Source: Escherichia coli (GTDB lineage Bacteria; Pseudomonadota; Gammaproteobacteria; Enterobacterales; Enterobacteriaceae). Taken from it: a DNA stretch of 64,000 nt. This document shows, piece after piece, positions 1 through 64,000 of this stretch. Location: the NCBI RefSeq assembly GCF_044324785.1, contig NZ_CP172127.1; one strand, 5' to 3'. The first letter of the stretch is position 1. Each line of letters starts with the position of its first letter. The notes under the pieces are model-generated. The model saw only the letters and a program-made list of their open reading frames with translations, was not told the DNA's origin and made no database searches. Both the position numbers and the translations under genes were made by a program.

Positions 1-13
1 GAGAATCCGGGTT

Positions 14-1033
14 ATGTTGCAGTTTATTCTCCGACGTTTGGGACTCGTCATCCCCACGTTTATCGGTATTACCCTTCTCACATTTGCCTTTGTCCACATG
101 ATCCCGGGCGATCCGGTGATGATCATGGCGGGCGAACGTGGGATCTCCCCAGAGCGTCACGCGCAGCTGCTGGCTGAACTCGGCTTAGATAAACCGATGT
201 GGCAGCAGTATCTCCATTACATTTGGGGCGTTATGCATGGCGATCTAGGCATTTCAATGAAAAGCCGCATCCCGGTTTGGGAAGAGTTTGTGCCGCGCTT
301 TCAGGCCACGCTGGAGCTTGGTGTCTGCGCGATGATTTTTGCTACGGCAGTCGGTATTCCGGTTGGTGTGCTGGCTGCGGTTAAACGCGGTTCCATTTTC
401 GATCACACGGCGGTTGGTCTGGCGCTGACCGGCTACTCGATGCCGATCTTCTGGTGGGGCATGATGCTGATCATGCTGGTTTCGGTGCACTGGAACCTGA
501 CGCCCGTCTCCGGTCGCGTGAGCGATATGGTGTTCCTCGATGATTCCAATCCGTTAACCGGTTTTATGTTAATCGACACCGCCACCTGGGGTGAAGACGG
601 TAACTTTATCGATGCCGTCGCGCATATGATCCTGCCCGCCATTGTGCTGGGTACGATACCGCTGGCGGTGATTGTGCGTATGACGCGCTCCTCGATGCTT
701 GAAGTGCTGGGTGAAGATTACATCCGCACCGCGCGCGCCAAAGGGTTGACCCGCCTTAGGGTGATTATCGTCCACGCGCTGCGTAACGCGATGCTGCCGG
801 TAGTGACCGTTATCGGCCTTCAGGTGGGAACATTGCTGGCGGGGGCGATTCTGACCGAAACCATCTTCTCGTGGCCCGGTCTGGGGCGCTGGTTGATTGA
901 CGCACTGCAACGCCGCGATTATCCGGTAGTGCAGGGTGGCGTATTGCTGGTGGCGACGATGATTATCCTCGTCAACCTGCTGGTCGATCTGCTGTACGGC
1001 GTGGTGAACCCGCGTATTCGTCATAAGAAGTAA
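14..1033 (+). CDS. dppB: Dipeptide ABC transporter permease DppB
   Basis: 339 aa ORF with ABC permease hydrophobic profile; followed by dppC, dppD, dppF in operon order; length matches recalled E. coli DppB. Confidence 0.93.
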   Translation: MLQFILRRLGLVIPTFIGITLLTFAFVHMIPGDPVMIMAGERGISPERHAQLLAELGLDKPMWQQYLHYIWGVMHGDLGISMKSRIPVWEEFVPRFQATLELGVCAMIFATAVGIPVGVLAAVKRGSIFDHTAVGLALTGYSMPIFWWGMMLIMLVSVHWNLTPVSGRVSDMVFLDDSNPLTGFMLIDTATWGEDGNFIDAVAHMILPAIVLGTIPLAVIVRMTRSSMLEVLGEDYIRTARAKGLTRLRVIIVHALRNAMLPVVTVIGLQVGTLLAGAILTETIFSWPGLGRWLIDALQRRDYPVVQGGVLLVATMIILVNLLVDLLYGVVNPRIRHKK

Positions 1034-1042
1034 GGGGACATC

Positions 1043-1945
1043 ATGTCACAGGTTACTGAAAATAAACTGATTAGCGCACCGGTGCCGATGACCCCATTAC
1101 AGGAGTTCTGGCACTATTTTAAACGCAACAAAGGCGCGGTTGTCGGGCTGGTTTACGTCGTCATCGTGCTGTTTATCGCGATCTTTGCCAACTGGATTGC
1201 ACCCTATAACCCGGCGGAACAGTTCCGCGATGCACTGCTCGCCCCGCCAGCCTGGCAGGAAGGCGGCAGCATGGCGCACTTGCTGGGCACCGATGACGTA
1301 GGCCGTGATGTGCTGTCGCGGCTGATGTACGGTGCGCGCTTGTCACTGCTGGTTGGCTGTCTGGTAGTTGTGTTATCGCTGATTATGGGCGTTATTCTCG
1401 GCCTGATCGCCGGTTACTTCGGCGGCCTGGTCGATAACATCATCATGCGCGTGGTCGATATCATGCTGGCGCTGCCAAGTCTGCTGTTGGCACTGGTGCT
1501 GGTGGCGATTTTCGGCCCGTCGATTGGTAACGCCGCGCTGGCGCTGACCTTCGTTGCCTTGCCGCACTATGTGCGCTTAACACGCGCCGCCGTGCTGGTG
1601 GAGGTGAATCGCGATTACGTTACCGCGTCTCGCGTGGCGGGTGCCGGGGCGATGCGCCAGATGTTTATAAACATCTTCCCGAACTGCCTTGCGCCGCTGA
1701 TTGTTCAGGCGTCGCTCGGTTTCTCTAACGCCATTCTCGATATGGCTGCTCTTGGTTTCCTCGGCATGGGGGCGCAGCCGCCAACACCAGAGTGGGGCAC
1801 CATGCTCTCCGACGTGTTGCAGTTCGCGCAAAGCGCCTGGTGGGTCGTGACCTTCCCGGGTCTGGCGATCCTGCTGACGGTGCTGGCATTTAACCTGATG
1901 GGTGACGGTCTGCGTGACGCGCTCGATCCCAAACTGAAGCAGTAA
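1043..1945 (+). CDS. dppC: Dipeptide ABC transporter permease DppC
   Basis: 300 aa membrane ORF 10 nt after dppB stop; operon context. Confidence 0.93.
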
Positions 1946-1955
1946 GAGGTTCGAG

Positions 1956-2939
1956 ATGGCGTTATTAAATGTAGATAAATTATCGGTGCATTTCGGCGAC
2001 GAAAGCGCACCGTTCCGCGCCGTAGACCGCATCAGCTACAGCGTAAAACAGGGCGAAGTGGTCGGGATTGTGGGTGAGTCTGGCTCCGGTAAGTCGGTCA
2101 GTTCACTGGCGATTATGGGGCTGATTGATTATCCGGGCCGCGTAATGGCGGAAAAGCTGGTGTTTAACGGTCAGGATTTGCAGCGTATATCAGAAAAAGA
2201 GCGCCGCAACCTGGTGGGTGCCGAAGTGGCGATGATCTTCCAGGACCCGATGACCAGCCTTAACCCGTGCTACACCGTGGGTTTCCAGATTATGGAAGCG
2301 ATTAAGGTGCATCAGGGCGGCAACAAAAGTACCCGCCGTCAGCGGGCGATTGACCTGCTGAATCAGGTCGGTATTCCCGATCCGGCATCGCGTCTGGATG
2401 TTTATCCGCATCAGCTTTCCGGCGGCATGAGCCAGCGTGTAATGATCGCTATGGCAATTGCCTGTCGGCCAAAACTGCTGATTGCCGATGAACCGACCAC
2501 TGCGCTGGACGTGACCATTCAGGCGCAAATTATCGAACTGCTGCTGGAGCTACAGCAGAAAGAGAACATGGCGCTGGTGTTGATCACTCATGACCTGGCA
2601 CTGGTGGCGGAAGCGGCACATAAAATCATCGTGATGTATGCAGGCCAGGTAGTAGAAACGGGCGATGCGCACGCTATCTTCCATGCGCCGCGTCACCCGT
2701 ATACTCAGGCATTGCTGCGTGCGCTGCCGGAATTTGCTCAGGACAAAGAACGTCTGGCGTCGTTGCCAGGTGTCGTTCCCGGCAAGTACGACCGCCCGAA
2801 CGGCTGCCTGCTTAACCCGCGCTGCCCCTACGCCACTGACAAATGCCGTGCTGAAGAACCGGCGCTGAATATGCTCGCTGACGGGCGTCAGTCCAAATGC
2901 CACTACCCACTTGATGATGCCGGGAGGCCGACACTATGA
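1956..2939 (+). CDS. dppD: Dipeptide ABC transporter ATP-binding protein DppD
   Basis: 327 aa; Walker A GESGSGKS, signature LSGGMSQR, Walker [13 protein letters not shown]. Confidence 0.93.
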
Positions 2940-3940
2940 GTACGCAAGAGGCCACCTCGCAACAACCGCTGTTGCAGGCTATCGACCTGAAAAAACATTA
3001 TCCGGTGAAGAAAGGTATGTTCGCGCCGGAACGTCTGGTGAAGGCGCTGGACGGCGTTTCGTTTAACCTTGAACGCGGCAAAACGCTGGCGGTAGTAGGG
3101 GAATCTGGCTGCGGTAAATCGACCCTCGGTCGGTTGCTGACGATGATCGAAACGCCCACCGGTGGTGAACTGTATTACCAGGGGCAGGATCTGCTCAAGC
3201 ACGATCCGCAGGCGCAGAAGCTGCGTCGGCAGAAAATCCAGATTGTCTTCCAGAACCCTTACGGTTCGCTGAATCCACGTAAAAAAGTCGGGCAAATTCT
3301 TGAGGAGCCGCTGCTGATTAATACCAGCTTAAGCAAAGAACAGCGTCGGGAAAAAGCCCTGTCGATGATGGCGAAAGTCGGCCTGAAAACCGAACATTAT
3401 GACCGCTATCCGCATATGTTCTCCGGCGGACAACGTCAGCGTATCGCCATCGCCCGTGGTCTGATGCTCGACCCGGACGTGGTGATTGCCGATGAGCCGG
3501 TCTCCGCGCTGGACGTCTCAGTGCGTGCGCAGGTGCTCAACCTGATGATGGATTTGCAGCAGGAGTTGGGGCTTTCTTATGTCTTTATTTCCCACGACCT
3601 GTCGGTTGTGGAGCACATTGCTGATGAAGTGATGGTGATGTACCTGGGCCGCTGCGTGGAGAAGGGAACGAAGGACCAAATCTTCAATAACCCGCGTCAT
3701 CCGTACACTCAGGCGCTACTCTCCGCGACGCCGCGCCTGAACCCGGACGATCGCCGCGAGCGCATTAAGCTCACCGGTGAACTGCCAAGCCCGCTCAATC
3801 CACCGCCGGGCTGTGCCTTCAACGCTCGCTGTCGTCGACGCTTCGGTCCCTGCACCCAGTTGCAGCCGCAGCTAAAAGACTACGGCGGTCAACTGGTAGC
3901 CTGCTTTGCTGTTGATCAGGATGAAAATCCGCAGCGTTAA
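2936..3940 (+). CDS. dppF: Dipeptide ABC transporter ATP-binding protein DppF
   Basis: 334 aa; Walker [10 protein letters not shown], signature FSGGQRQR; 4-bp ATGA overlap with dppD. Confidence 0.93.
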
Positions 3941-3946
3941 CTCATA

Positions 3947-3971
3947 AAACCGGGGCCGTGCGCTCCGGTTT
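3947..3971. terminator. Bidirectional hairpin between convergent dppF and yhjV
   Basis: Inverted repeat aaaaccgggg...ccggttt between the two stop codons. Confidence 0.5.
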
Positions 3972-5241
3972 ACTCAATCAGCTTCAACAGTGGCGACAAG
4001 CATAGCAAAATGCCGTAAAGCAGAATCAGCCAGGCTTTAAATCCGCGAAGTTTTTCCAGTTGTGCGACTTTATAGATCAGGAAAAATGGAATGAGGCACG
4101 ACACAATGCCATATAACGGACTTCCCAACTGAAAGAACACCAGCACCGATACACGAAACGAAACCCAAATCGTCAACGTAATGACGATAAAAGCGCAGAT
4201 CGCCAGAGTCAGCACGTGTGAGTTAATTTTCTTGGTATCAATAATTCGGCTTAACAGATTGAGAATAATGCCTTTAATGGCCTCGTGGAAACCGAGATAA
4301 ATGCCAAAGAATGCGGTCAGTACGGCAAAGATATTCAGCACCGTAGAGGTGATATGAATGATATGCCCAGGGATCACCTGCGCGGCCAGTGCCAGTGCCG
4401 AGATATTTTGTTCAAAGGCAGAAACGGCTTCTTCGTGGCTAATTGAGAAGGTAAACGAAAAGGCAAAAAACAGTATCACCGCGATGAGCGTGATATAACT
4501 AATTCGGTGGGTACGCAGCGCGAGCCGGGTTGCCAGTACTTTATCCGCTTCCCGTTTACGATAGGCAATATTCATTGGGTTAAGTACCTGAATAAATACT
4601 GCAGAAAAGAAGCAAAATGGAATGGTAAGCAGGACATCGCGGAAAAAGACGGAGGCTTGCGGGAAGGCGGTTATATTGGCGAAATTCCAGTGCGGGATCA
4701 TCGCAAAACCGAACACGACAATAATCCCTACTTTGACCACCACCATTGGCCCGGAAATCTTAAACAGTAATCGTTCACCACCAGACGCAATCGCCACCAG
4801 TACGGCGAAAATAGCGACTTTATAAAGTAGAGATTGTGAAAGATCGGCATCGGTTAAACCGAAGGTTTTCAGGTACGAGGCGCTGTCGAAAACCACGGAG
4901 AGAGAGTAGATAAAAATCCCGTGGATAATCATCAAAAAGTAGATAACCCCGAGGAAAATTCCCCAGTTCTTCCCCAGGTAATGACTGATAATATCGGTGT
5001 AGTCATTACAGGAATCGCTTTCAGAAAGGGTTTTTAAATAAATATCCTGCACTACCCAGGTGGCAGGATAAGCAATGATCGCTGCGGTAATAAATACCCA
5101 AATTCCCTTCAAGCCAATTTGTACTGGCATCAGCACGGTTCCGGCACCAATCGCCATGCCTATACATAATAAAACCCAGCCGAAGTCGTAGCGTGTAAAC
5201 GGCAATTTCTGATCGTGTTTCGGTAGTGTGTTGTGCTGCAT
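3970..5241 (-). CDS. yhjV: Putative amino acid/H+ symporter family inner membrane transporter YhjV
   Basis: Multi-TM ORF; start set at internal Met ([11 protein letters not shown]...) to give 423 aa, matching recalled YhjV length; the track ORF extends to 5397. Confidence 0.85.
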
Positions 5242-5597
5242 AAAGTCCTGTCCAGAAAGAAGTCGGCCTCGCAAAAATGAATAAACCCAGTTTCTCTTGC
5301 GCAACAGGTGGAGAAGTCGATACGCAGTATGTAAAAAATGAGGCAATAGATTCACTGGGGAGGTCGCGAGGAGGCGCAATTCTACAAAATTGCGCATTTC
5401 ACTACCAGTCTGGAGTCAGCCCGGATATGAACTGCAACTATTGCAAATAAAGAAATTAAGCTGGAAGGCATCACGCAATGAGGAAGATAGCCGGGTGCTG
5501 ACGGTAAAAAGCAATCGTAAAATCAGCGGCAAGCCGGAAAGGTTCCGGTGAGGCGCAATGTTGCGGGGGCTTAATCCCTGGTGGCATTGGTTGCTGG

Positions 5598-5666
5598 AGA
5601 GAGAAAACCCCCGCACGTTGCAGGTATGCACCTGACAACATCACGGGGGCCATTCTTGAACCTGAA
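5598..5666 (-). ncRNA. rdl: Rdl antisense RNA (type I antitoxin), copy 1
   Basis: Reverse complement of the ldr leader region resembles recalled Rdl RNA (..caagaauggcccccgug..caacgugcggggguuuucuc); ends approximate. Confidence 0.5.
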
Positions 5667-5715
5667 CAACTCAAGAATAGCCGCGAAACGTTGTCATTAC
5701 AACTCAGGCGGCTAT

Positions 5716-5823
5716 ATGACGCTCGCAGAACTGGGCATGGCCTTCTGGCATGATTTAGCGGCTCCGGTCATTGCTGGCATTCTTGCCAGCATGATCGTGA
5801 ACTGGCTGAATAAGCGGAAGTAA
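5716..5823 (+). CDS. ldrD: Ldr small toxic peptide (type I toxin), copy 1
   Basis: 35 aa MTLAELGMAFWHDLAAPVIAGILASMIVNWLNKRK matches recalled LdrD; sits between yhjV and bcsG as in K-12. Confidence 0.85.
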   Translation: MTLAELGMAFWHDLAAPVIAGILASMIVNWLNKRK

Positions 5824-6080
5824 CGTGTCAGACGGGCGTCAGGCTGCCGTAATGGCAAGTTGCGCCCGGATCAGACCGCAGGGATAAAACTCTGCGGCCT
5901 TTTTCGTAAGAAAAATGCAACGGTTGCAAGCGGATAATATTCTGCGGAATGCGCAGCACAGAGTGAAGACGTGACGGATTCCGGAACAGAAAAACAGTCG
6001 TAGAATCAGCGGCAAGCCGGAAAGGTTCCGGTGAGGCGCAATGTTGCGGGGGCTTAATCCCTGGTGGCATTGGTTGCTGG

Positions 6081-6149
6081 AGAGAGAAAACCCCCGCACG
6101 TTGCAGGTATGCACCTGACAACACCACGGGGGCCATTCTTGCATCCAAA
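6081..6149 (-). ncRNA. rdl: Rdl antisense RNA (type I antitoxin), copy 2
   Basis: Same element 483 bp downstream of copy 1 with several substitutions; ends approximate. Confidence 0.45.
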
Positions 6150-6198
6150 CAATACAAGAATAGCCGCGAAACGTTGTCATTACAACAGAGGCGGCTAT

Positions 6199-6306
6199 AT
6201 GACGCTCGCAGAACTGGGCATGGCCTTCTGGCATGATTTAGCGGCTCCGGTCATTGCTGGCATTCTTGCCAGTCTGATCGTGAACTGGCTGAACACGCGG
6301 AAGTAA
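6199..6306 (+). CDS. Ldr small toxic peptide (type I toxin), copy 2
   Basis: 35 aa MTLAELGMAFWHDLAAPVIAGILASLIVNWLNTRK; diverged paralog (M25L, K32T) within the second repeat unit. Confidence 0.8.
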   Translation: MTLAELGMAFWHDLAAPVIAGILASLIVNWLNTRK

Positions 6307-6392
6307 CGTGTCAGACGGGCGTCAGGCTGCCGTAATGGCAATTTGCGCCCGGACCAGGCCGCAGGGGGAAAACTCTGCGGCCTTTTTCGTTC

Positions 6393-8072
6393 TTATTGCG
6401 GGTAAGGTACCCAGTCGCCGCCATTCAGGCGAACGTACGGTTTATCCTGGTATTGAATAACTACTGCATTTGAGTTCTCGGAGACCGGTGCTGTTTGTGG
6501 CAACCCACTGGTGAGTTTTTTCCAGTCAACATTGTCGTCGGAGAAAATCTTGCCATCAAGAACGCGAACCACCAGATCGGAGATAGCCAGGAAGCTGCTC
6601 GGTTGGTCGATGACAATCGGTGCCCCCTGATGTGGTGCCTTCATGCCGAAGAATTTCACCCCAACGGGGACGTCTGTGATAGACGGGCTGGGGATATCAC
6701 GTAGGCCAGATACCTGCATTCTGTCGCCCTTCAGCGCGCCACCGTGTTCCGGCACCACTACCACCATCACTTTACGACCCGATTTCTCCAGTTCAGTAAA
6801 GAAGGCGTCCAGCTCATCAAAGAATTTCTGCGCTCGCGCTTTGTAATCCGCTGTTTTGCTGACGCCCGGATAATGGTTGCCGTCATGCAGTGGAAGCGTG
6901 TTGTAGAACGTGGCACTACGGCTGTTTTTATCTTTTTCGGTAACGTCCAGCCAGCGGTTAAGCACGGCGGTATCGTCATAAACCGGCGAACCATCAAAGC
7001 CCAGCAAAATAACCGGCAGATTTGTTTGATCCATCAATTCGGTCTGCATGCCGCCATTTTCGCGAACTTCTTTCAAAAAACCGCCGAACTGGCCGTTATG
7101 TCCCATCATCAGGTGCTGGGTAAAGCCCAGTTTCGACAGGTTATCAAACAGATAGCAGTCGTTATTTGCCGGTTGATACAGATTAGTGTGCGAAGTCTGC
7201 CCGCAGCTGGCGCGCAGTAAACGGATCGCCGCCGGGCCACTGTAGGAGGTGGCGGAGTTAAAGTTCTTGAACTCAATATCGAAATGCGACCACAGCGGAT
7301 GCGACATCAACCCGGCGGCTTCAATATCCGACCAGGAAAGCGAACAAATATTAATCATCAGTAGTTCAAATGGCTGAGCATCAGCGGGCAGCGAAGACGG
7401 GAAGGTCGATTTACGTTTCGCCTCTGCGTTATAGAAATTATTCAGCCAGGCGTTAAGGTTCGCCGTTGTTGGCGGTGCAGTTTGTGCGGGCATATCACCC
7501 ACTACCGGTGCGCCACCCGTCGCGGCAACGGTTGCCGCTGCGTTACCACCCGTCGTTGTTACAGTGGTCGTCGGTTGACCGGCAGGCCACAAGGAGAAAC
7601 TTGGTCCCGCCAGGGTAAGTACGTTCAGCCATAGCAGAATGGCAACCACAAAAACGGTAATGCGAATCCATTGTGACAGGAATAACCAGGCCACTAATAA
7701 AACAAAAATGGCCCCAATCATCTGCCAGTTAATAAAGCGTGTGACAAGGTCGATTAAATAATCGGTACTGAACCCCGCCACCTGCGAACCCTGGCTCATT
7801 ATGCTTTCCGGGCCAGGCAACCAGGTGTCATGCCAGAACAAAGCAAAGCCGATCGGCAGGGCAATCCAGTGGCGTAAGCGATGCAGGCTGTAGCGCGGAA
7901 TGGGCATCAGCAGAAACGCGGCAAACACCAGATTGAGGAGCGGATGGAAGTTAAGATATCCCGCCCACAACAGGCCGAACTTAACCAGAAAATAGAAGTT
8001 CCAGCCGGAAAGGCCGCGCCAGTATTGCCAGAGGGAAGAAGGCATGGCGGTATTTTGCGTAAATTGAGTCAT
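6393..8072 (-). CDS. bcsG: Cellulose biosynthesis protein BcsG
   Basis: 559 aa membrane protein with Pro/Thr-rich linker; position and length match recalled BcsG (YhjU). Confidence 0.9.
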
Positions 8073-8260
8073 TTTTTGGTTGCCTTGGCTTTTTCCGTGC
8101 GGCGTAACGTCCCGGCCGGTTTAACATAACGAGGTTTAGCAAAGAACAAACGTAAGGTGTCGCGAATGCGTCGCAAAGAGTGCCGCGCCAGATAGCCCAG
8201 CGGGAAAAATATCAGTGCGCAAACGACAATAATTTCAATGATATCGCTGATGGTCATCAT
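8069..8260 (-). CDS. bcsF: Cellulose biosynthesis protein BcsF
   Basis: 63 aa single-TM peptide overlapping bcsG start by 4 bp. Confidence 0.85.
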
Positions 8261-9828
8261 GATGAGCGCTCCACAGCATCATCTAACAGTCGCATTGGTT
8301 CTGGTATTCGTCGCCAGTGGCGACCATCGTGCTCGGCATTAATGACCGGTTTAGAACTTTGCGTTAAAGGCAGCGGCATGCCCCATTGTTCTGGGGCAAG
8401 CAGGCGCATCTGCACCAGCTCGGCACTGATTTGATCATCTTCAAACCAGACCATACGGTTTGAGAAAATGTCGCCAGTCGGCAATGGGAAAATATGATTC
8501 AACGCGGTATCCAGATCGTTAATCCGACAGAATGAGAGAAACAGCACCAGCCGATTACCGCCAATGGTCATGATATCGCCGGTACGGTTAGGGCGACACA
8601 GCGTCAGGGCTTGTTCAACGCGGATACCCGGTACCGGACGTAGGGCAACCAGAACGCCTTTACCGTGGGCAGGTAATAGAGGGTTATTCATCATGTTGTT
8701 GACGGCATTACAGAACACATCCCACTTCTGGAAACCACGCAGTTTGAGCGGCTGGGTCATTGACAGCAAGGTAGTGATATCTTCCGGCACATAGCGACTA
8801 AATTTCTGCCCTTGCACGCTTTCGATCATCGTCAGACAACGGGAGAGTGGCGCATTCCACGGGATAACCATATTTGCACCGCAGGCCAATAACAAACGTT
8901 CATCGGTGGCGCGCAGGCTAGCGGTATTTTCCCGTACGAGGATTTTCATCGCACTACCGCGCTGGCGACGCAGGGTATGAATGCTGCGGGCCAGTGGCTC
9001 GATTTGCGCATTTTGCTGTAAAGAAAAGACCACCGTCGCCGCCTGAGCGGTACGGGCTTCATTGAACAGGACTTCGTTATTGTTGAACAGTTGCCAGTGT
9101 TCCGATAGCGGCGGCGCACCTTCCAGTACAGCAACATTACTCAGAATGCGTTTTTCGTCGCTGCGTGGTTGGATCTCCGCCTCTTCGCTTTGAACTAAGG
9201 TCCAGATACCCTTTTGTTGCTGAACGCTAAGCTGCTGACGGGCGCTGACCCCTTTTTCGTTGCACCAGAAGGCAATATCCAGCAAATGTTGGTCGCCCTG
9301 AAAACGCAAACTGGCAAGACCAAAAAGTGAACGGTATTCCTCAAGCAACAATGAAAATTGTTTATCGTTATTATTTCCGGGATTAATTACCAAAAGCGAA
9401 CAATGGTTTAACCTGCTCCATTTATTCATTTTATCCAACCATGAGCGAAGCCGCTCGGCAGGAATGTTTTGCCATGCGTTATTTGCGCAAACAAGAATAA
9501 AAAGGTAATTATGGGGATCAATAGAACACTGCAAATCACGGGCCAAATAGTATAGACCTTTTTCATGATTTAGCATTGAAAATAATTTTATTTTTTCCGG
9601 CCCTTGAGAATCATCTAATTGAAAGATTTTCGCCGGATCGCTGTCCATGCTAATGACCGCGACGTGTGCGGTTTCAGCCTGGGATGCAATTGTTTGATTC
9701 GCCAGACTGATAGCATCTTCATGGCGATCGACGTTAAACCACCAGACGCCGCCTGCTGGCATATGTCGCAGCTCATCCCATAATGATGAGATACCGATAG
9801 AGAATACAGGGTCCACAATGTCCCTCAT
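8257..9828 (-). CDS. bcsE: Cellulose biosynthesis protein BcsE
   Basis: 523 aa; first gene of bcsEFG, divergent from bcsR; length matches recalled BcsE. Confidence 0.9.
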
Positions 9829-10099
9829 GTCATCATTTTGTCTGATTATCAGTTTACTAGCGAAAGCTAAGAAATAAACCTACCATTGAAATTAAAACTT
9901 ATCAGATTTAGCATGTGAATCAATTTAGCAGGTCACAAGACGTGTGATTTTAGTCTTTTCGTTTTTAACTTTTTTTGTTGCGTAACGGAAAGTCAAAAAG
10001 TGAGCAAATTCCCGTCTCGCCGTAAACAATAAACCGGCGAAATGCTCACGGTTAGAATTGTCTCATGAACGGTACGGTTATTTCATAGGGATCAAGCAA

Positions 10100-10288
10100 A
10101 TGAATAACAATGAACCAGATACTCTGCCTGATCCCGCGATAGGCTATATCTTCCAGAATGATATTTTGGCGTTAAAGCAGGCATTTTCACTGCCTGATAT
10201 TGATTATGCCGATATTTCCCAACGCGAACAGTTGGCCGCGGCATTAAAACGCTGGCCGTTGCTGGCAGAGTTTGCGCAACAAAAGTAG
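10100..10288 (+). CDS. bcsR: Cellulose biosynthesis regulator BcsR
   Basis: 62 aa MNNNEPDTLPD...; start at internal Met of the 76 aa track ORF to match recalled BcsR (YhjR). Confidence 0.8.
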   Translation: MNNNEPDTLPDPAIGYIFQNDILALKQAFSLPDIDYADISQREQLAAALKRWPLLAEFAQQK

Positions 10289-10299
10289 GGGATTGGTGA

Positions 10300-11052
10300 A
10301 TGGCCGTACTGGGATTGCAGGGGGTGCGGGGAGGCGTGGGGACAACAACCATCACCGCCGCATTAGCCTGGTCATTACAAATGTTGGGAGAAAATGTCCT
10401 GGTGGTCGATGCCTGCCCGGACAACTTGTTGCGCCTGTCATTTAACGTTGATTTTACCCACCGTCAGGGCTGGGCCAGAGCTATGCTGGATGGCCAGGAC
10501 TGGCGTGACGCCGGGTTGCGCTACACCTCGCAGCTCGATTTGCTGCCTTTTGGTCAGTTATCCATTGAAGAACAAGAAAATCCACAGCACTGGCAAACCC
10601 GGTTGAGCGATATTTGCTCCGGCTTACAGCAACTAAAATCCAGCGGGCGTTACCAGTGGATTTTAATCGACTTACCGCGTGATGCCTCGCAGATAACCCA
10701 CCAGCTGCTGAGTTTGTGCGATCACTCGCTGTCAATCGTCAATGTGGATGCCAACTGCCATATCCGACTGCATCAGCAAGCGCTGCCGGATGGCGCACAT
10801 ATTTTGATTAATGACTTCCGTATCGGCAGTCAGGTTCAGGACGATATTTACCAGCTTTGGTTGCAAAGCCAGCGCCGATTACTGCCGATGCTCATTCATC
10901 GTGATGAAGCGATGGCTGAATGCCTGGCGGCTAAGCAACCAGTCGGTGAATACCGCAGTGATGCGCTGGCGGCTGAAGAGATACTGACGCTGGCGAACTG
11001 GTGCCTGTTGAACTATTCCGGGCTGAAAACGCCAGTCGGGAGTGCATCATGA
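10300..11052 (+). CDS. bcsQ: Cellulose biosynthesis protein BcsQ (ParA/MinD-like), intact
   Basis: 250 aa with GGVGTTT P-loop-like motif; codon 6 is TTG (Leu), so the frame is open. Confidence 0.9.
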   Translation: MAVLGLQGVRGGVGTTTITAALAWSLQMLGENVLVVDACPDNLLRLSFNVDFTHRQGWARAMLDGQDWRDAGLRYTSQLDLLPFGQLSIEEQENPQHWQTRLSDICSGLQQLKSSGRYQWILIDLPRDASQITHQLLSLCDHSLSIVNVDANCHIRLHQQALPDGAHILINDFRIGSQVQDDIYQLWLQSQRRLLPMLIHRDEAMAECLAAKQPVGEYRSDALAAEEILTLANWCLLNYSGLKTPVGSAS

Positions 11053-13667
11053 GTATCCTGACCCGGTGGTTGCTTATCCCGCCGGTCAACGCGCGGCTTA
11101 TCGGGCGTTATCGCGATTATCGTCGTCACGGCGCGTCGGCTTTCAGCGCGACGCTAGGCTGTTTTTGGTTGATCCTGGCCTGGATTTTTATTCCGCTGGA
11201 GCACCCGCGCTGGCAGCGTATTCGCGCAGAACATAAAAACCTGTATCCGCATATCAACGCCTCGCGTCCGCGTCCGCTGGACCCGGTCCGTTATCTCATT
11301 CAAACATGCTGGTTACTGATCGGTACATCGCGCAAAGAAACGCCGAAACCGCGCAGGCGGACATTTTCAGGTCTGCAGAATATTCGTGGACGTTACCATC
11401 AATGGATGAACGAGCTGCCTGAGCGCGTTAGCCATAAAACACAGCATCTCGATGAGAAAAAAGAACTCGGCCATTTGAGCGCAGGGGCGCGGCGGTTGAT
11501 CCTCGGTATCATCGTCACCTTCTCGCTGATTCTGGCGTTAATCTGCGTTACCCAGCCGTTTAACCCGCTGGCGCAGTTTATCTTCCTGATGCTGCTGTGG
11601 GGTGTAGCGCTGATCGTACGGCGGATGCCGGGGCGCTTCTCGGCGCTAATGTTGATTGTGCTGTCGCTGACCGTTTCTTGCCGTTATATCTGGTGGCGCT
11701 ACACCTCTACGCTGAACTGGGACGATCCTGTCAGCCTGGTGTGCGGGCTTATTCTGCTGTTCGCCGAAACGTACGCGTGGATTGTGCTGGTGCTCGGTTA
11801 CTTCCAGGTAGTATGGCCGCTGAATCGTCAGCCGGTGCCATTGCCGAAAGATATGTCGCTGTGGCCGTCGGTGGATATCTTTGTCCCGACTTACAACGAA
11901 GATCTCAACGTGGTGAAAAATACCATTTACGCCTCGCTGGGTATCGACTGGCCGAAAGACAAACTGAACATCTGGATCCTCGATGACGGCGGCAGGGAAG
12001 AGTTTCGCCAGTTTGCGCAAAACGTGGGGGTGAAATATATCGCCCGCACCACTCATGAACATGCGAAAGCGGGCAACATCAACAATGCGCTGAAATATGC
12101 CAAAGGCGAGTTCGTGTCGATTTTCGACTGCGACCACGTACCAACGCGATCGTTCCTGCAAATGACCATGGGCTGGTTCCTGAAAGAGAAACAGCTGGCG
12201 ATGATGCAGACTCCACACCACTTCTTCTCACCGGACCCGTTTGAACGCAACCTGGGGCGTTTTCGTAAAACACCGAACGAAGGCACGCTGTTCTATGGTC
12301 TGGTGCAGGATGGCAACGATATGTGGGACGCCACTTTCTTCTGCGGTTCCTGTGCGGTGATTCGCCGTAAGCCGCTGGATGAAATTGGCGGCATTGCTGT
12401 CGAAACTGTGACTGAAGATGCGCATACTTCTCTGCGTTTGCACCGTCGTGGCTATACCTCCGCGTATATGCGTATTCCGCAGGCGGCGGGGCTGGCGACC
12501 GAAAGTCTGTCGGCGCATATCGGTCAGCGTATTCGCTGGGCGCGCGGGATGGTGCAAATCTTCCGTCTCGATAACCCGCTCACCGGTAAAGGGCTGAAGT
12601 TTGCTCAGCGGCTGTGCTACGTCAACGCCATGTTCCACTTCTTGTCGGGCATTCCACGGCTGATCTTCCTGACTGCGCCGCTGGCGTTCCTGCTGCTTCA
12701 TGCCTACATCATCTATGCGCCAGCGTTGATGATCGCCCTGTTCGTGCTGCCGCATATGATCCATGCCAGCCTGACCAACTCCAAGATCCAGGGCAAATAT
12801 CGCCACTCTTTCTGGAGTGAAATCTACGAAACGGTGCTGGCGTGGTATATCGCACCACCGACGCTGGTGGCGCTGATTAACCCTCACAAAGGCAAATTTA
12901 ACGTCACCGCCAAAGGTGGACTGGTGGAAGAAGAGTACGTCGACTGGGTGATCTCGCGGCCCTACATCTTCCTTGTTCTGCTCAACCTGGTGGGCGTTGC
13001 GGTAGGCATCTGGCGCTACTTCTATGGCCCGCCAACCGAGATGCTCACTGTGGTCGTCAGTATGGTGTGGGTATTCTACAACCTGATTGTTCTTGGCGGC
13101 GCAGTTGCGGTATCGGTAGAAAGCAAACAGGTGCGCCGATCGCACCGCGTGGAGATGACGATGCCCGCGGCAATTGCCCGCGAAGATGGTCACCTCTTCT
13201 CGTGTACCGTTCAGGATTTCTCCGACGGTGGTTTGGGGATCAAGATCAACGGTCAGGCGCAGATTCTGGAAGGGCAGAAAGTGAATCTGTTGCTTAAACG
13301 CGGTCAGCAGGAATACGTCTTCCCGACCCAGGTGGCGCGCGTGATGGGTAATGAAGTTGGGTTGAAATTAATGCCGCTCACCACCCAGCAACATATCGAT
13401 TTTGTGCAGTGTACGTTTGCCCGTGCGGATACATGGGCGCTCTGGCAGGACAGCTATCCGGAAGATAAGCCGCTGGAAAGTCTGCTGGATATTCTGAAGC
13501 TCGGCTTCCGTGGCTACCGCCATCTGGCGGAGTTTGCGCCTTCTTCGGTGAAGGGCATATTCCGTGTGCTGACTTCTCTGGTTTCCTGGGTTGTATCGTT
13601 TATTCCGCGCCGCCCGGAGCGGAGCGAAACGGCACAACCATCGGATCAGGCTTTGGCTCAACAATGA
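11049..13667 (+). CDS. bcsA: Cellulose synthase catalytic subunit BcsA
   Basis: 872 aa from MSILTRW; glycosyltransferase and PilZ regions (QRIRWARG); 4-bp overlap with bcsQ. Confidence 0.92.
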   Translation: MSILTRWLLIPPVNARLIGRYRDYRRHGASAFSATLGCFWLILAWIFIPLEHPRWQRIRAEHKNLYPHINASRPRPLDPVRYLIQTCWLLIGTSRKETPKPRRRTFSGLQNIRGRYHQWMNELPERVSHKTQHLDEKKELGHLSAGARRLILGIIVTFSLILALICVTQPFNPLAQFIFLMLLWGVALIVRRMPGRFSALMLIVLSLTVSCRYIWWRYTSTLNWDDPVSLVCGLILLFAETYAWIVLVLGYFQVVWPLNRQPVPLPKDMSLWPSVDIFVPTYNEDLNVVKNTIYASLGIDWPKDKLNIWILDDGGREEFRQFAQNVGVKYIARTTHEHAKAGNINNALKYAKGEFVSIFDCDHVPTRSFLQMTMGWFLKEKQLAMMQTPHHFFSPDPFERNLGRFRKTPNEGTLFYGLVQDGNDMWDATFFCGSCAVIRRKPLDEIGGIAVETVTEDAHTSLRLHRRGYTSAYMRIPQAAGLATESLSAHIGQRIRWARGMVQIFRLDNPLTGKGLKFAQRLCYVNAMFHFLSGIPRLIFLTAPLAFLLLHAYIIYAPALMIALFVLPHMIHASLTNSKIQGKYRHSFWSEIYETVLAWYIAPPTLVALINPHKGKFNVTAKGGLVEEEYVDWVISRPYIFLVLLNLVGVAVGIWRYFYGPPTEMLTVVVSMVWVFYNLIVLGGAVAVSVESKQVRRSHRVEMTMPAAIAREDGHLFSCTVQDFSDGGLGIKINGQAQILEGQKVNLLLKRGQQEYVFPTQVARVMGNEVGLKLMPLTTQQHIDFVQCTFARADTWALWQDSYPEDKPLESLLDILKLGFRGYRHLAEFAPSSVKGIFRVLTSLVSWVVSFIPRRPERSETAQPSDQALAQQ

Positions 13668-13677
13668 TGATAACGCG

Positions 13678-16017
13678 ATGAAAAGAAAACTATTCTGGAT
13701 TTGTGCAGTGGCTATGGGGATGAGTGCGTTCCCCTCTTTCATGACGCAGGCGACGCCAGCAACGCAACCACTGATCAATGCTGAGCCAGCTGTAGCCGCC
13801 CAGACGGAACAAAATCCGCAGGTGGGGCAAGTGATGCCGGGCGTGCAGGGCGCTGATGCGCCAGTCGTGGCGCAGAACGGTCCTTCGCGTGATGTGAAGC
13901 TGACCTTTGCGCAAATTGCGCCGCCGCCGGGCAGCATGGTGCTACGTGGCATTAACCCGAACGGCAGCATTGAGTTTGGTATGCGCAGCGATGAAGTGGT
14001 GACGAAGGCGATGCTCAACCTCGAATACACGCCATCGCCATCGTTACTGCCTGTCCAGTCGCAGTTAAAGGTTTATCTCAATGATGAACTGATGGGCGTG
14101 CTGCCAGTGACCAAAGAACAGTTGGGTAAAAAAACACTGGCGCAAATGCCCATTAACCCACTGTTTATTACCGACTTCAACCGTGTGCGGCTGGAGTTTG
14201 TCGGCCATTATCAGGACGTGTGCGAAAACCCGGCCAGCACCACGCTTTGGCTGGATGTTGGGCGGAGCAGTGGACTGGATCTGACCTATCAGACCCTGAA
14301 TGTGAAGAATGACCTGTCACACTTCCCGGTGCCATTCTTTGACCCGCGTGATAACCGCACCAACACCTTGCCGATGGTCTTTGCGGGTGCGCCGGATGTT
14401 GGGCTGCAACAAGCATCTGCCATTGTCGCCTCGTGGTTTGGTTCGCGTTCTGGCTGGCGTGGGCAGAACTTCCCGGTGCTCTATAACCAACTGCCGGATC
14501 GCAATGCCATTGTCTTTGCAACCAACGACAAACGGCCGGACTTCCTGCGCGATCATCCGGCGGTAAAAGCCCCGGTGATTGAGATGATCAACCATCCGCA
14601 GAATCCTTACGTCAAACTGCTGGTGGTGTTTGGTCGTGACGACAAAGACCTGTTGCAGGCAGCGAAAGGTATCGCTCAGGGTAACATTCTGTTCCGTGGT
14701 GAAAGCGTGGTAGTGAATGAAGTGAAACCGCTGCTACCGCGTAAGCCGTACGATGCGCCGAACTGGGTGCGTACCGATCGTCCGGTCACCTTTGGTGAAC
14801 TGAAAACCTATGAAGAACAGTTACAATCCAGCGGTCTTGAGCCAGCAGCGATTAACGTTTCGCTAAACCTGCCGCCGGATCTCTACCTGATGCGCAGTAC
14901 CGGCATTGATATGGATATCAACTATCGCTACACCATGCCGCCGGTGAAAGACAGTTCGCGGATGGATATCAGCCTGAATAACCAGTTCCTGCAATCCTTC
15001 AACCTGAGCAGTAAACAGGAGGCGAACCGCCTGCTGCTGCGTATTCCGGTATTACAAGGTTTGCTGGATGGCAAAACGGATGTCTCTATTCCGGCGCTGA
15101 AACTGGGCGCGACCAACCAGTTGCGGTTCGACTTTGAGTATATGAACCCGATGCCGGGCGGTTCGGTGGATAACTGTATTACCTTCCAGCCGGTGCAGAA
15201 TCATGTGGTGATTGGTGACGACTCCACCATCGACTTCTCGAAGTATTACCACTTCATCCCGATGCCGGATCTACGCGCCTTTGCTAACGCGGGCTTCCCG
15301 TTCAGCCGGATGGCGGATCTGTCACAAACCATCACCGTGATGCCGAAAGCGCCTCACGAAGCACAGATGGAAACCTTGCTGAATACCGTTGGCTTTATCG
15401 GTGCGCAGACGGGCTTCCCGGCGATTAACCTGACGGTGACCGATGATGGCAGCACCATTCAGGGCAAAGATGCCGACATCATGATCGTCGGTGGTATCCC
15501 GGACAAACTGAAAGACGATAAGCAGATCGACCTGTTGGTGCAGGCGACCGAAAGCTGGGTGAAAACGCCGATGCGCCAGACCCTGTTCCCCGGCATTGTA
15601 CCGGATGAGAGCGATCGCGCGGCAGAAACTCAATCAACGCTGACCTCTTCCGGTGCGATGGCAGCGGTGATTGGCTTCCAGTCGCCGTATAACGACCAGC
15701 GTAGCGTGATTGCGCTGCTGGCAGATAGCCCGCGCGGTTATGAAATGCTTAACGATGCGGTGAACGATAGCGGCAAACGCGCCACCATGTTCGGTTCGGT
15801 CGCGGTGATCCGCGAGTCCGGTATCAATAGCCTGCGTGTTGGCGACGTCTATTACGTTGGCCATCTGCCGTGGTTCGAACGCTTATGGTATGCCCTGGCA
15901 AACCATCCGATTCTGCTGGCGGTGCTGGCGGCAATCAGCGTCGTGCTGCTGGCATGGGTACTGTGGCGTCTGCTGCGTATTATCAGCCGTCGTCGTCTTA
16001 ACCCGGATAACGAGTAA
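13678..16017 (+). CDS. bcsB: Cellulose synthase periplasmic subunit BcsB
   Basis: 779 aa from MKRKLFWICAV with signal peptide and C-terminal TM anchor. Confidence 0.92.
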   Translation: MKRKLFWICAVAMGMSAFPSFMTQATPATQPLINAEPAVAAQTEQNPQVGQVMPGVQGADAPVVAQNGPSRDVKLTFAQIAPPPGSMVLRGINPNGSIEFGMRSDEVVTKAMLNLEYTPSPSLLPVQSQLKVYLNDELMGVLPVTKEQLGKKTLAQMPINPLFITDFNRVRLEFVGHYQDVCENPASTTLWLDVGRSSGLDLTYQTLNVKNDLSHFPVPFFDPRDNRTNTLPMVFAGAPDVGLQQASAIVASWFGSRSGWRGQNFPVLYNQLPDRNAIVFATNDKRPDFLRDHPAVKAPVIEMINHPQNPYVKLLVVFGRDDKDLLQAAKGIAQGNILFRGESVVVNEVKPLLPRKPYDAPNWVRTDRPVTFGELKTYEEQLQSSGLEPAAINVSLNLPPDLYLMRSTGIDMDINYRYTMPPVKDSSRMDISLNNQFLQSFNLSSKQEANRLLLRIPVLQGLLDGKTDVSIPALKLGATNQLRFDFEYMNPMPGGSVDNCITFQPVQNHVVIGDDSTIDFSKYYHFIPMPDLRAFANAGFPFSRMADLSQTITVMPKAPHEAQMETLLNTVGFIGAQTGFPAINLTVTDDGSTIQGKDADIMIVGGIPDKLKDDKQIDLLVQATESWVKTPMRQTLFPGIVPDESDRAAETQSTLTSSGAMAAVIGFQSPYNDQRSVIALLADSPRGYEMLNDAVNDSGKRATMFGSVAVIRESGINSLRVGDVYYVGHLPWFERLWYALANHPILLAVLAAISVVLLAWVLWRLLRIISRRRLNPDNE

Positions 16018-16023
16018 TTGAAG

Positions 16024-17130
16024 ATGAATGTGTTGCGTAGTGGACTCGTGACGATGCTGCTGCTGGCTGCCTTTAGTGTTCAGGCAGCCTGCAACTGGCC
16101 TGCCTGGGAGCAGTTCAAAAAGGATTACATCAGTCAGGAAGGGCGCGTCATTGACCCAAGTGACGCGCGTAAAATCACCACCTCTGAAGGGCAAAGTTAC
16201 GGCATGTTCTTTGCCCTGGCGGCTAACGACCGTGCAGCTTTCGATAATATTCTCGACTGGACGCAGAACAATCTCGCTCAGGGTTCTTTAAAAGAACGTT
16301 TGCCCGCCTGGCTGTGGGGCAAGAAAGAGAACAGTAAGTGGGAAGTGCTGGACAGCAATTCGGCCTCCGATGGTGATGTCTGGATGGCCTGGTCGTTGCT
16401 GGAGGCGGGGCGTTTGTGGAAAGAGCAGCGTTATACCGACATCGGCAGCGCGTTGTTAAAACGTATTGCGCGGGAGGAAGTGGTGACGGTGCCTGGGCTG
16501 GGTTCCATGTTGTTGCCGGGCAAAGTGGGATTTGCAGAGGATAACAGCTGGCGTTTTAACCCCAGCTACCTGCCGCCGACGCTGGCGCAGTATTTCACCC
16601 GCTTTGGCGCGCCGTGGACTACGCTGCGCGAAACCAATCAACGTTTATTGCTGGAAACCGCCCCGAAAGGCTTTTCGCCAGACTGGGTGCGCTATGAGAA
16701 AGACAAAGGCTGGCAGCTAAAAGCCGAAAAAACATTGATCAGCAGCTACGACGCGATCCGCGTTTACATGTGGGTAGGCATGATGCCTGACAGCGATCCG
16801 CAAAAAGCGCGGATGCTCAACCGGTTTAAACCGATGGCGACATTCACCGAGAAAAACGGCTATCCGCCAGAAAAAGTGGATGTGGCTACGGGGAAAGCGC
16901 AGGGTAAAGGACCGGTCGGTTTTTCTGCCGCCATGCTGCCCTTTTTACAAAACCGCGATGCGCAGGCCGTTCAGCGCCAGCGCGTGGCCGATAACTTTCC
17001 CGGCAGCGATGCCTATTACAACTATGTGCTGACCCTGTTTGGACAAGGCTGGGATCAACACCGTTTCCGCTTCTCGACAAAAGGTGAGTTATTACCTGAC
17101 TGGGGCCAGGAATGCGCAAATTCACACTAA
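16024..17130 (+). CDS. bcsZ: Endo-1,4-beta-glucanase BcsZ (GH8)
   Basis: 368 aa with signal peptide; immediately after bcsB. Confidence 0.9.
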
Positions 17131-20100
17131 ACATATTCACGCTTTCCCTCGGGCTGGCCGTCATGCCGATGGTCGAGGCAGCACCAACCGCTCAGCAACA
17201 GTTGCTGGAGCAAGTTCGGTTAGGCGAAGCGACCCATCGTGAAGACCTGGTGCAACAGTCGTTGTATCGGCTGGAACTTATTGATCCGAATAACCCGGAC
17301 GTCGTTGCCGCCCGTTTCCGTTCTCTGTTACGTCAGGGCGATATTGATGGCGCGCAAAAACAGCTCGATCGGCTGTCGCAGTTAGCGCCGAGTTCAAATG
17401 CGTATAAATCGTCGCGGACTACGATGCTGCTTTCCACGCCGGATGGTCGTCAGGCACTGCAACAGGCAAGATTGCAGGCGACGACTGGTCATGCAGAAGA
17501 AGCTGTGGCGAGTTACAACAAACTGTTCAACGGTGCGCCGCCGGAAGGTGACATTGCTGTCGAGTACTGGAGTACGGTGGCGAAAATTCCGGCTCGCCGT
17601 GGCGAAGCGATTAATCAGCTAAAACGCATTAATGCGGATACGCCGGGCAATACGGGCCTGCAAAACAATCTGGCGCTATTGCTGTTTAGTAGCGATCGCC
17701 GTGACGAAGGTTTTGCCGTCCTGGAACAGATGGCGAAATCGAACGCCGGGCGCGAAGGGGCCTCTAAAATCTGGTACGGGCAGATTAAAGACATGCCCGT
17801 CAGCGATGCCAGTGTGTCGGCGCTGAAAAAATATCTCTCGATATTTAGCGATGGCGATAGCGTGGCGGCTGCACAATCGCAACTGGCAGAACAGCAAAAA
17901 CAGCTGGCCGACCCTGCTTTCCGCGCTCGTGCGCAAGGTTTAGCGGCGGTGGACTCTGGTATGGCGGGTAAAGCCATTCCCGAACTACAACAGGCGGTGC
18001 GGGCGAACCCGAAAGACAGTGAGGCTCTGGGGGCGCTGGGCCAGGCGTATTCTCAGAAAGGCGATCGCGCCAATGCGGTGGCGAATCTGGAAAAAGCCCT
18101 CGCCCTGGATCCGCACAGCAGCAACAACGACAAATGGAACAGTCTCCTGAAAGTAAACCGCTACTGGCTGGCGATCCAGCAGGGCGATGCTGCGCTGAAA
18201 GCCAATAATCCTGACCGGGCAGAACGCCTGTTCCAGCAGGCGCGTAATGTCGATAACACCGACAGCTATGCAGTGCTGGGGCTGGGCGATGTGGCGATGG
18301 CGCGCAAAGATTATCCCGCCGCTGAACGCTATTACCAGCAGACGCTGCGTATGGACAGTAGCAACACTAACGCCGTGCGCGGGCTGGCGAAGATTTACCG
18401 CCAGCAGTCGCCAGAAAAAGCCGAAGCGTTTATCGCCTCGCTCTCTACCAGTCAGCGGCGCAGCATTGATGATATCGCACGCAGCCTGCAAAACGACCGT
18501 CTGGCACAGCAGGCAGAGGCACTGGAAAAGCAGGGCAAATGGGTGCAGGCGGCAGCACTTCAGCGGCAACGACTGGCGCTGGACCCCGGCAGTGTATGGA
18601 TTACTTACCGACTTTCACAGGATCTCTGGCAGGCCGGACAACGCAGCCAGGCTGATACATTAATGCGCAATCTGGCACAGCAGAAGCCGAACGACCCGGA
18701 GCAGGTTTACGCTTACGGGCTGTATCTCTCTGGCCATGACCAGGACAGAGCGGCGCTGGCGCATATCAACAGCCTGCCGCGCGCGCAGTGGAACAGCAAT
18801 ATTCAGGAACTGGTTAATCGCCTGCAAAGCGATCAGGTGCTGGAAACCGCTAATCGCCTGCGAGAAAGCGGCAAAGAGGCAGAAGCGGAAGCGATGCTGC
18901 GCCAGCAACCGCCTTCCTCGCGTATTGACCTCACGCTGGCTGACTGGGCGCAGCAGCGACGTGATTACACCGCCGCCCGCGCTGCTTATCAGAACGTTTT
19001 GACGCGGGAGCCAACTAACGCCGATGCCATTCTTGGTCTGACGGAAGTGGATATTGCTGCCGGTGACAAAGCGGCGGCACGTAGCCAGCTGGCGAAGCTG
19101 CCTGCCACCAATAACGCCTCGCTGAACACTCAGCGGCGCGTGGCGCTGGCACAGGCGCAGCTTGGCGATACCGCAGCGGCGCAGCAGACATTTAATCAGT
19201 TGATCCCGCAGGCAAAATCTCAGCCACCGTCGATGGAAAGCGCGATGGTGCTGCGCGACGGTGCGAAGTTTGAAGCACAGGCGGGCGATCCAAAGCAGGC
19301 GCTGGAAACCTACAAAGACGCCATGGTCGCATCCGGTGTGACCACGACGCGTCCGCAGGATAACGACACCTTTACCCGGCTGACCCGTAACGACGAGAAA
19401 GATGACTGGCTGAAACGCGGCGTGCGCAGCGATGCAGCGGACCTCTATCGCCAGCAGGATCTTAACGTCACCCTCGAGCACGATTACTGGGGTTCGAGCG
19501 GCACCGGTGGTTACTCCGATCTGAAAGCGCACACCACTATGTTGCAGGTGGACGCGCCGTATTCTGACGGGCGGATGTTCTTTCGCAGTGATTTCGTCAA
19601 TATGAACGTCGGCAGTTTCTCCACTAATGCCGATGGTAAATGGGATGACAACTGGGGCACCTGTACATTACAGGATTGTAGCGGCAACCGCAGCCAGTCG
19701 GATTCCGGTGCCAGCGTGGCGGTCGGTTGGCGAAATGACGTCTGGAGCTGGGATATCGGCACCACGCCGATGGGCTTCAACGTGGTGGATGTGGTCGGCG
19801 GCATCAGTTACAGCGATGATATCGGGCCGCTGGGTTACACCGTTAACGCCCACCGTCGGCCCATCTCCAGTTCTTTGCTGGCCTTTGGCGGGCAAAAAGA
19901 CTCCCCGAGCAATACCGGGAAAAAATGGGGCGGCGTGCGTGCCGACGGCGTGGGGCTAAGCCTGAGCTACGATAAAGGTGAAGCAAACGGCGTCTGGGCA
20001 TCGCTTAGCGGTGATCAGTTAACCGGTAAAAATGTCGAAGATAACTGGCGCGTGCGCTGGATGACGGGCTATTACTATAAGGTCATCAACCAGAACAATC

Positions 20101-20585
20101 GCCGCGTCACCATCGGCCTGAACAACATGATCTGGCATTACGACAAAGACCTGAGTGGTTACTCACTCGGTCAGGGCGGTTACTACAGCCCGCAGGAATA
20201 CCTGTCGTTTGCCATACCGGTGATGTGGCGGGAGCGCACGGAAAACTGGTCGTGGGAGCTGGGGGCGTCTGGCTCGTGGTCGCATTCACGCACCAAAACC
20301 ATGCCGCGTTATCCGCTGATGAATCTGATCCCGACCGACTGGCAGGAAGAAGCTGCGCGGCAATCGAACGATGGCGGCAGCAGTCAGGGCTTTGGCTACA
20401 CGGCGCGGGCATTACTTGAGCGACGTGTTACTTCCAACTGGTTTGTCGGCACGGCAATTGATATCCAGCAGGCGAAAGATTACGCACCCAGCCATTTCCT
20501 GCTCTACGTACGTTATTCCGCCGCCGGATGGCAGGGTGACATGGATTTACCGCCGCAGCCGCTGATACCTTACGCCGACTGGTAA
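17112..20585 (+). CDS. bcsC: Cellulose synthase outer membrane/TPR subunit BcsC
   Basis: 1157 aa, N-terminal signal peptide, TPR-like Ala-rich repeats and C-terminal beta-barrel-like region. Confidence 0.92.
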
Positions 20586-20666
20586 GTTTTCAGATAGCGC
20601 CTCTCTTAATGCCGCTGCGATCGGGTATACTCGGGCGGCAATCTGGGATTTCCGGGGGGAGACAAT

Positions 20667-22655
20667 TTGCGCGTAAGTCGCTCGTTAACAATCAAGCAGA
20701 TGGCAATGGTGGCAGCCGTTGTCCTGGTGTTCGTTTTTATTTTTTGCACCGTTTTGCTGTTCCATCTGGTCCAGCAGAATCGCTATAACACGGCTACGCA
20801 ACTGGAAAGCATTGCTCGCTCTGTCCGCGAACCCTTATCTTCAGCTATTTTGAAAGGCGATATTCCCGAAGCGGAAGCTATTCTTGCCAGCATTAAACCG
20901 GCAGGCGTGGTCAGCCGTGCCGATGTGGTGCTGCCCAACCAGTTCCAGGCGCTGCGTAAAAGTTTTATTCCAGAGCGTCCGGTGCCGGTAATGGTTACTC
21001 GCCTGTTTGAGCTACCGGTGCAAATCTCGCTGGGCGTTTACTCGCTCGAACGTCCGGCAAATCCGCAGCCAATTGCCTATCTGGTGCTACAGGCGGATTC
21101 CTTCCGTATGTATAAGTTCGTGATGAGCACCCTCTCAACGTTAGTGACCATTTACTTACTTTTGTCGCTAATATTGACTGTGGCGATTAGCTGGTGCATT
21201 AACCGACTGATTTTGCATCCGTTACGCAATATTGCTCGTGAACTTAACGCCATCCCAGCCCAGGAGCTTGTTGGTCACCAACTGGCATTACCACGTCTGC
21301 ATCAGGACGATGAAATCGGTATGTTGGTGCGTAGTTACAACCTCAACCAGCAATTGCTGCAGCGCCATTATGAAGAACAGAACGAAAACGCGATGCGCTT
21401 CCCGGTGTCGGATTTGCCGAACAAAGCCTTGCTGATGGAGATGCTGGAGCAGGTGGTGGCGCGTAAACAAACTACCGCGCTGATGATCATCACCTGTGAA
21501 ACCCTGCGTGATACTGCGGGTGTGCTGAAAGAGGCGCAAAGAGAAATTCTGCTGCTGACGCTGGTGGAAAAACTCAAATCGGTACTGTCGCCACGTATGA
21601 TCCTCGCGCAGATTAGTGGTTATGACTTTGCTGTCATTGCCAATGGTGTACAGGAACCGTGGCACGCAATCACTTTAGGTCAGCAAGTGCTCACTATCAT
21701 GAGCGAGCGCCTGCCGATTGAACGTATTCAACTCCGTCCGCACTGTAGCATTGGCGTGGCGATGTTCTACGGCGATCTCACCGCCGAACAGCTTTACAGT
21801 CGCGCTATTTCTGCGGCATTTACCGCTCGCCATAAAGGCAAGAATCAGATTCAGTTCTTTGATCCGCAGCAGATGGAAGCCGCCCAACAGCGGTTGACGG
21901 AAGAGAGCGATATCCTTAATGCACTGGAAAATCATCAGTTTGCGATTTGGTTACAGCCACAGGTCGAGATGACCAGCGGTAAACTGGTCAGTGCGGAAGT
22001 GTTACTGCGTATCCAGCAACCGGATGGCAGTTGGGATCTGCCGGATGGCTTAATCGATCGCATTGAGTGCTGTGGGCTGATGGTTACCGTCGGTCACTGG
22101 GTGCTGGAAGAGTCCTGTCGACTGCTGGCTGCCTGGCAAGAGCGCGGCATTATGCTGCCCTTGTCGGTAAACCTCTCAGCGCTGCAACTGATGCACCCGA
22201 ATATGGTAGCGGATATGCTGGAACTGTTAACCCGCTATCGCATTCAGCCGGGAACACTGATTCTGGAAGTGACAGAAAGCCGACGTATTGACGACCCTCA
22301 TGCTGCGGTGGCAATCCTCCGTCCGTTGCGTAATGCCGGAGTTCGGGTGGCGCTGGATGATTTCGGCATGGGCTATGCGGGGCTGCGTCAGCTGCAGCAT
22401 ATGAAATCGTTGCCAATCGACGTACTGAAAATCGACAAAATGTTTGTTGAAGGCTTGCCGGAAGATAGCAGCATGATTGCTGCAATTATCATGTTGGCGC
22501 AAAGCCTGAACTTACAAATGATTGCCGAAGGCGTGGAGACTGAAGCACAACGCGACTGGCTGGCAAAAGCGGGCGTTGGTATTGCCCAGGGCTTCCTTTT
22601 TGCTCGCCCACTCCCTATTGAAATCTTCGAAGAGAGTTACCTGGAAGAAAAGTAG
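20667..22655 (+). CDS. pdeK: c-di-GMP phosphodiesterase PdeK (HAMP-GGDEF-EAL)
   Basis: 662 aa; N-terminal TM helix, degenerate GGDEF region and EAL domain; apparent TTG start after a GGGGGGAG run (ATG alternatives exist downstream). Confidence 0.85.
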
Positions 22656-22688
22656 CTACCCCAAACTGATTACAAAACTTTAAAAAGT

Positions 22689-22719
22689 GCTGGTTTGTGC
22701 GAGCCAGCTCAAACTTTTT
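22689..22719 (+). terminator. Candidate hairpin after pdeK
   Basis: gctgg...ccagc stem followed by a T-rich tract. Confidence 0.35.
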
Positions 22720-22801
22720 AACCTTTTTGTTTCAATTATGATCCAGGTACATTTCTGTGATGTTGTCTGGGTGTTATTTTAAGGCCGCAGGTACCCCATA
22801 A

Positions 22802-24124
<1,323 letters not shown>

Positions 24125-24137
24125 TCTCACCACTTAT

Positions 24138-24170
24138 GCCCGCACTCCCTTCCCCGAGTGCGGGTGTTTG
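24138..24170 (+). terminator. Rho-independent terminator after dctA
   Basis: gcccgcactc ... gagtgcggg hairpin followed by tgtttg. Confidence 0.6.
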
Positions 24171-24343
24171 CGCATAATTGACCCCTGTGCCTGAACTTAC
24201 CACCTGGGTGAGTTCAGGTTTATTTCACTTCTTCCGTGACATTTTCATGTTCTTGCGGTCTAACACGAAGTGTTTTTAACGTCATTTAGACTGACCGACA
24301 ACGGGCAGTTTTTTATTACCAGGATAGTTGATCAGGGGTTCAC

Positions 24344-25840
24344 ATGCAGGGCACAAAAATTCGACTTTTAGCGGGCGGTTTGCTGATGATGGCCACTGCT
24401 GGCTATGTGCAGGCAGATGCGCTCCAGCCTGATCCAGCATGGCAACAGGGGACGCTTTCCAACGGTTTACAGTGGCAAGTGCTGACCACGCCCCAGCGTC
24501 CCAGCGATCGTGTTGAAATTCGCCTGCTGGTTAATACCGGTTCGCTCGCCGAAAGTACACAACAGAGCGGTTACAGCCACGCCATCCCTCGTATTGCGTT
24601 AACGCAAAGCGGTGGCCTTGAAGCAGCACAGGCGCGTTCATTGTGGCAGCAGGGGATCGACCCTAAACGCCCGATGCCGCCGGTAATTGTCTCTTATGAC
24701 ACCACGCTGTTTAATCTGAGTTTGCCCAATAACCGTAACGACTTGCTGAAAGAAGCGCTCTCTTATCTGGCAAATGCCACTGGCAAACTGACTATCACGC
24801 CAGAAACCATCAACCACGCGCTGCAAAGTCAGGACATGGTGGCAACCTGGCCTGCCGATACTAAAGAGGGCTGGTGGCGCTATCGTCTGAAAGGATCAAC
24901 CTTGTTAGGTCACGATCCTGCCGATCCGCTGAAACAACCCGTTGAAGCGGAAAAGATTAAAGATTTCTATCAGAAATGGTACACCCCGGATGCAATGACG
25001 CTGCTGGTGGTGGGAAACGTGGATGCGCGCTCGGTCGTCGACCAAATCAACAAAACGTTTGGCGAACTGAAAGGCAAACGTGAAACACCGGCTCCGGTGC
25101 CGACGCTTTCTCCGCTGCGTGCGGAAGCGGTGAGTATTATGACTGACGCGGTGCGTCAGGACCGGTTATCAATCATGTGGGATACGCCGTGGCAGCCGAT
25201 TCGTGAATCAGCCGCACTGCTGCGCTACTGGCGTGCGGACCTGGCCCGTGAGGCGCTGTTCTGGCATGTTCAGCAAGCGTTAAGCGCCAGTAACAGCAAA
25301 GATATCGGTCTTGGATTTGACTGTCGTGTGCTGTATCTGCGTGCGCAGTGTGCCATTAACATCGAATCACCAAACGACAAGCTGAACAGCAACCTTAATC
25401 TGGTGGCGCGTGAACTGGCGAAGGTTCGCGATAAAGGTCTGCCGGAAGAAGAGTTCAATGCGTTAGTGGCGCAAAAGAAACTGGAGCTGCAGAAACTGTT
25501 TGCCGCCTATGCGCGAGCTGATACCGATATTCTGATGGGTCAGCGGATGCGTTCGTTGCAAAATCAGGTCGTTGATATCGCGCCGGAGCAATATCAGAAA
25601 CTGCGCCAGGACTTCCTTAACAGCCTGACGGTGGAGATGTTAAATCAGGATCTGCGTCAGCAGTTGTCGAACGATATGGCGTTAATACTGCTGCAGCCGA
25701 AAGGCGAGCCGGAATTTAACATGAAAGCGTTGCAGGCGGCCTGGGATCAAATCATGACCCCATCTACTGCCGCTGCGACCACCTCTGTCGCCACGGATGA
25801 CGTTCATCCTGAAGTGACGGATATTCCACCCGCACAGTAA
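24344..25840 (+). CDS. yhjJ: Putative periplasmic M16-family zinc peptidase-like protein YhjJ
   Basis: 498 aa with signal peptide; position between dctA and kdgK. Confidence 0.88.
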   Translation: MQGTKIRLLAGGLLMMATAGYVQADALQPDPAWQQGTLSNGLQWQVLTTPQRPSDRVEIRLLVNTGSLAESTQQSGYSHAIPRIALTQSGGLEAAQARSLWQQGIDPKRPMPPVIVSYDTTLFNLSLPNNRNDLLKEALSYLANATGKLTITPETINHALQSQDMVATWPADTKEGWWRYRLKGSTLLGHDPADPLKQPVEAEKIKDFYQKWYTPDAMTLLVVGNVDARSVVDQINKTFGELKGKRETPAPVPTLSPLRAEAVSIMTDAVRQDRLSIMWDTPWQPIRESAALLRYWRADLAREALFWHVQQALSASNSKDIGLGFDCRVLYLRAQCAINIESPNDKLNSNLNLVARELAKVRDKGLPEEEFNALVAQKKLELQKLFAAYARADTDILMGQRMRSLQNQVVDIAPEQYQKLRQDFLNSLTVEMLNQDLRQQLSNDMALILLQPKGEPEFNMKALQAAWDQIMTPSTAAATTSVATDDVHPEVTDIPPAQ

Positions 25841-26043
25841 TAAATAACCCGGTAGCGTTTCTTCTGCGCTGCCGGGATTAACGGTAATAAATTAGTTACC
25901 GTGATATAACCGCAGATATTTTTCCGGGCACGGCGGTAGCGCGCAGATAACCATTCATTATTAAAATAAACTTACCGTAGAGTGGGTTTAATTATTTATT
26001 AGCTGAATAAATTATACCGGTGCCTCCTGGAAGGAGTGAGTTT

Positions 26044-26469
26044 ATGCTTGTGTTAAAATCACAATCGATTGGATTCAGGATTTCCACAACTTATTTATCT
26101 TTAACATATACAGAGTCTGATGGCGTCAACATTAAAGTAGATGCTCTGGAGTTAATATCAAAAGAGAAAGATTATGTTCAAATTGAACTGGTCTTCACTA
26201 CAGTTGCTGAAGTTAAGTGTGCTACCGTCAATTTTTATGAAGCCAACTATAACAATATTGTTATTAAGAAGGTTGATGGTGAAAATCTGGACTCCGGTAT
26301 ATATCAAGTAATGAATTCTGTACCGCTTGAAGAAAAAGAGAAATTATATGACCCTAAAAAACGGTTGAAGTTAAAACATTATATTATAGCAGGTTATGAT
26401 AGTTATGTTGAGATTTTAGCTACTGGTTTTAGCTGTATACGATGCCAGGCAATAGATGGTGTTAAATAA
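26044..26469 (+). CDS. Hypothetical protein, island ORF1 (141 aa)
   Basis: ATG 7 nt after AGGAG (26032-26036); no signal peptide; stop overlaps ORF2 start. Confidence 0.6.
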   Translation: MLVLKSQSIGFRISTTYLSLTYTESDGVNIKVDALELISKEKDYVQIELVFTTVAEVKCATVNFYEANYNNIVIKKVDGENLDSGIYQVMNSVPLEEKEKLYDPKKRLKLKHYIIAGYDSYVEILATGFSCIRCQAIDGVK

Positions 26470-26723
26470 TGGCCTATCATATAGAAATATTGAAAATTGA
26501 AGAAACTGATAAAGTAGTAAAATATGAATTTGGACCTACATCTTCTGACTATTGTAGATCTGATTACGGCGAGTTCGTGATAGATAAAAGAACGGGTGAG
26601 ATGACATTAGTCAGAATGGTTAAAAACGATTCGGCTAATAAATTTTATTTGCGAGCGAGTTTTAAGATTCTGACCTGTTGGCGAAAGGGCTATTTGCCAA
26701 AAAATGGGGAATGGGCTTCTTAA
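26469..26723 (+). CDS. Hypothetical protein, island ORF2 (84 aa)
   Basis: TAATG stop/start overlap with ORF1; no recognisable motif. Confidence 0.55.
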   Translation: MAYHIEILKIEETDKVVKYEFGPTSSDYCRSDYGEFVIDKRTGEMTLVRMVKNDSANKFYLRASFKILTCWRKGYLPKNGEWAS

Positions 26724-26790
26724 TAAGTAACTTTGCAGAATAAGTGAATTTTCCCATTTTTGGGGGCAGTCGTTGATTCTTACACAGTTT

Positions 26791-27039
26791 ATGTTATGGG
26801 TGCAGAAAAATACTGGGCATAATATTAGATGCAATACCAATACATTATCAACTAGCATAGTTATTGATTTTGATAATGATATCTATATTGCCAGGTTTAC
26901 AGTTTGGGATGATTTAAGTTGTATGTCAGAAGTTATATGCGTTGAAACGGGGGATTATAAATTAAATCAGCGAAATGAATTCCATACTTATGATTCGCTA
27001 AGGAAGATTTTTGATAATTTCATGGGAATTATACAATAA
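26791..27039 (+). CDS. Hypothetical protein, island ORF3 (about 82 aa)
   Basis: Track ORF starts at TTG 26773; first ATG at 26791; no clear SD, weakest of the five. Confidence 0.4.
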   Translation: MLWVQKNTGHNIRCNTNTLSTSIVIDFDNDIYIARFTVWDDLSCMSEVICVETGDYKLNQRNEFHTYDSLRKIFDNFMGIIQ

Positions 27040-27064
27040 ATTGCGCTAATAAAATAAAAACATT

Positions 27065-27556
27065 ATGTTTAAATTGATAGCAATCAAAGAAACTCCTTTG
27101 GGAGTAAAAGATGACGAAGATCTCTCGGTATCAGAAGCCATATACTCAACCTATACTGATTATACAAACGATATCCTTATGGTGTTTGATAAAGTCGTTT
27201 TATGTTTAGATAGAAAAGGAGATATTAGCGATATCTATAATGATATCGTCAATATATTTGAGCAGATAGAACTGGGTACTAAACAGTTTTTTATGTGTTT
27301 TTTATCCAGTACATTCACTACACGTTGGGAATTTGAGCATAAAAGCCCAGATACTATCAATATAACCGCTTATTGGTTTGACGTAAGATATCTTTATGGT
27401 ATCAACTCGATTATTAAAACTTCCACAATTGAAATCCCAGTATCTGAATTTAAAATGCAATGGGGAAATATTATAAAACCAATAAAAAAAGATATTCTTT
27501 CGTTAGGTTATGATGAAACGTTAGTAAATTTTTCTTTTTTTAACAATTTTAATTGA
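27065..27556 (+). CDS. Hypothetical protein, island ORF4 (163 aa)
   Basis: Same strand 25 nt after ORF3; acidic N-terminus; AT-rich codon usage. Confidence 0.55.
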   Translation: MFKLIAIKETPLGVKDDEDLSVSEAIYSTYTDYTNDILMVFDKVVLCLDRKGDISDIYNDIVNIFEQIELGTKQFFMCFLSSTFTTRWEFEHKSPDTINITAYWFDVRYLYGINSIIKTSTIEIPVSEFKMQWGNIIKPIKKDILSLGYDETLVNFSFFNNFN

Positions 27557-27629
27557 TGAGTTATTAGTCTGGTTTATCTAAAAATGTAGGTGGTTTTTTT
27601 GCGACATCAACGGATTTAAAGGAGTATAA

Positions 27630-28214
27630 ATGCGTAACAAAAAACGCATACTATTCTTGCTAACAGTCATTCTTTGCTTAACCGGTCTTTATTCCTGCAA
27701 CAAAATTTTTCTCTTACTCTGGGATGCCAATAATATTTATGTCAGTACAAAAAATAATATCGATAAAGACAAGGTAAAAATAGAATTCGGTATCAGCGTC
27801 AACACGATCAACCGAGAAACGGATGCCGAATTATTTGCTGACAGAGATAAGTATGCAGTGCTCTTCGATGGTAGCCTGAAAAATAAGATGATAAACGAAT
27901 ACGGAGAAAATGATTTTTTAATTACCTACGATAACCGCTGCTATTTATCATTTCGTCAATTTAAAACCAATCGTCGTCATCAACATGACTATTATTTTGA
28001 CTTCTTTAACAACAATGGGAATGTCTTCGTCACGGTCGAAATTAAAGGTGAGAACCCGCTTAAATTTACGCGTAGTTTGAATGATATGCGTCAGCAGTTT
28101 ATTTCAAATCATCAGCACCGCTCGGTTCGTCCCTGCAAGATGATTAACGGAGAACGAATATCTACCCGTTCTCCGTCAAAAACCATTATTCCGGCATCGC
28201 CTCACGCGGGATAA
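27630..28214 (+). CDS. Hypothetical predicted lipoprotein, island ORF5 (194 aa)
   Basis: GGAG 6 nt upstream of ATG; N-terminus MRNKKRILFLLTVILCLTGLYSC resembles a lipoprotein signal peptide with imperfect lipobox; 3' end overlaps kdgK 3' end by 29 bp. Confidence 0.55.
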   Translation: MRNKKRILFLLTVILCLTGLYSCNKIFLLLWDANNIYVSTKNNIDKDKVKIEFGISVNTINRETDAELFADRDKYAVLFDGSLKNKMINEYGENDFLITYDNRCYLSFRQFKTNRRHQHDYYFDFFNNNGNVFVTVEIKGENPLKFTRSLNDMRQQFISNHQHRSVRPCKMINGERISTRSPSKTIIPASPHAG

Positions 28215-29115
28215 TCGCGCCGCGATACTGAATAACGGTACTTGCGGTCAGGTGCCCGCGTTTCGCCGCGTTTTCCGCACTGCCGCCCGTCAAACGTACC
28301 GCCAGATAACCGGCACTGAAAGAGTCGCCAGCTGCGGTGGTATCGATCACTTTTTCTTTCGGCAGTTTCACCGCCGGAACATCCACTAACCCTTCGCCAG
28401 CAATGGACACCAGGCAAGAATCCGCCCCGCGTTTCACCACCACTTCTTTCACGCCCGCGTTATGGGTGCGCGCAATGACGTCTTCCACCGGCTGTTGACC
28501 CCACAGCGCGTCTTCGTCGTCCAGCGTCAGGAAGGCGATATCCGTGCATTCCAGCATTTGCTGGTACACCTGCTGTGTCTCTTCTTTGCTGGCCCACAGG
28601 CGCGGACGATAGTTATTGTCGAAAATCACTTTTCCGCCGTTGGCGCGGCATTCGCGCAGCAGAGAAAGCAGCTTTTCGCGGCTGGTCGGGCTTAAGATCG
28701 CCAGGCTAATCCCGCTCAGGTAGAGATAATCGAAATTCGCCAGCTCTTCGCAAATCGCCGCAGATTGCTCGCTCTCCAGCCAGAATTTGGCGGCGGCTTC
28801 GTTACGCCAGTAGTAGAACGTACGTTCGCCGGTGCTGTCGGTTTCAATGTAGTAAAGGCCCGGCAGACGGTTTTCCATCCGTTGGGTCAGGGAAGTATCA
28901 ACGTTCTCGCCGTGCCAGGCGTCCAGCATTTGCTGGCTAAAACTGTCCGTTCCCAGCGCCGTTACGTAATGAACGGTTAATGCCGCAGGATCGACCTGAC
29001 GGGCGATATAGACGGAAGTGTTCAGGGTATCGCCGCCGAAACCGCGCTTAACGTCCGCGCCTTTCTCGGAAAGCTCAATCATGCATTCGCCAATCACGGC
29101 AATCTTTTTGGACAT
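28186..29115 (-). CDS. kdgK: 2-dehydro-3-deoxygluconokinase KdgK
   Basis: 309 aa from MSKKIAVIGECMIEL; pfkB-family sugar kinase; the track ORF is over-extended upstream. Confidence 0.9.
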   Translation of the reverse strand: MSKKIAVIGECMIELSEKGADVKRGFGGDTLNTSVYIARQVDPAALTVHYVTALGTDSFSQQMLDAWHGENVDTSLTQRMENRLPGLYYIETDSTGERTFYYWRNEAAAKFWLESEQSAAICEELANFDYLYLSGISLAILSPTSREKLLSLLRECRANGGKVIFDNNYRPRLWASKEETQQVYQQMLECTDIAFLTLDDEDALWGQQPVEDVIARTHNAGVKEVVVKRGADSCLVSIAGEGLVDVPAVKLPKEKVIDTTAAGDSFSAGYLAVRLTGGSAENAAKRGHLTASTVIQYRGAIIPREAMPE

Positions 29116-29346
29116 AGTCGTGAACCTGATCTGTAAAAAATTAGCGTTAGTTTGCGCTGTGGTGGTTTGCTGGTCAACCATATTAAAACAGTGTTCCATT
29201 ATTTTTTTGAGCCAGCACGTATTCCTGAAAGATTCCGTTGTGGAGTGGGGAAATTTACTCCGGTCAGGCGGTAAAGTTCTGCCCTTGCGCGCCGATAATC
29301 TTTGTCGAGTCCGGGCAGCATCACTTTTAAACACAGGACATCTTTG

Positions 29347-30114
29347 ATGATAAGGCAGGTTATCCAGCGAATAAGCAACCCTGAAGCAAGCATTGAGAGC
29401 TTGCAGGAACGGCGTTTTTGGTTGCAGTGTGAGCGTGCTTACACCTGGCAGCCGATCTATCAAACATGCGGGCGGTTAATGGCCGTGGAGCTATTAACGG
29501 TGGTCACGCATCCCTTGAACCCTTCGCAACGCCTGTCGCCGGATCGCTATTTTACTGAAATCACCGTCAGCCATCGGATGGAGGTTGTGAAAGAGCAGAT
29601 TGATTTGCTGGCGCAAAAAGCCGACTTCTTTATAGAGCACGGCCTGCTGGCATCGGTCAATATTGACGGCCCTACGCTCATCGCCCTGCGTCAGCAACCA
29701 AAAATCCTGCGCCAGATTGAGCGTCTTCCCTGGCTGCGTTTCGAACTGGTGGAGCATATCCGTCTGCCGAAAGATTCAACCTTTGCCTCGATGTGTGAAT
29801 TTGGCCCGCTGTGGCTGGATGATTTTGGCACCGGGATGGCAAATTTCTCTGCGCTAAGTGAAGTGCGTTATGACTACATCAAAATCGCGCGAGAGCTGTT
29901 TGTGATGCTGCGTCAGTCGCCGGAAGGACGCACGCTCTTTTCTCAGCTTTTACATCTCATGAATCGCTATTGTCGCGGGGTGATTGTCGAGGGCGTAGAA
30001 ACGCCGGAAGAGTGGCGTGATGTTCAGAACTCGCCCGCATTCGCCGCACAAGGCTGGTTTCTTTCACGCCCGGCACCGATAGAAACGCTGAATACGGCGG
30101 TTTTGGCGCTATAA
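29347..30114 (+). CDS. pdeH: c-di-GMP phosphodiesterase PdeH (EAL-only)
   Basis: 255 aa from MIRQVIQR; EAL domain protein. Confidence 0.88.
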   Translation: MIRQVIQRISNPEASIESLQERRFWLQCERAYTWQPIYQTCGRLMAVELLTVVTHPLNPSQRLSPDRYFTEITVSHRMEVVKEQIDLLAQKADFFIEHGLLASVNIDGPTLIALRQQPKILRQIERLPWLRFELVEHIRLPKDSTFASMCEFGPLWLDDFGTGMANFSALSEVRYDYIKIARELFVMLRQSPEGRTLFSQLLHLMNRYCRGVIVEGVETPEEWRDVQNSPAFAAQGWFLSRPAPIETLNTAVLAL

Positions 30115-30183
30115 GCTGCCTCATTTTCCGCCTGGCTGGACTATCTTTAGGACTGGCACAGGAAGAATATGAGGAAGCGAACG

Positions 30184-32244
30184 ATGAGCAAGGCAGGCAA
30201 AATAACCGCTGCGATTTCAGGGGCTTTCTTGTTGTTGATTGTCGTGGCGATCATTTTGATTGCAACTTTTGACTGGAATCGACTCAAACCGACCATCAAC
30301 CAGAAAGTCTCTGCGGAGTTGAATCGTCCGTTCGCTATCCGTGGCGATCTGGGCGTGGTGTGGGAGCGACAAAAACAAGAAACTGGCTGGCGCAGCTGGG
30401 TGCCGTGGCCCCATATACACGCGGAAGACATCATTCTCGGCAACCCACCAGATATTCCCGAAGTCACAATGGTGCATTTGCCACGCGTAGAGGCAACGCT
30501 GGCACCGTTGGCGCTGCTGACCAAAACGGTCTGGCTACCGTGGATCGAACTGGAGAAGCCCGACGCACGCCTGATTCGCCTCTCTGAAAAGAACAATAAC
30601 TGGACCTTTAATCTCGCCAACGATGACAACAAAGACACGAATGCAAAGCCGTCGGCATGGTCGTTTCGGCTGGATAATATTCTGTTCGATCAAGGGCGGA
30701 TCGCCATTGATGACAAAGTAAGCAAAGCGGATCTGGAAATTTTTGTTGATCCGTTAGGCAAGCCGCTGCCGTTCAGCGAAGTTACTGGATCGAAAGGTAA
30801 AGCGGATAAAGAAAAGGTGGGCGATTACGTTTTTGGCCTGAAGGCGCAGGGACGTTATAACGGTGAACCGCTCACGGGTACGGGAAAAATAGGCGGTATG
30901 CTGGCGCTGCGTGGCGAAGGGACGCCGTTTCCGGTACAGGCTGATTTTCGCTCTGGTAACACCCGTGTTGCTTTTGATGGCGTTGTGAATGACCCAATGA
31001 AGATGGGTGGTGTCGATTTACGGCTTAAATTTTCTGGCGATTCGCTGGGTGATCTCTATGAACTGACGGGCGTTCTGCTGCCCGATACCCCGCCGTTTGA
31101 AACGGATGGTCGGCTGGTAGCGAAAATCGACACTGAAAAATCGTCGGTCTTTGATTATCGCGGTTTTAATGGGCGCATTGGCGATAGCGATATCCACGGT
31201 TCTCTGGTCTACACCACCGGCAAGCCACGACCAAAACTGGAAGGTGATGTTGAGTCGCGGCAATTGCGGCTGGCAGATTTAGGGCCGTTAATTGGCGTTG
31301 ATTCCGGGAAAGGAGCTGAAAAGTCGAAACGGTCTGAACAGAAGAAGGGTGAAAAAAGCGTTCAGCCTGCGGGCAAAGTGCTGCCTTATGACCGCTTCGA
31401 AACCGATAAATGGGACGTCATGGATGCCGATGTTCGCTTCAAAGGGCGGCGCATTGAGCATGGTAGTAGCCTGCCGATTAGCGATCTTTCAACTCATATC
31501 ATCCTCAAAAATGCTGACCTGCGCCTGCAACCGCTGAAATTTGGCATGGCGGGCGGCAGCATTGCGGCGAATATTCATCTGGAAGGTGATAAAAAACCGA
31601 TGCAAGGGCGGGCAGATATTCAGGCTCGTCGGCTGAAACTGAAAGAACTGATGCCCGATGTAGAACTGATGCAGAAGACGCTGGGGGAAATGAACGGTGA
31701 CGCGGAACTACGCGGTAGCGGTAACTCGGTGGCGGCGCTTTTAGGCAACAGTAACGGCAACCTGAAACTGTTGATGAATGACGGGCTGGTGAGCCGCAAC
31801 CTGATGGAGATTGTCGGGCTGAATGTCGGCAACTACATTGTCGGTGCGATATTTGGTGACGATGAGGTGCGGGTGAACTGCGCGGCGGCGAATCTGGATA
31901 TTGCCAACGGTGTGGCGCGTCCGCAGATTTTTGCTTTTGATACTGAGAATGCGTTGATCAATGTTACCGGCACGGCAAGTTTTGCTTCGGAGCAACTGGA
32001 TTTGACTATCGATCCAGAAAGTAAAGGGATTCGGATTATCACGCTGCGTTCGCCGCTGTATGTGCGTGGGACATTTAAAAATCCGCAGGCTGGGGTGAAA
32101 GCCGGGCCGTTGATTGCCCGTGGTGCTGTTGCGGCGGCACTGGCAACGCTGGTAACACCGGCGGCGGCGTTACTGGCGCTGATCTCTCCTTCCGAAGGGG
32201 AGGCTAATCAGTGTCGGACGATTTTGTTGCAGATGAAGAAGTGA
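30184..32244 (+). CDS. yhjG: AsmA-family protein YhjG
   Basis: 686 aa from MSKAGKITAAISGAF with N-terminal TM anchor. Confidence 0.88.
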   Translation: MSKAGKITAAISGAFLLLIVVAIILIATFDWNRLKPTINQKVSAELNRPFAIRGDLGVVWERQKQETGWRSWVPWPHIHAEDIILGNPPDIPEVTMVHLPRVEATLAPLALLTKTVWLPWIELEKPDARLIRLSEKNNNWTFNLANDDNKDTNAKPSAWSFRLDNILFDQGRIAIDDKVSKADLEIFVDPLGKPLPFSEVTGSKGKADKEKVGDYVFGLKAQGRYNGEPLTGTGKIGGMLALRGEGTPFPVQADFRSGNTRVAFDGVVNDPMKMGGVDLRLKFSGDSLGDLYELTGVLLPDTPPFETDGRLVAKIDTEKSSVFDYRGFNGRIGDSDIHGSLVYTTGKPRPKLEGDVESRQLRLADLGPLIGVDSGKGAEKSKRSEQKKGEKSVQPAGKVLPYDRFETDKWDVMDADVRFKGRRIEHGSSLPISDLSTHIILKNADLRLQPLKFGMAGGSIAANIHLEGDKKPMQGRADIQARRLKLKELMPDVELMQKTLGEMNGDAELRGSGNSVAALLGNSNGNLKLLMNDGLVSRNLMEIVGLNVGNYIVGAIFGDDEVRVNCAAANLDIANGVARPQIFAFDTENALINVTGTASFASEQLDLTIDPESKGIRIITLRSPLYVRGTFKNPQAGVKAGPLIARGAVAAALATLVTPAAALLALISPSEGEANQCRTILLQMKK

Positions 32245-32250
32245 TGATAA

Positions 32251-32275
32251 TTGCCGGATGTCTGACATCCGGCAA
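32251..32275 (+). terminator. Hairpin after yhjG
   Basis: ttgccggatg tctga catccggcaa perfect inverted repeat 7 nt after the yhjG stop. Confidence 0.5.
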
Positions 32276-32387
32276 TTAAACAGATTTAGAGTGTTGGCAA
32301 AGTGTGCTTTGTTCATGCCGGATGTGACGTGAACGCTTTATCCGTCCAACAAATCCTTGCGAATTCAATATATTGTATGGAAATTCA

Positions 32388-32413
32388 GGCCTGATAAGCG
32401 TAGCGCATCAGGC
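32388..32413. repeat. REP (repetitive extragenic palindrome) element
   Basis: ggcctgataagcgtagcgcatcaggc matches the classic REP palindromic unit; a second partial gccggatg-type unit lies near 32315-32350. Confidence 0.65.
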
Positions 32414-32425
32414 TTTTCACTCTTA

Positions 32426-33748
32426 TTACAACGATTGATGTCGCGTCTCATGGGTCAGCAGTAGGGCGATTAAGGTCAAGCCAGCCATCGCCGCCAGATA
32501 TAACCCCACCGCACCTAACCCGTAGTTAGTCTGCAACCAGGCTGCGATATACGGCGCAACGGAAGCCCCGAGAATCGACGCTACGTTGTAAGAGAATGAT
32601 GCTCCGGTGTAACGCACTTCTGTCGGGAACAGCTCTGGTAACAGCGCGCCCATCGGCCCGAAGGTCAGCCCCATCAGACTTAACCCCAGCAGCAGGAAGG
32701 CAAAAACCAGAATCGGGTTGCCAGAACCGAGCAGCGGGTTAAAGGCGAACAGCGCGAACAGGATGATCAGCGTGGTGATAATTACCATGCTTTTACGGCG
32801 ACCAAAGGCATCAGCCAGTAATCCGGCGACTGGCACCATCACGCCAAAACCAATAACTGCCATCATCAGCATCCACAACACTTCGTTACGCGGCAGGCCA
32901 AGCCCAACTGGCGCAGCGGCGGTACTAAAGGTCATGGAGTAGACCGTCATGATGTAAAACAGCGTATAGGTTGCCAGCATGATGAAGGTACCGAGCACCG
33001 TGACGCGAACATGTTTGGTCAGCAGCGTACCCAGCGGGATCTTCACCTGTTTTTTCGCTTTAGCGACTTTCTCAAACACCGGCGACTCATGCAGCGACAC
33101 GCGAACATACAGGCCGATAATGACCAGCACCGCTGAGAAGATAAATGGCACACGCCAGCCCCAGCTCATAAACTGCTCGTCGGTCAGTAGCCAGGAAAGC
33201 AGTAAGAAAGTGCCGTTGGCAAAGAAGAAGCCAATCGGTGCGCCCAGCTGCGGGAAGGAGCCGTACAATGCACGTTTGCGCGGTGGGGCGTTTTCAGTCG
33301 CCAGCAGCGCCGCGCCGCCCCATTCACCGCCTAAGCCCAGACCCTGACCAAATCGAGCCAGTGCCAGCAGCAGCGGGGCGAAAATACCAATCGTGGCATA
33401 GCCCGGCAGCAGACCAATCACCACGGTCGAAATCCCCATCGTTAGCAACGAGGCGACCAGCGTCGCTTTACGCCCAACGCGATCGCCAAAATGACCAAAG
33501 ACGGCAGAGCCAATAGGGCGCGCGACGAAGGCGATGGCGAAGGTGGCAAGCGACTGTAGCGTTGCTGCCGTAGGATCGCCCTGCGGGAAGAAGATATGCG
33601 GAAACACAATAACGGCCGCAGTGGCGTAAATATAAAAGTCGAAGAACTCAATGGCCGTGCCAATGAGAGAGGCGACAAGGACTTTATTACGCGAGTTGAT
33701 CGGCGTGTATTCTTGCTCGTGGTCGAGTGTTGTGGCTGTTGCTTGCAT
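32426..33748 (-). CDS. yhjE: MFS transporter YhjE
   Basis: 440 aa, 12-TM profile. Confidence 0.9.
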   Translation of the reverse strand: MQATATTLDHEQEYTPINSRNKVLVASLIGTAIEFFDFYIYATAAVIVFPHIFFPQGDPTAATLQSLATFAIAFVARPIGSAVFGHFGDRVGRKATLVASLLTMGISTVVIGLLPGYATIGIFAPLLLALARFGQGLGLGGEWGGAALLATENAPPRKRALYGSFPQLGAPIGFFFANGTFLLLSWLLTDEQFMSWGWRVPFIFSAVLVIIGLYVRVSLHESPVFEKVAKAKKQVKIPLGTLLTKHVRVTVLGTFIMLATYTLFYIMTVYSMTFSTAAAPVGLGLPRNEVLWMLMMAVIGFGVMVPVAGLLADAFGRRKSMVIITTLIILFALFAFNPLLGSGNPILVFAFLLLGLSLMGLTFGPMGALLPELFPTEVRYTGASFSYNVASILGASVAPYIAAWLQTNYGLGAVGLYLAAMAGLTLIALLLTHETRHQSL

Positions 33749-34064
33749 AATCTTTTCTTATTTTTTGGCTAACGAATAGCCATATTACGCACAGCAAAAG
33801 TGATATTTCAATGTGTAACAAATCGCGGAAATGGTCAAAGATCAGGCAAAAAGGGGATAATGTTTAGGCCAGTGATTTTTCTTCTATGAAATGCTTCACA
33901 TAATTTTATAAATGGTGGATAAAACTGGTTTCAGGTTAAATAAAAGTTACCAACTGGATTTATATGCTGGGGTTATGAGTTGGAATGAAATTGTTTGCTC
34001 CTGAAGAGGATGTAGTTTCAGGTGGTTATGTGCATGTCGTTGCCTGGTCTCTGGCTGGCTTGTA

Positions 34065-34112
34065 CCCCCTCACCCTAATCCTCTCCCCGAAGGGGCGAGG
34101 GGATCGACCGTG
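34065..34112. repeat. GC-rich imperfect palindromic element downstream of yhjD
   Basis: ccccctcaccctaatcctctccccgaaggggcgaggggatcgaccgtgcg has ctcccc/gggg hairpin potential in an otherwise AT-rich spacer; family not assigned. Confidence 0.35.
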
Positions 34113-34140
34113 CGTTTATCAGGCATTATAACTCATTGAA

Positions 34141-35154
34141 TTACCGCTGCGTTTTCCCCGGCATTCGCGGGTCGTCTTTATATTCGGCGGTGGCAATCCA
34201 CGCCGCGCAAAACAGCGTCAAACGGGCGAAGAAGTAGAAAAATGCCATCAGCCCCAGCACGGAACCAAATGCTGCGCCAGAGGGGGATTTCATCAGCGAT
34301 GGCAGGGTGTAGGTCATCACGATTTTAATCACTTCAAAACCAATCGCAGCCAGAAATGTTCCGCGAATCAGGGCTTTTTTGCGCGGACGGTGGCGCGGCA
34401 AGCGCCAGAAGATCCAGAAGAAAAGCAGATAGTTGGCGAAGATGGAAATCGCCAGGCCAATCAACCGCCACGTCGGTTTCAGCCACTCAATGCTGTTCAG
34501 GTGCAGGGCGCTAATAATCATTTGCTGCGCCGAACCGGCAACCGAGGTGATCGAAAGCGTCACAATCAGTGCAATCAACAAACCAATCAGCGAAATAAAA
34601 TCACGCAGATATTTTACCCAGAACTTCTCCTGATCTTGCGGCGAGCGTTCCCAGACATCGCGTGACTGGGCGCGAATCGCTTCACGCAGGTTACCCATCC
34701 AGTTGATGCCGGAATAAAGCGCCACCGCCAGGCCGACAAGCCCTACGGTAGTACGCTGCTGAACGGCGGTGTTGATGGTGTTTTTCAACGTGGCGGCTAG
34801 CGTCGGATCGCTGATGTTTTGCAGAATTTTGTCGAAGATATCCTGTAGCAACATCGGATGGGAGGCCAGCACAAAGCCCCCTGCGGCAAACGACACCATC
34901 AAAATCGGGATCATCGACAAAAATGAGAAATAGGTGATAGCCGCACCAAACTGGTTACCCAGCCGATCGTTAAAGCGCTCTGTTGCGCGAATCAGGTGCG
35001 CAATAACCGGTTGGCGTTGGACTTTCTCGGCAGTAGTGGTGACGGTTTCCAGCGCCTGGCTAACTTTGCCGCCTTTCTCGCTATTATCCAACTGCTTAAT
35101 CGGCTCGTGCTCCAGATCCTGGGTGGGACGTTTGATCTCGTTTTCCTGCGTCAT
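34141..35154 (-). CDS. yhjD: Inner membrane protein YhjD (YihY/virulence-factor BrkB family)
   Basis: 337 aa multi-TM. Confidence 0.9.
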   Translation of the reverse strand: MTQENEIKRPTQDLEHEPIKQLDNSEKGGKVSQALETVTTTAEKVQRQPVIAHLIRATERFNDRLGNQFGAAITYFSFLSMIPILMVSFAAGGFVLASHPMLLQDIFDKILQNISDPTLAATLKNTINTAVQQRTTVGLVGLAVALYSGINWMGNLREAIRAQSRDVWERSPQDQEKFWVKYLRDFISLIGLLIALIVTLSITSVAGSAQQMIISALHLNSIEWLKPTWRLIGLAISIFANYLLFFWIFWRLPRHRPRKKALIRGTFLAAIGFEVIKIVMTYTLPSLMKSPSGAAFGSVLGLMAFFYFFARLTLFCAAWIATAEYKDDPRMPGKTQR

Positions 35155-35202
35155 CCGCTCTTTTGTCCTTCTGTCGTGGTCATTCTTAAAAAGTATAGTC
35201 GG

Positions 35203-36102
35203 TCAGTCCAGGTGCTCTTTCATTACGCCAGCCAGCCACTGCATAAACAGGTTTACACGCCGGGAAAGCTCCCGACGCTGCGGATAAATCAGCGAAAGGG
35301 AGAGCGGCTCGGCACGATAGCCAGGTAATACTTCAATAAGCCTCCCGGCACGCAGGGCTTCGCGCACGGCAATGCGCGGGATCTGAATAATCCCCAGACC
35401 GGCAAGACCGGCGGCGAGATAGTTTTCGCTACTGTTTACCGTCAACATGCCGCCAGACTTAAACCACTGGACGCCATTAACGCTGGCAACCTCAAAACCT
35501 AACGGATGTACACCCAGGTGCGGTGTGTAACGCACTATTGCGTGCGAAGTCAGATCGTCGGGGCTTTGCGGATAACCAAAGCGCGTCAGATAGTGCGGAC
35601 TGGCACAGTTGACCATGGTCAGTTTGCCGAGGGGACGGGCGATAACGCCATCTTCCGGTAACGCGCCAGTGCGTATCACGCAATCAAAACCATCATGAAG
35701 AATATCTACCGGACGGTCATGGCTACTCAGTTCCAGCTCAATTCCCGGATGCAGATAGAGAAATTCCGACAGGCGCGGCAGTAACAGGCTTTTCGCGATT
35801 CCTGGCGGGATGTCGATGCGTAATTTACCGCTGATACTGGTGGCATCCTGTTGAAACAGACCGTCCAGTTCGTTGAGATTACTCAACACATCTTTTGCCC
35901 GTTGATAATAGGTCATGCCTTCTGGCGTGAGTTTGACCCGTCGCGTAGTGCGCTGGAGAAGCTGGGTGCCAAGTTGATGTTCCAGTGCCTGTATCTGGCG
36001 CGAAACACTTCCCTTTGGCAAAGCAAAGAAATCCGCCGCGCGGGAAAAACTTTCCAGCTCCGCGACTTTGATGAACAACTGCATTGCGTGAATTTTATCC
36101 AT
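35203..36102 (-). CDS. yhjC: LysR-family transcriptional regulator YhjC
   Basis: HTH near N-terminus (MQLFIKVAELESFSRAADFFALPKGSVSRQIQALE); start at MDKIHAM gives 299 aa; the track ORF extends to 36174 without an SD. Confidence 0.85.
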   Translation of the reverse strand: MDKIHAMQLFIKVAELESFSRAADFFALPKGSVSRQIQALEHQLGTQLLQRTTRRVKLTPEGMTYYQRAKDVLSNLNELDGLFQQDATSISGKLRIDIPPGIAKSLLLPRLSEFLYLHPGIELELSSHDRPVDILHDGFDCVIRTGALPEDGVIARPLGKLTMVNCASPHYLTRFGYPQSPDDLTSHAIVRYTPHLGVHPLGFEVASVNGVQWFKSGGMLTVNSSENYLAAGLAGLGIIQIPRIAVREALRAGRLIEVLPGYRAEPLSLSLIYPQRRELSRRVNLFMQWLAGVMKEHLD

Positions 36103-36622
36103 TTCTTTGACCGATTGTTGTTCACAGCGAAACAGTAACGCGCATATCGCATTGTTTATTGTTTTTTCTAACATCTAATGCCGGGTTTCACAATGTTGTC
36201 ATGACGAATGTGGCGATTTCTCAGTAGGAAAAGGGCGGAATAGCTTTATGAGAAAGGTGAATTTCCCTAAACAGAGCGTTTTTTTTCAGCGATTCCCTTT
36301 AAAGTGAACAGAGGACGTGTTGGCTATTTGTGCTTATTTTTGTCTCATTGCCATTTGTTATTTTTGCTTGTGGTCGCGGAATTTCATTTTTAATTGCATG
36401 CGTACTAACCATCAATATAAGGAAATCCTCAAAATTGTTTTAAATAGTGCCCTCGACATGTAATTTCAGGCGTTTAGCTGTAACGATTTATATCGGTAAC
36501 TATTTTCTACGCGTCATCTCTGTAGAATGGCCACCGCCAAATGGCGAATTCTTATTTTTTCTCGCGGGTAATACCCTTCCACTACTTAAGTCTTTTTAAC
36601 GTATTCAGGTGGAGATTCAGTT

Positions 36623-37225
36623 ATGCAAATAGTCATGTTTGACAGGCAGTCAATATTTATTCATGGAATGAAAATCAGTTTACAGCAACGTATTCCAGGA
36701 GTGAGTATTCAGGGGGCCAGTCAGGCAGATGAGTTATGGCAAAAGCTGGAAAGTTACCCTGAAGCCTTAGTGATGCTCGATGGCGATCAGGATGGTGAGT
36801 TTTGCTACTGGTTGCTGCAAAAAACCGTGGTGCAATTTCCTGAGATTAAGGTGTTAATCACGGCGACGGATTGCAACAAACGGTGGTTACAGGAAGTTAT
36901 CCATTTTAATGTTCTGGCCATTGTGCCTCGTGATTCAACCGTTGAGACATTTGCGTTGGCGGTAAATAGTGCGGCGATGGGGATGATGTTTCTGCCTGGA
37001 GACTGGCGAACGACGCCGGAAAAGGACATTAAAGATCTCAAATCGTTAAGCGCCCGCCAGCGGGAGATTTTAACCATGTTAGCGGCGGGCGAATCAAATA
37101 AGGAGATCGGCAGGGCGCTGAATATCAGTACCGGAACGGTAAAAGCGCATCTGGAATCCCTTTATCGCCGTCTGGAAGTGAAAAATCGCACCCAGGCGGC
37201 AATGATGTTAAATATCTCCTCCTGA
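36623..37225 (+). CDS. yhjB: LuxR/FixJ-type regulator YhjB
   Basis: 200 aa with C-terminal LuxR HTH (LSARQREILTMLAAGESNKEIGRALNISTGTVKAHL). Confidence 0.9.
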   Translation: MQIVMFDRQSIFIHGMKISLQQRIPGVSIQGASQADELWQKLESYPEALVMLDGDQDGEFCYWLLQKTVVQFPEIKVLITATDCNKRWLQEVIHFNVLAIVPRDSTVETFALAVNSAAMGMMFLPGDWRTTPEKDIKDLKSLSARQREILTMLAAGESNKEIGRALNISTGTVKAHLESLYRRLEVKNRTQAAMMLNISS

Positions 37226-37275
37226 AGAGGATAATTTTACAGCCAGCAGGAAGTTAGCGGCTGGCTGTAAAAATA

Positions 37276-38955
<1,680 letters not shown>

Positions 38956-39329
38956 TTATCGGGCTTTTATTTAAGGGTAGTCATTCGCTCCGCCTGGTGG
39001 GCGACAAACCGTGCGGTGGATCACGTTTATTAACCTGTCAAAAAATATAACGCACTAATATCCATGGAATTTATAAAAATACAGATTTCGTGTTGTTTTT
39101 CATTTTCAGAACATTCAATCCTGCTCTCGCCGCAATCATGATATGCCATTCCTGATCTGGGTAATAGGCACAGGCTATCTTATTGATAGTTTATATTCAT
39201 GTAATTGATTGATTCCTATCAAAAAGCGTATTTCCCTGTTTTTTATGATGGCTTTGTCTCGCAGAGACGTTTGCAGCATTCTGGAAAATTTTCTGGGTCA
39301 CAATAACTCACCACCGTGAGGGAAGAATA

Positions 39330-40727
39330 ATGAAAATGGTCTCACGTATTACCGCGATCGGCCTGGCTGGCGTCGCGATTTGCTATTTAGGGTTATCTGG
39401 TTATGTGTGGTACCACGATAATAAACGCAGTAAACAGGCTGATGTTCAGGCATCTGCTGTCAGTGAAAATAATAAGGTTTTAGGCTTTCTCCGCGAAAAA
39501 GGATGCGACTATTGCCACACGCCTTCGGCAGAATTACCCGCCTATTATTATATTCCTGGCGCGAAACAGTTGATGGATTACGACATTAAGCTTGGATATA
39601 AATCTTTTAACCTCGAGGCCGTGCGTGCGGCTCTGCTGGCTGATAAACCCGTTTCGCAAAGCGATCTGAATAAGATTGAATGGGTGATGCAGTATGAAAC
39701 CATGCCACCAACGCGTTATACCGCGCTACACTGGGCGGGTAAGGTGAGTGATGAAGAGCGGGCGGAAATACTCGCCTGGATTGCAAAACAGCGTGCGGAA
39801 TATTACGCCAGCAATGACATTGCTCCGGAGCATCGCAATGAACCGGTGCAGCCCATCCCGCAAAAACTGCCTACCGATGCGCAAAAAGTGGCGTTGGGCT
39901 TTGCGCTGTATCACGATCCCCGTTTATCGGCTGATAGCACCATTTCATGCGCTCATTGCCATGCGTTGAATGCGGGGGGCGTCGATGGCAGAAAAACATC
40001 GATTGGTGTTGGTGGCGCAGTGGGGCCGATTAACGCGCCGACGGTATTTAACTCAGTATTTAACGTTGAGCAGTTCTGGGATGGTCGTGCGGCAACATTG
40101 CAGGATCAGGCTGGTGGACCGCCGTTGAATCCGATTGAAATGGCGTCGAAATCCTGGGACGAAATTATTGCTAAGCTGGAAAAAGATCCGCAGCTTAAAG
40201 CGCAGTTCCTTGAAGTCTATCCGCAAGGTTTCAGTGGCGAAAATATTACTGATGCCATTGCTGAATTTGAGAAAACATTAATTACGCCGGATTCCCCATT
40301 TGATAAATGGTTGCGTGGAGATGAGAATGCGCTGACGGCACAACAGAAAAAAGGCTATCAATTATTTAAAGATAATAAATGTGCAACTTGTCATGGTGGT
40401 ATTATTCTCGGCGGACGTTCCTTCGAACCGTTGGGGCTGAAAAAAGACTTTAACTTTGGTGAAATTACGGCGGCGGATATTGGTCGTATGAATGTTACTA
40501 AAGAAGAGCGCGATAAATTGCGTCAGAAAGTACCCGGTTTACGTAACGTTGCACTAACGGCACCGTACTTCCATCGCGGTGATGTGCCGACGCTGGACGG
40601 GGCGGTGAAACTGATGTTGCGCTATCAGGTAGGCAAAGAGCTGCCGCAGGAGGATGTGGATGATATCGTAGCTTTCCTGCACAGTCTGAACGGGGTTTAC
40701 ACGCCGTATATGCAGGATAAACAATAA
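39330..40727 (+). CDS. yhjA: Cytochrome c peroxidase YhjA (Ccp)
   Basis: 465 aa with three CxxCH heme motifs (CDYCH, CAHCH, CATCH) and N-terminal TM anchor. Confidence 0.92.
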   Translation: MKMVSRITAIGLAGVAICYLGLSGYVWYHDNKRSKQADVQASAVSENNKVLGFLREKGCDYCHTPSAELPAYYYIPGAKQLMDYDIKLGYKSFNLEAVRAALLADKPVSQSDLNKIEWVMQYETMPPTRYTALHWAGKVSDEERAEILAWIAKQRAEYYASNDIAPEHRNEPVQPIPQKLPTDAQKVALGFALYHDPRLSADSTISCAHCHALNAGGVDGRKTSIGVGGAVGPINAPTVFNSVFNVEQFWDGRAATLQDQAGGPPLNPIEMASKSWDEIIAKLEKDPQLKAQFLEVYPQGFSGENITDAIAEFEKTLITPDSPFDKWLRGDENALTAQQKKGYQLFKDNKCATCHGGIILGGRSFEPLGLKKDFNFGEITAADIGRMNVTKEERDKLRQKVPGLRNVALTAPYFHRGDVPTLDGAVKLMLRYQVGKELPQEDVDDIVAFLHSLNGVYTPYMQDKQ

Positions 40728-40838
40728 TTAATTTAATCGCCCGAACAGGAATGTTTGGGCGATTTTCATTACGATAATAAAGTCTGTTTTTAATATTATC
40801 ATGTTAAATGTTTATATTATAAAAAGTCGTTTTTCTGC

Positions 40839-40858
40839 TTAGGATTTTGTTATTTAAA
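40839..40858 (+). promoter_or_regulatory. GAD box upstream of gadA (GadE/GadX/GadW site)
   Basis: ttaggattttgttatttaaa, about 80 bp upstream of the gadA start, matches the recalled 20-bp GAD box. Confidence 0.7.
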
Positions 40859-40937
40859 TTAAGCCTGTAATGCCTTGCTTCCATTGCGGATAAATCCTAC
40901 TTTTTTATTGCCTTCAAATAAATTTAAGGAGTTCGAA

Positions 40938-42338
40938 ATGGACCAGAAGCTGTTAACGGATTTCCGCTCAGAACTACTCGATTCACGTTTTGGCGCAAAG
41001 GCCATTTCTACTATCGCGGAGTCAAAACGATTTCCGCTGCATGAAATGCGCGATGATGTCGCATTCCAGATTATCAATGATGAATTATATCTTGATGGCA
41101 ACGCTCGTCAGAACCTGGCCACTTTTTGCCAGACCTGGGACGACGAAAACGTCCATAAATTGATGGATTTGTCGATCAATAAAAACTGGATCGACAAAGA
41201 AGAATATCCGCAATCTGCAGCCATCGACCTGCGTTGCGTAAACATGGTTGCCGATCTGTGGCATGCGCCTGCACCGAAAAATGGTCAGGCCGTTGGCACC
41301 AACACCATTGGTTCTTCCGAGGCCTGTATGCTCGGCGGGATGGCGATGAAATGGCGTTGGCGCAAGCGTATGGAAGCCGCAGGTAAGCCGACCAACAAAC
41401 CAAACCTGGTGTGCGGTCCGGTACAAATCTGCTGGCATAAATTCGCCCGCTACTGGGATGTGGAGCTGCGTGAGATCCCTATGCGCCCCGGTCAGTTGTT
41501 TATGGACCCGAAACGCATGATTGAAGCCTGCGACGAAAACACCATCGGCGTGGTGCCGACTTTCGGCGTGACCTACACCGGTAACTATGAGTTCCCGCAA
41601 CCGCTGCACGATGCGCTGGATAAATTCCAGGCCGACACCGGTATCGACATCGACATGCACATCGACGCTGCCAGCGGTGGCTTCCTGGCACCGTTCGTTG
41701 CCCCGGATATCGTCTGGGACTTCCGCCTGCCGCGTGTGAAATCGATCAGTGCTTCAGGCCATAAATTCGGTCTGGCTCCGCTGGGCTGCGGCTGGGTTAT
41801 CTGGCGTGATGAAGAAGCGCTGCCGCAGGAACTGGTGTTCAACGTTGACTACCTCGGTGGTCAGATTGGGACTTTCGCCATCAACTTCTCCCGCCCGGCG
41901 GGTCAGGTGATTGCACAGTACTATGAATTCCTGCGCCTTGGTCGTGAAGGCTATACCAAAGTACAGAACGCTTCCTACCAGGTTGCCGCTTATCTCGCGG
42001 ATGAAATCGCCAAACTGGGGCCGTATGAGTTCATCTGTACCGGTCGCCCGGACGAAGGCATCCCGGCGGTTTGCTTCAAACTGAAAGATGGTGAAGACCC
42101 GGGATACACCCTGTATGACCTCTCTGAACGTCTGCGTCTGCGCGGCTGGCAGGTTCCGGCCTTCACTCTCGGCGGTGAAGCCACTGACATCGTGGTGATG
42201 CGCATTATGTGTCGTCGCGGCTTCGAAATGGACTTTGCTGAACTGTTGCTGGAAGACTACAAAGCCTCCCTGAAATATCTCAGCGATCACCCGAAACTGC
42301 AGGGTATTGCCCAGCAGAACAGCTTTAAACACACCTGA
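40938..42338 (+). CDS. gadA: Glutamate decarboxylase GadA
   Basis: 466 aa from [15 protein letters not shown]; PLP-dependent decarboxylase; adjacent to gadX, which distinguishes it from gadB. Confidence 0.93.
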
Positions 42339-42356
42339 TAACATAACGTTGTAAAA

Positions 42357-42404
42357 ACCGAATGCCCAACCTTTAAAAAACAGTTGGGCATTCGGTTGCT
42401 TATT
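42357..42404 (+). terminator. Rho-independent terminator after gadA
   Basis: accgaatgcccaac ... gttgggcattcggt hairpin followed by tgcttatt. Confidence 0.7.
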
Positions 42405-42697
42405 AATAGCAATAATATATTGGCTGTCTATTCATCGTGTTGATAAGATATATGTTATATGAATGTTTATTCAATGTAACGGATACTTCCAATGTCACGG
42501 CAAGGGATTATTTGCTTACTATTAATTTCACTGCGTTCTTAAGCACGCCTTTTGTATTATAAATCCAGTCATCCTGCCCGTAGATTATCATCCTGTTTTC
42601 CCGCTTCGTTTAAATTTATTTATCAATCAATTTGACTTAAGAGGGCGGCGTGCTACATTAATAAACAGTAATATGTTTATGTAATATTAAGCCAACT

Positions 42698-43522
42698 ATG
42701 CAATCACTACATGGGAATTGTCTAATTGCGTACGCAAGACATAAATATATTCTCACCATGGTTAATGGTGAATATCGCTATTTTAATGGCGGTGACCTGG
42801 TTTTTGCGGATGCAAGCCAAATTCGAGTAGATAAGTGTGTTGAACATTTCATATTAGTTTCAAGGGATACGCTTTCATTATTTCTCCCGATGCTCAAGGA
42901 GGAGGCATTAAAACTTCATGCACATAAAAAAGTTCCTTCATTACTCGTTCATCACTGTACCAGAGATATTCCTGTTTTTCAGGAAGTTGCGCAACTATCG
43001 CAGAATAAGAATCTTCGCTATGCAGAAACGCTACGTAAAAGAGCATTAATCTTTGCGCTGTTATCTGTTTTTCTGGAGGATGAGCAGTTTATACCGCTAC
43101 TTCTGAACGTTTTGCAACCGAACATGCGAACACGAGTTTGTACGGTTATCAATAATAATATCGCACATGAGTGGACACTAGCCCGAATCGCCAGCGAGCT
43201 GTTGATGAGTCCAAGCCTGTTAAAGAAAAAATTGCGCGAAGAAGAGACTTCATATTCACAGTTGCTTACTGAGTGTAGAATGCAACGTGCTTTGCAACTT
43301 ATTGTTATACATGGTTTTTCAATTAAGCGAGTTGCAGTGTCCTGTGGATATCACAGCGTGTCGTATTTCATTTACGTTTTTCGAAATTATTATGGGATGA
43401 CGCCCACAGAGTATCAGGAGCGATCAGCGCAGGGATTGCCGAACCGTGACTCGGCGGCAAGTATTGTTGCACAAGGGAATTTTTACGGCACTGACCGTTC
43501 TGCGGAAGGAATAAGATTGTAG
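42698..43522 (+). CDS. gadX: AraC-family acid resistance regulator GadX
   Basis: 274 aa with C-terminal AraC HTH. Confidence 0.92.
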   Translation: MQSLHGNCLIAYARHKYILTMVNGEYRYFNGGDLVFADASQIRVDKCVEHFILVSRDTLSLFLPMLKEEALKLHAHKKVPSLLVHHCTRDIPVFQEVAQLSQNKNLRYAETLRKRALIFALLSVFLEDEQFIPLLLNVLQPNMRTRVCTVINNNIAHEWTLARIASELLMSPSLLKKKLREEETSYSQLLTECRMQRALQLIVIHGFSIKRVAVSCGYHSVSYFIYVFRNYYGMTPTEYQERSAQGLPNRDSAASIVAQGNFYGTDRSAEGIRL

Positions 43523-43539
43523 AGTTTTACTCAGAGATA

Positions 43540-43644
43540 AAAAAAACCCGGCATAGGGGACCGGGAAGAGGATAGTCTGCCGTCTCCAGACTAATAAACC
43601 GTTATAACACTCCCTGTTGGCACGGGAAACTTTGTGCTCTCAGT
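43540..43644 (-). ncRNA. gadY: GadY small regulatory RNA
   Basis: Minus-strand sequence actgagagcacaaagtttcccgtgccaacaggg...cccctatgccgggtttttttt matches recalled 105-nt GadY; terminator hairpin plus U-run at the 3' end; convergent with gadX. Confidence 0.8.
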
Positions 43645-43890
43645 AAGTTAAATATAACTTTTACTGGAAATAAGATCAGCCATTTTTTTATAAACATAAG
43701 CTATACGCTGTGCGAAAATATATTCGTGCTGCATTTACTTATTATCAATTAACTGTTATGCAAAACTACTTTGTGGATAAATTTTGGTCCTACCAAATCT
43801 GGCAGTTTTTGCGCTAAGAAACAGTCTGGCATCATTTCATTAGTATACTGAAATTGAAATAATCGCAGTAATGAAATATAAGGGATAGTC

Positions 43891-44619
43891 ATGACTCATG
43901 TCTGCTCGGTGATCCTCGTTCGTCGTTCATTTGATATTTATCATGAACAGCAAAAAATATCGTTGCACAACGAGAGTATCCTGTTACTGGATAAAAATTT
44001 GGCAGACGATTTTGCGTTTTGTTCACCGGATACGCGACGACTGGATATCGATGAGCTGACAGTTTGCCATTACTTACAAAATATTCGTCAGATACCACGC
44101 AATTTAGGGTTACATAGCAAAGACCGTCTGTTAATTAACCAGTCACCCCCCATGCCGCTGGTGACGGCGATTTTTGATAGTTTCAATGAATCAGGGGTAA
44201 ATTCACCGATACTGAGCAAAATGCTCTATCTTTCCTGTTTATCGATGTTTTCTCATAAGAAAGAACTGATCCCCTTACTTTTCAATAGTATCAGTACTGT
44301 TTCAGGAAAAGTTGAACGCCTTATTAGCTTTGATATCGCCAAACGTTGGTATCTGCGCGATATCGCGGAAAGAATGTATACCAGCGAGAGTCTCATCAAA
44401 AAAAAGTTGCAGGATGAAAATACCTGTTTCAGTAAAATATTACTCGCCTCCAGGATGTCGATGGCCAGACGATTACTCGAGTTACGTCAAATTCCTCTGC
44501 ATACTATTGCGGAAAAATGTGGATATAGCAGTACGTCGTACTTTATAAACACATTTCGACAATATTATGGTGTAACGCCACATCAGTTTGCGCAACATTC
44601 GCCAGGTACCTTTTCCTGA
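43891..44619 (+). CDS. gadW: AraC-family acid resistance regulator GadW
   Basis: 242 aa with AraC HTH. Confidence 0.92.
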   Translation: MTHVCSVILVRRSFDIYHEQQKISLHNESILLLDKNLADDFAFCSPDTRRLDIDELTVCHYLQNIRQIPRNLGLHSKDRLLINQSPPMPLVTAIFDSFNESGVNSPILSKMLYLSCLSMFSHKKELIPLLFNSISTVSGKVERLISFDIAKRWYLRDIAERMYTSESLIKKKLQDENTCFSKILLASRMSMARRLLELRQIPLHTIAEKCGYSSTSYFINTFRQYYGVTPHQFAQHSPGTFS

Positions 44620-44763
44620 CATATTTCGCATTTGAATATTGGTCAGGATCTCACACCTGCTTCATGTGAAACTCTTCCCTGATGATTTCTGCCGGGCTAC
44701 CGGCTAGTTCTCTTTCGCAGTTTGCCAGGCGGTATAGGTATTTTCAGGAGGAAAAGACTCGGC

Positions 44764-45045
44764 ATGTTTGGGATTATTAAGCTGACAATTCATACGATTA
44801 CGGGAATGTGGGTCAGTATTGTGCTGTTCAAATTGATGACGAATGGCTGGAGTGGTTTCTACTTTCAGTGCTGTGTACTAAGCCTGGTATTCCTGACGGT
44901 TAGCTGGTTGTTGAGTGGTGAATGGTTAGCAGGAAAGAGTAAGGCTGAACCTTCACGTTCAACCTTACTCTCATTTACACGTTACGCTTTTTTAAAGCGG
45001 GCAAAGAGATGTTCCACTACAACGAAAAAGACCGGAACGAAGTAA
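44764..45045 (+). CDS. Candidate small membrane protein ORF (93 aa) in the gadW-mdtF spacer
   Basis: AGGAGG at 44746-44751, ATG at 44764; two hydrophobic segments; 3' end overlaps the mdtF 3' end by about 60 nt; unverified. Confidence 0.25.
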
Positions 45046-48000
45046 ATGGCCAGCACTGTTGCGGCAAACATCCCGCCCATCACGCCGGTACCTACCGCGT
45101 TTTGCGCGCCAGAACCGGCACCATGACTGATAACCAGCGGCAGCACGCCGAGAATAAAGGCCAGAGAGGTCATCAGGATTGGGCGTAAACGCATTCGCGC
45201 CGCTTCGATGATCGCCTCTATCGGCGTTTTCCCTTCTTTCTGCATCATCTCAACGGCAAATTCGACAATCAGGATGGCGTTCTTGGCAGAAAGCCCGATG
45301 GTGGTCAGCAAACCAACCTGGAAGTAGACATCATTACTTAAGCCGCGTAGATCGGTGGCCAGTAATGCGCCAACGACGCCTAACGGTACAACCAACATCA
45401 CCGAGAACGGAATTGACCAGCTCTCATAAAGTGCGGCGAGGGCGAGGAACACCACGACCAGTGAAATGGCATACAGCGCAGGAGCCTGGTTTGAGGATAA
45501 CGCTTCCTGATACGACAGTCCGGTCCATGAGTAGCCGACGCCTGCCGGAAGTTTAGCGACCAGGTCTGCCATAAATTTCATAGCGTCACCGGTACTTTTC
45601 CCGGCCGCCGCTTCACCTAAAATCTCCATTGACGGGATGCCGTTGTAGCGTTCCAGTCGCGGTGAACCATAGGTCCATTCGGTAGACGAGTAGGCAGAAA
45701 GCGGTGCCATCGTGCCAGAGGCGTTGCGTACATACCATTGGTTGATGTTATCCGGCAACATACGGAACGGCGTGCCTGCCTGGACATACACTTTTTTCAC
45801 CCGCCCCTGGTTGAGGAAGTCGTTCACGTAGCTGCTGCCGAAGGCGGTGGAAATTGTCTGGTTGATATCAGACAGCGCCACGCCCATTGCCTCGGCTTTC
45901 GCGGCGTTGACGTTCACTTTGAACATCGGCGTATCTTCCAGGCCGTTCGGGCGTACCCCGGTGACTTGATTTGGTGATTGCGCTGCCAGTGATAATAGCT
46001 CGTTTCGCGCCTGGGTCAGTTTTTCGTGCCCCAGGTTACCGTTGTCCAGCAGTTCCATATCAAAACCTGACGCGGTACCCAGTTCAGCCACCGCGGGTAA
46101 ATTGAACGGGAAGACGACGGCTTTATTGATACTGCTTAACGCAATCATTGCCCGCTGAATGATCGCGGTAACCGAGTTTTCCTCACCGACACGTTCAGAC
46201 CACGGCTTGAGACTGATAAACGCCAGGCCGTTGTTTTGCCCCTGGCCGCTGAAGCCAAAGCCGCCAACGGTAAATACCGACTGGACATTATCTTTCTCTT
46301 TAGTCAGATAATAATCCGTCACCTGTTGCAGCACTTTCGTGGTGTTAACCATGGTGGCACCGGAAGGTAACTGCGCGGTGGTCATAAATACCCCCTGATC
46401 CTCTTCTGGTAAGAAAGAGGTCGGCGTACGCAGGAACAGCACCGCCATCCCAGCGCAAATCAGCAGGTAGACCACCATGTAGCGACCGGTACAACGCAAC
46501 AGCGAGCGGGTGCTGTCGGTATAGTGCTGAGTTGATTTTTCAAACAGCGTGTTGAAGCGTGCGAACAGGGCGTTAGGTTTGTGACCGCCTTCCGGCGCGG
46601 CTTTCAGAATGGTGGCGCACAGGGCAGGGGTCAGGCTCATTGCCACAAATACTGAAAGCAGCATGGAGGAGATTAGCGTGATGGAGAACTGGCGGTAGAT
46701 CTCCCCGGTCGCACCGCTCATAAAGGCCATCGGCATAAACACTGCGGAAAGAACAACGGCAATCCCGACCAGCGCACGTTGGATCTGCCCCATCGATTTA
46801 TGCGTCGCTTCCTTCGGCGGTAGCTTATCTTCTGCAATGACACGCTCGACGTTCTCCACCACCACGATGGCGTCATCCACCAGTAACCCTATCGCCAGCA
46901 CCATCCCGAACATAGTTAACGTGTTGATGGTGAAACCGACCGCCGACAAGATCGCAAACGTCCCGAGAATAACCACCGGTACGGCAATCGTCGGGATGAT
47001 TGTGGCACGGAAATTCTGCAAAAACAGATACATTACCAGGAAGACGAGGATGATAGCCTCAACCAGTGTTTTAAAAACTTCCTGAATAGAAATTTCGATA
47101 AACGGCGTGGTGTCGTAAGGATAAACCGTCTTCAGACTTGCGGGGAAATAGGCTGATAAACGGTTCAGCTCCTCTTTGACTGCCCGCGAGGTATCCAGGG
47201 CGTTCGCTCCGGCAGCCAGTTTGATGGCGATCCCGGCCGCAGGTTTGCCGTTATAGCGCGCCACGGTGGAATAATCTTCCGCCCCAAGTTCGACGCGGGC
47301 GACATCACGCAGCAGCACTTGCGAACCATCTTGCTGAACTTTCAACAGGATTTTGCCAAATTCTTCCGGCGTTTGCAGACGCGTCTGCACAATGATCGAG
47401 GCGTTCAGTTGCTGGTCTGCCGCCTGTGGCATGCCACCCAGTTGACCACCAGAAATCTGGTTGTTTTGTACCTTAATCTGGGAAATAACATCGGAAGGTA
47501 CCAGGTTATATTTATTGAGTTTTTGCGGGTCCAGCCAGATACGCATGGCGTACTCGGAACCAAAGAGCTGTACGCTACCAACGCCCGCGGTACGGCTTAG
47601 CGGGTCTTTAATATTAGACGCTACATAGTCCGCGATATCGTACTGGTTGAGGCTGCCGTTATCAGAAATAAACGCCGCTACCATCAGGATATTACTGCTC
47701 GATTTATCGACGCTGATCCCCTGCTGCTGCACCGCTTCAGGTAATGAAGGCATAGCGAGTTGCAGTTTATTTTGCACCTGAACCTGTGCGATATCAGGAG
47801 ATGTCCCAGTCTCGAAGGTCAGAGTGATAGAGGCATTGCCCGCCGCATCACTGGTTGAAGACATGTACATCAGGCCATCAAGCCCATTCATATTTTGCTC
47901 AATCACCTGAGTGACCGAGTCTTCTACCGTTTGCGCATCGGCACCTGGATAGGTAGCGCTGACGGTAATGGTCGGTGGCGCAATCTGCGGATACTGCGCA

Positions 48001-48095
48001 ACCGGTAAGTTCATGATCGCCAGACCACCTGCAAGCATCATAATAATGGCAAGTACCCAGGCAAAAACCGGGCGATCAATAAAATAGTTAGCCAT
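44982..48095 (-). CDS. mdtF: RND multidrug efflux pump inner membrane subunit MdtF
   Basis: 1037 aa AcrB-like transporter. Confidence 0.93.
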
Positions 48096-48119
48096 GAAAG
48101 TCCCCTTAAGCCTGCAACG

Positions 48120-49277
48120 TTATTGTTTCGATTCGGTGCTGGCGTTTTCCTGGCTGGAGGAAATTGCTCGTGCTTTGATACCCGGACGAATGCGTTGCAA
48201 ACCGGAAACGATCACCCGATCGCCAGCCTGCAAGCCAGAGGTTACAACCCACTGGTCGCCGATGGCTTTGCTGGCTTCAATTTCGCGTAGCTGCACAACA
48301 TCGTCTTTATCCAGAATGAGCGCCGTTGCTTTACCCTGGGCGTTGTGGGTGACGCCTTCCTGCGGCACCAGTAATACATTCTGGCGGCTACCTTCATCCA
48401 CTAATGCCGTGACGTACATACCAGGCAGCAAGTCACCATTTGGGTTGGGGAAAATCGCCCGTAACGTCACGGAGCCCGTGGTTTCATCCACCGTCGGGTC
48501 GGAGAATTTCAGCGTGCCGGTCTGGCTGTAACGTTTACCATTTTCCAGATTGAGCTGTACTGGCGTACTGCCCTGAACCTGTTTGATTTGCCCACTGGCG
48601 ACCTCTTCTTTCATGCGTAAGAAATCTTGCACCGACTGCGTGAGATCGACATAAATCGGGTCCAGACGTTGTACGGTAACCAGCGAATCTGCCTGATTAG
48701 CGGTAACGAGTGCGCCGACGGTCACCGACGATTTCCCGCTGACGCCCGTAATCGGCGAGGTGACATTCGCGTATTGCAGATTGATCGTCGCCTGTTCAAC
48801 AGCCGCTTTGGCGACGGTGACATTGGCTTCTGCTTCATTCAACTGGGTGCGCGCGGTGTCGTAATCCTGACGGCTAACGTAGTTGGTCTTCAGCAACGAT
48901 GCCTGGCGGTTAAAGGTGATGCGGGCATTGCTGGCGGTAGAGAGCGCTTTCGCCAGCGTGCCTTTGGCGGAGTTCAGCTCGGCCTGTAAAGGTGCAGGAT
49001 CAATCTGATACAGCGAATCGCCCTGGTTCACTTTATCGCCTTCGATAAAGTTGCGTTTAATGATAATACCGCCCACCTGGGGACGTATCTCGGCAACTTC
49101 ATAAGGAACGGTTCTACCGGGCAATTCGCTCAATACATTGACCGAACCGGGGGAGAGTGTGACGACACCGACCTCAGGCGTCATGGCGGCGGCGTTTTCC
49201 GCCGATTTGTCATCGCAGGCGGTGAGCATCGCGCCGCAGAATAACAACGGTATTAACAGCTTTCTTCTTCTGTTCAT
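48120..49277 (-). CDS. mdtE: RND efflux membrane fusion protein MdtE
   Basis: 385 aa with lipoprotein signal (LLFCGAMLTAC). Confidence 0.93.
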   Translation of the reverse strand: MNRRRKLLIPLLFCGAMLTACDDKSAENAAAMTPEVGVVTLSPGSVNVLSELPGRTVPYEVAEIRPQVGGIIIKRNFIEGDKVNQGDSLYQIDPAPLQAELNSAKGTLAKALSTASNARITFNRQASLLKTNYVSRQDYDTARTQLNEAEANVTVAKAAVEQATINLQYANVTSPITGVSGKSSVTVGALVTANQADSLVTVQRLDPIYVDLTQSVQDFLRMKEEVASGQIKQVQGSTPVQLNLENGKRYSQTGTLKFSDPTVDETTGSVTLRAIFPNPNGDLLPGMYVTALVDEGSRQNVLLVPQEGVTHNAQGKATALILDKDDVVQLREIEASKAIGDQWVVTSGLQAGDRVIVSGLQRIRPGIKARAISSSQENASTESKQ

Positions 49278-49615
49278 TTTAGTCCCTGAAAATTCTTGAG
49301 AAATAACGGTTCTTTAAATTGCGCGCGAGGAGAGATATGAGGGATTTACAGACCAGCGGCATAGTGGGGTTGTCAGCCAGTAAGGTGGGATACAGGCATA
49401 GTGATCGACATGGTGAGGTCAACGACAAAAAAAATGTTGCCGTTCTGCCAACAGTTCCTGCCAGCATTCGGGCAACGAAGGGTTCTACTGGTGGATACAC
49501 ATACCAGGGGAATAAAGTCGTTTTAACCTCTCCTTTAGTAATCACCGGGGGTAATGAAATCAGCATCTGCATCCCTCGTCATGCCAGCCATCAATTTCAG
49601 TTGCTTATGTCCTGA

Positions 49616-50143
49616 CTAAAAATAAGATGTGATACCCAGGGTGACGATGTCGCTCATACGTCTTAGTTTCAGCTTGTACATAATGTTGAATTTCTGAATC
49701 TTTAATGTTTGTTGCGAAATATTGAGCGTCGACGTGATATTGCTTTCATTTTTATTTTTCAGAATCAGTTGCATAATTTTGAACTGATTATGTGAAAAAC
49801 ATAATTGTGAATTCTTATGGGGCAAGTGTTTACCATAAGTAATCTCAAGAAGATTTTTGATACTTTCTTTGCGGCTAACAAAATAAATAGGCGCTTTAGC
49901 TTTTAGTTTACTGATGTGATAAGGTGCCAAAACAATAATTCTCTCGGCATCTAATTTCTCCAGAAATTTAATCGCTTCTTCATCAAGGATATGATTGTGA
50001 TAGGTATCAATGATAACCTTGAAGGGTTTATTGCCTACTTTTTTGATCTCTGACAGGGAATTGATTTTTATCATTTCGTGATTATCTTTCAACTGCCAAA
50101 AGCCCTGTAAAAGAAAAGAATCTTTCGTCATGAGAAAAATCAT
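49616..50143 (-). CDS. gadE: LuxR-family acid resistance master regulator GadE
   Basis: 175 aa from MIFLMTKDSFLLQG; AAGGAG SD upstream; the track ORF is over-extended. Confidence 0.92.
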   Translation of the reverse strand: MIFLMTKDSFLLQGFWQLKDNHEMIKINSLSEIKKVGNKPFKVIIDTYHNHILDEEAIKFLEKLDAERIIVLAPYHISKLKAKAPIYFVSRKESIKNLLEITYGKHLPHKNSQLCFSHNQFKIMQLILKNKNESNITSTLNISQQTLKIQKFNIMYKLKLRRMSDIVTLGITSYF

Positions 50144-50941
50144 AACTTGCTCCTTAGCCGTTATCGTTTCGAACATGTCATCCTTTTCATTATTTACATC
50201 CTTGTCAGAATCGTTGTTCAATATAGTAAACGCCTATAAGAACTTTGCCCTTCGTGAACTAATACGTCTATTAACACTAATCAATGCTTCAGATTTATCC
50301 ATCACGCACTCCATATATTGATCCTAAGTAAAATTCCTGGTTGTTATCAGTTTGTAAACAGCAAACAAAAACTTAACGTTTGCGGATTACTGCCCAAGAA
50401 TAAGTTATCAATAACCAGTTTGTGATCTCTGAAGAATATTACTAAAGTTAAAATGTAATCCGATTTAAATATCGAGTCTCCTTGTTTCGACTTAAGCTGG
50501 CAATTGGATTGCCAGCTTTCTTTTAACGCATTGAAATTACCTGAGTAAATAACTCATTCATGTCTTCAGGTTTTTATATAGCGTCTGGAGACACGGATAT
50601 TTATGCAATGTAATCAACGCCAGTTGCAAAAAAATGAACCCGGATTACTTATTTAACCGCCCATAGCATCAACGCTTACGGAACTCTTTGTTCACTTTCC
50701 CACAGCACTTTTAAAACATTAAACCTGACTACGGAAAATATCAGCCATGATAATGTTTGAAATGGCTAATTTGCCATGGAGTGAAAAAAATCATATGAAA
50801 TTCAGTAGGTTGAAATAATCATCAGCAGGTAATTATTTCAATGATAGTGCGCAATTGATCTATAACGCTGTGTAGCGGAGAGAGTATTAATCGGATCATA
50901 GTCACATCAAGTGACTATGATCCGGGTGATAACCGGGATAA
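50144..50941 (-). promoter_or_regulatory. Large gadE upstream regulatory region
   Basis: About 800 bp AT-rich non-coding spacer between hdeD stop and gadE start; individual sites not resolved. Confidence 0.5.
50893..50923 (-). terminator. Palindromic hairpin downstream of hdeD
   Basis: ggatcatagtcac atcaa gtgactatgatcc perfect 13-bp inverted repeat about 20 bp after the hdeD stop. Confidence 0.4.
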
Positions 50942-51514
50942 TTATTGCTGCTTAACGAACAAACTGGCGAAGCTGAACAGGCTGGCGGCGCTAAATATCA
51001 GTTCAATACCCACCAGTGTGGAAACCAAAGTTACAGACACCATCGGCGTTGCACCAAGGAATATCCAGGCAATGACGATATCCAGCACACCAATAACGAG
51101 CTGTAGCCAGCTGCCTTTCATTGAACGCTGACGATACCAACTCATCAGGCGAATAACCCCTGCAACACAGAACAAACCGGCAATAAATGCCGCAATGGCA
51201 AAAATGCCCAGCTCCGGTGCGCGGATGAAGAAATAGCCGATCAATAAATAGGCGACTGCGACGAGGAAACCGGATAATACCGGCCAGAAATTATGACTGC
51301 GGTTGCTGAATAACCCGACAATAAGCGCAATGCCCGAGCAGATTAATAATGCACCCACTACTGTGCTTAAAATATCGCCAGAGACGAACGGGAAACTGAT
51401 ACACAGCAACCCGACGATAAACAGTAGCACGGCAATAAACTGGATTGCTCTGCGATGCTTTTTCAGCATCTCCAGATCAAACTTCAAAATTGTTGCCTTA
51501 TCTATATATAACAT
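50942..51514 (-). CDS. hdeD: Acid-resistance membrane protein HdeD
   Basis: 190 aa multi-TM; divergent from hdeAB. Confidence 0.92.
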   Translation of the reverse strand: MLYIDKATILKFDLEMLKKHRRAIQFIAVLLFIVGLLCISFPFVSGDILSTVVGALLICSGIALIVGLFSNRSHNFWPVLSGFLVAVAYLLIGYFFIRAPELGIFAIAAFIAGLFCVAGVIRLMSWYRQRSMKGSWLQLVIGVLDIVIAWIFLGATPMVSVTLVSTLVGIELIFSAASLFSFASLFVKQQ

Positions 51515-51768
51515 AGAACCACCCTATAAAATTAAGAAGAAAATCCCCTGCTATCAATCTATGCCAAAAACGCGTCTAAGAATGCAGTCGATTTAATAAA
51601 AATTTCCTAATTGCAGTATCTGATGCATCTGTAACTCATTGTATTGAAATAAAAATATCTGATTTTGATATTTTCCATCAACATGACATATACAGAAAAC
51701 CAGGTTATAACCTCAGTGTCGAAATTGATTCGTGACGGCTCTTTCACTTTATAGTTGAGGATATTACG

Positions 51769-52101
51769 ATGAAAAAAGTATTAGGCGTTATTCTTGGTGG
51801 TCTGCTTCTTCTGCCAGTTGTGAGCAATGCAGCGGATGCGCAAAAAGCAGCTGATAACAAAAAACCGGTCAACTCCTGGACCTGTGAAGATTTCCTGGCT
51901 GTGGACGAATCCTTCCAGCCAACTGCAGTTGGTTTTGCTGAAGCGCTGAACAACAAAGATAAACCAGAAGATGCGGTTTTAGATGTTCAGGGTATTGCAA
52001 CCGTAACCCCAGCTATCGTTCAGGCTTGTACTCAGGATAAACAAGCCAACTTTAAAGATAAAGTTAAAGGCGAATGGGACAAAATTAAGAAAGATATGTA
52101 A
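51769..52101 (+). CDS. hdeA: Periplasmic acid stress chaperone HdeA
   Basis: 110 aa with signal peptide. Confidence 0.93.
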   Translation: MKKVLGVILGGLLLLPVVSNAADAQKAADNKKPVNSWTCEDFLAVDESFQPTAVGFAEALNNKDKPEDAVLDVQGIATVTPAIVQACTQDKQANFKDKVKGEWDKIKKDM

Positions 52102-52216
52102 TTCCGGGAATGCGTTACATCGTACTTCCTTGCATATTGAACAGGCCGGAATATCTTCTTTAAAAGCAGCTATTCCTCCTGTTCATATATAATCTCTATA
52201 TTGAATGGGTTACAAA

Positions 52217-52543
52217 ATGAATATTTCATCTCTCCGTAAAGCGTTTATTTTTATGGGCGCTGTAGCGGCTTTGTCACTGGTGAACGCACAATCTGCGCTG
52301 GCAGCCAATGAATCCGCTAAAGATATGACCTGCCAGGAATTTATTGATCTGAATCCAAAAGCAATGACCCCGGTTGCATGGTGGATGCTGCATGAAGAGA
52401 CAGTATATAAAGGTGGCGATACTGTTACTTTAAATGAAACCGATCTCACTCAAATTCCTAAAGTGATCGAATACTGCAAGAAAAACCCGCAGAAAAATTT
52501 GTATACCTTCAAAAATCAAGCATCTAATGACTTGCCGAATTAA
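52217..52543 (+). CDS. hdeB: Periplasmic acid stress chaperone HdeB
   Basis: 108 aa from MNISSLRKAF with signal peptide. Confidence 0.92.
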   Translation: MNISSLRKAFIFMGAVAALSLVNAQSALAANESAKDMTCQEFIDLNPKAMTPVAWWMLHEETVYKGGDTVTLNETDLTQIPKVIEYCKKNPQKNLYTFKNQASNDLPN

Positions 52544-52555
52544 TGAGGTACAAGT

Positions 52556-52605
52556 AAAAAGGAGTAGCAAGTTGAGCCATCTTGCTGCTCCTTTTTGCAT
52601 TTTTA
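52556..52605 (+). terminator. Rho-independent terminator after hdeB
   Basis: aaaaaggagtagcaag ... cttgctgctccttttt hairpin followed by tgcattttt. Confidence 0.65.
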
Positions 52606-52606
52606 T

Positions 52607-53254
52607 ATGACAGCAGAATTTATTATACGTCTTATACTCGCAGCAATTGCCTGTGGCGCTATTGGCATGGAAAGGCAAATACGCGGCAAAGGAGCAGGGT
52701 TACGCACACATGTATTAATTGGCATGGGAAGCGCCCTGTTTATGATTGTTTCGAAATATGGTTTTGCTGACGTACTGTCTTTAGATCACGTCGGACTGGA
52801 CCCCAGCCGTATTGCTGCTCAGGTGGTGACGGGCGTCGGGTTTATCGGTGCAGGTAACATTCTCGTTCGTAACCAAAATATTGTAGGTCTGACGACGGCA
52901 GCGGATATCTGGGTGACCGCCGCTATAGGTATGGTTATTGGCAGTGGTATGTACGAACTGGGCATTTATGGTTCAGTGATGACCTTACTGGTGCTGGAAG
53001 TCTTCCATCAATTAACCTTCCGCCTGATGAACAAAAATTACCATTTACAGCTGACATTAGTGAACGGTAATACGGTATCAATGCTCGACTGGTTTAAGCA
53101 GCAAAAAATAAAAACTGATTTAGTTTCGTTGCAGGAAAATGAAGATCATGAAGTGGTCGCCATTGATATCCAGCTTCATGCCACGACGTCGATAGAAGAT
53201 CTGTTGCGATTATTAAAAGGTATGGCAGGGGTGAAAGGCGTTTCAATTAGCTAA
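52607..53254 (+). CDS. yhiD: MgtC-family inner membrane protein YhiD
   Basis: 215 aa from MTAEFIIRL. Confidence 0.88.
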   Translation: MTAEFIIRLILAAIACGAIGMERQIRGKGAGLRTHVLIGMGSALFMIVSKYGFADVLSLDHVGLDPSRIAAQVVTGVGFIGAGNILVRNQNIVGLTTAADIWVTAAIGMVIGSGMYELGIYGSVMTLLVLEVFHQLTFRLMNKNYHLQLTLVNGNTVSMLDWFKQQKIKTDLVSLQENEDHEVVAIDIQLHATTSIEDLLRLLKGMAGVKGVSIS

Positions 53255-53273
53255 TCTGTATAGTTATTTATTC

Positions 53274-53306
53274 GCAGGAGTACCGGAGCGGTACTCCTGT
53301 TGGTTT
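53274..53306. terminator. Bidirectional terminator between convergent yhiD and chuV
   Basis: ggagtaccg gagc ggtactcc hairpin followed by tgttggtttt. Confidence 0.6.
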
Positions 53307-54076
53307 TAATGATCGAGGACGATCAGTGGTGAATGGTTGGCAGGATCTTTAAGTACGGTAATATCCGCGCCGTAGAGCATTGTCAGTGCCTGCTGTGTCA
53401 ATACATCCTGCGGTTTACCATTTGCGATAACCTTTCCTTTTTGCATTAATACAATACGGTCTGCATAACGTGCGGCAAGATTTAGATCGTGCAATACGCA
53501 GCAAACATTGAATTGCCGTTCGTGAACTAACTGGCGTAATAAACGGAACAAGTGCTGCTGATGGTGAATATCCAGCGCCGAAGTTGGTTCATCAAGAAAT
53601 AACCATTTCGGTGAGGGAGTAGGTTCCCAGAGTTGCACCAGCAGGCGCGCTAATTGCACGCGCTGTTGTTCACCACCGGATAATTGCCGATAGTCGCGGT
53701 TTGCTAACGCCTGACAGTCACATAACGCCATTATTTGTGCTGTTTCATTATCCTTATTACCAGTGCGATGCGGATGCCGCCCCATCTGGATAACTTCTTG
53801 TACGCTGAATGGAAACGCCATGTGGCTATTTTGACGCATCACGGCCCGGTGTTTCGCCAGTTCAGTAATCGACCATTTATTTAATGGCTTATTAAACAAC
53901 CGACATTCGCCGCTATCAGGTTGAAGATAGCCGGTTAACTGGCGAAGCAGCGTAGATTTTCCCGCACCATTAGGGCCGAGAATGGCAACAATTTCCCCAC
54001 CGGGAAAAGTCAGCGAGACATTATCAGTCAGGCGTCGCCCATGAAGGCTATAAACCAGATTCTGGGCGCTGATCAT
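53306..54076 (-). CDS. chuV: Heme ABC transporter ATP-binding protein ChuV/HmuV
   Basis: 256 aa from [13 protein letters not shown]; Walker [10 protein letters not shown], signature LSGGEQQR; 4-bp overlap with chuU. Confidence 0.85.
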
Positions 54077-55065
54077 GTGATCCTCCGGTTGCGCAGAATC
54101 AACCACATAAAATAAGGACCACCAAGCAGGCTGGTTAATAATCCCACGGGCATTTCTGCTGGCTGTACCAGCGTGCGGGCAAGCGTGTCTGCCATCAGCA
54201 ATAAACAGGCTCCGGCGAGGGCGGAGCAAGGGATTAGCCAGCGGTGATTTGCTCCGGTAGTCATGCGAATCAGATGCGGGATCACCAGGCCAATAAAGCC
54301 GATAATGCCGCTTACCGATACGGCAGCACCAACGAGCAGTGAGCTCACTAACAGTAATTGCTGGCGTTTACGCTTAACGTTCACGCCGAGGTAGTGGGCT
54401 TCTTCATCACCGAGCTGCAGTAAATTCAGCGTTCCGGCGAGACAAGTTGTTGCGATAATGGCCGGTAGGATGAATGAACTGGCAACCAATAACGTCGGCC
54501 ATTGCGCCTGTCCAAGATTGCCCATCATCCACAATGTGAGTTGTCGTAGCTGCTGCTCATCGCCGATATAGCTCAGGATGCCGATCGCTGCGCCGCACAG
54601 GGCATTGATGGCGATACCAGCGAGTAATAATTGCATCATGCTGCCATCGCGATGGCGCTGCGTGATGAGAAAAATGATGGTGCAGACCACTAAACTTCCG
54701 ACAATGGCAAACACCATTTGCTCATAGAGCACTAGCACCACTGGGAAGGAGAAGGGCAGCACAATAGCAACGCCAACCATTAATGCAGAACCGCTACTGA
54801 CGCCAAGTAATCCTGGGTCAGCCATTGGGTTGCGAAAAAGCCCCTGCATAATTACCCCGGCGGTTGCCAACGCTGCACCTACCAGCACCGCCAGCAAAAC
54901 CCGTGGTAGACGAATATTGAGCCAGATATCGCGGTATTCCTCATCAAAAAGGGCATCAAAACTGATCCTTAACGCTCCCTGACTGGCACCGAACAGCACC
55001 AGAGCGAGCAATAATAGTGATAGCCTCATAAAGACCCTGGCGGAAGAGAGTGAATCCTTGAGCAC
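54073..55065 (-). CDS. chuU: Heme ABC transporter permease ChuU
   Basis: 330 aa FecCD-type permease. Confidence 0.85.
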
Positions 55066-55113
55066 GCAAAACTCCGTTACGACATTACGGCGCGGACATG
55101 CCGCGCCGGGGGA

Positions 55114-55737
55114 TCACGCCGGTTTCAGGTCCGGTTCAATCAGACTGTAGACCTGCTGGTTAAGTGCTGGCGCATTTGCCAGTTCATGGATATGTGCGGC
55201 GACATCGGTACGGTTAACAAAACCATGACACTCCTGATTTTGTATCCGTTGTGCTTTGCCCGTTGCCGCCCCATCAAGCAGACCGCCAGGGCGGAGAATG
55301 GCGTAATCAAGCTGGCTGGTTTGCAACCAGCTTTCCGCCAGCGTTTTTTCCCGTACCGCCTGACCAAACGCAGCCTTTGCTCGCTCCGATAAAAACGGCC
55401 AGCTATCGCCGCATCCCAAAGAGGTCACCAGAATCATGCGACTGATGCCGGCCTTTTCGGCCTCATCAATCACTGTTCTGTGCGCCAGATAATCCTGAGC
55501 TCCTCCCATTGTTGAGATGATAAGCGCATCCGGGCCAGCTGCGCGGCAAGCAGCCGCAACTACGCTGGCATCACAGGCGTCGCCTGTAAAAACCTGTACG
55601 CCTTGTTGCGCCAGTTTCGTGGCGGCATCGGCATGACGAACGACAGCAACGACCGGACGTTGCTCTGCCAGCGCCAGTTCAAGCGTTCTGGCACCCACAC
55701 CTTTTCCGCCTGCGCCAAAGAGTAGCCACGGCGTCAT
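55114..55737 (-). CDS. chuY: ChuY, NAD(P)-binding heme utilisation protein
   Basis: 207 aa with Rossmann-like N-terminus; position in chu operon. Confidence 0.8.
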   Translation of the reverse strand: MTPWLLFGAGGKGVGARTLELALAEQRPVVAVVRHADAATKLAQQGVQVFTGDACDASVVAAACRAAGPDALIISTMGGAQDYLAHRTVIDEAEKAGISRMILVTSLGCGDSWPFLSERAKAAFGQAVREKTLAESWLQTSQLDYAILRPGGLLDGAATGKAQRIQNQECHGFVNRTDVAAHIHELANAPALNQQVYSLIEPDLKPA

Positions 55738-56231
55738 CAGGCGTGTTCCTTTAACGATGCTGCCAGAGCATGGAAGGCGCTGACTTGTTCGCTCAGGAGC
55801 TGACGATGGTCATCCCTGCCGAGGAAGATTTTCAGCATTGCGCTGCCTTCTTTGTTGAAAAAGAGAATGGATGCGGTGTCCATGCCCATAAATTTACGTT
55901 CGATCAAGGCAATATGTGTGCAGTTTTCTGCTTTGATATGCCCGGACATGCCGTGCTTTCCGCGTAGGTTGAAATAGCCGTGGCGGTGGAAACCCGAAGG
56001 CAGTTCGCCGCTAAATTCGAGGATTACATCGGCAGTATGTACTAACGTGGTGACGTTGCCCCATTCGCAGACGGTATCCCAGATAGTATCGAATTTATCG
56101 CCTGACACTATGGTAGAGGAGGGCAGATTTTTCACTACTTCCAGCAGTGTGGTGTTGTATTGTTCGGCTACCACCTCCAGCGTACCGTCCGGCTCCGTTT
56201 TCAAAAATTCTTGTAACGAGACATGGCTCAT
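55737..56231 (-). CDS. chuX: ChuX heme utilisation/carrier protein
   Basis: 164 aa between chuW and chuY. Confidence 0.8.
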   Translation of the reverse strand: MSHVSLQEFLKTEPDGTLEVVAEQYNTTLLEVVKNLPSSTIVSGDKFDTIWDTVCEWGNVTTLVHTADVILEFSGELPSGFHRHGYFNLRGKHGMSGHIKAENCTHIALIERKFMGMDTASILFFNKEGSAMLKIFLGRDDHRQLLSEQVSAFHALAASLKEHA

Positions 56232-56243
56232 AAATCACTCCTG

Positions 56244-57581
56244 TTATGGTTTTTCACGCACAATCGCTGGCGCATTAAGTACCTGAATTAGTTCATTAAG
56301 AGACTGCAAAATATTGCTTGCCCAGAAACGACCTTCATTAGTCAGCCGCAGGCAAGTTGACGCATCGCGGCTTAAGCCTTTTTGGTGCCATTGAGCCAGT
56401 AACGGCGCGAGTTTTTCGGCATGTGGTGTAAGTTCATCCAGCGGTACACGCGCTGTTTCAACACCTGACTGCAAGGTATGACGCCATTGCGCATTACGTT
56501 CGGCGTTACGCATGATCATCATCAGCGGTTTTTTGCCTGCCGCGACGGATTCATGCCAGGTCTGCAGATTGCGTTCGTTCATCCAGGAGTAACCATTAAT
56601 CGAACCGCCGGCTCCGGAACCAAAGGCCAGACAATCGGCACCTTGTTTAATCAGCAGGTTATAGAGATTGCGTTCGCGTGTGGTACGGCCCCAGTGGCTG
56701 TTACTAATACAGCGCCAACCGGCTTCGTCCATGAAGTCACACCCTTGCAGATAAAGATCGCGACGTTCTGCCGGAGAGGGCACGGTAGTGCGCCCATTTT
56801 CCACGGCTTTGCCCAGCGGTGTATTGGGTAGGACATTGAGCGCATAGAGATCGACGCCGTCGAGACCGATATCGCGGGCAATAGCCAGATCTTCTCCCCA
56901 GGTTTGCGCATCCTGACCCGGCAGGCCAAACAGCAGGTCACAGACCACCGCTGCACGGTCGCGTTTGACCAGGCTTTCCATAAACGCAATGGCGGTTGGG
57001 CCATCCGAGGTGCGGGCCATTTTCTTGCGGATTTTGCTGTTAAACGACTGAATACCAATTGAGAAGCGGTTTGCTCCTGCATCAAGGCAAGCATCGATTC
57101 GCTCAGCGTCAAAATTCAGTACCCGGCCTTCGATAGTGATTTCACAATCAGGGGCCAGTGGCAGCTTTTCTCGTAATGTATTGATAATTCTGGCTAAATC
57201 GTGTGCCGAAAGCGCGGAAGGCGTGCCGCCACCGAAATAGACCGCGTGGATGGGGGCAGACTGATGCAATACGCTGTCCGCTTCCATTTCTATTTCACGA
57301 ATCAGGGCGTCGGTATAATGAGCACACGCATCTTCATTAAAACGGTTCTGATAAAAGCCACAAAACGTGCAGTGTGTCGCACAAAAAGGAATGTGTAGGT
57401 AAACCAGTCGCTTACGAGGTGATGCCGTTTGATTGATCATCTCTTGCCAGGTCTGTGCCAGTTGCTCTTTGGCAACCGGAATGGCTCCACGAAACGGCAT
57501 CATGGCGCGCCTGTCTTTAAATGGCTGATCACCGTCTAAAGCAAAATGTGGCGTGAGATCCAGGGTGTTATTTACGTTCAT
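56244..57581 (-). CDS. chuW: ChuW radical SAM (HemN-like) anaerobic heme-degrading enzyme
   Basis: 445 aa with CxxxCxxC motif (PFCATHCTFC). Confidence 0.85.
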   Translation of the reverse strand: MNVNNTLDLTPHFALDGDQPFKDRRAMMPFRGAIPVAKEQLAQTWQEMINQTASPRKRLVYLHIPFCATHCTFCGFYQNRFNEDACAHYTDALIREIEMEADSVLHQSAPIHAVYFGGGTPSALSAHDLARIINTLREKLPLAPDCEITIEGRVLNFDAERIDACLDAGANRFSIGIQSFNSKIRKKMARTSDGPTAIAFMESLVKRDRAAVVCDLLFGLPGQDAQTWGEDLAIARDIGLDGVDLYALNVLPNTPLGKAVENGRTTVPSPAERRDLYLQGCDFMDEAGWRCISNSHWGRTTRERNLYNLLIKQGADCLAFGSGAGGSINGYSWMNERNLQTWHESVAAGKKPLMMIMRNAERNAQWRHTLQSGVETARVPLDELTPHAEKLAPLLAQWHQKGLSRDASTCLRLTNEGRFWASNILQSLNELIQVLNAPAIVREKP

Positions 57582-57600
57582 TCGTCTGATTTAAATCCAT

Positions 57601-58455
57601 TTATTGCGGCCAAAGCTGCTGGTGTAAAGACTCAACGACATCAGCAATACGCGGACCCATTCCCAGAATCAGGTTTTGATCAACGGTGATAATGCGCTGG
57701 TTTTTCCATGCGGCAGTGTGGGTAATTCCGGCAATAGAACGTAGCCGATTAATATCGCCATCGACCATTTGTGAGGTTACGACAATCACTTCTGGATTGG
57801 CCGCAATCAGTGATTCTGCACTGTAGCTTTTGTACTGCTGGTGGGTTGCGACGTTTTCTGCTCCGGCAAGCGAAAGAATGGCGTCCGCGACGCTGCCTTT
57901 ACCGGCAACCTGTGGCGCACTTCCGCCTGCGGAGAGAATAAACATGGCTTTAACCGGGGCTTTTTTGGCCGCCACGTTTTGCTGTACTCGCTCCAGGCGT
58001 TGGTTGATCTGTGTCACCAGCGCCTCGCCTTGTTCAGGAACCTGTAACGTTTTTGCCAGTTGGCGAATGTTGGCGTACATCTGCTGAAGGGTGGCAGGCA
58101 CACGTGGCAGGGTGACGACGTTGACTTTCTGCGCTCGTAATTGGTCGAGCACAATTTGTGGCCCGGCATCCTGCCAGGTAATTACGCTATCCGGGTGAAG
58201 TGACAAAATGCCTTCGCTGCTGAGTTGTTTCCAGTAGCCAATATGCGGCAGTTTGGCGGTTTCTGGTGGATAAGATGTCGTTTCATCGACACCAACCACG
58301 CGTTCGCCAGCGCCCATCGCGTAGATTAGCTCCGTCAGCGATCCTCCTGCGACCACGATACGTTCGGCAGCCGTTACGCTAAAAGCCCAGCTAAGAGCCA
58401 GTACTGCCGTAAACAATTTTTTTCGTTTTACCGCGGTCTTCGCGGCAGAGGCCAT
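57601..58455 (-). CDS. chuT: Periplasmic heme-binding protein ChuT
   Basis: Start set at MASAAKTAVKRKKLFTAVLALSWAFSVTA (signal-peptide-like) downstream of the Fur box; the track ORF extends to 58593 and an alternative start is at 58515. Confidence 0.75.
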   Translation of the reverse strand: MASAAKTAVKRKKLFTAVLALSWAFSVTAAERIVVAGGSLTELIYAMGAGERVVGVDETTSYPPETAKLPHIGYWKQLSSEGILSLHPDSVITWQDAGPQIVLDQLRAQKVNVVTLPRVPATLQQMYANIRQLAKTLQVPEQGEALVTQINQRLERVQQNVAAKKAPVKAMFILSAGGSAPQVAGKGSVADAILSLAGAENVATHQQYKSYSAESLIAANPEVIVVTSQMVDGDINRLRSIAGITHTAAWKNQRIITVDQNLILGMGPRIADVVESLHQQLWPQ

Positions 58456-58540
58456 GGCTGAAATACATAACGTTAGTGGGGAAAAAAGAAACGGCCTGGT
58501 GATGATCCTTGGCATAATATGAGAACTCTTATCAAATTGA

Positions 58541-58560
58541 GAATGATCATGATTATCATT
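58541..58560. promoter_or_regulatory. Fur box, chuT-side promoter
   Basis: gaatgatcatgattatcatt resembles the Fur consensus GATAATGATAATCATTATC. Confidence 0.6.
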
Positions 58561-58890
58561 TGAGTTATATATGAAATACAACCGTCGATTCAATACGCAA
58601 GGCGTTACAAGCGTATTTATTTTTGATTTTTATCAAGATGCTTCGTCAGCTAACGTTCTTGTTACCGACTAAATTTCAGCGCGGGAAAAAGCTGAGAACC
58701 CAGAGATATCGAGGCTTGCAGAGCAAAGCGAAGAGAAAATTATCACTGTTAACGACAAAGTTTAGTAATGAGGTCATGGGGGAATAACCATAAAAACAAA
58801 GTGGTTTCCAGGGCGCAGGATAAGTTTCATAACCCCCTGTTTATTGTGTTAATGGCGGTTAAAAAAAAGCTTGATCATAAAAAATTGATC

Positions 58891-58909
58891 GATAATAATT
58901 CTCATTATC
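58891..58909. promoter_or_regulatory. Fur box, chuA-side promoter
   Basis: gataataattctcattatc is a near-consensus Fur box about 290 bp upstream of chuA. Confidence 0.7.
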
Positions 58910-59170
58910 ACGTTTGCGTTTAACAAAATACGGCCATATGGATAACAAAGCCATATCATTTACAAGGGGTAACGCACAGCGCTCTTCACTCCTGATGGGG
59001 CATATCGTTTTGCCTGACAAAGAGGGCGTGCTTTTGCGTATTTGCCGAGATACCAGGCAATTTCATGGGATATAAACGCCTGTAAACTCACCCGGCGAAT
59101 ATTATCGCTCTGAATTTTAAATAAATTTATTTCTCGCCAGCCACCCCGGTATTAACCCAGGCAGCCAGCA

Positions 59171-59198
59171 TTTTTTATTTTCCTCATGGAGAATCGCT
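59171..59198 (+). promoter_or_regulatory. chuA 5' UTR U-rich element able to pair with the SD (candidate FourU thermometer)
   Basis: ttttttattttcctc directly upstream of catggag-ATG; the U-run and ucctc can pair with the ggag SD. Confidence 0.5.
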
Positions 59199-61181
59199 AT
59201 GTCACGTCCGCAATTTACCTCGTTGCGTTTGAGTTTGTTGGCTTTGGCTGTTTCTGCCACCTTGCCAACGTTTGCTTTTGCTACTGAAACCATGACCGTT
59301 ACGGCAACGGGGAATGCCCGTAGTTCCTTCGAAGCGCCTATGATGGTCAGCGTCATCGACACTTCCGCTCCTGAAAATCAAACGGCTACTTCAGCCACCG
59401 ATCTGCTGCGTCATGTTCCTGGAATTACTCTTGATGGTACCGGACGAACCAACGGTCAGGATGTAAATATGCGTGGCTATGATCATCGCGGCGTGCTGGT
59501 TCTTGTCGATGGTGTTCGCCAGGGAACGGATACCGGACACCTGAATGGTACTTTTCTTGATCCGGCGCTGATCAAGCGTGTTGAGATTGTTCGCGGACCT
59601 TCAGCATTACTGTATGGCAGTGGCGCGCTGGGTGGAGTGATCTCCTACGATACGGTCGATGCAAAAGATTTATTGCAGGAAGGACAAAGTAGTGGTTTTC
59701 GTGTCTTTGGTACTGGCGGCACGGGGGACCATAGCCTGGGATTAGGCGCGAGCGCGTTTGGGCGAACTGAAAATCTGGATGGTATTGTGGCCTGGTCCAG
59801 TCGCGATCGGGGTGATTTACGCCAGAGCAATGGTGAAACCGCGCCGAATGACGAGTCCATTAATAACATGCTGGCGAAAGGGACCTGGCAAATTGATTCA
59901 GCCCAGTCTCTGAGCGGTTTAGTGCGTTACTACAACAACGACGCGCGTGAACCAAAAAATCCGCAGACCGTTGAAGCTTCTGATAGCAGCAACCCGATGG
60001 TTGATCGTTCAACAATTCAACGCGATGCGCAGCTTTCTTATAAACTCGCCCCGCAGGGCAACGACTGGTTAAATGCAGATGCAAAAATTTACTGGTCGGA
60101 AGTCCGTATTAATGCGCAAAACACGGGGAGTTCCGGCGATTATCGTGAACAGATAACAAAAGGAGCCAAACTGGAGAACCGTTCCACTCTCTTTGCCGAC
60201 AGTTTCGCTTCTCACTTACTGACATATGGCGGTGAGTATTATCGTCAGGAACAACATCCGGGCGGCGCGACGACGGGCTTCCCGCAAGCAAAAATCGATT
60301 TTAGCTCCGGCTGGCTACAGGATGAGATCACCTTACGCGATCTGCCGATTACCCTGCTTGGCGGAACCCGCTATGACAGTTATCGCGGTAGCAGCGACGG
60401 CTACAAAGATGTTGATGCCGACAAATGGTCATCTCGCGCGGGGATGACTATCAACCCGGCTAACTGGCTGATGTTATTTGGCTCATATGCCCAGGCATTC
60501 CGCGCCCCGACGATGGGCGAAATGTATAACGATTCTAAGCACTTCTCGATTGGTCGCTTCTATACCAACTATTGGGTGCCAAACCCGAACTTACGTCCGG
60601 AAACTAACGAAACTCAGGAGTACGGTTTTGGGCTGCGTTTTGATGACCTGATGTTGTCCAATGATGCTCTGGAATTTAAAGCCAGCTACTTTGATACCAA
60701 AGCGAAGGATTACATCTCCACGACCGTCGATTTCGCGGCGGCGACGACTATGTCGTATAACGTCCCGAACGCCAAAATCTGGGGCTGGGATGTGATGACG
60801 AAATATACCACTGATCTGTTTAGCCTTGATGTGGCCTATAACCGTACCCGCGGCAAAGACACCGATACCGGCGAATACATCTCCAGCATTAACCCGGATA
60901 CCGTTACCAGCACCCTGAATATTCCGATCGCTCACAGTGGCTTCTCTGTTGGGTGGGTTGGTACGTTTGCCGATCGCTCAACACATATCAGCAGCAGTTA
61001 CAGCAAACAACCAGGCTATGGCGTGAATGATTTCTACGTCAGTTATCAAGGACAACAGGCGCTCAAAGGTATGACCACTACTTTGGTGTTGGGTAACGCT
61101 TTCGACAAAGAGTACTGGTCGCCGCAAGGCATCCCACAGGATGGTCGTAACGGAAAAATTTTCGTGAGTTATCAATGGTAA
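59199..61181 (+). CDS. chuA: TonB-dependent outer membrane heme/hemoglobin receptor ChuA
   Basis: 660 aa, signal peptide, TonB-box region, C-terminal aromatic residue (..FVSYQW). Confidence 0.9.
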   Translation: MSRPQFTSLRLSLLALAVSATLPTFAFATETMTVTATGNARSSFEAPMMVSVIDTSAPENQTATSATDLLRHVPGITLDGTGRTNGQDVNMRGYDHRGVLVLVDGVRQGTDTGHLNGTFLDPALIKRVEIVRGPSALLYGSGALGGVISYDTVDAKDLLQEGQSSGFRVFGTGGTGDHSLGLGASAFGRTENLDGIVAWSSRDRGDLRQSNGETAPNDESINNMLAKGTWQIDSAQSLSGLVRYYNNDAREPKNPQTVEASDSSNPMVDRSTIQRDAQLSYKLAPQGNDWLNADAKIYWSEVRINAQNTGSSGDYREQITKGAKLENRSTLFADSFASHLLTYGGEYYRQEQHPGGATTGFPQAKIDFSSGWLQDEITLRDLPITLLGGTRYDSYRGSSDGYKDVDADKWSSRAGMTINPANWLMLFGSYAQAFRAPTMGEMYNDSKHFSIGRFYTNYWVPNPNLRPETNETQEYGFGLRFDDLMLSNDALEFKASYFDTKAKDYISTTVDFAAATTMSYNVPNAKIWGWDVMTKYTTDLFSLDVAYNRTRGKDTDTGEYISSINPDTVTSTLNIPIAHSGFSVGWVGTFADRSTHISSSYSKQPGYGVNDFYVSYQGQQALKGMTTTLVLGNAFDKEYWSPQGIPQDGRNGKIFVSYQW

Positions 61182-61229
61182 TCATCTGCCCCGATATTTC
61201 GGGGCATTTATCTGGAAGGAAGAGAGACA

Positions 61230-62258
61230 ATGAACCACTACACACGCTGGCTTGAGTTAAAAGAACAAAATCCCGGAAAGTACGCGCGTGACATCGCAGG
61301 TTTAATGAATATCAGCGAAGCAGAACTGGCATTTGCACGCGTCACGCACGATGCGTGGCGGATGCGCGGCGATATCCGTGAAATTCTGGCGGCGCTCGAA
61401 AGTGTTGGCGAAACCAAATGTATTTGCCGTAATGAATATGCAGTCCATGAGCAAGTTGGTACGTTCACAAACCAGCATTTGAACGGACATGCCGGATTGA
61501 TCCTCAATCCGCGCGCGCTGGATTTACGTCTGTTTCTCAATCAATGGGCCAGTGTTTTCCACATCAAAGAAAACACGGCTCGTGGCGAACGCCAGAGTAT
61601 TCAGTTCTTTGATCATCAGGGCGACGCATTACTAAAAGTTTATGCCACCGACAATACCGATATGGCGGCATGGAGTGAGCTTCTGGCACAGTTTATCGCC
61701 GATGAGAATACGTCGCTTGAGTTAAAAGCCGTGGATGCGCCAGTCGTTCAAATGCGAGCCGATGCCAGTGTGGTCGAGCAAGAGTGGCGGGCGATGACCG
61801 ACGTTCATCAGTTTTTTACGTTGCTCAAGCGCCACAACCTGACGCGCCAACAGGCGTTCAATCTGGTGGCAGACGATTTGGCCTGCAAAGTATCCAACAG
61901 TGCGTTGGCGCAAATTCTTGAATCTGCACAGCAGGATGGCAATGAAATCATGGTGTTTGTTGGCAACCGTGGCTGCGTACAGATTTTCACTGGCGTGGTA
62001 GAAAAAGTGGTGCCAATGAAAGGTTGGCTGAATATTTTCAACCCGACGTTTACTCTTCATCTATTAGAAGAGAGCATTGCTGAAACCTGGGTAACCCGTA
62101 AACCTGCTAGTGACGGTTATGTGACCAGTCTGGAATTGTTTGCCCATGATGGTACACAGATAGTGCAACTTTATGGTCAACGTACAGAAGGCGAACAGGA
62201 GCAAGCGCAATGGCGTAAGCAAATTGCTTCGCTGATACCGGAAGGCGTTACTGCATAA
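61230..62258 (+). CDS. chuS: Heme oxygenase/heme-degrading protein ChuS
   Basis: 342 aa immediately after chuA. Confidence 0.88.
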   Translation: MNHYTRWLELKEQNPGKYARDIAGLMNISEAELAFARVTHDAWRMRGDIREILAALESVGETKCICRNEYAVHEQVGTFTNQHLNGHAGLILNPRALDLRLFLNQWASVFHIKENTARGERQSIQFFDHQGDALLKVYATDNTDMAAWSELLAQFIADENTSLELKAVDAPVVQMRADASVVEQEWRAMTDVHQFFTLLKRHNLTRQQAFNLVADDLACKVSNSALAQILESAQQDGNEIMVFVGNRGCVQIFTGVVEKVVPMKGWLNIFNPTFTLHLLEESIAETWVTRKPASDGYVTSLELFAHDGTQIVQLYGQRTEGEQEQAQWRKQIASLIPEGVTA

Positions 62259-62318
62259 CGTATAATTAAAGGGAGGTCTGGCTATTTATTGCTGGGCCTC
62301 TTTATATTAATCAATCGA

Positions 62319-62849
62319 TCACACCAGATAATCAATATGCTGATGGCGTACCAACTCATTGATCCGCTTAAGATTGAGGATCATCATGATATTGTGTTTA
62401 TGGCAGTAGAACGTTTTTAGCGATATTTTCAGTTTCTCCAGAATATCTTCCGTTGTCATTTGATTCGCAATGCAGCTCAGAACCTGATGCTGCTTGCGCG
62501 AAAGGGACACATCCGCTTCAGGCACAGAGCAGTAACTGCCATTGATGAGTGCGACAAAGTCGATGATGGTGATAGTTCGCGGAACAAAGGTCACCGGTAC
62601 TTTCCCCAGGCAGCGTTTAATATTAAAGGGAGAGAAAATAATCACATGGACAGGTTTTAATCGTTCAATTTGAGTGAGCAAATTAGAATGAAATACATTA
62701 TTCATTAATGTATCAATAATGACGAAGGCATGCTGATGCAACATTACGTCGATCTCTTCTTCGTTCTGTATATGAACGACATTACCTTTACTCAGAATGT
62801 TTTTCATCGCAGTGAAGAACATCGTATCCCTGGTAATTATAAGAAACAT
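62319..62849 (-). CDS. dctR: LuxR-family regulator DctR (YhiF)
   Basis: 176 aa, length and position between slp and the acid island. Confidence 0.88.
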   Translation of the reverse strand: MFLIITRDTMFFTAMKNILSKGNVVHIQNEEEIDVMLHQHAFVIIDTLMNNVFHSNLLTQIERLKPVHVIIFSPFNIKRCLGKVPVTFVPRTITIIDFVALINGSYCSVPEADVSLSRKQHQVLSCIANQMTTEDILEKLKISLKTFYCHKHNIMMILNLKRINELVRHQHIDYLV

Positions 62850-63001
62850 AACCGACTCCTGGTGCGGACATTAACTTTATAATCAGTTTGCCAAAGGTAA
62901 TTAACAGGACAGGGCTTATAATAATAGTTAGCTGGCTGTGTATTAATTTGATGTAATGCATGATGCAGATGCTGAGAAAGCATCTGCATCTCTCGGTGGT
63001 G

Positions 63002-63568
63002 TTATTTGACCAGCTCAGGTGTTACCTGACTCACCGCATTGGTGTAGTAAGGCGCACCCCAGCCCGGTTCCGGCCAGAATGCACCATAGCCGTAATCCCA
63101 CAGGTTATAGGTGGTATTAACCACTTCTCTCAAATGCCACACCTGGATGCCCTGCATATTCACTTCGAGGAAGTTATACGGGACTTTATTGATAAAGCCA
63201 GGTTGTTCACCCTGAATGGTACCGAGGATGGTAACAAAGTGATTACGATAGTTCACTGGATCAAGGAAGCCGCTTTGTCTGGCGAGCAGTCGGCCCTGAT
63301 AGTTGGCTTCAATATCAGGCTTCGCATAGCTATCCAACGGTAATACAGCGATTTCTAACAACGTATCCGTTTTGCCATTGATAACGTTGATAACCTTCCC
63401 ACCAAAGCGCGCTTGTTGACCAACATATAACCCCGGCTGGTTATGAACAGCAACAAAACTTTTTTGAATATCAGGTTGGTTATTGCCTTTGATATTTTGC
63501 GGAATTGAACTACATGCGGCAAGCAAAAATGAAAGGCTGAGGATGAGTGCACCTTTTGTCATGTTCAT
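63002..63568 (-). CDS. slp: Outer membrane starvation lipoprotein Slp
   Basis: 188 aa from MNMTKGALILSLSFLLAACSS with lipobox LAAC; the track ORF is over-extended. Confidence 0.9.
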   Translation of the reverse strand: MNMTKGALILSLSFLLAACSSIPQNIKGNNQPDIQKSFVAVHNQPGLYVGQQARFGGKVINVINGKTDTLLEIAVLPLDSYAKPDIEANYQGRLLARQSGFLDPVNYRNHFVTILGTIQGEQPGFINKVPYNFLEVNMQGIQVWHLREVVNTTYNLWDYGYGAFWPEPGWGAPYYTNAVSQVTPELVK

Positions 63569-64000
63569 GTTACTATCCTTATCAACAAATATTAAAACCA
63601 TAATAGATATTTCTTTATAGTTTTCATCTGATTCTGAGGCGATATGCCTGATAGTAACGTAAACCTGTCTGATGTTTATATCCCTTCTGTTTAGTTCAAT
63701 TCCGTTATTTTGGGGCGTGGCATGAGTATCCATCGCCCCATAATATAACCCTTTGTTTTAAAATTACATAAAATCTATTTTTATTCAATGATTATAAAGT
63801 GCTAATAATCAATATTATGGTATTATATTCTGATAATGATTTGATAAGCGAATTCTTTTGCCAGTTGGTATTTCTATTTCCACCCCATAATTTATAGTTT
63901 TTTCATCAGGTAGCGATCTCTTTAAATAAGGTGCGTATGACATTTTTTTAGGATGAAACGTCTCGTGTTGAAATATTTCGAATTGATATTCAGACATTTG

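Follow-up and report, generated by a model that had tools for sequence, protein, structure and literature searches.

In the window, i.e. the whole stretch of 64,000 nt of Escherichia coli DNA that was analysed, positions 58456-59198 correspond to the divergent intergenic region between chuT (shuT) and chuA, according to the RefSeq annotation of a locus that is 99.5% identical. This confirms the locus assignment of a preliminary description, which had been made from the sequence alone. chuA codes for a TonB-dependent haem receptor and is followed by chuS, and in the RefSeq context the genes are part of the chu island, with yhiD/hdeB and dctR/slp as flanks. The coordinates of all features are collected in Table 1.

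Of the 5426 complete E. coli genomes in the collection, 2236 carry the 743-nt stretch on their chromosome, with a top identity of 99.5%; every genome of the collection (n = 5426) differs here by at least 0.5% from the window strain. The intergenic alleles form two groups, one being about 97-99% identical to the window (including O157) and the other being of the UTI89 type (80-90%). When positions 58300-59300 are compared, the window allele shows about 97% identity with EHEC and 91.6% with UTI89. The most divergent segment between the UTI89-type and the window-type alleles is the middle of the chuA leader (58919-59119).

A phylogenetic footprint across five Escherichia lineages revealed conservation peaks at the chuT Fur box and UTR, where a fraction of 0.97 of the columns is invariant. 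The corresponding values are 0.8 for an FNR box upstream of chuT, 0.83-0.9 for the chuA promoter and Fur box, and 0.83-1.0 for the module composed of the CyaR site, the FourU element and the Shine-Dalgarno (SD) sequence. Three small open reading frames (58623-58787, 58768-58923 and a leader ORF with its ATG, 58938-59075) were rejected as genes, since stop codons or frameshifts interrupt them elsewhere in Escherichia.

Table 1. Features in and around the chuT/chuA intergenic region (positions in the 64,000-nt window)
Feature	Position	Strand	Basis and remarks
chuT, longest ORF	57601-58593	-	ORF list; starts with TTG 58593
First 27 codons of the 304-aa ChuT, MPRIITRPFLFSPLTLCISA[M/V]ASAAKT	58435-58515	-	BLASTP, DNA alignment
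In-frame ATG	58453-58455	-	window-specific variant of a GTG (Val) codon
chuT 5' UTR, 42 nt	58516-58557	-	published shuT leader length; 97% of columns invariant in five Escherichia lineages
chuT Fur box GATAATCATGATCATTCTC	58539-58557	-	3 mismatches; +1 to +19 of the transcript, TSS 58557
chuT sigma-70 promoter	58564-58593	-	-35 TTGAAT 58593-58588, 18-bp spacer, -10 TATAAC 58569-58564; read from the sequence
Exact FNR consensus TTGATTTTTATCAA	58623-58636	strand-neutral	centre at -72.5 relative to the chuT TSS; candidate class I site
chuA sigma-70-like promoter	58871-58899	+	-35 TTGATC 58871-58876, 17-bp spacer, -10 AATAAT 58894-58899; consensus scan
chuA Fur box GATAATAATTCTCATTATC	58891-58909	+	2-3 mismatches; overlaps the -10 hexamer and the transcription start
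chuA leader, 291 nt	58908-59198	+	start at about 58908 from EHEC dRNA-seq (PMC9002310)
Predicted CyaR pairing site CCCAGGCAGCCAGCAUUUUU	59156-59175	+	best local duplex
Distal anti-SD arm AGCAUUUUUU	59167-59176	+	3' part of the predicted CyaR site plus the next base
FourU hairpin AUUUUCC/UCAU/GGAGAAU	59177-59183 with 59188-59194	+	folding, Rfam RF02597
chuA CDS, 660-aa TonB-dependent haem receptor	59199-61181	+	ORF list, RefSeq annotation
chuS	61230-62258	+	in the window

Fur boxes and promoters

To locate Fur boxes, the window was scanned with the 19-mer consensus GATAATGATAATCATTATC, allowing up to three mismatches and using shuffled sequences as background. The chuT and chuA boxes are the only matches in the 64 kb, where the shuffles lead one to expect 0.03. 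Both boxes named in the preliminary description are present, and they sit where Fur control has been published, but the first one, which had been placed at 58541-58560, is 2-3 nt off the best 19-mer. A match with four mismatches, shifted by 6 nt (58545-58563), is overlapped by that earlier call.

Transcription that depends on iron and Fur has been reported for shuA/chuA and for shuT (PMC3660397, PMC5458455, PMC9002310). The published Fur site of shuT comprises 19 nt with three mismatches and spans +1 to +19 (Wei 2017, PMC5458455). The shuT promoter begins at -36, and the 62-nt promoter insert of that study starts 26 nt upstream of the promoter (PMC5458455). A promoter scan had returned another match for chuT (58543-58514), which was dropped because it falls within the mapped UTR; the TTGAAT/TATAAC pair fits the published start instead. 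The chuA promoter agrees with the published start and with the UTR of 291-293 nt. In both cases the position of the operator fits a block of RNA polymerase, as the chuA box extends over the -10 hexamer and the transcription start (about 58908), and the chuT box over +1 to +19.

The chuA leader and its SD helices

The start of chuA mapped by dRNA-seq in EHEC gives a 5' UTR of 291 nt (Sy and Tree 2022, PMC9002310). Transferred to the window, this start falls at about 58908, within the Fur box. The leader of about 290 nt that had been proposed earlier is in agreement with these data, since 290 nt separate the Fur box from the ATG at 59199, and the leader has the same length in the window and in O157. 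It had also been suggested that a U-run could sequester the SD sequence in the manner of the FourU thermometer of shuA/chuA. Folding did yield an SD-hiding helix, and it is the shuA/chuA FourU element itself. The sequence at 59170-59201 is AUUUUUUAUUUUCCUCAUGGAGAAUCGCUAUG, and here the SD sequence GGAGA (59188-59192) is buried in a 7-bp hairpin with the loop UCAU, in which the uridines 59178-59181 pair with A59193, A59192, G59191 and A59190. The Rfam model RF02597 (shuA_thermo) matches the same 32 nt on the plus strand with 60.1 bits (gathering score 58, E = 1.2e-8); model positions 1-32 of 32 are covered, and 32/32 are identical to the consensus. The hairpin is invariant in all Escherichia sequences compared, and E. 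albertii and two more Escherichia lineages reach the RF02597 threshold as well. The hemR leaders outside Escherichia do not reach the gathering score, and other Rfam families (HH9, STnc280, mir-743) gave only sub-threshold chance matches in the region.

According to ViennaRNA, the hairpin has a folding energy of -6.1 kcal/mol at 37 °C and -8.4 kcal/mol at 25 °C, with a z-score of -2.83 (5 of 200 shuffles fold as well). It is unchanged in the 91-nt context, in the full leader and in the centroid structure, and the probability that GGAG is unpaired does not exceed 0.02, whether 32 nt, 91 nt or the full leader are folded. Taken as a whole, the leader does not fold more stably than shuffled sequences (z = -0.05). 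A terminator scan of the leader gave three weak matches, not above shuffles, in agreement with the published statement that the leader has no intrinsic terminator (PMC9002310).

Folding at 25 versus 37 °C had been proposed as a check. The SD-hiding helix is present, but no switch is seen between the two temperatures, the SD sequence being paired at both. In fact, it stays paired from 20 to 45 °C, and for the isolated hairpin one extrapolates to melting near 68 °C. For the temperature response we rely on published reporter assays. The 32-nt element alone gives control of gfp between 25 and 37 °C at unchanged mRNA level (Kouse 2013, PMC3660397). In both shuA and the chuA of UTI89, U-19C stabilises the hairpin, C-17A and U-19A destabilise it, and single stabilising or destabilising mutations moved the reporter response in the predicted directions (PMC3660397). 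In the window these positions map inside the stem (U-19 is 59180, C-17 is 59182). We calculated -8.7 kcal/mol for U-19C and -2.5 and -1.7 kcal/mol for the two destabilising mutants, i.e. a stabilisation by 2.6 and a destabilisation by 3.6-4.4 kcal/mol, which matches the published directions.

Several further inputs to the leader are known from EHEC work (PMC9002310): Hfq peaks at the ribosome-binding site and at +160 to +200 (59067-59107 in the window), an inhibitory, putative rut region at +177 to +217 (59084-59124), Rho termination at +271 (59178), activation by CyaR, and repression by RyhB and Esr41 at the ribosome-binding site. One could therefore regard the hairpin as a constitutive translational damper or as a platform for sRNAs and Rho, with the effect of 25 versus 37 °C being secondary: the Rho termination point falls within the hairpin's 5' arm, the ribosome-binding site in question is also where Hfq, RyhB and Esr41 act, and nearest-neighbour folding keeps the SD sequence closed at all physiological temperatures. 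We consider this very improbable, because the isolated 32-nt element conferred temperature control and its mutants behaved as predicted, and because the U273A exchange led to a 2.6-fold de-repression at 25 °C (PMC9002310). A thermometer is the reading that we retain for the hairpin.

A CyaR site has been placed about 15 nt upstream of the SD sequence (PMC9002310). In a windowed search, the best local duplex was found at 59156-59175 with nt 19-40 of the MG1655 CyaR (-18.1 kcal/mol); this search replaced an unrestricted RNAduplex run of CyaR against the leader, which had returned meaningless long-range solutions. Over 63 leaders the mean predicted CyaR energy is -15.0, compared with -9.2 ± 2.8 for shuffles. 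The CyaR core box is invariant in the 63 leaders, and the conserved box coincides with the best predicted duplex. The 3' part of the predicted site is at the same time a distal arm that can pair with the SD sequence. When U273A was introduced in silico, the fold switched to the helix with the distal arm and the SD sequence stayed hidden; with the CyaR site masked in addition, the SD sequence opened. In the published experiments, CyaR still activates the U273A mutant, and more strongly, for which an 'additional repressive element' was postulated (Sy and Tree, PMC9002310). The refolding of U273A and the effect of masking make the distal arm a hypothetical candidate for this element, and the arm may be what CyaR overcomes. 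This would be a concrete mechanism for the activation of chuA by CyaR, which the 2022 study left open (PMC9002310). A distal anti-SD arm overlapping the predicted CyaR site was not found in the searchable literature.

Beyond Escherichia, the genes of ChuA homologues (57-88% identical) come first in hemR-hemS-hemT-hemU-hemV operons and have no divergent chuT. In most of these hemR/chuA loci, 291-333 nt separate the ATG from an upstream Fur box, and in a few the distance is larger, reaching about 515 nt. The hemR leaders share a nearly invariant box, CGCCAGCCACCCAGG..CCCAGGCAGCCAGC, and have two pyrimidine-rich stretches that can pair with GGAGAG. Standard pairs fill 88.6% of the cells for the distal arm and 86.4% for the proximal arm; when the 3' partner is slid by 1-3 columns as a control, the values drop to 40-57% and 37-72%. 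True covariation is almost absent in the SD helices, since the SD side is invariant, and what the comparison across leaders suggests is conserved pairing potential only. An RNAalifold analysis of 63 leaders gave just a 4-bp GGCA:UGCC pairing with no compensatory changes and was not used.

The chuT start codon, a receptor relic and an FNR box

The longest chuT reading frame begins with TTG 58593. The preliminary description had argued that the true start is downstream, which is right: this TTG forms the first three bases of the -35 hexamer TTGAAT. It is unusable as a start, as it lies 36 nt upstream of the mapped transcription start (58557) and the ORF spans the Fur box. The left edge that had been given for the control region (58456) implies a start at ATG 58455. 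This did not hold, for the accepted start, ATG 58515-58513, lies inside the claimed control region. PGAP uses this ATG in 7/7 genomes; it fits the published 42-nt UTR, is invariant in all lineages compared, and is preceded by AAGAG at the right spacing.

5'-RACE on shuT of S. dysenteriae gave a leader of 42 nt between the transcription start and the start codon (PMC5458455). The same study describes an SD-hiding hairpin that is destabilised by U15A/U16C (PMC5458455). In the chuT leader of the window, A14UUCU18 (58544-58540) pairs with A29GAGU33 (58529-58525) and hides the SD sequence AAGAG. The minimum free energy structure is.(((((.((((..(((((..........)))))..))))))))). with -5.8 kcal/mol, which is not more stable than shuffles (z = 0.14), and U15 and U16 fall in its stem. 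Judged by these positions, the predicted hairpin corresponds to the published shuT RNA thermometer.

A BLASTP comparison revealed that residues 1-27 of E. coli ChuT match residues 2-28 of a Citrobacter receptor (16/27 identical, E = 1e-8). On the DNA level, the alignment has 60-75% identity and comprises the promoter, the Fur box, the leader and the first 25 codons. The chuW homologues of Citrobacter, Klebsiella, Yokenella, Paramixta and Limnobaculum are located in single receptor-led operons, in the order TonB receptor, ChuT-like protein (274-281 aa), ChuW, ChuX and ChuY; four of these five operons continue with ChuU and ChuV. Nine extra bases with an ATG, from which a classical signal peptide, MKKLFTAVLALSWAFS.., would start, are present in E. 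albertii and in two divergent lineages of Escherichia; in E. coli proper, the nine bases with the MKKLF ATG are lost. In view of the homology in protein and DNA, the promoter, leader, start codon and first 27 codons of chuT are probably the remnant of a receptor gene, the body of which was deleted, fused in frame to chuT. This origin would account for the Fur site downstream of the chuT transcription start and, with the remnant fused ahead, for the 48-residue tandem signal peptide of ChuT/ShuT; mature ShuT begins at residue 49 (PDB 2R7A). We did not find a receptor origin of the chuT 5' end in the searchable literature. It bears on the question of which chuT start codon databases should use.

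Several observations would also suit a start of the window strain's ChuT at ATG 58455, giving a 284-aa precursor with a normal 28-aa signal peptide. The N-terminus read from this codon, MASAAKTAVKRKKLFTAVLALSWAFSVTA followed by AERIVV, resembles a classical Sec signal peptide, the solved ShuT chain starts only at residue 49 of the 304-aa form, and the ChuT-like proteins of other genera, with their 274-281 aa, begin with MKKL.. or MIKK... Moreover, the 31 codons from ATG 58515 to KKLF lack codon periodicity, with 10/14/11 variable columns at codon positions 1/2/3 and a pN/pS of 0.43-1.8. We nevertheless regard this start as unlikely. None of the nine other Escherichia sequences in the comparison has the ATG at 58455, the codon being GTG in all of them; in an alignment of six other E. 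coli genomes it is GTG throughout, a further sequence has Val, and the three divergent Escherichia lineages lack the ATG too. Inspection of the sequence upstream of this codon showed no SD sequence. ATG 58515, on the other hand, is invariant, has its SD sequence and is the start used in the shuT reporter work (PMC5458455) as well as by PGAP, and residues 1-27 counted from it keep a complete receptor-type signal peptide. We thus continue with ATG 58515 as the chuT start.

Upstream of the chuT promoter lies an exact FNR consensus. Exact TTGAT-N4-ATCAA matches occur three times in the 64 kb, where 0.15 are expected; one of them lies between treF and ccp (yhjA), about 115 bp ahead of the ccp start codon; ccp is FNR-regulated, and its promoter served as a positive control. 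Class I FNR sites are centred near -61.5, -71.5 or -82.5, and the chuT box is 1 bp off the canonical -71.5 when counted from a transcription start that was mapped in S. dysenteriae. The box is invariant in 10/10 Escherichia loci, including E. albertii with its diverged left flank. Five receptor-chuT-chuW-chuX-chuY operons of other genera have sites with 0-1 mismatch at 69.5-73.5 bp upstream of the Fur box, compared with three such sites in 43.8 kb of hemR upstream sequence (73 loci) taken as a control. We infer that the box is a candidate activation site of the chuT promoter.

Alternatively, the FNR consensus could be a palindrome that arose by chance, or a different factor could bind there, and 58623-58636 would not mediate oxygen regulation of chuTWXY. 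The offset of 1 bp from the class I position would be in line with this, as would the Pectobacterium and Erwinia operons with only chuW, chuX and chuY, in which no good FNR site was found. Targeted, non-exhaustive literature searches returned no experimental FNR link to chuT or chuTWXY, and the shuT and chuA papers are silent on it. Set against these points are the rarity of the exact consensus, its conservation despite the diverged E. albertii flank, the sites at similar distances in other genera together with their scarcity in the hemR control, and the fact that chuTWXY encodes enzymes for oxygen-independent haem degradation. The alternative has a real chance of being correct, yet we lean towards a functional site. 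If so, chuTWXY, the operon for anaerobic haem degradation, would be activated by FNR in addition to being controlled by Fur and temperature, and oxygen would be a direct input to it, which fits the anaerobic haem-degrading enzymes. Repression of chuS, the gene of the aerobic oxygenase, by FnrS is known, and activation of chuTWXY by FNR would complement it.

A regulatory model and its relation to known systems

Taken together, it is close to certain that 58456-59198 is a divergent chu/shu regulatory region with two Fur-shut promoters, a FourU-hidden chuA SD sequence and an SD-hiding chuT leader. The features themselves, their rarity, the Rfam identity and the conservation come from the present analysis. 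For the Fur and temperature dependence, the transcription starts and the sRNA and Rho inputs we draw on published experiments with identical or near-identical sequences. The following sequence of events may be envisaged. The two back-to-back sigma-70 promoters would each be shut by Fe-Fur. In the chuA transcript, the last 22 nt of the 291-nt leader would form the FourU hairpin; as it buries the SD sequence, chuA would be translated weakly at 25 °C and more strongly at 37 °C. The leader would also be acted on by CyaR (activating), by RyhB and Esr41 (repressing) and by Rho (+271). On the opposite strand, the 42-nt chuT leader would fold its own SD-hiding hairpin, with translation from ATG 58515.

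Beyond this, we propose tentatively, and with clearly less confidence, that the chuT half is a fossil TonB-receptor promoter, leader, start and signal peptide with an FNR site, and that on the chuA side an ancestral distal anti-SD arm overlaps the CyaR site. As part of the same tentative reading, the ancestral operon would have comprised the receptor, chuT, chuW, chuX, chuY, chuU and chuV, and Escherichia would have lost the receptor body by deletion. The Fur boxes, the long leader, the FourU thermometer, the sRNA and Rho inputs, and the shuT Fur site and thermometer are already published. Possible new leads of moderate interest are the conserved FNR box, the receptor-gene relic and the distal anti-SD arm. 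The combination of Fur and FourU at chuA/shuA is a textbook case of a pathogen pairing low iron and body temperature to detect its host.

When comparing the chuT side with shuT (Wei, Kouse and Murphy 2017, PMC5458455), the 42-nt distance, the Fur site, the promoter at -36 and U15/U16 all fit, as judged by the positions described for S. dysenteriae. The shuT paper mentions neither the FNR box nor a receptor-derived leader and first codons (PMC5458455). With class I FNR promoters such as yhjA/ccp, the region shares the exact TTGAT-N4-ATCAA and an operon of anaerobic function, and the centre of the candidate site would be about 72 bp upstream of a sigma-70 start. What sets the putative chuT site apart from these promoters is a Fur operator that follows the transcription start.

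The chuA side has the same 32 nt as the shuA/chuA FourU element (RF02597, PMC3660397), with the same 7-bp hairpin and four uridines on the AGAA of the SD sequence. The position, -29 to +3 at the end of a leader of 291-293 nt, is also the same, whereas the upstream leader sequence differs. The hemR/hmuR leaders of other Enterobacterales share the Fur spacing (typically about 300-330 nt), the conserved box and the anti-SD arms. In most genera, however, the SD sequence would be sequestered by the distal arm GCGCUUUUC, while in chuA the proximal AUUUUCC takes this role. The founding member of the FourU family is Salmonella agsA, a heat-shock gene with a short leader. The principle is shared, i.e. 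a short hairpin in which consecutive uridines pair with the SD sequence through A-U and G-U pairs. Sequence and gene context, however, are unrelated, the chuA hairpin is predicted to be more stable, and unlike that of agsA it closes a long leader on which several regulators act.

Origin and start of chuT

The 5′ end of Escherichia chuT appears to derive from another gene. Codons 1-27 of annotated ChuT (58435-58515, minus strand) share homology, along with the promoter and leader, with the beginning of a TonB-receptor gene, which in Citrobacter, Klebsiella, Yokenella, Paramixta and Limnobaculum is the first gene of a chuT-chuW-chuX-chuY operon. From this homology, the body of the receptor gene is most probably deleted in Escherichia. 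A 9-nt segment with an ATG (MKKLF..) is kept in E. albertii and in two further, divergent lineages of Escherichia (L042, L052 and L063), and has been lost in E. coli proper; this ATG is probably the ancestral ChuT start. Among the Escherichia sequences compared, the codon at 58455 has changed from GTG to ATG in the window alone.

Features at the chuT 5′ end and FNR-consensus matches
Feature	Coordinates	Location or remark
TonB-receptor gene start homologous to chuT 5′ end	L089:1011-1095	also in L092, L093, L095, L091 (receptor-led operons)
9-nt ATG segment	window 58413-58421 region	columns 220-228 of A3 (Escherichia chuT-side alignment)
Perfect FNR consensus TTGATTTTTATCAA	58623-58636	centre -72.5 relative to chuT promoter; sequence match
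Exact FNR consensus	39209-39222	treF/ccp(yhjA) intergenic region, ~115 bp upstream of ccp
FNR-consensus match	27074-27087	within stretch 26800-27400
Exact FNR consensus, Pseudocitrobacter	L010:2169-2182; L069:2168-2181	overlapping hemR promoter -35 region

Conserved and variable parts of the chuA leader

An alignment of 63 hemR/chuA leaders (A2) revealed a near-invariant box, CCCAGGCAGCCAGC, with a U-rich arm directly after it (59156-59176); this arrangement is shared by many Enterobacterales genera. The box falls on the predicted CyaR pairing site; box and arm could, as modelled, act as a second anti-SD arm. When UTI89-type and window/EHEC-type alleles are compared, the divergence of the whole region is highest in the mid chuA leader (58919-59119), which also carries a 1-nt indel, and the last 85 nt of the leader as well as the chuT side are nearly invariant. 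In Escherichia sp. MOD1-EC7003, whose chuA is 98% identical, chuT is absent within 2.5 kb upstream of chuA. Since the distance between its Fur box and the chuA ATG is 438 nt instead of 308, an insertion or rearrangement of the control region is suggested.

FNR-consensus sites

The FNR-consensus box at the chuT promoter, of which we found no mention in the searchable literature, does not vary across the Escherichia loci compared. In the five other genera, the receptor-chuT-chuW-chuX-chuY operons have FNR-consensus sites with 0-1 mismatch, spaced from the Fur box as in the window. An exact FNR consensus at the hemR promoter -35 region occurs only in Pseudocitrobacter; its E. coli counterpart, TTGATCATAAAAAA, is a half-site.

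The stretch 26800-27400 is part of a rare accessory segment with a hypothetical protein and a TriTu-family immunity protein. As it is present in only two of 5426 complete E. coli genomes, the strain background of the window is unusual.

FNR and OxyR are known regulators of the ccp promoter, which served as positive control.
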